From the NCBI GenBank assembly GCA_964234715.1, contig OZ174287.1: a stretch of DNA of 64,000 nucleotides. One strand, written 5' to 3'. The position numbers and the translations under genes are program-made. This DNA is from Podarcis melisellensis (taxonomy: Eukaryota). The notes beneath the pieces were generated by a model, which was not told where the DNA came from, did not search any database, and saw nothing but the letters and a program-made list of their open reading frames with translations. This document shows positions 1-64,000 of the stretch, in pieces (positions within the stretch are counted from its first letter, which is position 1; each line of letters opens with the position of its first letter).

Positions 1-1086
1 CAGAACCATAATAAAAGCAGACAGTTTAAAATCAACATTCAGATTAAGAGCAGAGAAGAGTAATTAGAATAGAAATATTAAAAACTCACTGGAGTCTTCT
101 ATGACTGCTTGAAGGTGAAAGCAGCCCAGCAGATCTCAACAGGAAGGGCATTCCACCATTACGGGATAACCACTGAAGTTTTATCTCAAATACCCACCCA
201 AGGTTCAAGAGCAGAGCATCTGAAGCTGACATATAGCCTACCCAATCCCAAAGACTTTACCTTATTTCTCTCTCATCAAGACAGTTTTAATAAATACATC
301 TTACATCAAAAGTTCAGAAGATTCACAGGTAAAGACTTTGGTGAGTCACGGTTAGAGGGAGAAGATCCTTGTTCGTAACCACCTCCCTAATGTAAGGTGG
401 AGGGTCTGAAATGTGTGCAATTTTGCACCCTATTTCCTAACTGGAGCTGGCTTACAGGCCTCATTCCTTTGAGCCTGAAACATTCAGTGATCATGGCACA
501 GTGACGCTAGTGGAGTGCTGGGTACGCCTTAACTCTTTACATGAGTCACCCATTGGAAAGGAAGGGATCTTCCAGGGCATTCCTTTCTATCAGGACAGTA
601 ATCTCTCATTAATGTTAAAGGGATCACGAGATGCCATCCTTTTGTACATAAAATCACAATTTTTATGTCACTGATTCCAACTTATGGGTTACTGATAGGT
701 AATTCAACCCAGGTTTCAGCCAAACTGCACTACCAAATAGGAGAATCAGTTAACAGGTGCCTGAACCAAAATTTGGCCAGCCATTTAAAATTAATGTGTG
801 AAATTCAGTCATACCACCTGTGCTGCTTCTGAGTCTTTGAGTCCCTATCCCCCTACTTGCCAGGCTCACAGTGCTGCAGTGACAGCAGAAGCCATAACTG
901 GTAGAATGTCTCTGGCTACACATAGCAACCCAATTCCCCCTTGGCTGCTCCCTTCCCTCCCTGTGTAAAGTACCTGACCCTCCTGTCTCTAGCCATCCTT
1001 TTCCAACTCCATGACCCTACCACCCATTGCTTCCTCAGGCCACTGCCTACTTTGTTCCCCTTCCTTTCTCTACCATGTTTCTAGAT

Positions 1087-1391
1087 CAGGGGTTCCCAAA
1101 CTGCACTTCTTGGGGGATGGACACACACACACACACACTTCATTCAGGTGATCCATGACATGATCTGTGGCTACTGATGACAAGAGATGACATATCCATT
1201 GCATTAAATACTCATACTGATTTTAATTGTATTTCTTCTGTATTATATTATATTGTATTAGTTTGAATTCTATAAAATTGTAATGCACAGTGTATTACAG
1301 TTGCTAAACAGGCAGAAAAACCATTAAGTGGTCCACCAAGATGCTTAGCAGTTTTCAAGTGGACCACGGATGTGAAGTTTGGAAACCACTG
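1087..1391. mobile_element. hAT-type MITE
   Basis: TIRs CAGGGGTTCCCAAAC / GTTTGGAAACCACTG; perfect 8-bp TSD TTCTAGAT (1079-1086, 1392-1399). Confidence 0.85.
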
Positions 1392-2299
1392 TTCTAGATC
1401 ACTCTCCCTATTTCTCCTTCCATCTGCCACATAAAATTATACTCGTCTTAAATGCTTTGAAATTCCTTTTGAGATGTAATTTATCCTTGTTGCCCTTTCA
1501 GGTCTCAATTCCCTCTTTCTTACCCTACCTCCAGGTTCCTCCTCCTCCTTTTTCTTATTTATTAAATCAACTAGTTACTTTTTTGCTATGGGAACGCAAA
1601 GTGACTTACAATATTTTAATCAAAAACGAATACATGGTGTTATAGAACTTTTTTTTGGGGGGGGGTCTCCTGGGGAAGGAGGAGGAAGTAAGGCTGAGAT
1701 CCATCTTGGAGAGGGAGACAAAAGGGTCTCCTGCACTGCTGTGGACCATGCTGTAAGATCTGGACTCCCTTCATGCAGACTGAAGGTGTAAATAGGCGAA
1801 TAAACCCTATTTCTTAAAGCACAACAGTCTCCAATGTGTCTTCTATTCTCCAAAGGGAGACAGACCCTGTGTGTGTGCCTTTGGCCCTGAGTGCTCTGGC
1901 CACTGCTGGGTGGAGAGAGGGCAGGCACCGGGCTATTGTAACAATACATTAAAATCTGTATTTTTTAAAAAATCTGAGTTGAAAGAAGCAGCCACTTTCT
2001 CCACTCTGCCCCTTCATTCAGCTTCTTTGCCTTGGGGCTCCCTGTCCATTAGCTTCTCTACCTCCTCTCTGGGCCATCACAATATTCAACCATTCCCCTG
2101 AGATGTTTTAATGAACACCAACCAACCCTCTTTTCCTCACAGAAGGTGGACTACGATCTGCTCTGAAGTGTCCCAGCCAATGCACCAGCCCAGCCAATCT
2201 GTGTCCGATACGTCACCGGGCTCAACAATGTACAGGCTGTGCTGCATTAGCATCCGCGGAGTCAACAAGCGAGGCCAAATCACGTGACACTGTGGGGAG

Positions 2300-3900
2300 G
2301 GGGGGTTGTTCCGAAGCAGGTAGAGCCTTTCGATTTTTTGGGAGTGTTTCTATTTTGCCGCCTCTTCATTTTTGCTTGGTTTTGAGGGTTTAAAATTTAC
2401 GGCGAAAAGGGCGTACGATTTATTCCGCCGCCGCCGCCCCCTTGAGAAAGGGCGGTTATAGCTCGCCTTGGTCCCAACTGCGCAGGTGCCAAGGTGCTGC
2501 TGTTCCCATATAAGGCGAGGGAACGGTCACACTAGGGAGACCGCGCGGCACCTGAACATTCCATCGAGTGAGGGGAGCCTGACCCCGCCCTCCTCCAGAG
2601 TGGTTCGGGCGAGTGGCCGCGCGCTCGTGACGCTTTAACGGTCGCCAAAGCGTCCTTTATTCATCCCCCTCCCCTTCAACAGCTGTCGTCCCTTCGCCAG
2701 TTTCCTATGCGCGCGCGCGCCTGTTTTTTCGGAATCCTGCCCCAGTAACAGCTGAGCGCTAGAAGCTCCGCCCCCAACAACGCCAACCTACCAATCACAT
2801 CCCGCCTCCACCGTATGTCCCAATCAAAACTGGCTGGAGGGCTTGTGCCGTCCCAATCTGACTCCTTTCATTGAACAGCTCTTTCCCCTATCAGCCAACC
2901 AGGACGCCGACCTCCTTGTTTGCCCTCGCCCTTCCCGAAGCCCCGCCTCCTCCAAGCCCGGCGCGGCTTCCTCGCCCCTAGGCCCGGTTCCAGACATCCG
3001 CCCGCACTCTTTTCGTATTGTCAAGGGAAGCCACGGTCCCGCCCATCGACGCCGCAGAAACCCAATGAGCGCAGCGCCCTCGCGAACGACTCGGCTCGCT
3101 CGCTCGCTCCCTTTATATTAGTATACATGCGCTTTGTCTCATTCAGCAACACCTTGTTTCCTCACAGCTCATGCTCTGTTAACTCTCTCTCTCTCTCTCC
3201 AGAACGCCCTTACCAAGGCGCAAGTCGTACGCTACGTCTCCGCTCCGCTCTACGCATGCGGCCGTTCCTTGGCTTCGGAAAGGCGTTCGGCGCGTGTCCA
3301 GTCCGCGGCGCATGCGGCTTTCTCCCGGCTCCCTCCCACGGCTCACTGCGCGTGCGCCCTCTCCTCCGCCGCGCGCCGCCTATGCGCATGCGCCCGGGCT
3401 TCTCTCTGCCTTGGTTCCGGTCTGGCTCCTGCCTTGGGCGCCATCTTGGATTTGGGGACAACTGGAGTGAGTGAGTGAGTGAGAAGGCAGAGGAGCCCGA
3501 GGAGGCGAGAGAGGGGAGGGGGGGCCGGATAGCGCCAGGCCCCCCATCCCCACAGTACATCACCGACCCCACCCTCTGCCGTAGAGAGGTAGCCCCTCCC
3601 TTCCCCCGGCCCCCCGCCCCGCAGGGCTCCCTGGACGTTGGAGGATTTCTGGGGCTCCTGGAGGACCAGCCCGCCCCCGTCCGCCCACCCCGCCCCGGCC
3701 CCTCCTGACCCCCCGCCCCAGTTTCCCCGTGAGGGCGGTGGCGCGTTCCGCTTCGGAGGTGCAAGCCTGAGTCCCCTCCGCATCCATTACCTGTGGGTCC
3801 TTTATAGCTCACCCCACCTGAAATATATGACAGGGGCTGCAACGTCCCACTTAGCCCGCGTCTTCCATCCCTTAATAGGCTTCCCAAAGAGTCGTCTGTC
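2300..3900. promoter_or_regulatory. CpG-island promoter of TAOK2
   Basis: Dense CpG/GC block in an otherwise CpG-poor window. Contains NRF1-type TGCGCATGCGC (3383-3393, plus related GCATGCG motifs ~3253, ~3308), YY1-type GCGCCATCTTG (3438-3448), several CCAAT boxes (~2791, ~2820, ~2853) and GC boxes. Boundaries approximate. Confidence 0.85.
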
Positions 3901-4328
3901 GGTAGGGCCTCTTGTCTGATAGAGATTTCCCCTCCTCTAAATTGGGATATTCTCTCCTCCCTCCCCCCCCCCCACCGCCCTGAAGAGTCTCCGTAGAATT
4001 GGGTCTGCTGGGAGACTCCTCATTCACCTTTTCAAAGGGATGCCCCCCATCCTTCCCCTTTAAGTAGAGCCCGCTGCACGTCTTCGCTTCTGCGGATCCT
4101 TTCTTCCCTAGCCAAGCCAGAGAGGGAGATACTCTAGGTGCCCTATGTCTCCTACGCAGAGGCCTCGCTCGTCCAGGGGAGCCAGTGACAGTTCCCTCTA
4201 AACCCTCTTCCTTGATTGGAGGAGTTGGGGAAGAGGAGGAGGAGGTCGGGGGTGTACTCCCCACCCCCAATATCCTGGAGCTGGAGCCGCAAGGGGAACA
4301 GTATCAAGGCAGCTGCCGAGACTTACAG
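3440..4328 (+). other. TAOK2: Probable non-coding exon 1 (5' UTR) of TAOK2
   Basis: Runs from the YY1-motif region to a strong donor CAG|GTGAGA (GT 4329-4330); matching acceptor ttag| at 13844. The 5' end is estimated. Confidence 0.6.
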
Positions 4329-7300
4329 GTGAGACCTGAACCTACTGATACAGGGGAGAGGTGAAGGGATGTGTGTTTTGGTGGTGGTGATGGGGAGGCT
4401 GGGAAGATAACAGAAGGTGAACGTTTGCAGAACAAAGAGGTTGTATGCACCAATTTTGTGGAAATCCAATTTTCTTTCTGTCTGCTTCCCCCGCCTTCCC
4501 CCAACAACCATCCCTCCTATGTTGAGAAGCACACGCCCTCCCACCCCACCCCGAACTCATTTTCTTCTAAAGGCTTAATGAAGGAGTAGCAACTTGCAGC
4601 TTTCCCCTGCCACATCTGGGCCCCACTTCTCTCTTCTGAAGAAGCCAGGAGTTCTGTTCACCAGAACATGGATCCTGGGTTTCCATTCTGCCACCTCAAA
4701 TCCTTGTCTTCTTTTTATTGAGAATAAAAGCTGACACCCCCATCCCTCCCAAAAACCTCCTTTGCAACCTAGCAATTGCATCTCACTATGACTGCTAGAC
4801 TCATTTCTTGACTATGCAACTAAAAGCCCCTGGCTCCTAGTCCTGTTCCTCTCCATTAGGTCTTGTTCAGCTTTTAAGGAAACCTAGAGGCCTGTTCTTA
4901 TGCCCTTAAATATTTGATGACAAGGTTGGGGGTGTGGGTGTTATCAAGGTAGGTTAACATGATTGACTACTGTTGGCTTCCCTAGGAATCATCATTCAGG
5001 CTGAAACTTTGTTGTAAATTTTGGGCATGCAACCAGGAGTGAATTTTGGGGAAATGGGATGATTGCCCTTGGCTTGTGGTCTGGGGTTGGATTTTAACGT
5101 AGCACGCTACCAAAAGTTTTGTATGTGTGTTTATAATGGGTTAGGAGGAAGACATGGTGAAACTGTATTTGGTTGCAGGGGTGCTTCACACAGATACTGC
5201 AGAGTAATGAGGTTTAACATGACCACTTGGAAGGAAGGAGGATGAATGGCTTGTCCTAAATGCTGGGTGGTGTTCAATTTGACATCCTTTTAAGCTACAG
5301 GGACCACTTCCCACTGGTCCTGCTCTTTTTGTATTCTGAGGGGCAACCAGAAAAAAGATTTCATGTCAAAGAAACCAATATTCCACAGAGAGGAAAATAA
5401 AAATCAGCATTCAATATAACATTGTACAAAAAATATCAATTCTGTTAGTATGCAGGAGTTTCACATTTAATTCAGAGTTTTAGGTAAATTGAGCATTATT
5501 TAGTACTTGGTGGTGTGAAGGTGCTGTTAGGAGGCAGTATCTATAAACAGTGGGGTATAAGAAAACCAGTAGTGTGTTCCTTGAGCAATGGCAGTTGTCT
5601 GTTTCTCTCCCCCCACCCCCGCCCACCCTGTGGACCAGGATTGTTTTCAGATATCTCTCTAGAAACATGGGGGCTAGTACCTTTAAAGGAGAGGTCTTCA
5701 GCAGTCTAGATTTCTGTACATGTCTTGTCTCAGAAGATCAATTAATGAATGATGGCATGTTTATCAAGCCCATTAAAACAAAGCACACAAGTTTCAAGAC
5801 CTCCACTTTCATGGATTGTATTACTGCTTGACTTGGGTCAAAAAATGGGAGTTGGGAATATTTACCACCTCAAGGGATTGCACATTTCTCTGGGACATAC
5901 CAGTTCAAGGTAGGAATTTAAAATGAATCTGAGAATAAGGGGTGTTTCTTGTTGTGTGCATCTAACAATTTTCATTGTAGCTTGAACATCATTCCAGAAG
6001 GTTTCAGGAAAGGCTTTGTGTGGCATGCCTCTATCAAGGATGAGTAAGAGTCCTTGAGAGCTATGTTGCTTTTGGGGCTCCTCCATCCGCTGTCCTTATA
6101 GGCAGTAGTTTTATCATGCAAGATGGGGCCCAGTATCTACTTGGTTGCTTTTTGACAAAGCTTTCCCTGTGATATTTTTTGAAGGCTCTTTCTGAAGTGC
6201 TTGGCCACCGAGATAATGGGATAAATTGCTTTTCTTTTGTTGACAGGAGCTCCTCAGACTTTTAACCCAGCTGATTCTCTCTTGTGACAAGTAACACTCT
6301 TATTTTGTCTGTTTAGTTGGGTACAGCCTTGCAAATGAATCCCCCAAAGTTACTAATCTGTCCACATATGCTTATTCAATCATTTCAATTATATCAAGAG
6401 CCCGAAAGAAAGGAAAAGAACCAACACTTTTCCCAGTTTCTCTGACTTACAGCACAGTTCTGTGACAAGTTGGAAACATGTCCTATTGAGTTCAATGGGG
6501 CTTATTCCCATGTAAGTGAGGTTAGAATTGCAGCCCCATTCCCCTAATACACATGTCCATTTAAAACCCTGGTTCTGCCCCTGTTGCTACAAAGAGCATG
6601 ACTTCTCAATGAGCATTTTGGCTTTTTCCTTTGCTGGATTTCCCCCACCTATGTTCTTGATTATAATACACTTCTTACTTCCAGTAATCTAAAACAGAAT
6701 CATGAGCCTCCTTTCAGCTGGACATGTCGTCATAAGAGAAGTTTTATCCTGGAATATTCAGATGTTTTTTTTAAAAAAAGATGACTATGATGGTGTAACA
6801 AAAGTGTTGCTTTGAGCCAAAGGACTGCAAACAAGCCAACCCAGACCAAGAATAAAAGCATCCTACCCCTCTTGCCCAGGCGCTACTTAGGGGAGGTGGA
6901 GTTGTTTCTATATTTGTGGCTGCTGATTCTGTGTTAAGAGGCTGCCTCTTTTTGCACATCTCACCACGATGTGACATAAAATAATAATTGGTAACACTCT
7001 TTGGTCAGATAAATTTAACAGCCCAAAGTTTCTAACTTTGATCTTGTCCTTTGTCAGAGAATACGTTGTTAAGAAGAGCTGGCAAGCAGAGGAATGAATG
7101 AGAGTTCCAGTATAATGTCTGAAAGGACACATGCAGAAGCTTGAGATACGATTAGAACTTCTCTCTTTCACACACGCACACCCCCCACCCCCTCGACACA
7201 TACAAAAGTTCCCCTTTAGACACTATGGAGGACTTGCGAAAAGTGGAAGTGCTTTATATAACATCCTACACCAGTCTTGTTTTCTGCCTTTAGTTTTCGG

Positions 7301-7995
7301 TTGAATCTGGTTTGGTGAGAGTCTGTCTTATGTACATCTCATGACTATAGGCTTAACATATGTGACAGGGTATGCAAAACTAAATCGCCTCACTAGTCTG
7401 GACAAATGCAATATTTTCTTTCGGCCGGCGAAGGGCATTTGTTAAGGTAACTGAACTCCTTCCAATTCTTTCTTAAAATAGTTTTCTAATGGTTGCAGCA
7501 AAATCTCTGGAAATGACTGCATTGTGTTCTCAAAGCATTATTTTCTGTCATGCTGTTGTGGTAGAATACAACCCCTAGGGCTTGCATCTGAGTTACCCAC
7601 AGGTTACTCAGTAAGCCCTGTATTCTTCCAGCACAGAAGGAATTGGTAGTGCGGAGGAGAAGACCCCCTGGAATGAAAGCATCCTAGAACCTCTGAAAGG
7701 AAAGAGGCCAGGACAGGGTATTTCAGAATATTTAGGAAAGAGACTTTAAGGCTGGAGTCCATTTACCTGGAGTAAGTCCCATTGAATTCAGAAGGGCTTA
7801 GATCTAAGTAGGCGTGTAGGATGGCACTGTATGATTTGTAACCCTGTATAGTTAATTGAGACGAACCCCATTGAGCACTGTAGGAGTTGCTTCTGAGTAA
7901 ACAGTCAAAGGATTGTGCTGCCTGGGAAGGAAGGACTAGGAAGCATAACAGAACAGAGATGTGCTTCTGTGGACCCAGGATGCTGTAGCTTTGCT

Positions 7996-8100
7996 GAAGC
8001 TAAGCAGGTCTGGGCCTGGTTAGTTCCTGGATGGCAAGAGTGCCTGGGGACTTGAGTTCCATGATGGAAAAAAGACAGGATATACATCTATTTAATATAG
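7996..8100 (+). mobile_element. 5S rRNA-derived SINE fragment
   Basis: GAAGCTAAGCAGGTCTGGGCCTGGTTAGTTCCTGGATGG resembles the 5S internal control region, followed by a non-5S, L2-like tail. Confidence 0.6.
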
Positions 8101-11100
8101 AAATTGCTGCCATAATTTTTAATAAGCATTTTATAATCCTTGTAGCTGCAGTGCAAAGCCAGCAAATATGAAGAGGGCAGCAACAGGTGAAGGGCAGCTC
8201 TTCTGCTGTTTTGTGGCTGGAGCTTTAATGCGTTTCCTAGGTCTCTATCAAGAGGGTATCCAGATGGGCGACGTGTGAATATTTTGGAGGCTTAAGTAAG
8301 GAGAAGGGATCAGAAGCCCTTTGTGGAGGTACAGCGGCCTCCCTTGAGTAAGTTCAACAAACTGGACCAGAGTCTGTCCTTTCTTTCATTCTGTGATAGT
8401 ATTTTATTGCCCATTGGTGGTATTTGGCACAAGGTGCTGTCTAAAAGCATTGACTGGGCCAGTGAAGAAAGAAAGAAAACCCACAACTTGCTTCTCTGCC
8501 ACTACCACAAAGGACAGTGGCTAACATTTGGAGATTGGGAGCAGACCAGACATTGTGGCTTCCAGTGTTGCAGGCAGGTGATCTTTAGGCCTCTTGATTT
8601 TGGGTGTGTGAAAAGATCCACACGTGCCACAACTGTGGCATTATCCTGCTTTCAAATACTTAAAGCCCACCTGTGGGTATTGAATAATTCTGCCCCCTTC
8701 CTCTATAGGTTCAGATGGCTCTTCCTTGCTCCATATCCCCACCACTGATGATGTTCTGCATTAGTGAGAACCTGATGGAGTTTATGTGTTCTTCACTTTT
8801 TAATGGGACTTCAGCAGCCTAATGCTACCGTCTCCTAGTGTATCTGTTTTCACCTGCGATTTAATGACTTTATGTTTGTGGAAAATCTGCCTTAGGATTT
8901 TACATTTCACTGTTGGCAAGTGTCTGCTGTCATAAGTTACCTAGCTTTAATTGCCAAGTTAGGCCTGAGGCCTCATGACCACTTCTCTTAAGACTTTCTC
9001 CTAACCAGCTTTCACTGTATATAGTTTTACTGATTAAACCCAGAATAATCAGGCTGTTCTTTTAGTTCTTCTGTTTTCTTTACTCTCTGTATCTTAAAGA
9101 ATGCAGTGTAAACAGCTCAATGCTTGTTATATTTCAGGTGGTAAAATAGAGTAGAGGCAACCTCACCAATTTTGGCTTTCCAAGCACACATAACAATCAT
9201 ATACTAGGTAATGCATTTTTGTTCCTTTTTCCTGCACAGTTGAGCCCATCATTGTCAACCTACTTAGCATGTTGGCATCCCCTGCTAAATAAATAAGCTT
9301 GTCGCTACTCCCTGTCAGAAATCTGGTACCCCTCTTTGCCATCCAGGCATATGAGGTGCATTTTCTTCAGGAGATCCTCAAGTTACATCCTCAGTTTGTG
9401 AAAATAAACAGAAGAATTCAGGATCAGTATCTGCAGTTCTCTAAATTGTAGGAGCTGGAAAGACATTAAAGTCAAGGGTCCATCTCCCAGACTTTGGCTA
9501 GACACTTAATTTTTTACAACATGTCCGTCCACCCACCCTTGGCAAATGTCATTCTGGGTAGTGTGTTCTGCAAGCTGATTGTTGAAACTGGCAGCAGGTC
9601 CTGTGTCAGAGCTTCCTGACTAATTTTCATAACTCACTGTAGCTGGATTGAGCAAGTGAGCCAAAGCACATGCTATAGAAAAAGCAAGGTGTATTGTTTG
9701 TCCTGGAAAGGTTAACTCCTTTCCAAATGTGCTTATCCGGTACAGCAGGGATGAGGGACCTTTTTTAGCCCAATGGCTGCTTTCCTTTCTAGGCAGCCTT
9801 CTGAGGGTCACATGCTGGTAGTGCACAGGGACGGAGGCAAAAGTGGGCAGAGCGACCTTTGAACAGTAGGTTAGTTTCTACAAAAAACTCACACACCCTT
9901 TTCTCTTTCTGCCATCCAGGCAAGCAAGAGGCATTATCAGAGTTCAAAGACACCTTCCAGCCAGGCAGAAACACACAGGCAGTCAAGCAGGGCCAGTGAG
10001 AGCAGTTACCTGGGGAGAGGGGAATGCCTGGGGAAAGTTCTGAGGGCCAGATAGAGAGGCCTGAGGGGCCTGAGGTTCCCCACCCCTGTGTTACACTCTG
10101 CAGTTGAGAAGAAATCCTTAAGCCATGCCTTCAGGAGTGCTCTTAACCCCCCAGCACAGGTCCTTTTTAATAGTTGTATTACAGTAGATTATTAAAGATT
10201 ATATATTCTTTTTGTGTTTATTGGAAGTGTTTTGTGCATTGATGGTAAGTGCCATAAGAACTCCTGGAAAAGTGGCATAGAAGTATGCTGGCAAATGGTA
10301 ACTGCTGCTTTCTTTATCTAATTGCAGCCTCCCAAAGCTTCAGCAGAAGCAGCAAAATCTTGCATGACTCTTAAGAGTCACAGGCCTATAAACTGGTTCC
10401 ACTTTTAGTCTGCACATCTCGGGTCAAATGTGACATCCAGACCTGCTGATGATGACCTGAAAGCAGGTCTACTGTTCCATGTTGGGTGAGAGCCTGATCT
10501 GCTTTTGCTCTCCTTTATACAGACAATACAGCTTACGCTGCAGGGAGCATTTCTTTCTGTGTAAGGAGTAGCCCTAGATGACTTCTCTGAATTCATTGTA
10601 TAACCCTGTTCCATTGACTTTAGCCTGGAACCTCAAAACCAAACCTGAGAGGTTAAATTCTGTGCGCTGCTTAGTGAAGTGAGGTACAGCAGAAGGATGC
10701 CTTCCCACCCGCATTACTGCTGCCAGGCTGGCCTTGTGATTTGCCTTTTTGCTTTGGATTGTTCCCTGGGAAGCAACTGAACAATGCAAGGATTTCCTCT
10801 CGCTGACATGGCCTGCCTGCAGGCCCTTGATTTCCTTGTTTTTCTGTTCATTGGGTGGAGGAGGGGAATTGGTTCGATGAGCTCTGCCCATCCCAGAAGG
10901 TGAAGAGGTACCCCAAGAAACTTGTTTTGGAAAACGGAGTATAGATGCAGGTTGGTGCCCCTCAAAAGGCAAAGGCCATGGGCCTTGTTTTTCTAATATT
11001 CATCTAGCCAGCCTGGCCTGACCCATTCCCATAGGCAAAGACTCCAGGGGGTTACATCCAGCTGACTAATGTCAAGGGCGAGGAATGGATCCGCAGTCCA

Positions 11101-12144
11101 TACATACAAGATGTTTTAGCCTATATGAATACCCTGCTGGTTCATTCAGCTGATGGAGGCCCGCAAAGGATCACTGTGGAGTTTTGCAGCCTTCAGAGGT
11201 GGTATCTGGGGGAGGGGGAGTAGCTGGTGCCAACTTTTACAGACCTCTTTCATGCTTTTTGTGTTGAGCAAAGATGAAGAGTGCCCAGCCTGCCAGGGTG
11301 TGATTAGCAATAAGGTCAGAATAGTGGCTTATACCTGCATTAAGCATAGACTCCTAAATAGTGAGGTCCCCCCTCTGGGAAGCAGGGTAACCATGTTGGG
11401 AGTGTCTCCCTTGGGCCAGGGTGGGAGGCAGCATGGCAGTCCACCTCTCTTCCCATTTAGTGTAGGGTCATGGGTTGCAGCTACTGCAAGTGGCAAACAC
11501 ATTCTCCTGCTGAAGGATCTCTCCCAGGGAATTTAGGTTGGTATGTCTGGAAATGTGAGTTGTTTGATGTAGGGTTCAGAGCTAAAGTCTAGGCTGCCTG
11601 GATTTGTCTGTGTTCTCTTTTAGAAACTTCAGCCTCTTGTGCACTATAAAGCCACATCAAGAAGTATGGGTCATCTTGCCATAGAGTTTATTGATTGATT
11701 TAGAGCACTTGTACCCCACTCTTCAACCTAAAAGTCTGCTGGAGTGGCTTGCATACAATAGCTTGCAAGACAGCCCCTGCCTACAGGCTTACAATCTGAA
11801 ATGTATTTCTGCTCCCCGCCTTTTTTTTTTTTTACTTCTATGCCACCTGCATCTTTTAATCTTAAAGACCTTGGTTAAAATAAACTCCATAGATGTACCA
11901 ATTGGGGCAGTGTGTTGCAGGTAAAACATTTCAACGTAGTGACATACAACTGTTTCATATGTGGATGGGAAGCTTTTAACGTAAAATTGTATGATGGAGG
12001 TGATATTTTCCAGGTGGTGAACAGCTCTGAGCACCTCTTTGAGGACTAATAAGGAGTAAGCACCTTCTGTACTGTCCATGCTTCCTGTGTACAGGGTTAT
12101 TGGTCTCTGGGCCCAGTTCAGGGTGATCACATTAGTGAGCCCTA

Positions 12145-12570
12145 AAAAGCTCAGGCCCCAAATATCTGAAAGACTGCCTCCACCCCTTCCAAAGTTGTTG
12201 GGTGTTAAGATCGACTGAGGGGGCTCCCTTGGTATCCTCATCCTCAGAGGTGTGGGGAAGAGTGGCCCAGGAGAGGCCTTTCTTTGTGGCAGCCTCTAAA
12301 TTGTGGGACTCCCTCCCCACAGAGTTGTGTGCAACATCTTCATTGGACAGCTTTCACTGTATGTAAAAGACACGCCTCTTTGCCCTGGCCTCTGTTTTTT
12401 GGGGACTGAACTTTTGTTGGATTTATACTGTTTTATTCCGTTCAGAGAGGATTTACTACGTTGTTATCATTGCAATGGTCTTAACTGTTTTTATAACCAT
12501 ATATTGTAATACTGTAACCCACCCTGGAACCTGTTGGAGAAGGGCAGGTATAAAATCTTAGAAATAAAAA
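12145..12570 (+). mobile_element. Degenerate L2-like LINE 3' fragment
   Basis: Similar to the 3' end of the L2 copy at 43.4-44.3 kb (GP-YLKD, RAFSVAAP-LW-SLP remnants) and its GGGC-GG-ATAAA tail. Confidence 0.6.
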
Positions 12571-13885
12571 AGTTACCTAGTCCACTTCTCCTGTACCAAG
12601 CCCAGTAAAATCCAAGGCAAGCCTCTCAAAAGTCTCATTTGCTACATGTCCCCATAATTCCCTTCAGCCCCTCACAACTGACTGACCTCAGTTTACCCAA
12701 GAAAAGGAATGGGGAACCTGTGGCCTTCAAGATGGTGGTGGACTATTTAACTTTCATTATTTATAACCATTGGCTTATTCTGATAGGGGTTTGAGTGCCA
12801 ACAACCTCTGGAGGTCCACGTGTTCCCCATACATCCCTGCTTTAGAAAGAATTGTTAAGGAAAGCAGCACAAGATATCCAAATCACAAAAGCAACCATGG
12901 AAGGGTTGGGCTTGATTATTTCTTTTTGGTTTTGTTGATACATCCTTGGGAGTAAATGGCATCGAAGTAGTAGTCTTTAAAGAAGATCTTGTTAATTTCT
13001 TCCTCCTCCCTAACTTGACTTTCAACAAGAGCAGAAGGGAAACTATAGCAAGAAAGAAGTTTATTAAGCTGAGGCAATTCTTTGTGAGAATGTGGCTGCT
13101 GTACATGCAGGTCTTTGCCCACTGCAAGGGAAAGGTGGCACTGTGCGTGCAAGACCATGGAGCTGAAGCATCTTCAGTCCTTCCACACTGAAGAGGGAAA
13201 ACCCAGCAAGAACCTTCATCCTGTCATAGAAAGAGCAAGTCATGGAGGTTATTTTAGTTGGGAAAGCAGCAGGGACAAATGTGCTCTGAGTCAGAGTGTA
13301 TTGTATCTCAGGGAGATACTCCTGAGTTTTCTTAGGAAGAATTGGAGCCTGTAATTTATTTTCTAAAAGAAATTTAGGGTATATTGTTGTGGTTAGAGCA
13401 GAAAAGTTGGAAAACTTAGTGATAAGCAAAGTTTCGGGTGCATGCAGTTCCTCAATTCAGTACATTTTCAGTTCCCAATTGAATGCTGCTGCTAGTGCAG
13501 CAGCAGCACAACATGAAGAGGAGAAACAGCTATGTCTTCTCTGATCTCTATGAAATCTTACCCCATTTGTTGGCATTGGTGCCCCCCCTCCAAATTCTTC
13601 TCCTTGATTACCATTCTACACCACTTCTCTTATTTTTGTGGGTGGGAACTTGCCACTCCTGGATTCTCTTGTGAAGGATGTCCTGTATGAGCAGTGACTA
13701 GATTGGATGCAGCTGTGGAAGATTCCCCATCCTTACTGATCAGGCCTAGATATCTTTAGCTTCAGGAAGGTAGCCTCATTGTGTGTCCTATCAGACCATG
13801 TCTTACCCTTGGTGAGCTTGCTAACCTCTGTTTCCCCACCTTAGGAAAAGGGCAAAGGTGAAGCCCAGCCTCCTCCACGGCCGCC

Positions 13886-37917
<24,032 letters not shown>

Positions 37918-40900
37918 GGCGATGGGGAGAGAACAGGGAAACTTTGCTGGAGGGAGACGGGGGAATTGGCTGGTGGAAAGGGGGAGGGGAGGAGGAGGAG
38001 GCAGGGGGGCGGCGCGTTTGCCGGGGCTCAGCAAGCTAGAACTGGGAGAAACCGAACCGCAGTGTGAAGGCTCCTCAGTCGTCATCTGTGGCCTTTGACT
38101 TGCCACCCACCTTGCAAGCGCAGAGACACAGAAGATTGGACTGTGCGGCGGAAGGTTGCACTCATGCCCTCCGGAGCATGGCTGGGGCCTCCTCCTCAGA
38201 TCGTGGTTTCCTATCCCCCGCCAAATGGATGGAGACACCGAAGCTTGTGAACGTGACGTTGGCAATTGGTTTTTTGCGTCCCTGGTGGTTGCCAGCCGCT
38301 TCCCCCAGCGTTGCCACAATCTGTAGATGGAGAGAGGCAGAGAGCGGTGCCCCGGCAGCGGAGGCTAAATTGTGTCTTCAGGATGTGGCTGAATATTCCC
38401 AGGACGAGGGGCGGGTGGGGAGAAAGGCCCCCCACATCGCAGCAAATCCAGAATTCTTGATTGTGCATCCATAGCTTGCCCTACGCGCTGCAATTGGAGC
38501 TGATGCGCTCGGGAGAGCCTGTTCTGTGTCTCCTGCGTCATGGTTCCTTTCAATCAGTTCAGGCAGTGAGAGAGAGAGAAATTAAATTAACGGGCGTGGA
38601 TTTTGGGAGAACCCTGGATTGCCATTGGTGGCGGCCGATCGGTGCATGCATAGAATTACCAGATTGACAGTGAAAGAACTTTGCCTCCTTCCTGAGGCCT
38701 GGACAGTGGCTTCTGATCCTGAGTTCACAGGCAACCATTACCGAAATCCATTGTTTCTGGACCGTTCTCAGCTCCCAGAACCTTCCTTACCTCACCACAG
38801 TCTGTGGCTGGAGAAGGAATTGTAAATTGCAAGCTGCTCTGGGCTCTTTATCTGCATCGCCCCATTTCTCACAGAGGCGGCCTCCTCCAGCTCCTCCTGT
38901 CACGGCGCCAGGCTGGTTCCACAGGATGGAGCGGGGATTGAGGTTCCGGAACCAGGCCTCGCGTTCCTGTCATGAACCAGAATGTAGATTTTAAACGGTG
39001 CCCTCTACATACCCGCCCCATATGTCTGTTTTGAGACGCGGATTTTAGCCCATGCCAGCCCAGGGATGTGTTTTTGTGTTAATACTCACCACCTTACCCA
39101 CACGGATTACGTCTCTTTCCCCCCTCTGAAGGAAAGACCGCCCCACCACTCTTGCCACCCAGAGGGACTTTGAATGGCAGGCCTCCCTCTGCCACCCAGT
39201 CCTGAGCATTAAATTTAGTTTCCTGGCCCAGCCAAAACCTCTGGAAGGTCAGGCTCCCTCCCTGGCCGAGGGTCACTTGCTTCCGTTGCCCCCGGTTGCT
39301 CCCTTAAGCCACCTCCTCCTCCCAGAAACCACCGTGCCCCCCTACAAATTCGCCTCCTGCCATTCCCGTTGTCCTCCAGCCACTTTCCAGCATCGCTCCC
39401 ATGCACCCCACCTGCCCAGTTTAGACTCGCCAGATCTGCAGCCCTGAGTTCGTATTTGCATGCAGGAGATCGGCTGCAGAATCTGAGCGCCCAGCAGAAT
39501 GAAAGACACCTGTCGGTTCAGAAGCCACCTTCAACCCATCTCCTTCCTATACATTCTCCCCACCCCCAGAACCGTTCCTACCCCCTGGAAAAAACTTATT
39601 TGGTTACATAATGCCCAGTATGAACAAACCCCAAGGCCGGCTACCCAGGGTTTGGGATCAGGGTCAGCCTGTCAGAATCTGCAAACTATATATCTGTGGC
39701 CAGTTGCCCTCCTCTCCTCCTCCTGTACTTAAGAACCAAACCTCTGGTGGAAAATGGGCCCCTGGTTCCTCTAGAGCTATAATTTATCTGAGTCAGACCC
39801 ACATATCCCACCAGTCAATAAAGAACACTTCCTGAAGCCGCCGGGGTGGTTTGCCCCAGCTAAGAGGGAGGGGAGTTTTGCAAGTGGGCTGTTTCAACTC
39901 TGGCCAGCTAAAGGAGAACCTTTGGGGGGGACATGGGACATTTTTCATGTTCAAAACTCCTCTGAGTTGGGAGCCCAATTGGGAGGGGCGGCATCATGTT
40001 GAAATCATGTATGATAACTCTTGTGCAAAGTCAGCTTTCAGAGGTTAGTCTTCCCCTTTTCATTTTGTTCTGAACCATCTCTCAAAGTTTTCACCATCCA
40101 GGGAGAGGAATACTAGATTCTTGGCCACAGCAAGTGAAGAGCTCTGATCAAACTGTACCATTTGAACCCATATTTTAAAAAATACCCCTGCTGCTTACGT
40201 GAAAATTGGAAGCTGGGAAGATGATCTCTAGGGTAGCCTTCTCCCGGCACACTGGCTTTGTTAAATGCATAGCTGTTTCTTGTTTCCCTTTTGGAAGCAT
40301 TTGGCCATGTTGGCTCTCTGAAGTGGGACAGTGTAGGAAGTTCTACCAGCTGTTTGTGTGAATTAAGCCCAAGGATCAGCCAGCAGTGTTGGCATTACAT
40401 TGACTGTACAAAAGGAGCCACATAAACCCCTTTTTTCAGGAAGATTAAGGAAATCCAAGCTTTCTTCTTTTGAAACGTGAAACAAAACTTCCACATCTCA
40501 CAAATCCCTCCTAGAGACTAGGGCAAACTTTTTTTTTAATCTCATAGGTAGAGCACGCAGCTCTGGAAACCATTTCTCACTAGTGATGGAAGGAAAGTCC
40601 GAAGGGTTGTGTGTGGAAGCGAAGGAGAGCCACATGTTCCAGGAACCAGAAATGGGTTACGGAATTATCACAAGTAGTAAAATGAGCCAGGGAAGATCTG
40701 GAAGTAGAAATTTTCCATCTGTTGGCAGGAAATGTGGTGTAGTCCTTCTTTATCTGTGGAAGACATTGTAGTTTCTTAGATTCCCGCCCTCATATTTGGG
40801 CCAGGAACTGAATCATTTTTTTCCATTGTAAGCAGCTGAAGTAAGTCTTGTCCTTTACAACACACAACCCTATTAAAATCCCCCCTCCTTCCTTACCAAC

Positions 40901-41468
40901 GCTGCTGCCCACACCTGTCCCCCCCCCCAACCCCAAGGGCACTGGTTTGGCTACAACCATAAAATTATCCTATCTAAACTTCTCAGACTTCTCCCAGAAC
41001 CCTCTTCAAGTTCCTCAAGCTAATTTTGTGATTGAGCAAGGCCACTGTTTTAAACCAGAGGGGATGGGGGTGGGTGGGAGGGGAGAACTGAATGGGATCT
41101 TTTGTTACTTCAAGGTGTTCAGTTAGTGATTTCTGCCTGCCTGGGATTGGGAAATGGGGTTTTGGGTGGGCTGGAGGGGCTTGATGTATTATAATAATTA
41201 ATCCTTTTGCTTTAAAAAAAATATTTCTGTTTTTTGGTGCCATAACTTTCCCCATGTACAGTTTACCTCTTCCAGTCTTTTTCTTTTCTCTTTTTGCGCT
41301 TTCCTCCCCTCCCCCCGTCCCCAGTTTTTTTCCTGTCTCCCTCTGTGTGGGTGATTAAAAACTAATGTGAGTGTGTGTATGTATGTGTGTATGTCTTTTT
41401 TTATATATGAAGAAAAAATGTTGGCGGGGGGGAACTTAGACATATGTGTCCTATGGAATGTATTAGAA

Positions 41469-41474
41469 AATAAA
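41469..41474 (+). terminator. TAOK2: Probable polyadenylation signal of the beta isoform
   Basis: AATAAA ending a ~3.5-kb region without obvious interspersed repeats after the stop; another AATAAA ~41625; TE fragments resume after ~41980. Confidence 0.55.
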
Positions 41475-41984
41475 ACACTTTTTAAAAACAAACAGGAACG
41501 GGGTGGGTGATCTTGAATCTTACTTGGGAGAGCAAAAACTGGAAAGAGAACACAAAGATGGAACTGGTTGCTCTCTAGAGGGCTACCAGTCTGAGAGATT
41601 TTGGGGTGGGGTGAGAAATCTTTTAATAAAAATGTTGACTATTAAAAAAAAGTATTCTGTCTCTTTGGGGTTTTGAGAGGGAATGGGGTCAAGGCATCAA
41701 GATCTTGTCCAACCCAGGTTCCCATGGGACAAGATCCTAAAGAGGTTTTTTTTTTATGTCTGGATAACTGATTAACACATCAGTTGCCCCCATTTTATAC
41801 ACATACAGGGAGGTTAAAGGATTCTGACTCCTTTCAAGTCGTGTTTACATGTGGGATGGAGTTCCTGAAACATATTAATGTCATTATTGTATACACAACC
41901 ATGAGTGTAGTGGTCACTCATTAATCTGGAATAACGGGTACTTTTGTCTATATGTCTCCTACCATGTGGAATTCATAAGGCCTG

Positions 41985-42490
41985 GTTTCCAGACCCTTTA
42001 TCATCTTGGTCAACCTCCTCTGCACACGTTCCAATTTGTCAATATCCTCAAATTGTAGTGCCCAGAACTGGACACAGGTGTGGTCTGACCAAAGCAGAAT
42101 AGAGTGTGGGGACGACTTCTCTTGATCAGAACAGTATCCTCCTGTTGATGCAGCCTAGAATAACATTAGCTTTTATTCCTGCAGTATAATCAGGCTGTTG
42201 ACACATGTTGAGCAGTCTACTAAGGCCCCTAGATACTTTTCACATGTACTATTGGCAAGCCAGGTGTCCTCCATTTTATATTTTTTGCGGCTGGTTGTTC
42301 TTCCCCAAGTGTAGAACCTGACATTTGTCCCTATTGAAATCAATTTTGTTAGTTTGTTACGGTCATCTGGAATCCTGATTCTGTCTTCAGCGGCATGGCT
42401 ACCTGTCCCAGTTTGGCGTCATCGGCAGATTTGATTAGCATCCTCTCAATACCTTTGTCCAAGTCATTTATAAAGATGTTGAACAACAAT
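41985..42490 (-). mobile_element. CR1 LINE RT fragment (decayed)
   Basis: Reverse strand encodes LFNIFIND and [11 protein letters not shown] motifs of CR1 ORF2. Confidence 0.85.
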
Positions 42491-43376
42491 TACGGTGCTT
42501 GAGTTCCCTAAATCTATATTCCTTCCTTCTCAGACTTGAAAAAAAAATATTCTTGGGCTCAGAAGCAAGTTGAATTCAAGTGACCACTAGGCGTATCTAA
42601 ATATATATATGTGTGTGTATGTATTCACTTATCTGATAATAACAGAAGGATGCATTTCCTTCTGGAAGACCCTCTTTACTCACAAACCTGCAGTTGTATA
42701 TGTGCTCCATCTCAGCCTCTGCAGGTCTGCCCTGTTCTGCCTCTGAAACATTCAACCCTCTTACTTTACAAGGAATTCCATCGCCTAGCAACTGGGCTCT
42801 GGAAGCATTCCCATGGCAACTGCATCCCTGGCAGTTGGCTACCAATTGAAGGAGCATCTTGGTTGCATCCTACCCTCACAGGACGGGGCTTGAAAGGGAA
42901 GGAAGGGTCTGATGGTTTGTATCTTAACAGAGCTCAAGGGCCTTTTATGCATAGAAAATGGGAGGTGTGAAGGTGAAGGCCCCTGAATAGGAAGGGCACT
43001 TGCCACTAAGTCACATTGTGTTCCCAGTTGCTCAATTTCCAGGCCACCACCTTCGTACTCGGTGAGAGAGTCCTGTCCATTAAGTGTGGGCTGCAGAGGC
43101 ATTGATAGAGGCTGCCTCCCCCCAAAAAATTCCCCTTTTCCTTTTTTTAAAAAAACAACTTTGTTTACAGGTCAGCTGGGAATGGTGTAAAGTATAGCAT
43201 TGGTAAGACCCCAGGCACTTGCCCTCTTTTTAATTTGCTCAGAGGCAGTACTTTGTAGTAGCATCTGAGAATTTGTGTCATTGGGATGTAGCTACCTTGC
43301 TGAGCACACGAGGTCGCAGGTTCAATCCCTCACAAATCCAGGTAGGACTTGCAGAAGTTATGCCCTGCCTGAAACC

Positions 43377-44345
43377 CCAGATGCCCCAGATACACTGACC
43401 AGATGTCTGGAAGCTGTGGCTGGATGGTTACGTGGGAGCCGGTTGAAGTTAAATCCTTCTAAGACAGAGGTCCTCTGGCTGGGACGGAGCGATATGGGAC
43501 TGAGGGGGCAACTGCCATCTCTTGCGGGGGTGCAATTAGTGCCAACATCGTCCGTTAAGAGTTTGGGTGTAATCTTCGATAACTCCCTCTCTATGGAGGC
43601 GCAGATTACAGCTATAACAAAGGCGGCATTTTTCCATCTCCGCCAAGCTAAGCAGTTGGCTCCTTATCTCTCTCGCCCTGACCTAGCCACTGTGATCCAC
43701 GCGACGGTCACCTCCAGACTGGATTATTGTAACTCGCTCTACGTGGGGCTGCCCTTGAGACTGACCCAGAAACTCCAGCGGGTGCAGAACGCCGCGGCGA
43801 GACTCCTTACGGGGTCTTCACTGCGAGATCATATCCATCCGGTATTATACCAGCTGCACTGGCTCCCGGTGGAGTACAGGATCAGGTTTAAGGTGCTGGT
43901 TCTCACCTTTAAAGCCCTATACGGCCTAGGACCCTCGTACCTACGGGACCGCCTCTCCTGGTATGTCCCACAGAGAAATTTACGGTCTGCAAATAAAAAC
44001 ATCCTAAAGATCCTAGGCCACAGAGAGGTTAGGCTGGCCTCAACCAGAGCCAGGCCCTTCTGGTGGAACACTCTGTCAGAAGAGACTAGGGCCCTGCGGG
44101 ACCTGACATCTTTCCGCAGGGCCTGCAAGACAGAGCTGTTCCACCAGGCCTTCGGTCAGGGCGCAGCCTGACCCCCCTCCTCTGGCAATCGGCAATCTAC
44201 ACAGAATTTGCTGGATGGTTGCCATTAATTTGATTTTAATTTGATTTACTTAATTTTTATAATGAATGTTTTTAGAATGTCGGATTATTTGATTGTTAGC
44301 CGCCCTGAGCCCAGCTCCGGCTGGGGAGGGCGGGATATAAATAAA

Positions 44346-44398
<53 letters not shown>
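43377..44398 (+). mobile_element. 5'-truncated L2-clade LINE with (TTA)n tail
   Basis: Open ORF2 C-terminus to 44171 (LKLNPSKTEVL, VKSLGVIFD, SRLDYCNSLYVGLP, LQRVQNAAARLL, LHWLPV), then 3' UTR and (TTA)n at 44348-44398. Confidence 0.9.
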
Positions 44399-44399
<1 letters not shown>

Positions 44400-45386
44400 T
44401 GAACTAAGTAGACCTGACTCACAAGAGCAGCTTCCTAAGCCACCTAGCAAACACCCTTCTTCGTACATCAGACTCTCACTTAATGTTGGGCCCAGTGGAA
44501 TCAGCTGACAAAATCCAGCACCTTAGAATTACTTTATCTGTGTAGGGATGTGGAATGGAAGGGAGCGTTGTCTACCTTTCCCAGTTTTAGCAGTTCACTC
44601 GTTGGTGCCCTGCCCTTTCTCCTGCTTACCATACAGTCCTGGCTCAGGATTAGTTGCAGGCTACATGGTTTCCAGAAGTGCACCAGGGGCTACATCAAGT
44701 TTGCGATTTCCCCTGAGAGTGCCTCCTCCCATCAGTCAGTCCCTCTTACCCTGTTTCTGCATTTTTAGTCGTGGACACATGCACACACAAAGCAAGCAGA
44801 AAAGTGGCAGTACTCTGCTCATATCACATTTGCAAGCAAGGGGGGCGGGGAGTAAAGAGGTGTGTGGACATCTTAATTCACAGCACTAGTCATAAACAAG
44901 AGAGAAGCTTGTGGTTGCTGCTTTAAGAGCAAAAATTGCCCTCAGGGAAGGCAGAAGTCTGTAATGTCTTTCTGTAACTCTGCTTTCTCCCAATACAATA
45001 GTCTGCACCTGCTGGTTAAAGGAAGGGCAAATCTTGTGTTTTCCCAAGGAGCTCTGCATTGCCTCCAAAATTTCAGTGATGGGTATTTTTTGAGTCCTGA
45101 AGCTGAGAAGGTTTAGACTTGGTCATAGGTGACCACCCTTATGCCACCTTGTGTTCCGTGATGGGATACAAATGTAAGAAAATAATATTAAGAAACAAAG
45201 CAACAACAAATTGCTTCAGAGACAGGTCCAGAAGCCGCAGTTATTGCAAATATGAACTTATGCTAACTTACTTTTTTACGGGGACATCAGAAATGAAGAC
45301 TTATGGTCTTTCTCCCCAATATATTTAAAGTTTTTTATCCCATCCTTTGATAATTAAAAAGGAATCTAAGTGTACGTTCTAAAATG

Positions 45387-45470
45387 TCAATCTAAAATAC
45401 ATGATAGCTAAACGACAAATGTGTCCTCAATCTAAAATACATGATAGCTAAATGACAAATGTGTCCTCAA
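45387..45470. repeat. 40-bp tandem duplication
   Basis: Copies start 45387 and 45427, one mismatch. Confidence 0.9.
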
Positions 45471-45824
45471 CCAGCCGTAGATGGAAACAGTTTAGAGTGG
45501 CTGGTTCTCTCATGGTTGTGGCTGGCATCCATCCATCTCAAAAGACAATGGAGTGCACTTGGAAGGGTGAATTTCTCAAAGCCATTTCAAAAGCCATGAA
45601 GTGCCTGAGGAAACAAGCTAATATTTACTTGGTGTTAAATTTTTCAGCAAGAGGCAAGCAGAAAAGCGGGAGATTTACATCATTGAAATTAATCTCTAGT
45701 CAGAAAGCCCCCATTGCTGGTAAGATGAAAGTCCTCAGCCTTGGGCCTCCTGAAATGATCTCAGTCACTAGAGAGATTCATGTGAAAATAAATGGCAAGC
45801 AATGGGCTCATCTTTTTTTTTTAT

Positions 45825-46035
45825 TTAGTTAATTGAATTTATATCTCACTTTCTTCTCCAAGGAACTCAACGTAGTGTACATGGTTTCCGCTGACCCCAT
45901 TTAATCCCCACAACAACCTTGTAAGGCAAGTTAGGCTGAGAGGCAGTGGCTGGCCCAAAGTTACCCAGTGACCTTCATGGCTGAGTGGAGATTTGAACCC
46001 AGGTCCTAGCCCAACCTTCTAACCACTAACACTGT
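45825..46035 (-). mobile_element. MIR/CORE-like SINE
   Basis: Same family as 16830-17045. Confidence 0.7.
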
Positions 46036-46350
46036 TCTGATCTTCTCATAGTATTAGCATTAACGATGCATGTTGTGGATACATGTCTTGAGTTCAAAAT
46101 CATGTGTTCTGGCAATTCAGTGAAGGATAAAAGATACTCTAGCTCAGAATCATCTTCTTCGGGCCCAGTAGAGAGAAAGAGAAATGGCTCCGGTTCATGC
46201 TCTGGATAGAAGAGTCAAGCCTCATGGCCCAACAACTGCTTCTGAAATGGATTCTTTCAGCCGCTGTTTGCTCCTACTTCTTTTTAACGCCAATTACACA
46301 TTCCTTTCTCTGCTCAGTGTCCATCTTTCTCTCTCTCTCTTAGATCCAAA

Positions 46351-49300
46351 ATGGAAGAGAGTTATCGCACCCCCAGGAACAGCCCCCCTCAGGACGATAA
46401 GGCTGCTCCAACGGGCTTTGCACCCAGAATATCAGAAGCCATGGCTGAGTACTTGGTGAACACTGTGGCCGGCACTGCCAAAATGGTCCAGGCTTCTGTG
46501 GAAGCACAAAAGTCTGCTCAGGTACTCGAGCCCAGGCTCTAGCAATAACCAGTATTAGACTGAATGAGAGAAATAATTCTCTTGCTCAAAACTCCCAATA
46601 TCATTTCTCAGCCTTTGCACACAGAGAGTACACTGGGAGTTAGGCTGAAGCAGGCTTCCTCAAACTCGCCCCTCCAGCTGTTTGGAGACTACAATTCCCA
46701 TCATCCCTGGCCACTGGTCCTGCTAGCTAGGGATCATGGGAGTTGTAGGCCAAAAACATCTGGAGGGCCACGTTTGAGGAAGCCTGGCTGAAGGATAGTT
46801 TCTAGCCCAAGTTACCCAACCTTGGGCTGAGGGATGATTTGAACCCTCATCTCTCTCCCCCCCGCCCCATTCTAACACTGGCTCCATCCAATGCCCTGAA
46901 CACTTCAGGGTTCATTGGGGGAAGTAATGCGCTTTAAATGTAAGGTGTGTGTACACAGCCACTGTGACAGGTGTGTAACAACCAGCCTTCAGCACTTTTG
47001 CTGCCAGTGTCAAAGGAGGGGGGCTTTTACACTGTGTCACCCATTTTGTGGAAGGAGATCAGGCAAGCACCCAACAATAGGGTGCTTTCACAGACAGTTA
47101 AAGACGTTTCCTTTTTCTTGGGCATTTCCTGACTGTTTTTGTTGTTGTTGTTGTTCAGGCTGTTGGAGTTGCTGCAATTATACAAGTATGTTGACGTTTC
47201 AGTGGTTATTTGTGGGTTTTAATGGTTTTTGCGTATTGTGGACTTTTTTGAGATTTGTAAGCTTATAAATGAAAAGATATGTAAGATTTGTAAATAAATC
47301 AGTATGTAGGATTTAAAAATAAATGAATAAAATTGTTGTCATTTATAAAAGACCCATGGCACGGTTAAGAGTGATAAAAATGAGCTCTTTTTATAGCAGT
47401 TTTATGTAGGAATCTCTTGTATCTGGGGCCTGGCATGGCTTCTAGAGACAATTGTGTGGAGCTCAAAGCCTGCATAGCTGTGACTTGTCCCCCTCTGCCT
47501 TCTCTCCAGCTTGCTTGTTTCCATGCAGAGCAGTCCCTGGCCCAGGCCCGGCTGAGCTACATGGCAGCACGGGGATTGGCCGAGCGACTGTTGGGGTTCC
47601 TGAACCCCCCTGACTACCAAGGGCTCTTCCAGCTCCTGACAGAACCTCCGCTACCCTATTCTGAATTCTGCACCATCATCCGACGTGCAGAAAATGGTCA
47701 GTATCAATATCCCTGTTGCTGGGAGTTTGTTTTCTGCCTGGACACCCGTCGTCTCTGTTGCTGTCCATCTGGATCCTGCCTACTCTCTCTCAGTAGCCCC
47801 ACCCATTCTTAAAGGGGTCACACCCACTGACCCCCATATCTTCATCTACTTCAGGTTGTGCATGAAGCTAAGAATTCAGTGGGTGTGGCCTCCATAAGAA
47901 TGGGCGGGGCTACTGAGAGAGAGTAGGCAGGGTTCAGATGACGTGTGGCACGGTGAATGGAGCAACAGAGCCTTTTCATGGGTGGCCCCTCAACTGCGGC
48001 ATTTACAGTGGTATCTCGGTTTAAGAACAGTCCTGTTTATGAATGATTCGGTTTACAAACTCTTGAAAACTGGAAGTAATGTCCCGGTTCAGTTTGAGAA
48101 CTTTACTTCAGTCTGAGAACAGAATCCGAACGGTGGAAGGGCACTGGTGATGGGAAGCCTCATTAGGGAAAGCGCGTCTCAGTTTAAGAATGGATTTCCG
48201 GAACGGATTAAGTTCGTAAACCAAGGTACCACTGTACTCCCCCGAGGAGGCCTGCCTGGAGCTCTTGCTGCTAGAATTATTATTGCTCACCGTATTTCTG
48301 CACTTCACCATGCTATTCCAAGGCAGGTTACAAGAGCTTTAGAAGTACAATATTAAAATGTTAAAATTAATTACAGTCAAGCGAATATGGCGGGCCCTAC
48401 CATTTAGGGCCTAGCAGAAGTCTTATTTCTGTTTTCCCAGGTTTGTTTTTAAAGAGCTGCTAATGTTACCATTTTTAATTTAGTGCAGTTTGGTTTTTAC
48501 TCCTTCAATGGACTGCTGCTGTTTTAGTTTGCTGTAATAACTTGTGGGCAATAATAATAATAATAAATTGCTATCTTTATTTATTTTCTTACTTTTGCTT
48601 CTTACCGCCTTGCCAGCAGCTCTGCACATGTAAATTTGTGTTGAAGGTGCAGGATATATAAATCATTAAAGAAAGCCACCCCACTGCTTCCTCCTGCTTT
48701 GCAGCACTCCTGCACCCTGTTCTGAAGTGCAAGCCAGGATTCCCAGCCAGACGAGACCCCAGCCCAGGCTCTGAATTCACCTGTCCGTGAGTGACCTCGT
48801 GGGAGGCCCTTGTGGGGCAAACCCATCATTTTAACGTTGGGGAGAGCGTGGTGCTGATAACACCAAGGTTGCACGTTCGTTCCCTGTATGGGATGGCTGA
48901 ATATTCCCGCATTGCAGCGGGTTGGACTAGATGATGATCCTCAGGGTCTTTTCCAACTCTACAATTCCACACTTTATATATATATATATATATATGCTTT
49001 TATTTCCATGCTCCTCTTTCCAGACCAGATCTTAGTGATGATGGCCTTCAAGGAGGGGGTCATGACTTCCGGTGCTTCATATCCTCTTGCGCCTGTGAAA
49101 GAGTGAGTGATATGCGTCCCCTGTGGTCTTCATCCTAAAAGTTTTGATGAGCAAGGGCTGGTTGTAATCTGCCCTCTGACGAGAGGAAGGCATTCGGCAC
49201 ATGCTGAGATGCATTACAGCTTTGAAGCCAAGGGTCTAGGCTTGCAGCCATGGGCATAGCCGAGGGGCGGCAGGAAGGGGCAGCTGCCCCCCCCCATAAT

Positions 49301-52300
49301 CAATAAAAATCAATAAAAATACACAGCAAACTGAGGTTCTGCCCCCCACCTAACAGGAGGTCTGCCCCTCCCTAAAAAAAACCCTAGCTATGCCCATGCT
49401 TGCAGCCACATCAGAATATTTTTTAAATGTAGTGCTCGGAGGTGCAATTTAACCATTTGCTCCTCAACCCTGTTCTTGACAGAAATTAGCAATAAAAAAA
49501 AGGATGGGTGATGTCTCTGTGAGGGGAGAGGGCAGGCCAGGTGCCACAGGGGCAAGCTCTGGGTTCTCTTTTTTCCCTGTCTGCCTTCCTAAAAACCCTC
49601 CCCACAGAGCAGTTGTTGGTACTCTCAAATTTAAACAGAGATTTCCAGATCCAGAGACCAGAAAAGTGCCAAGGGCCAGGTGGCAGCAGAGCGTATGCAT
49701 CTCTCACCTGTGTTATGTAATAACTCTGTATAAACAGGCATTTGGCTGAGCAAACAATCTATGGCCTTTTTAATGCGTTTGCGGGATAGGGTGACTGGCT
49801 TTCCCCCCTTTTGTTGTGATATGTATTTTGTGTTTCCTTTTGTATTTTATGCTGTAAACTGCCCTGTGGTCTTTGGATGGAGGGTGGTATATAGATTTAA
49901 TCATCACTGTTAATAATAAAGGGCAACGTCAGCTGTGGGCTCTGAGCCGGGCACAGCTGGCCTCAGGCCTGACAGCTGAGTGAGGTGGGTGGGGCTTAAT
50001 CTGAGGTAGGAGGGGCTAAGGGGAATCAGGAAGTAACAGGAAGCAAAAAAATTAATATATTGAGGAGACCACTGTAAGCAGATGAAAACATTAGCAGGGT
50101 TTTAATAACACTTGTAATGTAACAAACACTATGGACATCATGCAGAGGTATAAAATATGGATTGTGAAATAATACAAAGTTGAAAATGTTGACAGTAGGA
50201 CCCAGGGAGGGGATGGTGGGAAGTCTGGAGATTCCGATAAATCTCTAAATATGAATACGTACTTGGTACTGTTGTATCTTTACACTTGTAAAACCAAATA
50301 TTATTATTTTTAATGGAAATAGCAGGAAGCACTATGGAGATCCTATGAAATAGTGAGGAGGGGCCCAGTAAGAGGGGGGGGAGAGGGGTTGCTTCTGGGC
50401 CCCCCCCTTCCATCCTTCCCTTTTCTCCCACAGCAAGATGTGGACCGCACAGAGGAAGAGGAGGGTCTGCCTCTGCAGATTCGAGGGCGAAACCCCTCAC
50501 GCCATAAGCAAGTACGTGCCCTCAAACCGCTGTTTCGTATCATTATAGAAATCGGGGTTGGCCCTTGCAGCCCGGCTCCGCACCAAGCGACTTTGGATCC
50601 CTTGAGGTCCGCTATTGGTCAGAGAAATAAATGGAGACATTAATCACATGCAAGAAAGCAAGGCTGAATGCTGACCCTGATCCTTATGGATCAGTTGCAA
50701 CAGGATCTCCCCCTCCCACAACAGAGAGAAGAAGAAGGGCCCCAAACAAAGTGGGAGCTACTTTTGAAACTTGTGTCCAGCCACCTTGGCAAGAAAGACA
50801 CAAAACGTCGTAGAAGGAGGGGCTGCCCAGTGAAAGTGGGGCATGTGTAATTTGCACGGTTTCTAATTTATCAGTCATGACACTTTGTGAATGACTGTCT
50901 CCATTCTGTCATTCATATTCCTGACACATTTAACCATCTCTTTAGATATTGTAACTACCCTGTCCCTTTTCCCCTCCGGGACACATTATTCTTGCCCCTG
51001 CTCAAAAGACCTCCATTTGACAGGTCTCAGCTTCTATTGACAAGCCCCCCAAACTGCAGATTTATGGCATGCTGGCAGCCCATTGAGGAGTTTGCAAGTT
51101 TCTTGGCTACAGAGGTGGCTGCCAGCAGGGACCGATATGGACCAAGCATGGCTTGTCTGCCCCCCTTTCATTTCTAAACTAGAAGGTTCTGGAGTTCTGG
51201 CCTGGGAACCTATTTTTCCTAAGGAATCTGGCATTTGAGAAGCTGCCTGTGGTCGCTAACTTGTGAGCGAGAGATTCTGCATGTGCTCAGTGGCACTGCC
51301 CTTCTGTGGCTCCAGCTAAAGAACCAGAGGGGTCTTGTGTGGTACTTTAAAGCCTGAATTTTGTGGCATAAGCTTTTGTGAACTAGCAGCCACTATACCA
51401 AATGCAGGAAATGTATCCTCAGTAGGCAGATAGAAATATACTGTGACAATGTGACAGGCCCTACCTCTTCCATTTAATAGCTTTTGGGTCCCACCCCTAA
51501 CTACGGGGCAGGGGTTGTCTTCCCCTCTGTACTTGTGTGTGCCTAATCTGCCAGCTGAGGACAGCTCCTCTTGTGCTAGTCTGTGAAAACTGATGTGGTA
51601 ATGAATCTGTCTGTCTTCAAAGTGCCACAAGGCCATCTGTTGTTTTTGCTGCAAACACAGGTCATCTCTCGTATTTGTTAATGCTAGTAGTAGTATGTGT
51701 GTTGGAAGTGTGGGCTTTGACTCCCAAGACTGAAAAATGGCTTTGAAGATGCTTTCTTCCCTTACCAGGTGGAGACTGTGCTTCTGGAAGATCAGATGGG
51801 GTATGTGACCCAGCGCCGGCCCCGACGGTCCCCCTCAGCTGGCGTGGAGGGGCTTTCTCCCCTAGTATCTGAGCAGGACCTCAACACCATTCAGGTATTG
51901 ACTCTCTGGGCATAAGGCACCAGGGAAAATTGGAGAGGACAGGTGGTAGAGGCAAGAGGAGCAGGATTTGTTTGTTTGATGTATATTTATTACATTTATG
52001 TACAATCTTCCCCCCCAAGCAGCTCAAGGTGGTGTACTTGGTTCTTCCCTCCCATTTCCCCCCCTCACAGCAACCCTGTGAGGTAGGCTAGACTGAGAGC
52101 CAGTGACTGGCCCAAGATCACCCAGTGAGCTTCATTGGCTGAGTCGGGATTTGAACCTTGGTCTCCCAACACTTTAAAGTCTAACAGTTATACTACAAGG
52201 ACTTACAAATCTACTGGTACTGCTTTTCCTGGCATAGGAATGCACTGATGGGAACATTGTCATCAGCTGATCTCTGCTTTTCTAAGCAGACAAAGAGAGA

Positions 52301-53452
52301 CTGGACAGGAGACCATGTGGAAGGGAGGGAGGGAGGGAGGGAGGGAGGGAGGGAGGGAGGACAGCCTGCCAGGCCTCATCCACAACTTCTGAGTCACAAC
52401 TCCAGACAAGAAGTAGGGTGCCCCTAGGGTTACATTGATTATACCACAAAGCAAACAGACTTTTAACTGGAGTCCTTAAAGCTGTGAATAATTGCTTGAC
52501 AGTTTGGGAGGCAACACATAGTGACACCAGTGGATCTTTTCTGCAAGCTGAAGAATGTTGCATTTGTAGATGCAAATCTAGGGTTTTCCCATTTTATCCC
52601 CAGAACAACCCTGCGAGGTAGGCTATGCCGACAGCAACTGTTACTGGCCTCCAGGTCATCCTGCAAGCATCGTGCCTTGTTGTGGATGTGAATCCAGCTC
52701 TCCCTAGTCCAACACACTGGTTGCCATACTTCATAGTTAGGCAAAAGCAAGAATTCCACAGATGTGGGTCTTTGCATTCCGGCAAGCCACAATCTCTTCT
52801 TCTATGGAGCCTCACTCTCTTTTTCCTGTCCCCAACCCAACCTGTGCAGAACGCACCCAGGTATCAGCTGTGACTCCTGCCCACATCCAGGCTGAGGGAG
52901 GAGGGAGAAAGAAGAGGATTTCCCTCATGCCTGGGACTATAGAACACTCCATTTTTCTTATTTTCAGAAATTCTGAAACGTTTAGCATCACCACACTCCA
53001 GTCGCAGGTTTTATACTAGCATGGCTGGGGGTGGACTGCCAACTTTGGGGGAAATTGTGTTGCCAGGGATAACTTTAATTTTGGATGTCTTTCAGTGAAT
53101 ATATGAAACGTGTAAAAGAGCAACCCTAACCCCACACTTCCAGCAGGACCAAGTCCAGAGCTGGGGAACTTTTGACCATAAACCATCACGTTCCTTGGTA
53201 TAATCATAGCCACATTCTATTCCAAGTAGGAAACAGACTTTTTCAGTGTCAGGGTGGTGGAGGTGCTTGGAAACTGTGTTTTGCTTCTCATTTTCTTCCT
53301 TCCCTGCACTACAGCCCCTGATCTGCTGCCCGTCCCGCCAGGGTGGGCCAGGCAAGTTCCTGAGCAAAGTGTCTCGCCGCAAGGATCCGCCTCAGCCAGA
53401 GAATTCGGACAGCGACACCGACCAGCCAGAGGCTTTGCCTGGGGACACCTGA
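46351..53452 (+). CDS. Candidate uncharacterised multi-exon gene (~257 aa in best splice model)
   Basis: Putative exons 46351-46521, 47510-47696, 49029-49102, 50434-50511, 51769-51894, 53315-53452. Each has a polypyrimidine-AG acceptor, internal exons have GT donors, and they join to a 774-nt ORF with Kozak AAAATGG and AATAAA at 53493-53498. Product not recognised; the exon 3 acceptor is ambiguous (49024 vs 49029). Confidence 0.5.
46651..46786. mobile_element. hAT-type MITE
   Basis: Perfect 15-bp TIRs CAGGCTTCCTCAAAC / GTTTGAGGAAGCCTG; GCTGAAG duplicated on both sides. Confidence 0.88.
48006..48234. mobile_element. Tc1/mariner (Tigger-like) MITE
   Basis: TA|CAGTGGTATCTCGGTTTA ... TAAACCAAGGTACCACTG|TA. 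Confidence 0.85.
49249..49398. mobile_element. MITE with 8-bp TSD (hAT-type)
   Basis: TIRs CATGGGCATAGC / GCTATGCCCATG; perfect TSD CTTGCAGC. Confidence 0.85.
51985..52170 (-). mobile_element. MIR/CORE-like SINE
   Basis: Same family as 16830-17045. Confidence 0.7.
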
Positions 53453-53894
53453 TCAACCTGGCTCCAGACCCACTGTATTCACAAGAGAGAATAATAAACA
53501 CTCCGCTTGAACCCCTCTCCCATTTCCCTCCAGGATCTGGAGGGGAAAAGGACAATGCATCTCTCGCCCATTCCATCGGAGAGAGCCAACATGGCACCCT
53601 CCTGATGTTGGTCAGCTATGGTTCCCACCATCCCTGGCCATTGGCCATGCTGGCTGGGGCTGTTGGGAGTTATAATCTGAAGGGCACCAGGTTGGCTATT
53701 CTTGAAATAATCACAGCAAGCAGAATTGGGAAGGGGGGGGGGAGCTGCAAAGCATGCTGGGTTAATTGCCATAGGATGCATTCTGGGTAAACATCAGGTT
53801 CTGTCCATGAAGGGATTGAAGAACCACTCAAAGCAGCTGGCACTGCCACCTCTTCCAAAATATATTTAAATAAAATGCAAATGAACAAACAAGT

Positions 53895-55034
53895 TGTTAC
53901 GGAAAATCTGGGTGCGTATTTACCCTGCCACCCAGCCAATCGGACCAAAGTCCGTGGGTCTTTGCGGAAGAAAAAGAAGCTCAGCCGGACGCAGGAGCAA
54001 AGTACGAAGATCCAAGTTTATTGGCCAACAGGTTCAAGACGAGATTTGAACCCCGAGAATGGGGCGACATAAACTTTTAAAAGTTCCCTCCAAGTCCCAG
54101 AATACAGTGCATGAAACGTCATGAATTCATTATGGGAAGGTTGGGTTTCATGGATTTCATCATGAATACATTACACACGTCACGAATATCTCAGAGAAGA
54201 GGTGGGGTTACACTAATTAACATTTGAGATAAGGGAGGGGGAAATATGTAGAGCGAGAGATACACATAGGTAAACATTTATCAAGTACCGGTGGTGGCAG
54301 GACAAAGGGCCAGAGATATGCATCGTCTGCCACCTGGTATTGCCCGGAGGAAGGGTTATGGGAGGTGATCCGACAGGATTAAGAAGTTCCTGTGTACGTG
54401 CCCTGTCGCTCTGGGGATTATGGAAGTAGGGATCGTATCATGGAGTGCGAAGGGAGCTGAGTTGAATGACACCAAGAGCAAAGAAATCGGAGTTATGGTT
54501 GATTTTATGTCAATTTCTAAAGGTTTCCTATGCCTTCTGACCTATTCTGTATTGGTGATCAAAAGCGGAAACAAAATGGACACATTGTAGCAAGAATGGA
54601 TACATTTTGACAGTTTTACGAGGTCTCTGGTTTCGGATCCATTGTTCTCACCGTGGGGGGCCGTCAGCAGCTTGTCAGTAGGTTCAATGAGGCGTGCAAG
54701 AGCTCCCTGAGCTAGCTCCTGCAGGACGAATGCATGGTTGTGATTGGCTAAGACGCAGCCATAGGAATAAGCGGAGATACAGGAGCGCCCGGTCTACTCG
54801 TTCTAAGTATGGAGCGCAAATAGCCATAGGAAGAGATAGGAGAATATATTCATATATTTGAGCTTATTTCGCTCGTGGAAGAAAGAAGGGAAAGAGGGGT
54901 TTTCTGGGAGAAGTGTGGTGCTTGTGCAACTGTGAGGGGGACTGGCGGTGGATACTCTTGAGGTCATCGCCTCGGTCGTTCACGGGAGAGGGGGGGGAAG
55001 AGGAGGTACCCCCCCCCGTTCCCGATCCGTATCA
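53895..55034 (-). repeat. 3' LTR of the ERV (~1140 bp)
   Basis: On - strand starts TGATACGGA directly after the PPT and ends TCCGTAACA (8/9 inverted repeat, TG...CA). TATA-like TTTTAAAA at 54075-54082; AATAAA at 54017-54022. Confidence 0.85.
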
Positions 55035-55045
55035 GTCCCCCATTC
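55035..55045 (-). promoter_or_regulatory. Polypurine tract
   Basis: GAATGGGGGAC immediately 5' of the LTR-initial TG. Confidence 0.8.
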
Positions 55046-55109
55046 GGAGATAGATTTGCATCAAAGTTCTGAAAGAACTTGCAAATCCTTTCTCCGCACC
55101 ACAGGAACG

Positions 55110-57134
55110 CTAAATTTCAGTGATCTCGTATTCCCCTTCCCCCAGATGCCTCATCTGTACATAGTCTGGGAAGGTGGTATGTTGGGAACGGGAATAGGCT
55201 CGGAGAGAGAAGGAGTTAGGCGGGGAGGAATGGCGGGGGCGAAGGAGGGAACAGCAGGGATTAATACAGTGCACAGTACAACATAAAACAGACACAGAAA
55301 GCACAGCGGTCAAGATGATGAGCAGCATGACTTTCAGTAATTGTCGGAGCCATCCCAACTTAGGTAACCATCCCCACAAGTCCACATCGGATAGTCCCTC
55401 ATGTTGGATATCGTGTAGTCTCCCTGCTAACTCGTGAATATTGTTCAAATGTCCAGTTATATTTAAGGTCTGGTCCGTCACGTATGTGCAGCACTCGGTG
55501 CCTATTAGGGCACAGGTGCCTCCTTGACTGGACAAGAGGAAGTCCGTTGCAATCCTCGTCTGTAAGCTCAACTGCCTTACCTCGGATAGTTCCGACATGA
55601 GAGAGTCCGTGATCTGGGTCGCCTCCTGCATAAACTTAAGGAGGATGTCAGTGAGCCGAAGGATATCCACATGGTTTGAACCGGCGCCGTAGGCAGGGAA
55701 AAGCGCTCGGCCTACGGTCTCCCCATTTGCAGCAACGTCTGACAGGTCTGACAGCTCCCTTTGTTCCCTCTTATTCCGTTGTCTTCCAGGGGGTAGGTGT
55801 GGAACTATCCTTATTCCGGGGACAATGTAGCCGACGAAGCAGGCTCCGGACATGTGTGGGCTCACCCATGTATATGCGCGGTGTCCGCACACCCAGAATA
55901 GGCCGCTGAGGTAAGATTCCATTCTGCCTGAAGCAAAGGTTTGCAGCAGCATGGAGTCCGAAGGTCGGGGCTTCCAGTCGAAGGGGTGTCCGACGGCAGC
56001 GGCCCAGGCGACTGTGAGATTTGGAAAAGTCCGGGACTCCCTTGTGTTGGTGAAGGTGACCAGGCCAGTTGGCAGGATTTCGAGAGTGTTGGGACATGTA
56101 CTGGATCCAATGAAGGTTCCTTCTCCGGAGAAGCTGCGGCAAAGGGGCCCCTTCGTGGGGCCGGTGAGATAGAGATATTGATGTGTCAAGTTGAGGGCGG
56201 TTAGGTTCCAGGAAGTAACGTTTCCGGAGCGGAATTGTTCCAAGGTCACTGGCACTGGGACTAGTGGGAGGCTCTGCTGTAGGTGGCTAGGCGCGTGGGC
56301 GCAGATCCAGCAGTCCGGGTACGGTGCCTCCTTTGCCACCTGGCTGAGAAGTTTAATATAGGAGTTTCGCTCCCAGGATGAAAGGAGGTCTTCTCCCGGG
56401 AGTGCAGAGTCAGTGCCGAACTGTCGAGGTGCTGTGCCGACTGGGTGGAGTGGGTCGGTAGTGTTTAATAACCGCCTATCCCTGGCGATACCGCCGCATC
56501 TCAGGGGTCCGGCATGGTCCCATGAGGGGGGGCGCGAAGGGTGTATGGGATGGTGCCAACCTTCAAGATATTCAGCCCCTTTCCACTCATGAGTGACCCC
56601 TAGGTTCCATAAGCAGCAGAATCGCCGCAGGCAGAGTCCCTGGAGTTGAGGCTTCTGGGTTTCTGGGGTGGAGAGGAGACACTGGAACCCGAAAATCAAG
56701 TTTCCAGAGGGGTGGTTTGAGCCCGTGTAAGCGTGGGAGGCCCCTCCTACCTCGACTTCGGTCCAGTTCGGGTTTAGTGAAATCTCTCCGTTCGCGTAGA
56801 GAAGATAAGTCCCGTTTTGGCAGGTTAAGCGGTAAGAGGAGTGGTCAAGAGTGAGGGCCGCGGACCCGATACGGCGCAAGTCCTTGTTTCGGATGAAAAG
56901 TTCCCAGTATTCGTCGTTGGCGAGTCGGGGTACTAAAGAATGGCGCAGTAAGGTCCGAGACTCTGGAAGGCAGAAATCAAAGTCCCCCATTCGATCAGGG
57001 TTAGACCTCCCCGTCTCGACCTCATGATAGTCCAAGAAGTGATAGGCCGTTTGTAACCCCGTGCAGTGGTCTGATGATGTGGACTTGACCCAGGATAAGG
57101 CGGTGAGAAGAAGGACGGTGCAGGCCAAATCCAT
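55110..57134 (-). CDS. env: ERV Env, gamma-type covalent SU-TM (674 aa)
   Basis: Kozak ACCATGG; signal peptide; CWIC (56301-56312); furin site RNKR (55767-55778); ISD-like LQTRIATDFLLSSQGGT; CX6CC (CALIGTECC); TM helix; cytoplasmic YxxPhi (YVQM). Confidence 0.95.
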   Translation of the reverse strand: MDLACTVLLLTALSWVKSTSSDHCTGLQTAYHFLDYHEVETGRSNPDRMGDFDFCLPESRTLLRHSLVPRLANDEYWELFIRNKDLRRIGSAALTLDHSSYRLTCQNGTYLLYANGEISLNPNWTEVEVGGASHAYTGSNHPSGNLIFGFQCLLSTPETQKPQLQGLCLRRFCCLWNLGVTHEWKGAEYLEGWHHPIHPSRPPSWDHAGPLRCGGIARDRRLLNTTDPLHPVGTAPRQFGTDSALPGEDLLSSWERNSYIKLLSQVAKEAPYPDCWICAHAPSHLQQSLPLVPVPVTLEQFRSGNVTSWNLTALNLTHQYLYLTGPTKGPLCRSFSGEGTFIGSSTCPNTLEILPTGLVTFTNTRESRTFPNLTVAWAAAVGHPFDWKPRPSDSMLLQTFASGRMESYLSGLFWVCGHRAYTWVSPHMSGACFVGYIVPGIRIVPHLPPGRQRNKREQRELSDLSDVAANGETVGRALFPAYGAGSNHVDILRLTDILLKFMQEATQITDSLMSELSEVRQLSLQTRIATDFLLSSQGGTCALIGTECCTYVTDQTLNITGHLNNIHELAGRLHDIQHEGLSDVDLWGWLPKLGWLRQLLKVMLLIILTAVLSVSVLCCTVHCINPCCSLLRPRHSSPPNSFSLRAYSRSQHTTFPDYVQMRHLGEGEYEITEI

Positions 57135-57212
57135 GGTCTGGATGCGTGTGGGGAGAGCACAAATAGTCAGACGAGCGAAGGTGTTCAGATAAAGCGAGGC
57201 TGTAAAGTGCAG

Positions 57213-57550
57213 CTATCAGATGAACTGTCAAACGAGGCTGTCAAACGAGGTAAGCTGTCAACGGAGCTGTCAAATGAAGCTGTCAGATGAACTGTCAAAC
57301 GAGGCTGTCAAACGAAGCAAGCTGTCAACGGAGCTGTCGAATGAAGCTGTCAGATGAACTGTCAAACGAGGCTGTTAACGAGGCTGTCAAAGGAAGCGAG
57401 CTGTCAACGGAGCTGTCAAATGAAGCTGTCAGATGAACTGTCAAACGAGGCTGTTAACGAGGCTGTCAAAGGAAGCGAGCTGTCAACGGAGCTGTCAAAT
57501 GAAGCTGTCAGATGAACTGTCAAACGAGGCTGTTAAACGCGGCTGTCACC
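57213..57550. repeat. Higher-order tandem array of 12-17-bp CTGTCA/TGACAG monomers between pol and env
   Basis: Higher-order units start at 57213, 57280, 57347, 57426, 57505 (periods 67, 67, 79, 79); ~26 monomers, 21 with perfect CTGTCA. Confidence 0.95.
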
Positions 57551-60500
57551 GCGTCTGAAACGTAGCTTGATGGTGTTGGTATCCGGGATGATTTCGGACG
57601 TCCAGTTGGATGTCGTGGTGTCAGGTCCGGTCTGTTGGGCCCGACTTTGGCCCCGATCTGCTGGTCCGGTCTGTTGAGCCCGACTTTGGCCCCGATCTGC
57701 TGGTCCGGTCTGTTGAGCCCGACTTTGGCCCCGATCTGCTGGTCCGGTCTGTTGAGCCCGACTTTGGCCCCGATCTGCTGGTCCGGTCTGTTGATCGTCG
57801 TCGTCAATGTATGAGATCGGTGGAGTAGGTGGAGTCGAAAAGGTGAAGTCCTCGCCGTTGCTCTCTTCAGTCTCTTGTGGAGGGGGTGAGGACTTGCACC
57901 TAGTGTGATGTAACCAAGAATTCTTCTCACCTACTTTCACGGCGGTTGGCGATGTCAAGAGCACTTGGTAGGGGCCTTCCCACGCGGGTTGGAGTGGTTC
58001 CTTCTGGTAGACTTTGACGAGGATCCAGTCACCAGGGTGGAAGGAGTGGGCGTGGACGTCGATGGGCAGGTTCTGTCCCTCGATGGCCGCGTAGTGGTGG
58101 AGGCGCTGTAGTTGTGTCTGGAGCTGAATAACATAATTAGTAAGTTCTGCCTCCCCCAGCTCCAGTTCTGAAAGTGGGAATAGAGTGTTGTAGACGGGAG
58201 GAGGTCTCCCGAATAAAAGTTCGAATGGAGAGAGTTTCAAACGTCCGGTTGGGGCGCTGCGGATGTTATGAAGAACCAGTGGGAGTGCATTCACCCATTT
58301 TAGGCCAGTGAGCTCGCAAAGTTTGCCCAACTGTATTTTTATTTCCTGGTTCATACGCTCTACTTGGCCAGAGGATTGTGGGTGGTATGGAGTGTGGAGG
58401 TCCCATTTAATTTGGAGTGTTTTGGCCACTAATTGCACCACTTCCGCAGTAAAGTGGGTTCCCCTATCGCTATCTAAGCGGCGGGGTATGCCATAGCGGG
58501 GAATGATATCCTGTAGGAGGGCTCTGGCGACTACGGACGCGGTAGCTTTTCGGCAAGGGAATCCCTCCACCCACGAGGAGAATTGGTCCACTATAATCAA
58601 AGCATGTTTAAAGCCTTGGCATTGGGGCAGATCAATAAAATCAAGCTGCAAGTTCTCAAAAGGGACAAAGGCCCATGGTCTGGCTCCTGGTGGCCTCCTG
58701 GGTTCACGCTTGGGATTGAAGCGATGGCAAGTAATGCAATTCTTTGATGCTGCTGCTGCGGCGGCAGCTATCCCGGGTGCATACCAAGATCTAATGATAT
58801 GTTCCATTAATCTCCCTTTTCCCCAATGTGTCCGCTGATGAAGAATCCTCACTACTTTTGGAGTCCAGGCCTTTGGAAGGACGGTTCTGCCATCGGGGAG
58901 GACCCAGATGCCCTGTTGTTCGGTGGCACCTATCGATTCCCACATAGCCTTTTCATCCCCTGGGGCAGATTTGTAGATTTCCGTAAGGTCAAGGTCTGCT
59001 GGTAGTTGGAGGGCTTGAAACTCGGATTCATTGTTGGGGATGCGTAGGGCAGCCATCTGTGCGGCTTTGTCGGCTCGTCTGTTTCCTTTAGATACCGAGT
59101 CCCTGCCCTTGGTATGGGCTTTGCAGTGGACAACGGCTATAGCGGCCGGTAGATGGATCGCCGTGAGAAGTCGCTCAACTAGGGCGGCGTGCGAGATTTG
59201 AGACCCGGCGGCGGTTAAAAAACCTCTCTGGAGCCAAATTTGGCCGGTTGTATGCACCAGACCGAAACAGTATTTACTATCAGTATAGATGGTTATCCGC
59301 TTCCCTTCACCAATCTCGCAGGCACGCAGCAGCGCAATTAATTCGGCGGCTTGGGCACTGTACTGGGAGTTAATTGGGTTTGACTCTAGTACTTCGAAGT
59401 CGGAGACCACCGCATACCCAGTCTTCCTAACCCCGTCGATTACTTTAGAACTACCATCAGTATATAGTATTAGGTCCGGGTTCTCCAGGGGGAGATGATC
59501 TAAATCTTCACGGGGCTTTTCGGCTTGCCGGACTATAGTGGTGCAGTCATGATGTGGGGTGCCATCATCAGGAAGGGGTAGCAGGGTAGCGGGGTTTAGG
59601 GAGTTGACACGTTTAATGGTGACATTGGTTGGGGTTAGTAGGAGGGCTTCGTATCGGTTGAGGCGGGAGTTTGAGAAATGGTGGCATCCTTTTAAGGTTA
59701 AGAGGGTTGAGACTGAATGGGGAACGTGAAGGGTGATTTCGTGGCCCAGGACTGTTTCTTGGGCTTTCTCGAGGAGGACAGCAGCGGCTGCAATGGCTCT
59801 CAGGCAACTGACAGCCCCTTTAGCAGTGTTGTCGAGTTGCAGACTATAATATGCTACTGGCCTCTCTTGGTCGCGAAAGGGTTGGGTTAGGACACCGGAG
59901 GCTACCCCCATTTGCTCGTGGATGAAGAGGTTGAAAGGGATTCGGTAGTCGGGTAATCCTAGGGCAGGGGCAGATCTGAGTTCCCGTTTTAGTCGTTCGA
60001 AAGAGTTGTAAGCTTCTTTTTCCCAGACCAAGGTGTCTGGGTGGTCCTGACGCGTCATAACAGTTAAGGGCTTCGTTATTTCGCTGTAACCAGCGATCCA
60101 TGCTCGGCAGAAGCCGGCCATGCCAAGGAAGCCGCGCAACTGTCGTTTTGTTTTTGGGAGAGGGATTTTAGTAACTGCCTCAATCCTGTCAGTGGCTAGA
60201 CTTCGGGTCCCTACTCCCAAGATGTGTCCCAGATACTTGACTTCTTGTTTACAATATTGGAGTTTCTTTGGAGACACCTTATGTCCTTTCTTTGCTAATT
60301 CTGATAGGAGGTGTTTAGTGTCTATCTTACACGCCTCCTCACTGGTAGAACACAATAAAATATCATCCACGTAGAGAAGCAAGGTGGAGCTAGCCGGTAG
60401 GTGGATGTCCTCTAAGTCCTGATGTAATACGGCCGAAAAAATTGCGGGTGACTCTACATAGCCTTGGGGCAGTCTGGTCCAAGTTAGTTGGCCGGGTCCC

Positions 60501-61411
60501 CAGGTAAATGCAAAAAGGAATTGGCTGGCCGGGTCCAAGGGTATACTGAAGAAGGCGGAACACAGATCTGCGGCGGAGTACCACGTCGTCCCTGCTGGAA
60601 TTGCGTTTAGGAGGGAGTTCGGGTTGCCCACTACCGGGTGTCTAGGTATTACGAATTGGTTCACTAATCTCAAGTCCTGTACAAAGCGGTACCGTATAGG
60701 TGCCCCCTCCTTTGCGGGCTTCTTGACCGGGAGAACTGGGGTATTACAGGGTGAAGCGCACGAGACTAGGATCCCCTTTTCGAGGAAGTCCTCAATCATG
60801 GGTGTTAGGCCTTCTATGGCTTCTTTGGGCAGAGGGTATTGCTTGGTGCACGGGAAGGGCAAGTCACTTCGGTAGGTGATCTTGACTGGAGTAGCAGAGA
60901 GTAAGAGTCCGACTGAGGTTGATTCAGTGCCCCATAGGGAGGGGGGCAATTCGTTTTCCAGGTCCAAAGGGAGTTCAGGAAACTGTCTGTCCGCTTTGGA
61001 TTCCTGGACGATACCTTGGAACATGGGAATAGAGTCCCCTGGCATATGTAGGTAAATGCCATCCGAGGAGCATTTTATGGTGGCGTTAAGTTTGCAGAGG
61101 AGGTCTCTGCCAAGGAGATTGACAGGGCTGCTTGTTAGGAGGAAAGTGTGTTCCGCCAGTAATGGTCCGAGGGTGACTTTGGCCGGTCGCGAGAGCGGAC
61201 AAGTGCGGGGTATCCCATCCAGTCCCATTACTTTCTTGGTTACTGTCCCTGGTTGCAGGTGACTGTCGGTTAGGGTGGAATAGGTAGCCCCTGTGTCTAG
61301 TAGACATTGATAGGGGTGGCCGTCAATCTCGATAGTGCAGACCGGGTCCTCAGGTGACAATGCAAGAACAGGGCAGATGGTTTGGGTCTGACTGGGATCC
61401 CCTTCTAATTG
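57533..61411 (-). CDS. pol: ERV Pro-Pol (protease, RT, RNase H, integrase), in frame with gag across a single TGA
   Basis: LLDTGA protease; QDLR, LPQG, YVDD RT; YTDGS..AELIAL..YTDSKY RNase H; HHCC, D-D-E (LDFI, SDRG, VERMN) and WEGPY integrase. No stop between 61411 and TAA at 57535-57533. Confidence 0.97.
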   Translation of the reverse strand, partial: QLEGDPSQTQTICPVLALSPEDPVCTIEIDGHPYQCLLDTGATYSTLTDSHLQPGTVTKKVMGLDGIPRTCPLSRPAKVTLGPLLAEHTFLLTSSPVNLLGRDLLCKLNATIKCSSDGIYLHMPGDSIPMFQGIVQESKADRQFPELPLDLENELPPSLWGTESTSVGLLLSATPVKITYRSDLPFPCTKQYPLPKEAIEGLTPMIEDFLEKGILVSCASPCNTPVLPVKKPAKEGAPIRYRFVQDLRLVNQFVIPRHPVVGNPNSLLNAIPAGTTWYSAADLCSAFFSIPLDPASQFLFAFTWGPGQLTWTRLPQGYVESPAIFSAVLHQDLEDIHLPASSTLLLYVDDILLCSTSEEACKIDTKHLLSELAKKGHKVSPKKLQYCKQEVKYLGHILGVGTRSLATDRIEAVTKIPLPKTKRQLRGFLGMAGFCRAWIAGYSEITKPLTVMTRQDHPDTLVWEKEAYNSFERLKRELRSAPALGLPDYRIPFNLFIHEQMGVASGVLTQPFRDQERPVAYYSLQLDNTAKGAVSCLRAIAAAAVLLEKAQETVLGHEITLHVPHSVSTLLTLKGCHHFSNSRLNRYEALLLTPTNVTIKRVNSLNPATLLPLPDDGTPHHDCTTIVRQAEKPREDLDHLPLENPDLILYTDGSSKVIDGVRKTGYAVVSDFEVLESNPINSQYSAQAAELIALLRACEIGEGKRITIYTDSKYCFGLVHTTGQIWLQRGFLTAAGSQISHAALVERLLTAIHLPAAIAVVHCKAHTKGRDSVSKGNRRADKAAQMAALRIPNNESEFQALQLPADLDLTEIYKSAPGDEKAMWESIGATEQQGIWVLPDGRTVLPKAWTPKVVRILHQRTHWGKGRLMEHIIRSWYAPGIAAAAAAASKNCITCHRFNPKREPRRPPGARPWAFVPFENLQLDFIDLPQCQGFKHALIIVDQFSSWVEGFPCRKATASVVARALLQDIIPRYGIPRRLDSDRGTHFTAEVVQLVAKTLQIKWDLHTPYHPQSSGQVERMNQEIKIQLGKLCELTGLKWVNALPLVLHNIRSAPTGRLKLSPFELLFGRPPPVYNTLFPLSELELGEAELTNYVIQLQTQLQRLHHYAAIEGQNLPIDVHAHSFHPGDWILVKVYQKEPLQPAWEGPYQVLLTSPTAVKVGEKNSWLHHTRCKSSPPPQETEESNGEDFTFSTPPTPPISYIDDDDQQTGPADRGQSRAQQTGPADRGQSRAQQTGPADRGQSRAQQTGPADRGQSRAQQTGPDTTTSNWTSEIIPDTNTIKLRFRRGDSRV
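57624..57793 (-). repeat. 39-bp coding tandem repeat (x4.4) in integrase C-terminus
   Basis: Units start 57624, 57663, 57702, 57741, 57780; encodes (QQTGPADRGQSRA)x4. Confidence 0.97.
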
Positions 61412-63427
61412 TCAATAAGTGTCCTGATCATCGGGAGGCGGTTGGTTTGGGGGGTGCAAGGGAGGAGCGGTAGCGTTCACCCAAGGGTGGGCAGACTGGT
61501 CTATGGTTGGCATTTGGGTTCGGGGTCCCGATTGGGGTCGAGTTTGAGGTATCGGGTTCGAGGGCGTTGGTGGAGCATAAGCCGCTGGTTGGTGGTTGGT
61601 GTAGCCTGGGGTTACGTTGGGTTGCGGGGGGAAAGGTGGTTGGCTGGTTCTAGCAGGGAAGGACTTGGGTTCTTGCCCCCCGTAGGGTGGCGCATTTAGG
61701 TAAGGGCAGAATCTTTTTATGTGTCCTTCTTCCTGGCAGTAGTAGCACCCTCCAGTCCCCGGTCCCCATTGCCTATAGGGGTTTGGGGGTCCTCCTCCCC
61801 GGACCCCCTTTCCTCGGTTGAGACCTCTACCTCGGTTAGGGCCATAAGTGGTTTCCATACTTAGGGCCAAGATCTGTTCGACTTCGGATTTTGTCTCCTT
61901 TTTCTTTCTCTCATCTCGAGAGTTGTAGATGGATTTCGCAATGGACAAGATTTCATTTACACTCTTTCCATCATATCCAATTTGAAGATTCAGGGCTTTC
62001 CTAATGTCTTGGCAGGCCTGATCCTTGAAGAAACCTTTAACGATCACTTCATGTTGCGGATTCTCGGGGTCGATTCCTCCCCATGTTTTGATGGCGGAGA
62101 CTAATCTAGTATAATAATCAGAAGGGTGTTCGTTTGGCCCCTGCATTACCGTTTGGACTTTGGTCCAATTAACGGTGCGTTGTCCGGCTGCCTTTACGCC
62201 ATCCAGAATGGCTTTCTTAAATAGTTTCAAGCACCAGATCCCATTGGTCGTGTTATAATCCCATGTAGGTTCTACTCGAAGGGATTGTGCGGTGAGCGCC
62301 TGCAATCCTTGGGGCCGTCCCCTCTGGTAGTCGGGTGATTCTATAGCTTCCCCGGCTTTAGCCAGAATGTCCGCCTTCTCTGCCTCGTTGAAGAGGGCAT
62401 TCAGAAGGACGTGGACGTCCGCCCAGGTAGGATTGTGGGTGGAAAAGATTGCGCTGATCTGGCGGTGACATTTGTCCGGATCGTCCCTCAGGGAGGGCAT
62501 CTGGTTGGACCAAGTTACGAGGTCCGAAGTATAAAAGGGATGATGCGTATACACCATTCGTGGGGGTCCATCAGGTGAGAGAGGTGGGATCGGCAAAGCC
62601 CTTAGGGGCATCTGGATCGCTGTAGAGCTCACAGTAGAGCTCACTTGGTCAGAAGGTCCTGGGATCTCTTTGTCATGGTTCAGGGGCTCTGCTGTAAGCT
62701 CACAAGGCTCGGAGGGGAGATCCCAATTTCTGTTCGGGACAGGATCCTCAAGGGTGTTGTGGAGCGTTGAGGAAGGGGTTTTAGCTTTGGCCTGCCCGGG
62801 GTCTTTGGTTTTAGTCTGTCCAGAGTCCTTAGTTTTAGCCTGCCCAAGGTCTTTCTGGTCCTTTTTGGCTTGCAGCCTTGTGACTCTTCTGCTGCCTTGA
62901 GCCCCTTCCTCCCCCCCCTCTTCATCGCTACTCGAACCACTGTCAGACGACGGTGGTGGCGGTGGTCCTTGGTAGTAAAAGGGGACCAGGGCCTGCTGTA
63001 TATCCTCGTCTTCATAAGGGGGGGGCATTTGCTGTCGACCGGGATTCAATATAGGTAGCTGGTAAGAAGTTGTTCCCCTTGGGGCTTGGAGCACTCTCCT
63101 TACGGCCTCAAAGGTAGCCAGGTATTCCAACTGGCGGGGTTTTTCTTCTATTAAGTATTTCTTTAAGTAGTTCAAGCGCTCTTCATTAAACGAACCCCCT
63201 GCCGGCCAGCGTAGTTCGGGCTTGGCCGAGGCGGTACTGGCGGGCCAGATTTCAGAGCAGAGGTCCTCTAACTTTTCTTTGGATAATAGCTTGTGGCCAG
63301 GGATCGACTTCCAGTGCGTGATGACAAATTGGAGAGGAGAGTCGGGATCCTTCTGAGATCGGGATGGCTTTCTAGAAGCCTTCCTCCCAGAGTGAGCCCG
63401 CTCGTGTTTGGAAGCCTGGGTACCCAT
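61412..63427 (-). CDS. gag: ERV Gag polyprotein (671 aa)
   Basis: ATG in ACTATGG; MGTQAS myristoylation pattern (MGxxxS); PPPY late domain; MHR-like QGPNEHPSDYYTRL; one CX2CX4HX4C knuckle (CYYCQEEGHIKRFC); TGA stop. Confidence 0.95.
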   Translation of the reverse strand: MGTQASKHERAHSGRKASRKPSRSQKDPDSPLQFVITHWKSIPGHKLLSKEKLEDLCSEIWPASTASAKPELRWPAGGSFNEERLNYLKKYLIEEKPRQLEYLATFEAVRRVLQAPRGTTSYQLPILNPGRQQMPPPYEDEDIQQALVPFYYQGPPPPPSSDSGSSSDEEGGEEGAQGSRRVTRLQAKKDQKDLGQAKTKDSGQTKTKDPGQAKAKTPSSTLHNTLEDPVPNRNWDLPSEPCELTAEPLNHDKEIPGPSDQVSSTVSSTAIQMPLRALPIPPLSPDGPPRMVYTHHPFYTSDLVTWSNQMPSLRDDPDKCHRQISAIFSTHNPTWADVHVLLNALFNEAEKADILAKAGEAIESPDYQRGRPQGLQALTAQSLRVEPTWDYNTTNGIWCLKLFKKAILDGVKAAGQRTVNWTKVQTVMQGPNEHPSDYYTRLVSAIKTWGGIDPENPQHEVIVKGFFKDQACQDIRKALNLQIGYDGKSVNEILSIAKSIYNSRDERKKKETKSEVEQILALSMETTYGPNRGRGLNRGKGVRGGGPPNPYRQWGPGTGGCYYCQEEGHIKRFCPYLNAPPYGGQEPKSFPARTSQPPFPPQPNVTPGYTNHQPAAYAPPTPSNPIPQTRPQSGPRTQMPTIDQSAHPWVNATAPPLHPPNQPPPDDQDTY

Positions 63428-64000
63428 AGTATATTTCACGCGTGTCTAGACAGGAAAGAGGAGAGAGGGGTCGGTAAAGTTTGGTGGGCCTAGGGTGTTA
63501 CTCAATAAAGGGCTTGTAGTAACAGAGGGGTCTTCAGTCGCTTGGCAACTTCCTTAGAGAGTTTTTAAAGAGCTCTAGCTATCCGGTATTATTTCCTTTC
63601 CTATTTCCTTAACCAATAATCTGGGGTCCCTTTCCACTCTGCCAATCCTGCCCAATTCCTCATGGGCTATTCCCCCCCTGGCAACCTCCTACCTATCGAT
63701 TACTCTCAGGAAAAGGGGCCCTACTGAACGCCCGCGCCGTGCGGTGCCAGATCGGGTAGTCCCTGGATAGAACTTCGGGTCGAAAATCCCCCTTGCTTTC
63801 GGAAGCGGGCTTACAATACACGGGGTACGTAGCCCGACCGGTGCGGCTGGGATTGGGATAGAAAGCAAGACCACTTCCTGCCCCCTAGGAAGGACGCTCG
63901 GGAAGATCGGAAAAAGAGCTCCAACCCCTTGCTTTCAACTGGGATGCCCGTTGCGGAGAGTCGGCTATCTTTCAAGTCGGGTCACTCCGTCTTACCCTTC

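Follow-up and report, generated by a model that had tools for sequence, protein, structure and literature searches.

The locus at positions 53,895 to 64,000 of the window (the whole stretch of DNA analysed, 64,000 nucleotides) raises the question of what kind of retrovirus it holds, how recently it entered the germ line of its host, a Podarcis wall lizard, and how its pol gene would be expressed. Non-gamma class I retroviruses are known mostly from fish, amphibians, or decayed fossils. In our study, the best explanation was found to be a recent, putative full-length class I provirus of the non-gamma (epsilon) side, whose family kept multiplying in the Podarcis germ line and whose pol would be expressed by type I readthrough at the stop codon of gag. 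We give this reading a probability of about three in four.

Organization of the provirus

The open reading frame listing of the 64-kb window contained three frames without stops, all on the minus strand, at 61412–63445, 57533–61411, and 55110–57212. The first frame (677 codons from stop to stop) contained gag of 671 amino acids (61412–63427, from the ATG at 63427), the second was pro-pol of 1292 codons (57533–61411), and the third (700 codons) contained env of 674 amino acids (55110–57134, from the ATG at 57134). Gag was found to contain the MG start, a PPPY late domain, the p30 capsid, a major-homology-like region, one CCHC knuckle, and a long proline-rich C-terminus. The protease contained DTGA, the reverse transcriptase (RT) LPQG and YVDD, and the RNase H YTDGS, DSKY, and GNRRAD, followed by the presence of H-x3-H...CxxC, D-D-E (QLDF, SDRGTHF, GQVE), and WEGPY in the integrase. 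Env was of the gamma type, with CWIC, an RNKR furin site, CX6CC, and one membrane anchor. Eight Pfam matches were found, namely Gag_p30, RVP, RVT_1, RNase_H, Integrase_H2C2, rve, MLVIN_C, and TLV_coat. The original prediction of three open genes with all catalytic motifs present was borne out, as was its claim that CpG is less depleted here than in the flanks; the observed/expected CpG ratio was 0.69 over 53895–64000 vs. 0.31 over 1–53894. In the flank, 26 of the 27 2-kb bins had a ratio of at most 0.51, and the exception (2001–4000, 0.83) was a host CpG island. No host gene families were found by Pfam in 100 frames of 38.4–53.9 kb, apart from one weak chance match, or in four upstream frames, and Rfam gave no match at a useful score within the provirus.

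The 3′ LTR (53895–55034, minus strand) was 1140 bp long and contained TG...CA ends with a 9-bp imperfect terminal inverted repeat and the polyadenylation hexamer AATAAA at LTR position 1013 (54022–54017, minus strand). It would drive the genomic RNA. The adjoining host bases (53890–53894) are a candidate target-site duplication seen at one end, and a short polypurine-tract-like sequence was present upstream of the LTR (55035–55045, minus strand). Only 75 nucleotides separated the env stop from the LTR. Pol and env were separated by a non-coding spacer formed by a tandem array of 67/79-bp units (57192–57548). Env would be translated from a spliced RNA, with a predicted acceptor just 5′ of its ATG (57138–57175, minus strand) that contained a branch-point-like CTGAC, a pyrimidine tract, and CAG three bases 5′ of the ATG. 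A splice-acceptor-like pyrimidine tract and AG were also present 18 nucleotides 5′ of the gag ATG (63446–63470, minus strand). The 5′ leader (63428–64000, minus strand) was at least 573 nucleotides long, partly common to an older high-copy family, and continued past the window end at base 64000, beyond which the 5′ LTR and the primer-binding site would fall. No ATG-initiated frame longer than 56 amino acids, as a candidate accessory gene, was found in the LTR, the spacer, or the visible leader.

Classification and RT phylogeny

An RT phylogeny, which the original prediction had proposed as a check, placed the element in a lacertid-only class I clade (100/100) outside the gammaretroviruses. In this unrooted tree without an outgroup, the 15-row gamma side was split from the side of the window at 100/100, and the window RT was found on the fish/turtle/WDSV side, outside the 19-row group of WDSV. 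The placement was similar in a second tree. The RT was 47% identical to that of MoMLV and 38% identical to that of WDSV. A HERV-I-like placement, which the host range of the matches had brought up, was rejected, since the rows from birds and crocodilians lie on the tree's gamma side.

The GPY/F motif, dUTPase, and G-patch have been used as class markers (PMC1224870). The element contained gag-pro-pol in one frame with a stop, WEGPY, and a gamma-type Env with CXXC, the furin site, and CX6CC, and neither dUTPase nor G-patch was present among the eight Pfam matches. The predicted assignment to class I, based on the in-frame gag-pol, GPY, the single knuckle, and CX6CC, was supported by these features together with Pfam. 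The element shares Gag_p30, the single knuckle, GPY, the gamma-type Env, the readthrough layout, and an integrase C-terminal motif, W...(L/I)K(I/L)R(L/F), with gammaretroviruses such as MoMLV. It differs from these MLV-related viruses in that its RT lies apart from the MoMLV group, it has neither UAG-G nor the H-type pseudoknot, a 400-nucleotide repeat spacer separates pol and env, and the Env N-terminal domain is unrelated by sequence. With walleye dermal sarcoma virus (WDSV, Epsilonretrovirus) and the epsilon-related SSSV, ZFERV, and Rhinella marina ERV (RMEV), it shares the in-frame gag-pro-pol and a non-gamma position in the RT tree; SSSV, ZFERV, and RMEV also have a UGA gag stop (PMC13517186). 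The junctions of these viruses are UAG-GAU, UGA-AGA, UGA-CGA, and UGA-AGU, whereas UGA-CAA-UUA was found here. Epsilonretroviruses have two nucleocapsid zinc knuckles (PMC1224870), whereas one was present here, without an accessory frame between env and the LTR, and the long integrase tail of the element is absent from WDSV.

The gag-pro junction

The original prediction described gag and pol as in-frame, which holds in that the two share one frame whose sole separator is a TGA (61414–61412); the context of this stop had been overlooked. The stop with its downstream hexamer (61406–61414, minus strand) reads UGA-CAA-UUA, which fits the CAR-YYA consensus and is the exact hexamer of TMV, a predicted type I (tobamovirus-type) readthrough signal. 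By chance, CARYYA would occur at any one position with a probability of 0.0026, and the exact TMV hexamer with one of about 0.0002; the hexamer was noticed after the fact. A stop followed by G was found in 51 of the 51 other retroviral gag-pro junctions that were read. UGA-CAA-UUA was common to the sibling copies in run X1, with no differences over 60242–62048. The origin of the TGA as a nonsense mutation after insertion was rejected, since the gag of six relatives ends at the matching place. We consider the stop context the most unusual feature of the provirus.

A simple scan found no MLV-type pseudoknot after the gag stop, and the same scan recovered the MoMLV pseudoknot at +12. No stable local fold was found after the stop by folding z-score (+0.55), but the z-scores also missed the MoMLV control and are thus uninformative here. 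Gag would terminate at the UGA, and a minority of ribosomes would read through it and produce Gag-Pro-Pol, the stimulus probably being the six bases CAA-UUA alone rather than an MLV-type pseudoknot. Type I readthrough works in mammals, also with UGA and without downstream structure (PMC13517186). According to the same review, of 2026, animal viruses use types II and III alone, and epsilonretroviral readthrough was never verified; an older review counts a single insect virus under type I (PMC3542737). As here, the stop is followed by CAR-YYA in tobamoviruses, benyviruses, pomoviruses, and Providence virus, but these type I viruses are plant or insect RNA viruses with UAG or UAA (PMC3542737, Table 5), whereas the element is a vertebrate retrovirus with UGA. 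No description of CARYYA in retroviruses was found in a literature search, outside which most subscription papers lay.

Env and the integrase tail

The N-terminal SU domain (amino acids 23–235 of Env; 56430–57068, minus strand), of about 210 amino acids, was found in this env family only and is a putative receptor-binding domain; it probably binds the receptor. Its structural model was all-beta (pLDDT 68, pTM 0.70) and gave no Foldseek match at E ≤ 0.001 in PDB or BFVD. The best fold match (Z 5.0, rmsd 3.9, 102 aligned) was not a clear one, and no known retroviral receptor-binding domain was among the top 50 VIA-align rows, which does not show a new fold. The Atlas features of the domain pointed to Env SU clusters at 0.92. 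The model of the whole SU was poor (pLDDT 45) and gave no fold match.

Comparison with gammaretroviral and lacertid tails showed a C-terminal integrase motif, W-x10-IKLRF (57551–57604, minus strand), that resembles the BET/ET-binding tail of gammaretroviral integrases, without its conserved proline and with a different spacing. The tail probably tethers integration via BET proteins. It also contained a 39-bp (13-amino-acid) in-frame repeat of 4.4 copies (57624–57794, minus strand), the copy number of which differs among relatives.

Copies, age, and insertion site

In run X1, the probable source, the internal region was found as unbranched contigs of 0.4–2.2 kb at a depth of 131–168, i.e., 4.6–6.0 times the depth of the unique flank (28). 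The LTR contigs were at 10.5–12 times the depth of the flank, which gives about two LTRs for each internal copy. Contig depth, which is not a proper copy number, corresponds to roughly five to six near-identical proviruses. The window copy differed from these siblings at 7 sites in 7.6 kb, of which 5 were in the 7304 bp of internal sequence and 2 in 321 bp of LTR; the window copy has private differences, one of them with a CpG-decay pattern. In run X5 of a related species (organism B), a 445-nucleotide contig with the depth of the flank (47 vs. 45) matched 53645–53894, and its other 196 letters did not run into the LTR, i.e., organism B has an empty site. The end of this match at 53894 supports the left boundary of the provirus independently.

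The divergence of the window copy from its siblings (about 0.1%) was far below that between the flanks of organisms A and B (3–4%). The original claim of a recent insertion is supported by the near-identical siblings and the empty site. Since the window copy and its siblings are not identical, its wording, "very young," means an age of probably a few hundred thousand years or less, and the insertion is not necessarily current.

Relatives in lacertid genomes

The Env was 90.8–94.5% identical to ten 673-amino-acid Env proteins of P. muralis. At least nine annotated full-length env loci of the family were found in this species, and nine RefSeq 673-amino-acid Env proteins lay on at least seven large contigs, in subgroups 1–5 residues apart. 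The UniRef entry A0A670IS81 differed by five amino acids over pol 62–1180. Automated gene models of the family were present in P. muralis, P. lilfordi, and Zootoca; they are labelled "Gag-Pol polyprotein," "NYNRIN-like," or "uncharacterized" (e.g., A0A670IS81 and LOC114588027), and several bypass the gag stop via apparent false introns. The original attribution to a poorly sampled squamate lineage was therefore correct for the squamate host, but the host genus is Podarcis and the family is already represented by these models. A single-protein scan of viral contigs gave no match, and alignment scans matched reference retroviruses and other vertebrate ERVs and no lacertid DNA.

Our literature search, with most subscription papers outside it, found no description of the family as an ERV. 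Young intact squamate ERVs (ERVi) have been published by Wang and Han (2023; PMC10435555), and, like the element, these have intact genes, recent insertion, and a squamate host. In that work, P. muralis was among the genomes screened, the criteria include identical LTRs and polymorphism, and the Squamata rows examined (prefixes Hcur, Ctig, Scro, Acar, and Cada) contained no lacertid. Scro.ERVi.2 was the nearest by motif there, sharing DLCSAFFS and PQGY-x-ESP in the RT by eye. The gag, pro, pol, and env genes, the intactness of which characterizes an invading ERV, were all intact here. Young intact squamate ERVs are thus already known, and none from lacertids was found in the published work searched.

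Alternative explanations

The same young provirus might instead use a downstream or long-range RNA structure for readthrough, as in epsilonretroviruses, with CAA-UUA incidental or auxiliary. An extended stem-loop is listed for Epsilonretrovirus (PMC3542737, Table 5), the folding test missed the structure even in MoMLV, and the hexamer was read within copies of organism A only. The exact match to the TMV hexamer and the scan, which recovered the MoMLV pseudoknot and found none here, speak against this, as does the lack of a stable local fold, and we consider such a structure rather unlikely. An older, fixed insertion, whose frames stayed open through chance or co-option by the host (e.g., of env), or whose copies arose by segmental duplication, appears very improbable. 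The private differences of the window copy, with one CpG-decay pattern, would agree with greater age, but all three genes are open and not env alone, CpGs are kept throughout, the site carries no insertion in organism B, and the window copy is far closer to its siblings than the flanks of organisms A and B are to each other. Segmental duplication is disfavoured by the five- to sixfold internal region next to a single-copy flank in X1.

Type I readthrough in a recent provirus being the preferred reading, it remains to weigh how the family spread. That many young copies still carry an open env suggests reinfection as the route of spread. Intracellular retrotransposition alone, with env carried along in copies too young to have lost it, has in its favour the lower depth of Env (4.6-fold, vs. 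5.7–6.0-fold for gag-pol) in X1 and the contigs that diverge at 55100, which indicate that env-less or env-variant members exist. We judge it improbable, since a full-length Env with intact furin site and CX6CC is kept in lineages 45–95% identical, in three named lacertid species, and long spread independent of env would not preserve it. A bolder version of the preferred reading, which we hold only tentatively, is a still-active epsilon-side wall-lizard retrovirus that reinfects several Podarcis species, as the first vertebrate virus with structure-free, TMV-type UGA-CAA-UUA readthrough into pol, and with its own receptor-binding domain, which may lie outside both known retroviral classes, RBD-C and RBD-R.

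Implications

As the family is intact, multi-copy, and recently spreading, and its host genus is well studied, germ-line invasion can be tracked in wild populations. With this junction, both type I readthrough in animal viruses and readthrough on the epsilon side could be tested using a short reporter. The family further accounts for a set of Podarcis gene models that are mislabelled as "NYNRIN-like" and "syncytin-1-like."

Run X15 of organism B, which is RNA only by guess, covered 27 of the 30 bins with the first flank bin empty, a hint of transcription of a relative. The pol-env spacer array is shorter in this relative, where the run joins 57182 to 57490.

Structure of the provirus

The element at 53895-64000 on the minus strand of the window was found to be a real, young, multi-copy, open-frame provirus from a lacertid class I lineage that is apparently undescribed. 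As the original prediction had stated, no internal stops were found in gag (671 aa; 63427-61412, minus strand), in pro-pol (1292 codons; 61411-57533, minus strand), which continued in the frame of gag after a single TGA, or in env (674 aa; 57134-55110, minus strand). The translated frames contained the expected catalytic motifs as well as structural motifs, and the weaker CpG depletion claimed for the element was confirmed (CpG o/e 0.69, against 0.31 in the flank). The 3' LTR was present at 55034-53895 (minus strand); the 5' LTR and PBS fall beyond the window end. Pfam matches were found for Gag_p30, protease, RT, RNase H, three integrase domains and TLV_coat. Against solved structures, the top matches of Pol were MLV-type RT/RNase H chains (E 1e-162) and that of Env was syncytin-1.

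A strong splice-acceptor-like sequence was present at 63446-63470 (minus strand), 18 nt upstream of the gag ATG, and may give a spliced gag-pol RNA without the long leader. The pol-env spacer contained an array (57192-57548, minus strand) rich in TGACAG words. These look like a series of branch points and acceptors, and the array may tune env splicing.

The gag-pro junction

The junction (61414-61406, minus strand) was TGA CAA TTA. The TGA is the real gag end of the family, because six relatives (database proteins P0210, P0212-P0215 and P0218) finish at the same place; the remaining relatives were gene models ending elsewhere. The sibling copies in X1, the sequencing run that is the probable source of the window, carried the same junction (record 7, 0 differences). 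CARYYA after the stop is the tobamovirus type I readthrough signal and is able to work with UGA, according to the part of PMC3542737 available. The available part of a 2026 review (PMC13517186) describes type I as working in mammals, needing no downstream structure and being absent from animal viruses; in the 2012 table of PMC3542737 the insect Providence virus appears under type I, which counts against a first case in animals. Readthrough at TGA CAA TTA is a prediction from sequence. The probability of CARYYA at a given place was 0.0026 and that of the exact hexamer 0.0002, for a hexamer noticed after the fact. No description of CARYYA in retroviruses was found in the literature searched, most subscription papers being outside its reach.

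Among 80 surveyed retroviral loci (19 RNase-H-only loci excluded), 51 had a gag with a zinc knuckle and, ahead of protease, a stop in the same frame; G followed the stop in 51/51, whereas C follows it in the window; these junctions were mostly mouse or gamma and not independent, with only four on the non-gamma side. The epsilon-related retroviruses also differ from the UGA-CAA of the window, having UGA-AGA, UGA-CGA or UGA-AGU in the part of PMC13517186 available. A pseudoknot scan recovered the MoMLV pseudoknot at +12 and found none in the window, WDSV or the reference locus L032. Folding z-scores could not inform on structure, since the test failed on the MoMLV control too. In the fish-type relative L034/L035, gag ends at UGA with GGA directly behind it, 80 codons upstream of the protease motif, and a pseudoknot-like match was present.

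Phylogenetic position and integrase tail

The RT phylogeny proposed earlier was built from RT and connection (45 rows, no outgroup; 44 of the 45 offered references were kept and L033 was dropped as short). L004 was identified as MoMLV and L013 as WDSV, their lengths and junctions agreeing with Table 1 in the available part of PMC13517186. The window was placed inside a lacertid clade (100/100), on a 30-row side of the unrooted tree with turtles, snake, opossum, newts, fish and WDSV. A 100/100 split separated this side, poorly supported at its base, from the 15 gamma-side rows, MoMLV among them. A quick tree of 114 rows (7 short matches dropped) agreed. RT identity was higher to MoMLV (47%) than to WDSV (38%). 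The class I placement was upheld, and the lineage is non-gamma in the RT tree. Membership of the genus Epsilonretrovirus was rejected because Gag contains one zinc knuckle.

Past the GPY domain, integrase continued for about 110 residues containing a 12-13-aa repeat, the copies of which varied in number, in frame, among relatives; W...IKLRF came next. The gammaretroviruses fetched end in W-x6-7-PLK(I/L)R(L/I/V), whereas WDSV is devoid of such a motif; more distant lacertid members kept the form PP(I)(K/R)(L/M). Binding of Brd4 ET has been mapped to the gammaretroviral integrase tail and termed gamma-specific (PMC4005663, available part); by analogy, BET tethering by the window's tail is plausible.

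The N-terminal domain of Env

The CWIC motif lay about 250 residues past the signal peptide. The Env profile search covered 1.84 billion representatives and gave 1708 matches, the best 150 of which were listed. Of 364 proteins compared with a profile of residues 23-235, 52 gave a match, the named ones all Podarcis or Zootoca, and no further protein scored below E 1.5. Outside the family, the closest Envs (Rhineura, Laticauda, Sphenodon) are 460-480 aa and start near CXXC, which suggests that lacertids acquired the domain. Its model was all-beta (pLDDT 68, pTM 0.70), and fold comparison gave weak matches only, to SPRY and galectin-like sandwiches (best Z 5.0). As a lead, Atlas features pointed to Env SU clusters (score 0.92). 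A survey of RBDs (10.1101/2024.03.17.585361) describes, in the part available, a different Podarcis Env with CX9CC and without RBD; its supplement may include the window's Env.

Relatives and recent expansion

Among the best 120 of 457 Pol matches, the top one was a P. muralis UniRef protein with 5 differences across residues 62-1180, followed by other P. muralis, P. lilfordi and Zootoca proteins (65-93%); the first non-lacertid hosts were sea turtle, opossum and snake (52-54%). The 16 Env and 14 Gag matches were all from Podarcis or Zootoca, or carried no species name. Nine 673-aa P. muralis RefSeq proteins from at least 7 large contigs, with one UniRef protein, formed the nearest Env cluster. 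This cluster is 90.8-94.5% identical to the window Env and contains near-identical subgroups (1-3 and 3-5 residues apart). These comparisons place the host in Podarcis, perhaps as a congener of P. muralis, and show that more than one lineage has seen a recent expansion of the family.

Database proteins P0007, P0010, P0175, P0176 and P0072 (Podarcis, Zootoca) contained long open pol or env frames. Two or more of the lineages they represent are additional branches of the lacertid clade (65-70% pol identity), and one separate family lies on the gamma side; since these keep long open frames, lacertids seem to have had several ERV families active in the recent past.

As a category, young intact reptile ERVs were already known, because intact, polymorphic squamate ERVs are reported in the available part of Wang and Han (2023; PMC10435555). 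P. muralis was among the species screened there, and lacertids were absent from the Squamata rows examined (five species prefixes). The present family was not described in the literature searched, which took in few subscription papers. The value of the provirus lies in its type I readthrough context, family-specific env domain and parallel recent Podarcis expansions.

Copy number, age and insertion site

Contigs from 4 of 24 sequencing runs were compared with the window; X1, as its probable source, is not independent evidence. In X1, depth was 28 in unique flank, 161-168 in gag-pol contigs and 131 in the env contig, which ran unbranched for 2214 bp. The internal depths are 4.6-6.0 times that of the flank and suggest about 5-6 diploid-locus equivalents, depth being no true copy number. 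The depth of the LTR contigs (296-345) corresponded to about two LTRs for each internal copy; solo LTRs are therefore few in the young subfamily.

The window differed from X1 contigs at 5/7304 internal and 2/321 LTR bases; the flank differed between organism A (X1 and X4) and organism B, a related species (X5), at 30/688 and 8/~250 bases. At an assumed rate of 1-3e-9 per site per year, the internal differences give at most 0.2-0.7 million years, an upper bound because RT and assembly errors would inflate them; the short LTR stretch on its own gives 2-6 million years. A 445-nt X5 contig at flank depth matched 53645-53894 and broke exactly at the predicted element boundary, its other 196 letters staying outside the LTR. 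Since it leaves the window before the LTR, the site is empty in organism B. Few differences from X1 siblings and this empty site bear out the recent insertion originally predicted.

Parts of 53895-55034 and 63450-64000 were LTR and leader sequence common to a much larger, older family, the LTR parts reaching an X1 depth of about 640x flank and the leader parts about 80x. This family consists of many solo LTRs and diverged relatives. Contigs of X1, X4 and X5 departed from the window at about 55100; these relatives keep the LTR and purine tract and differ upstream, being env-less or other-env members.

Host surroundings

A CpG island (o/e 0.83) was present at 2001-4000. Exons at about 22000-38000 (plus strand), some 16 kb from the provirus lying downstream, included a 767-codon frame; we take them to resemble TAOK2, and the frame its long isoform-specific exon, although no database match was found. 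A 300-codon frame at 43269-44171 (plus strand) had no Pfam match and elevated CpG (a single 500-bp bin at 0.76); presumably resembling the 3' end of an L2/CR1-like LINE reverse transcriptase, it is probably a young LINE fragment. A very abundant SINE, which we assume to be Sauria-SINE-like, was found at 17822, 20349, 46692 and 53603-53695, the last copy 200 bp from the insertion site.

What the first reader, a model, noticed from the sequence alone, without database searches (positions are those of the whole stretch)
57213..57550. Array of ~26 splice-acceptor-like (or TGACAG-site) monomers filling the pol-env gap of the ERV
Seen: pol and env are ~400 nt apart, and the gap is a hierarchical array of 12-17-nt monomers in 67, 67, 79, 79-nt units. 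On the viral sense strand each monomer is a pyrimidine-rich run ending in YAG (TTCATCTGACAG, CCTCGTTTGACAG, CTCGCTTCCTTTGACAG, CTCCGTTGACAG, CTTCATTTGACAG). The variants (TTAACAG, TCGACAG, TGATAG) change the TGAC part but keep YAG. There is no ATG between the array and the env start, and the first monomers overlap the last pol codons (GGT GAC AGC CGC GTT TAA), suggesting amplification from the pol end. Established: env mRNA is spliced to an acceptor just upstream of env, normally a single site inside pol in gammaretroviruses; TGACAG is the MEIS/TGIF/PKNOX (TALE) consensus. Inference: a copy-number-tunable bank of env 3' splice sites setting the spliced:unspliced ratio. Alternatives are a 21-site homotypic TALE enhancer/silencer or an RNA export/packaging element.
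Basis: partly seen in the sequence, partly recalled or inferred. Interest (0 to 1): 0.85.

Follow-up and report, generated by a model that had tools for sequence, protein, structure and literature searches.

The report
Retroviral TGACAG site array before env
A family of lizard endogenous retroviruses keeps a variable-length run of the same short DNA word (TGACAG) between its pol and env genes while the surrounding letters change, which likely serves as a bank of landing sites for host MEIS/PKNOX/TGIF transcription factors rather than as a bank of splice sites.

Summary
The array is real: 27 monomers (21 exact TGACAG) in 79, 79, 67 and 67-nt units fill the 398-nt pol-env gap of a young, intact gamma-like provirus. 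It is a family trait: 59 of 63 related loci carry 3-52 sites, including clades whose synonymous sites are near saturation. Spacers turn over; the octamer YTGACAGY stays. This copy has a better acceptor downstream of the array, and the integrase tail is ATG-free, which hints at an acceptor upstream. The conserved word matches the TALE (TGIF/MEIS/PKNOX) site, and an unrelated 2-kb retroposon family in the same genome conserves the palindrome TTGACAGCTGTCAA (1,235 places against 2 in the control) plus a third, reverse-facing site. Best reading (0.5): a copy-number-variable TALE-site cis-element inside the provirus, likely an enhancer. A branch-point/acceptor role stays open (0.25): spacers are 80% pyrimidine and 14 of 25 array-to-env gaps hold no other AG. 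No splice junction was seen and no binding was tested.

The parts
57200..57554 (-). Array of 27 monomers (12-17 nt), 21 exact TGACAG cores; proposed homotypic TALE-site cluster
   Evidence: family-wide conservation
57372..57529 (-). Two 79-nt higher-order units (six monomers each)
57238..57371 (-). Two 67-nt higher-order units (five monomers each)
57138..57199 (-). Candidate canonical env acceptor of this subfamily: branch-point-like CTGAC (A at 57167), pyrimidine tract, CAG ending at 57138, 3 nt before the env ATG; AG-free zone 60 nt. Use is inferred, not shown
55110..57134 (-). env ORF (674 aa from the ATG, TLV_coat), intact
57533..61411 (-). pro-pol ORF (PR, RT, RNase H, IN, MLVIN_C), intact; its stop lies in the second monomer
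57135..58131 (-). ATG-free zone covering the integrase tail, the array and the env leader; inferred to be (part of) the env mRNA 5' leader
58118..58142 (-). Low-confidence upstream acceptor candidate inside IN (TACTAAT then CAG at 58124 and 58118); kept in the near clade only
57624..57794 (-). Separate 39-nt coding repeat (4.4 copies) in the integrase tail
61412..63427 (-). gag ORF (Gag_p30), in frame with pol across a TGA stop followed by CAA TTA
63990..63995 (-). Candidate splice donor GTAAGA in the leader (a second, GTGAGT, lies about 215 nt beyond the window end)
   Evidence: inferred from sequence
53895..55034 (-). 3' LTR, 1,140 bp, 100% identical to the 5' LTR just outside the window; 4-bp target-site duplication

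Best explanation
The pol-env gap of this lizard retrovirus family holds a tandem array whose conserved unit is YTGACAGY, and it likely works in proviral DNA as a homotypic cluster of binding sites for host TALE homeodomain factors (MEIS, PKNOX or TGIF), predicted to act as an internal enhancer on proviral transcription whose strength would scale with copy number. Shown: the array, its family-wide presence, the conservation of the core against spacer turnover, the match to the published TALE site, host exons of these factors. Inferred: binding, an activating rather than repressing effect (about 60:40), the germ line as the relevant tissue, and expansion and contraction by template slippage during reverse transcription. 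Because the array is also transcribed into the env leader it is inferred to be kept ATG-free and unstructured; env is then likely spliced to an acceptor upstream in IN or, in some subfamilies, just downstream of the array, where the last monomer may double as branch point.
For: 59 of 63 loci at 60% or more IN-tail identity have a cluster of 3-52 TGACAG; 0 of 6 loci from 43-46% families do. Four-fold sites between the two main clades are only 23-38% identical (11/35, 7/31, 15/40), yet 711 of 719 exact cores sit in YTGACAGY and 319 in TTTGACAGCTC. Among amplified monomer types 4 of 27 single substitutions hit the core against 46% expected (binomial p=0.0008); among rare types 14 of 41 (p=0.21). 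TGIF1 binds TGACA and contacts eight base pairs in the canonical oligo ATTGACAGCTGTCAAT (PMC6158717, passages); TGACAG is the Meis core and a single site in the HIV-1 LTR captures Meis1 and PBX1 (PMC3505963, passages). An unrelated 2-kb poly(A)-tailed retroposon family keeps TTGACAGCTGTCAA: 1,235 places against 2 in the control; 19 of 21 distinct copies found by DNA similarity show it whole; a third, reverse-facing TGTCA site that was not in the query is kept in 19 of 19 family members at 70-80% identity, 14 as GCTGTCAAA. The host genome has TGIF-, MEIS- and PKNOX-type homeodomain exons (labels recalled).
Against: No binding, chromatin or reporter data. The contrast of rare against amplified variants is not significant by itself (Fisher p=0.10), monomers were defined by closeness to the core, and copies are related. 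Spacers are 80% pyrimidine and 7% A on the RNA strand, which a DNA site does not require. The A of the AG never changed in 729 monomers (it is also the last base of TGACA). TAACAG, which should lose TALE binding, was amplified (22 monomers). All sites face one way. In the retroposon family the motif cluster could instead be an RNA hairpin (first and third sites are complementary; not tested). The one tested retroviral TGACAG site is repressive, and vertebrate TGIFs are repressors (PMC3494694, passages), against the activating direction.
Confidence: 0.5

Rival explanations
1. Splicing element: each YTGAC is a branch point and each CAG an acceptor, so neighbouring monomers form overlapping weak 3' splice sites, or a U2/SF1 decoy, that set the spliced-to-unspliced ratio for env.
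For: Pyrimidine-rich, A-poor spacers. 14 of 25 distinct array-to-env gaps have no AG, so their acceptor lies in the array or upstream. The array-less relative L072 has a canonical pyrimidine tract and CAG at the same place. In L065/L018 and L084/L085/L092 a monomer is followed by a long pyrimidine tract and CAG. AGs within 12-15 nt of a branch point can be bypassed (PMC1431707, passages), so the geometry is workable. TAACAG, an equally good branch point, was amplified.
Against: TGACAA/TGACAC (22) are about as common as changes of the G in TGA (26). No clade switched to TAACAG or TGATAG as its main unit although splice signals would allow it. C after the AG is 94% conserved, whereas acceptors favour G there (recalled). 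23 of 27 array AGs in this copy have another AG 10-11 nt upstream, against a 60-nt AG-free zone at 57138; over 90% of human acceptors lack an AG in the 12 nt upstream. The IN tail had no ATG in 12 of 14 array-bearing representatives (2.2-3.7 expected each), pointing to an upstream acceptor. The same word is conserved in reverse orientation in the retroposon family.
Confidence: 0.25
2. Single-stranded RNA platform: UGACAGC repeats in the env leader and genomic RNA bind a host RNA-binding protein (splicing enhancer, export or translation factor).
For: Strictly sense-oriented sites in an unstructured tract (z=+1.8; 95 of 100 shuffles fold as well or better), directly before the env ATG; contigs of runs guessed to be RNA from a second organism span pol end, array and env start (presence only).
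Against: No named RNA-binding protein with this exact octamer was identified; not a structured CTE-type element; does not explain the palindromic and reverse sites of the retroposon family unless those are a separate hairpin.
Confidence: 0.13
3. Neutral VNTR seeded at the pol stop codon (TGA CAG), with the core kept only because slippage needs shared microhomology.
For: The pol stop is the TGA of the first core in 9 of 14 representatives; copy number varies 3-52; a second VNTR sits next to it in the IN tail; most core variants are G-to-A changes (41 of 61).
Against: Core retained across near-saturated synonymous divergence while spacers of 3-11 nt or more differ in every subfamily; core deficit among amplified variants; direct repeats tend to be deleted during reverse transcription (recalled), yet 59 of 63 loci keep an array.
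Confidence: 0.12

Closest known systems
TALE sites in retroviral LTRs: Meis/PBX TGACAG site in the HIV-1 5' LTR (PMC3505963, passages seen); PBX1/PREP1 in MLV transcription (Chao et al. 2003, title seen in that reference list only)
   Same: Same core word; TALE factors acting on a provirus
   Different: Single sites in the LTR there; here 3-52 tandem sites inside the genome between pol and env, with turnover of spacers
Retroviral LTR enhancer direct repeats and mouse L1 5'UTR monomers (recalled; PMC9022269 seen as listing only)
   Same: Copy-number-variable tandem units that carry transcription-factor sites in a retroelement
   Different: Those lie in the promoter or U3 and are 70-200 nt long; here units are 9-17 nt, one site each, internal and also transcribed into the env leader
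Gammaretroviral env splice acceptor inside pol (recalled for MLV)
   Same: ATG-free stretch from the IN region to the env start fits an acceptor in pol
   Different: MLV pol and env overlap and have no intergenic array
[quoted passage not shown]
   Same: Tandem repeats between pol and env in a non-mammalian retrovirus with UGA readthrough (UGA confirmed in PMC13517186)
   Different: Recalled as longer, uniform units of unknown function; sequence not compared here
RSV negative regulator of splicing and CTE/RTE export elements (recalled)
   Same: Internal cis-elements that balance spliced and unspliced RNA
   Different: Not tandem arrays; CTE/RTE are structured, this tract is less structured than its shuffles

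Membership tests
TALE (MEIS/PKNOX/TGIF) binding-site cluster | Core TGACA(G) present and conserved | tested here: met
   668 of 729 monomers TGACAG (monomers were defined by at most one mismatch); core per PMC6158717 and PMC3505963
TALE (MEIS/PKNOX/TGIF) binding-site cluster | Flanks match the extended site (TTGACAGC) | tested here: met
   TTGACAGC 485 and CTGACAGC 183 of 719 exact cores; canonical oligo
TALE (MEIS/PKNOX/TGIF) binding-site cluster | Host encodes the factors | tested here: met
   Homeobox_KN exons of TGIF, MEIS and PKNOX type (subfamily labels recalled)
TALE (MEIS/PKNOX/TGIF) binding-site cluster | Factor occupancy and orientation-independent effect on transcription | not testable with these tools
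   needs ChIP/EMSA/reporter
U2-type 3' splice site bank | YAG preferentially retained in variants | tested here: not met
   27 of 27 in this copy, but family-wide the G of AG changed 22 times against 26 for the G of TGA; the A of AG never changed
U2-type 3' splice site bank | Pyrimidine tract and AG exclusion zone upstream of the AG | tested here: inconclusive
   pyrimidine fraction 0.47-0.71 and AG-free zone 10-15 nt for array AGs against 0.76 and 60 nt at 57138; bypass of AGs near a branch point is possible
U2-type 3' splice site bank | Donor-to-array junctions in RNA | tested here: inconclusive
   no donor-acceptor joint of any kind among the joints shown; contigs from another organism, RNA status guessed
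Structured retroviral export element (CTE/RTE type) | Stable stem-loop | tested here: not met
   z=+1.80 against shuffles
Neutral VNTR | Core and spacer change at the same per-site rate | tested here: not met
   4 of 27 in core among amplified types, p=0.0008; caveats as stated
Class I (gamma-like) endogenous retrovirus | Gag_p30, in-frame gag-pol across a stop, MLV-type IN C-terminus, TLV_coat env, 4-bp target duplication | tested here: met
   nearest named proteins are from lacertid lizards
Genus Gammaretrovirus in the strict sense | UAG readthrough with UAGGGA-type context | tested here: not met
   stop is TGA followed by CAA TTA/CTA in three copies; gammaretroviral context per PMC13517186

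The most novel reading that the evidence does not exclude
Two unrelated retroelement classes in lacertid lizards have converged on the same host TALE homeodomain factor: a retrovirus clade carries a tunable internal array of up to 52 sites between pol and env, and a retroposon family scatters over a thousand palindromic dimer sites, and the viral monomer is dual-coded so that the same letters serve as transcription-factor site in DNA and as branch point or acceptor for env in RNA.
Probability: 0.25. Interest if true: 0.85.

Novelty: new variant of a known kind. Interest (0 to 1): 0.68.

Why it matters
Simple retroviruses are thought to keep their transcriptional control in the LTR. An internal, copy-number-variable array of one short site, held across near-saturated divergence, would be a new architecture for retroviral cis-regulation and a natural dose series (3-52 sites) for testing homotypic clusters or multi-acceptor splicing. 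Young insertions would also drop strong MEIS/PKNOX/TGIF clusters near host genes, and the convergent retroposon palindrome points to one host factor that lizard retroelements depend on.

Tried and rejected
RNA test: no RNA holder listed on record. Six of the 12 runs guessed to be RNA (X1, X2, X3, X6, X7, X8; another organism, assembled contigs) were laid in two calls. No donor-to-acceptor joint appeared among the 15 of 30 joints shown or the 15 shown; most loose ends were not shown. This is no evidence for or against any acceptor. A contig break at L021 2050-2078, next to an AG at window 58079, could be a splice branch or a paralog SNP and was not used. Joints that skip parts of the array may be shorter alleles or assembly collapse. 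The TACTAAY candidate in IN was dropped as a family-wide acceptor: the distant clade lacks it and has ATGs 79-85 nt downstream; no single AG in the IN tail is universal (best 19 of 21). L072 is a weak ATG control (decayed copy; long branch with unsure place), and array-less L080 also had no ATG in its shorter tail. RNA structure rejected. MicroRNA sponge and readthrough ladder were considered from recall and dropped: no known seed fits and monomers fall in mixed frames. No MaxEntScan or SpliceAI scoring was available. Pfam and the protein atlas left the retroposon ORF unassigned. Earlier findings: none returned. Three paper look-ups were not held; PMC2684134 and PMC8672886 (passages) added nothing. 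No supplements were read.

Full report
Observation. On the minus strand, 57554-57200 divides into 27 monomers of 12-17 nt, all ending in YAG; 21 end in TGACAG. They form 79, 79, 67 and 67-nt units. The rest of the window predicts 0.23 such hexamers in this span. The gap between the pol stop (57533) and the env ATG (57134) is 398 nt and the first two monomers overlap the last pol codons.

The element. Gag (Gag_p30), pro-pol (PR, RT, RNase H, IN, MLVIN_C) and env (TLV_coat) are open. The two 1,140-bp LTRs are identical and flanked by a 4-bp duplication, so the insertion is young. The nearest named proteins come from lacertid lizards (Podarcis, Zootoca). It is a class I, gamma-like ERV, but gag ends in TGA CAA TTA rather than the gammaretroviral UAG context.

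The array is a family trait. DNA and protein searches of the genome (counts are lower bounds) and targeted fetches gave 70 loci for analysis. 59 of 63 with at least 60% IN-tail identity carry a cluster of 3-52 TGACAG right after the pol end. The four misses are a decayed copy with two sites (L069), a truncated copy (L073), a copy with four widely spaced sites (L076) and L072. None of six loci from 43-46% families has an array; a seventh low-identity locus (L077, a damaged member of the clade) has three sites. In a tree of 41 distinct IN-tail peptides (L077, L085, L091, L092 left out) all array-bearing rows lie in one 36-row clade (100/100); L072 is on a long branch of unsure place, so loss versus sister status is open. 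Contigs from a second organism also contain monomers.

What is conserved. Each subfamily has its own spacers and higher-order period (monomers mostly 9-17 nt). Four-fold degenerate sites between the main clades are only 23-38% identical, yet 711 of 719 exact cores sit in YTGACAGY and the commonest junction is TTTGACAGCTC (319). In 51 distinct arrays, 668 of 729 monomers end in TGACAG. Among monomer types seen three or more times, 4 of 27 single substitutions fall in the core against 46% expected (p=0.0008); among rare types 14 of 41 (p=0.21); the direct contrast gives Fisher p=0.10. Monomers were defined by closeness to the core and copies are related, so these p-values are indicative. I read this as purifying selection on an 8-nt word with free spacing.

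Where env is probably spliced. The sense strand has no ATG for 1,000 nt before the env start. In 12 of 14 array-bearing representatives the last 420-570 nt of pol has no ATG against 2.2-3.7 expected from synonymous shuffles; two had 1 and 3. The start of that stretch was chosen after seeing the data, and the controls are weak (L072: 7 ATG but decayed; L079: 3; L080: 0). It suggests an acceptor inside IN, which would put the array in the env 5' leader, but no universal acceptor was found there. In this copy the best classical acceptor is the CAG at 57138, with a 60-nt AG-free zone and a CTGAC 29 nt upstream; 23 of 27 array AGs have another AG 10-11 nt upstream, which over 90% of human acceptors lack within 12 nt (PMC1431707, passages). 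For the splicing reading: spacers are 80% pyrimidine, 14 of 25 distinct array-to-env gaps have no AG (17 loci without a nearby env frame were dropped and identical gaps merged), L072 has a textbook acceptor at this position, and in some subfamilies a monomer precedes a long pyrimidine tract and CAG. The RNA test was uninformative (see Tried and rejected).

The word is a TALE site. TGIF1 binds TGACA, contacts eight base pairs, and its canonical oligo is ATTGACAGCTGTCAAT (PMC6158717, passages). TGACAG is the Meis core; one such site in the HIV-1 LTR captures Meis1 and PBX1 and represses (PMC3505963, passages). Insect TGIFs activate spermatogenesis genes, human TGIFs repress (PMC3494694, passages). 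The host has TGIF-, MEIS- and PKNOX-type exons (labels recalled).

Independent support from another element. The triple-site scan also hit a 2-kb repeat with one ORF, a poly(A) signal, an A-rich tail and a target duplication, unrelated to the ERV; I call it a non-autonomous L1-like (HAL1-type) retroposon from recall. About 150-200 nt before its ORF it has TTGACAGCTGTCAA. Of 21 distinct copies found by DNA similarity (83-97%), 19 show the whole palindrome, one is broken and one was cut by the print window. The palindrome occurs 1,235 times against 2 in the control; 19 of 20 sampled places on one contig belong to this family at 70-80% identity, all 19 keep a third reverse-facing TGTCA that was not in the query, and 10 of 10 checked have the poly(A) end 1.1-1.3 kb downstream. 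A palindrome plus reverse sites suits a double-stranded DNA binder and not a splice signal; an RNA hairpin between the first and third sites is an untested alternative.

Mechanism and rivals. Most likely (0.5) the array is a homotypic TALE-site cluster acting in proviral DNA, probably as an internal enhancer, with slippage during reverse transcription changing its dose; being transcribed, it stays ATG-free and unstructured (z=+1.8). Binding, sign and tissue are inferred. Rivals: branch-point/acceptor bank or decoy (0.25), RNA-protein platform (0.13), neutral VNTR (0.12). The first two can coexist, since YTGAC is also a branch-point consensus (recalled).

Novelty. Ten library searches (listings read) returned no description of a TGACAG array between pol and env or of this retroposon palindrome. 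The library lacks most subscription papers and I read no supplements, so this is not proof of absence. TALE control of retroviral LTRs and tandem regulatory monomers in retroelements are known; an internal array of single sites with free spacers is, to my knowledge, not. I rate it a new variant of a known kind, interest 0.68.

Noticed in passing
L088 3639-5690 (G000:C4:84.08 Mb) and L093-L146: A 2-kb poly(A)-tailed single-ORF retroposon family conserves TTGACAGCTGTCAA plus a third reverse site in its 5' region; 1,235 palindromes genome-wide. Worth its own study.
   Followed up: partly
window 61406-61414, L148 3178-3189, L149 2667-2678: gag-pol stop is TGA followed by CAA TTA or CAA CTA in three copies from both clades, resembling the TMV type I context UAG CAA UUA (PMC13517186) rather than the gammaretroviral one.
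   Followed up: partly
window 57624-57794: 39-nt coding repeat in the integrase tail; copy number differs among paralogs and in Podarcis proteins P0004-P0006, P0013.
   Followed up: partly
L022 428-1436: Long leader (about 1 kb) and a primer-binding site that looks like tRNA-Lys (label recalled), unusual for a gamma-like element.
   Followed up: no
window 55740-55756: Two reverse-facing CTGTCAG sites at the start of env TM; 11 nt are complementary to an array junction. Conservation at DNA level not examined.
   Followed up: no
G000, e.g. L079, L081-L083: A second, large young ERV family (dozens of near-identical copies with a 1,198-aa open pol frame, about 44% IN identity) has no array.
   Followed up: partly
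L046-L052 (G000:C19:23.4-28.3 Mb): Seven near-identical defective copies spaced 0.4-1.4 Mb apart, probably from segmental duplication.
   Followed up: no
window 26172-28475 +: 767-aa open frame that resembles a TAO kinase 2 exon (label recalled; no Pfam hit).
   Followed up: no
window 43269-44171 +: LINE reverse-transcriptase C-terminal fragment (label recalled; no Pfam hit).
   Followed up: no
L089 2935-2967 (G000:C3:66.21 Mb): Isolated host minisatellite of four TATTGACAG units, not in an ERV.
   Followed up: no

Follow-up and report, generated by a model that had tools for sequence, protein, structure and literature searches.

The provirus on the minus strand of the window, i.e., the complete stretch of 64,000 nucleotides of Podarcis melisellensis DNA that was analysed, raises the question of how its Gag-Pol polyprotein is produced. 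An earlier note on this DNA claimed that gag and pro-pol share one frame and are parted by the TGA at 61414-61412 alone, and that pol then stays open to 57533. The stop-to-stop open reading frames bear this out, with the TGA as sole separator and a pol frame of 1292 aa at 61411-57533. In the following, we argue that this UGA is probably read through by a minority of ribosomes under the influence of the hexamer that follows it.

Layout and classification of the provirus

The features of the provirus are as follows:

63445-61412, minus strand: gag open reading frame from stop to stop, 677 aa
61412..63427, minus strand: gag open reading frame from the ATG at 63427 (MGTQ...), 671 aa
57533..61411, minus strand: pro-pol open reading frame, 1292 aa, PR-RT-RH-IN
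57140..57540, minus strand: tandem array between pol and env, 67-79 nt units, TGACAG-rich
55110..57134, minus strand: env open reading frame, gamma-type
53895..55034, minus strand: probable 3' LTR, TG...CA, boundaries inferred

All three genes, gag, pro-pol and env, are open. The gag product has an MG myristoylation-type start, a capsid domain (Gag_p30), a single CCHC knuckle and a proline-rich tail of about 95 aa with the final residues ...DDQDTY. Pfam assigns Gag_p30 to the gag frame, RVP, RVT_1, RNase_H, rve and MLVIN_C to the pro-pol frame and TLV_coat to the open reading frame 57212-55110. Env contains motifs that we take to be the CWIC of SU, a furin site and the CX6CC of TM. The probable 3' LTR is bounded by a terminal inverted repeat in which 8 of 9 nt agree and is directly preceded by a purine-rich tract, and the 5' LTR lies outside the window, past its end. 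The element is a class I endogenous retrovirus of lacertids, young and with its coding capacity intact; one frame with one stop, the order PR-RT-RH-IN and the presence of Gag_p30, MLVIN_C and TLV_coat identify it as class I (gamma/epsilon-like).

It is not a member of the MLV clade. In a careful reverse transcriptase tree of 35 rows, with which a quick tree of 72 rows agrees, the lacertid clade including the window (support 100/99) falls outside the 16-row clade of Rauscher MLV (100/100), and the reverse transcriptase is 47% identical to that of MLV. This shows that MLV is the wrong yardstick for this junction. Support for where the lacertid clade falls with respect to the fish/amphibian group is 79/65, in a protein set that includes no WDSV, SSSV or ZFERV sequence.

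In the pol frame, the protease DTG is located at residue 39 and the first methionine only at residue 62. With no AUG available upstream of the protease active site, Gag-Pol most likely requires readthrough of the UGA, which is the only simple route to the protease.

The stop codon and its 3' context

On the minus strand the junction reads GAC ACT TAT TGA CAA TTA GAA GGG GAT CCC, with two elements of interest:

61412..61414, minus strand: UGA stop of gag, candidate for readthrough (from the sequence; Gag of the relative P0122 stops at the equal residue)
61406..61411, minus strand: CAAUUA hexamer, type I CARYYA context (from the sequence)

The claim of a stop codon followed by the CARYYA hexamer of tobacco mosaic virus was confirmed, CAATTA at 61411-61406 being an exact match. 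The hexamer is located directly 3' of the stop, as in type I signals (stop-CAR-YYA), whereas the stop itself is UGA and not the UAG of the natural type I cases. The context UGA-CAAUUAGA corresponds neither to the UAG-G with a purine-rich 8-nt spacer of the gammaretroviral type III signal nor, being UGA-CAA, to the UGA-CGG or UGA-CUA of type II.

The 9-mer TRRCARYYA is not enriched in the 64-kb window (22 matches vs. 19.2 expected), so that it is the position of the hexamer that counts. In-frame CARYYA dicodons occur at 9 of 1962 positions in gag and pol, junction included, corresponding to a chance of about 0.4% at that position; CAATTA occurs at two of these positions, with about 0.04% expected from codon usage. 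A coincidence of 0.4% will occur somewhere among hundreds of endogenous retrovirus families. In cultured human cells, TGA followed by CAAUUA resulted in about 15% readthrough in the OPRL1 context, all six nucleotides mattered, UGA and UAG behaved similarly, and CARYYA stimulates readthrough after UGA in vertebrate cells (PMC4132726, excerpt). Retroviruses require Gag-Pol at 5-10% of Gag (PMC4178896, excerpt).

The identity of the codon also brings selenocysteine into consideration. This decoding is hardly credible, as a comparison of 54000-64000 with Rfam at E up to 5 gave neither a SECIS nor any other relevant match (three weak matches were unrelated) and the context is a known readthrough motif of the non-selenocysteine type.

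Predicted RNA structure downstream of the stop

Folding of the single junction sequence predicts a candidate long-range stem of 18 pairs between positions +10..+29 and +185..+205:

61383..61402, minus strand: predicted 5' arm (+10..+29), 9-nt spacer after the stop
61207..61227, minus strand: predicted 3' arm (+185..+205), encoding the protease flap region MGLDGIP

The duplex energy of -30.0 kcal/mol is matched at 7 of 1861 in-frame gag-pol positions (four sites, junction included), which ranks the stem in the top 0.4% of positions in the same gag-pol, and is equalled in 16 of 2000 synonymous resamplings, this statistic having been picked only after the fold was seen. With the 5' arm held fixed, 174 of 2000 resamplings are as good. 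The fold of 215 nt has a z-score of -1.79 (6 of 200 shuffles fold equally well), and the pairing probability of the stem is at least 0.79 in eight of 14 folding-window lengths and at most 0.39 in the other six. A stem starting 8-12 nt past the stop, as found in type II signals, is thus predicted and unusual for this gag-pol, but window-dependent; its span of 175 nt exceeds the alphavirus loops of 101-154 nt (PMC3159437). The first 115 nt alone are no better folded than shuffles (z +0.69), and short-range structure within 150 nt is not exceptional, with 16-44 of 239 positions being equally strong. Our own finder for H-type pseudoknots returned no candidate with stem 1 starting at +5..+17. This is a weak test, since 46% of 193 background windows were likewise empty and the finder is unvalidated on MLV.

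The earlier note described the signal as linear. The hexamer stands, while the restriction to a linear signal may be too narrow, since a strong predicted long-range stem starts at a distance of 9 nt from the stop and might belong to the signal. Alternatively, readthrough might depend chiefly on 3' RNA structure together with the C at +4, in the style of alphaviruses and epsilonretroviruses (type II), with CAAUUA incidental or minor. The stem at its 9-nt spacer would suit this explanation, Epsilonretrovirus is given an extended stem-loop in the table of Firth and Brierley (PMC3542737, excerpt), and ZFERV has UGA-C without CARYYA (PMC13517186, excerpt). However, the hexamer is the exact sequence of tobacco mosaic virus (expected at about 0.04% from codon usage) and suffices in human cells (PMC4132726, excerpt), and the stability of the stem varies with the folding window. 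We therefore regard a mainly structural signal as unlikely and favor CAAUUA as the primary stimulator.

Comparison with known recoding systems

The exact CAA-UUA directly 3' of an in-frame stop before the polymerase reading frame is shared with the type I signals of tobamoviruses, pomoviruses, benyviruses and Providence virus, which differ in that natural cases have UAG (or UAA) and belong to plant and insect RNA viruses, whereas a UGA in a vertebrate retrovirus is seen here (PMC3542737, excerpt). Moreover, the bases at -1 and -2 of the lizard junction are not adenines, unlike in type I cases. In benyviruses, the hexamer is also accompanied by a predicted stem-loop, which follows after a spacer of 9 nt (PMC3159437). 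With the alphavirus type II signals (VEEV, SINV) the junction shares UGA-C, a spacer of 8-12 nt and a bulged long-range stem enclosing more than 100 nt (PMC3159437), but the alphavirus context is CGG or CUA instead of CAA-UUA, and the stem is here a prediction from a single sequence.

In-frame gag and pol parted by UGA are also found in the non-mammalian retroviruses SSSV, ZFERV, the Rhinella marina ERV and XtERV-S, as far as the excerpted sources describe them. Their gag stops are UGAAGA in SSSV, UGACGA in ZFERV and UGAAGU in the frog ERV of Rhinella marina, i.e., contexts of UGA-AGA, UGA-CGA and UGA-AGU and not the CAR seen here (PMC13517186, excerpt), and XtERV-S likewise has a UGA gag stop (PMC8278194, excerpt). 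Downstream of the gag stops of WDSV and SnRV no pseudoknot was found (PMC3835772). With MLV and the type III gammaretroviruses, the element shares genome layout and purpose, and the G-run opening the predicted stem is at +10 here vs. +9 after the stop in MLV (PMC13517186, excerpt). The MLV signal consists of UAG-G, a purine-rich spacer and an H-type pseudoknot, whereas here UGA-C is present and the reverse transcriptase groups outside the MLV clade. Among retroelements, SIRE1 has a CARYYA-like context. This soybean copia element also uses stop codon suppression (PMC2194720, excerpt); being a plant retrotransposon, it does so at its pol/env-like junction, whereas the lizard stop is located at gag-pol of a vertebrate retrovirus.

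In the literature searched, CARYYA is not described for any retroviral gag-pol junction, and we found no described retrovirus with UGA, CAAUUA and a probable long-range stem together. The searched text of the Firth 2011 supplement names no retrovirus, with many sequences given by accession only, so that retroviral rows may escape, and the excerpts of PMC8672886, PMC12690878 and bioRxiv 2024.07.05.601823 contained nothing relevant. The earlier note saw a recoding solution different from canonical class I retroviruses. This holds for the CARYYA hexamer and not for the UGA stop or a lack of pseudoknot; as both of the latter have precedents in retroviruses of fish and amphibians, the hexamer alone is new. 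The junction represents a variation on a known mechanism and not a new kind of recoding.

Relatives and conservation of the junction

The closest proteins are ERVs of Podarcis and Zootoca. P0122 is a divergent relative and the only one whose Gag tail can be aligned. Its Gag matches the final 41 residues at 80% and ends at the same residue, showing that the position of the stop is no private feature; P0129, which is more distant, has a different end. None of 268 other proteins from the homologue and representatives searches spans the junction or carries an X, so that the identity of the stop and the following Gln-Leu are visible in no relative. Pattern scans of genome contigs for homologous junction DNA resulted in 150 and 17 matches, none confirmed as a relative. 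UGA, CAAUUA and the stem are thus all read from one junction DNA sequence.

This reliance on one sequence leaves room for a TGA of private origin, arisen either by nonsense mutation where the lineage has a fused gag-pol or by a change from UAG, with a coincidental hexamer, and some distant elements, the Pleurodeles family, are indeed modelled as fused Gag-Pol. We consider this very improbable: the Gag of P0122 ends at the same residue, no fused lacertid Gag-Pol keeping the junction was present among nine matches of 1080-3437 aa, and all three reading frames are otherwise intact. Tryptophan at the stop-equivalent position of distant fused models was also considered. Among 35 proteins in which the DTG-type motif is preceded by 45 residues or more, 13 have a tryptophan or X 30-42 residues before the aspartate. 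This was rejected as evidence, as one of the 13 is the X of the window itself, seven belong to one Pleurodeles-like family, one is a spliced model and the rest corresponds to a background of 15%.

The lacertid gene models P0002, P0007, P0024 and P0124 leave gag at four different exits and re-enter pol immediately ahead of the protease. Splicing around the stop, an internal promoter as in yeast Tca2 or non-AUG initiation would each supply Pol without readthrough. A pyrimidine-rich stretch with terminal AG lies directly upstream of the protease codons, the database models splice over the junction, and Tca2, with its gag-UGA-pol layout, has a junction promoter (PMC2194720, excerpt). Nevertheless, such a route is very improbable: the four models disagree in their gag exit, behaving, as we infer, like gene finders meeting an in-frame stop, no AUG is available ahead of the active site, and the continuous frame over the stop and the known readthrough hexamer would be left unexplained.

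Proposed mechanism and implications

We consider it likely that Gag-Pol is produced by programmed readthrough of the gag UGA with CAAUUA as primary stimulator, without an MLV-type pseudoknot and possibly with an addition from the stem. Most ribosomes would terminate at the UGA and release Gag, and a minority would insert an amino acid and continue into protease, reverse transcriptase and integrase. The amino acids usually inserted at UGA are tryptophan, arginine or cysteine. CAAUUA directly 3' of the stop would act as in tobamoviruses, and the stem 9 nt past the stop might reinforce this effect in the manner of alphaviruses and benyviruses, a contribution that we rate as possible but somewhat short of an even chance. 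More tentatively still, this lacertid lineage outside the MLV clade might use a hybrid signal, CAAUUA on UGA plus an alphavirus-type stem that extends over about 200 nt into the protease gene, to set the Gag:Gag-Pol ratio, with hexamer and stem conserved in the family, and might have converged independently on the solutions of plant viruses and alphaviruses.

According to a 2026 review, readthrough beyond the gammaretroviruses is experimentally unverified and its cis-elements are unknown (PMC13517186, excerpt). The junction of this intact reptile provirus offers a compact candidate, combining a known linear signal with a defined predicted long-range stem. If true, the range of the type I signal, which covers RNA viruses of plants and insects, would widen to vertebrate retroviruses, and the pseudoknot of MLV would be one among several class I solutions. 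Furthermore, annotators should be aware that database gene models splice around the gag UGA stop.

Layout of the provirus and its relatives

On the - strand, the gag-pol junction reads GAC ACT TAT TGA CAA TTA GAA GGG GAT CCC. The TGA-CAATTA feature described in the earlier note is real and was placed exactly, with gag and pro-pol in one frame: reading from ATG 63427 with the TGA as X gives a single frame of 1964 residues, of which this codon is the sole interruption.

Features of the provirus
63445-61412, - strand: gag ORF, 677 aa (stop-to-stop ORF list; Gag_p30, Pfam)
61414-61412, - strand: gag TGA stop (sequence reading)
61411-61406, - strand: CAATTA hexamer (sequence reading)
61411-57533, - strand: pro-pol ORF, 1292 aa (stop-to-stop ORF list; RVP, RVT_1, RNase_H, rve and MLVIN_C, Pfam)
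57212-55110, - strand: third ORF, 700 aa (stop-to-stop ORF list; TLV_coat, Pfam)
55034-53895, - strand: probable 3' LTR (inferred)

The intactness of all three viral ORFs suggests a recent insertion, LTR dating being impossible with the 5' LTR beyond the window. The probable LTR (53895-55034) is ~1140 nt long. Gag runs ~95 proline-rich residues past its single CCHC knuckle (61415-61700, - strand). At 57624-57794 (- strand) 4.4 copies of a 39-nt repeat, 99% identical, encode a repeated 13-aa unit in the C-terminal tail of the integrase, and a similar repeat is found in the database protein P0127.

The top Pol matches are ERV proteins of Podarcis muralis (97%), P. lilfordi and Zootoca, followed after the lacertids by turtle, opossum, fish and amphibian elements. 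In an RT tree of 35 rows (the window and 34 named records selected from 120 listed matches, long-branch rows omitted), the element falls within a lacertid clade (support 100/99), which is excluded from the 16-row clade of Rauscher MLV (100/100); its placement relative to the fish/amphibian group is poorly supported (79/65). A quick 72-row tree (8 short named rows dropped, unnamed rows excluded) agrees, both trees being built without a WDSV, SSSV or ZFERV reference. The element is classified as a class I ERV that is not of the MLV type.

Probable readthrough of the gag stop

In the pol frame, the DTG active site lies at residue 39 and the first Met at residue 62, so that initiation at an AUG could not yield the protease. 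Readthrough of the gag UGA would be the simple route to it, needing no change of frame. In the OPRL1 context, UGA followed by CAAUUA was reported to give ~15% readthrough, all six bases of the hexamer counting and UGA and UAG behaving similarly (PMC4132726). Moreover, CARYYA is described as effective at all three stops (PMC7026636) and as active in mammals, yeast and plants without downstream structure, the amino acid inserted at UGA usually being Arg, Cys or Trp (PMC13517186). Retroviral Gag-Pol is given as 5-10% of Gag (PMC4178896). On these published data the hexamer is a sufficient candidate stimulator, with which ribosomes would pass the gag UGA and produce Gag-Pol. Judged from one DNA sequence and published assays on other contexts, the junction is very probably functional.

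The motif by itself is uninformative, because TRRCARYYA occurs 22 times in the whole window with 19.2 matches expected; its position is what matters. Among the 1962 in-frame dicodons of gag and pol, junction included, nine are CARYYA and two CAATTA (codon-usage expectation 0.4% and 0.04%). As a chance event the junction hexamer is unlikely for one junction, yet not across hundreds of scanned ERV families.

The position of the stop is common to at least one divergent relative, P0122, because its Gag, matching the last 41 residues at 80%, ends at the same residue; these residues are better conserved than the rest of the tail. In the more distant P0129 the Gag tail is unalignable. None of the nine matches in the junction-region search (proteins of 1080-3437 aa) is a fused Gag-Pol retaining the junction, and the residues directly after the stop are visible in 0 of 268 other retrieved proteins. 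Four lacertid models (P0002, P0007, P0024, P0124) leave gag at differing points and re-enter pol just ahead of the protease, which we read as gene finders dodging the in-frame stop. In fused Gag-Pol models of Pleurodeles (P0042, P0062, P0107, P0120) a Trp lies 40 residues before the protease aspartate, compared with 39 for the Podarcis UGA; as a trace of a stop it was rejected, being confined to one family and not significant overall.

A predicted long-range stem

The first 115 nt after the stop show no folding advantage over shuffles (z +0.69), and a purpose-made finder, a weak test, returned no H-type pseudoknot candidate. Folding of 215 nt (z -1.79; 6 of 200 shuffles fold equally well) instead predicts a stem between +10..+29 and +185..+205, counted downstream of the UGA, with a 9-nt spacer. 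The earlier note, which had seen no pseudoknot by eye, missed this stem; the hexamer it proposed as a linear signal stands, but may not act alone.

The predicted stem has 18 pairs (duplex ~-30 kcal/mol), and +185..+205 is the best partner for the 5' arm among all pol windows scanned. By a post hoc statistic, its energy is matched at 7 of 1861 in-frame gag-pol positions (4 sites, junction included) and by 16 of 2000 synonymous resamplings, or 25/2000 with resampling confined to the 5' arm and 174/2000 with that arm fixed. With four different arm lengths and a range of either 250 or 400 nt it ranks 1-4 of 229-235 positions, a rank lost at 150 nt. Of 14 window lengths, 8 give the stem an ensemble probability of at least 0.79, but 6 one of at most 0.39. 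This counts against it, as do the post hoc statistic and the fact that the 3' arm codes for the conserved protease flap. On these predictions, we lean somewhat against a role of the stem in readthrough.

Comparison with known systems

Opal suppression without a pseudoknot, part of what the earlier note considered a different recoding solution, is not new: according to PMC13517186, gag ends in UGA in SSSV (UGAAGA), in ZFERV (UGACGA) and in a frog ERV (UGAAGU), as it does in XtERV-S (PMC8278194), and no pseudoknot was detected downstream of the WDSV and SnRV stops (PMC3835772). A 2026 review describes readthrough in epsilonretroviruses as lacking experimental verification and its cis-elements as unclear (PMC13517186); Table 5 of PMC3542737 assigns Epsilonretrovirus an extended stem-loop. 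The part for which no precedent was found is a retroviral CARYYA. In Table 5 of PMC3542737 it is tabulated with UAG or UAA for tobamo-, pomo- and benyviruses and Providence virus, and for no retrovirus. A fungal gag-UGA-pol element lacks CARYYA (PMC3441728), and Tca2 illustrates that such a layout can conceal a junction promoter (PMC2194720). SIRE1 is, by mention and reference title, a retroelement precedent for stop suppression. No retroviral CARYYA junction was found in the literature covered, which includes few subscription papers and no Repbase/Dfam notes. The SIRE1 stop context we take to be CARYYA-like.

As read from its sequence, the element carries a type I hexamer on the UGA gag stop of a reptile retrovirus, possibly joined with a type II-like long-range stem. 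Its predicted geometry is similar to that of the stems in alphaviruses, which have spacers of 8-12 nt and loops of 101-154 nt; benyviruses, in which CAA-UUA goes together with a stem-loop predicted to start after 9 nt of spacer, also resemble the Podarcis junction (PMC3159437). That hexamer and stem form a hybrid signal both conserved and active is rather unlikely.

Other features of the window

The pol-env intergenic region (57140-57540, - strand) holds a tandem array with units of 67-79 nt; a likely splice acceptor for env, together with ATG 57134, lies just downstream. The array folds worse than 100 of 100 shuffles (z +2.8), and 57120-57560 contains 21 of the provirus's 23 TGACAG hexamers. 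It might act in splicing or RNA export, or provide a series of TALE-homeodomain sites, for which TGACAG is presumably the motif.

On the + strand, a 767-aa stop-free frame (26172-28475) has no Pfam match; its start resembles, as we assume, the TAO kinase coiled coil, and it probably represents host exons including one long acidic exon. A 300-aa frame (43269-44171, + strand), likewise with no Pfam match, we take to be the C-terminal portion of a LINE ORF2. A dispersed repeat of 77 nt, present four times (17822, 20349, 46692 and 53619), presumably resembles a squamate SINE.
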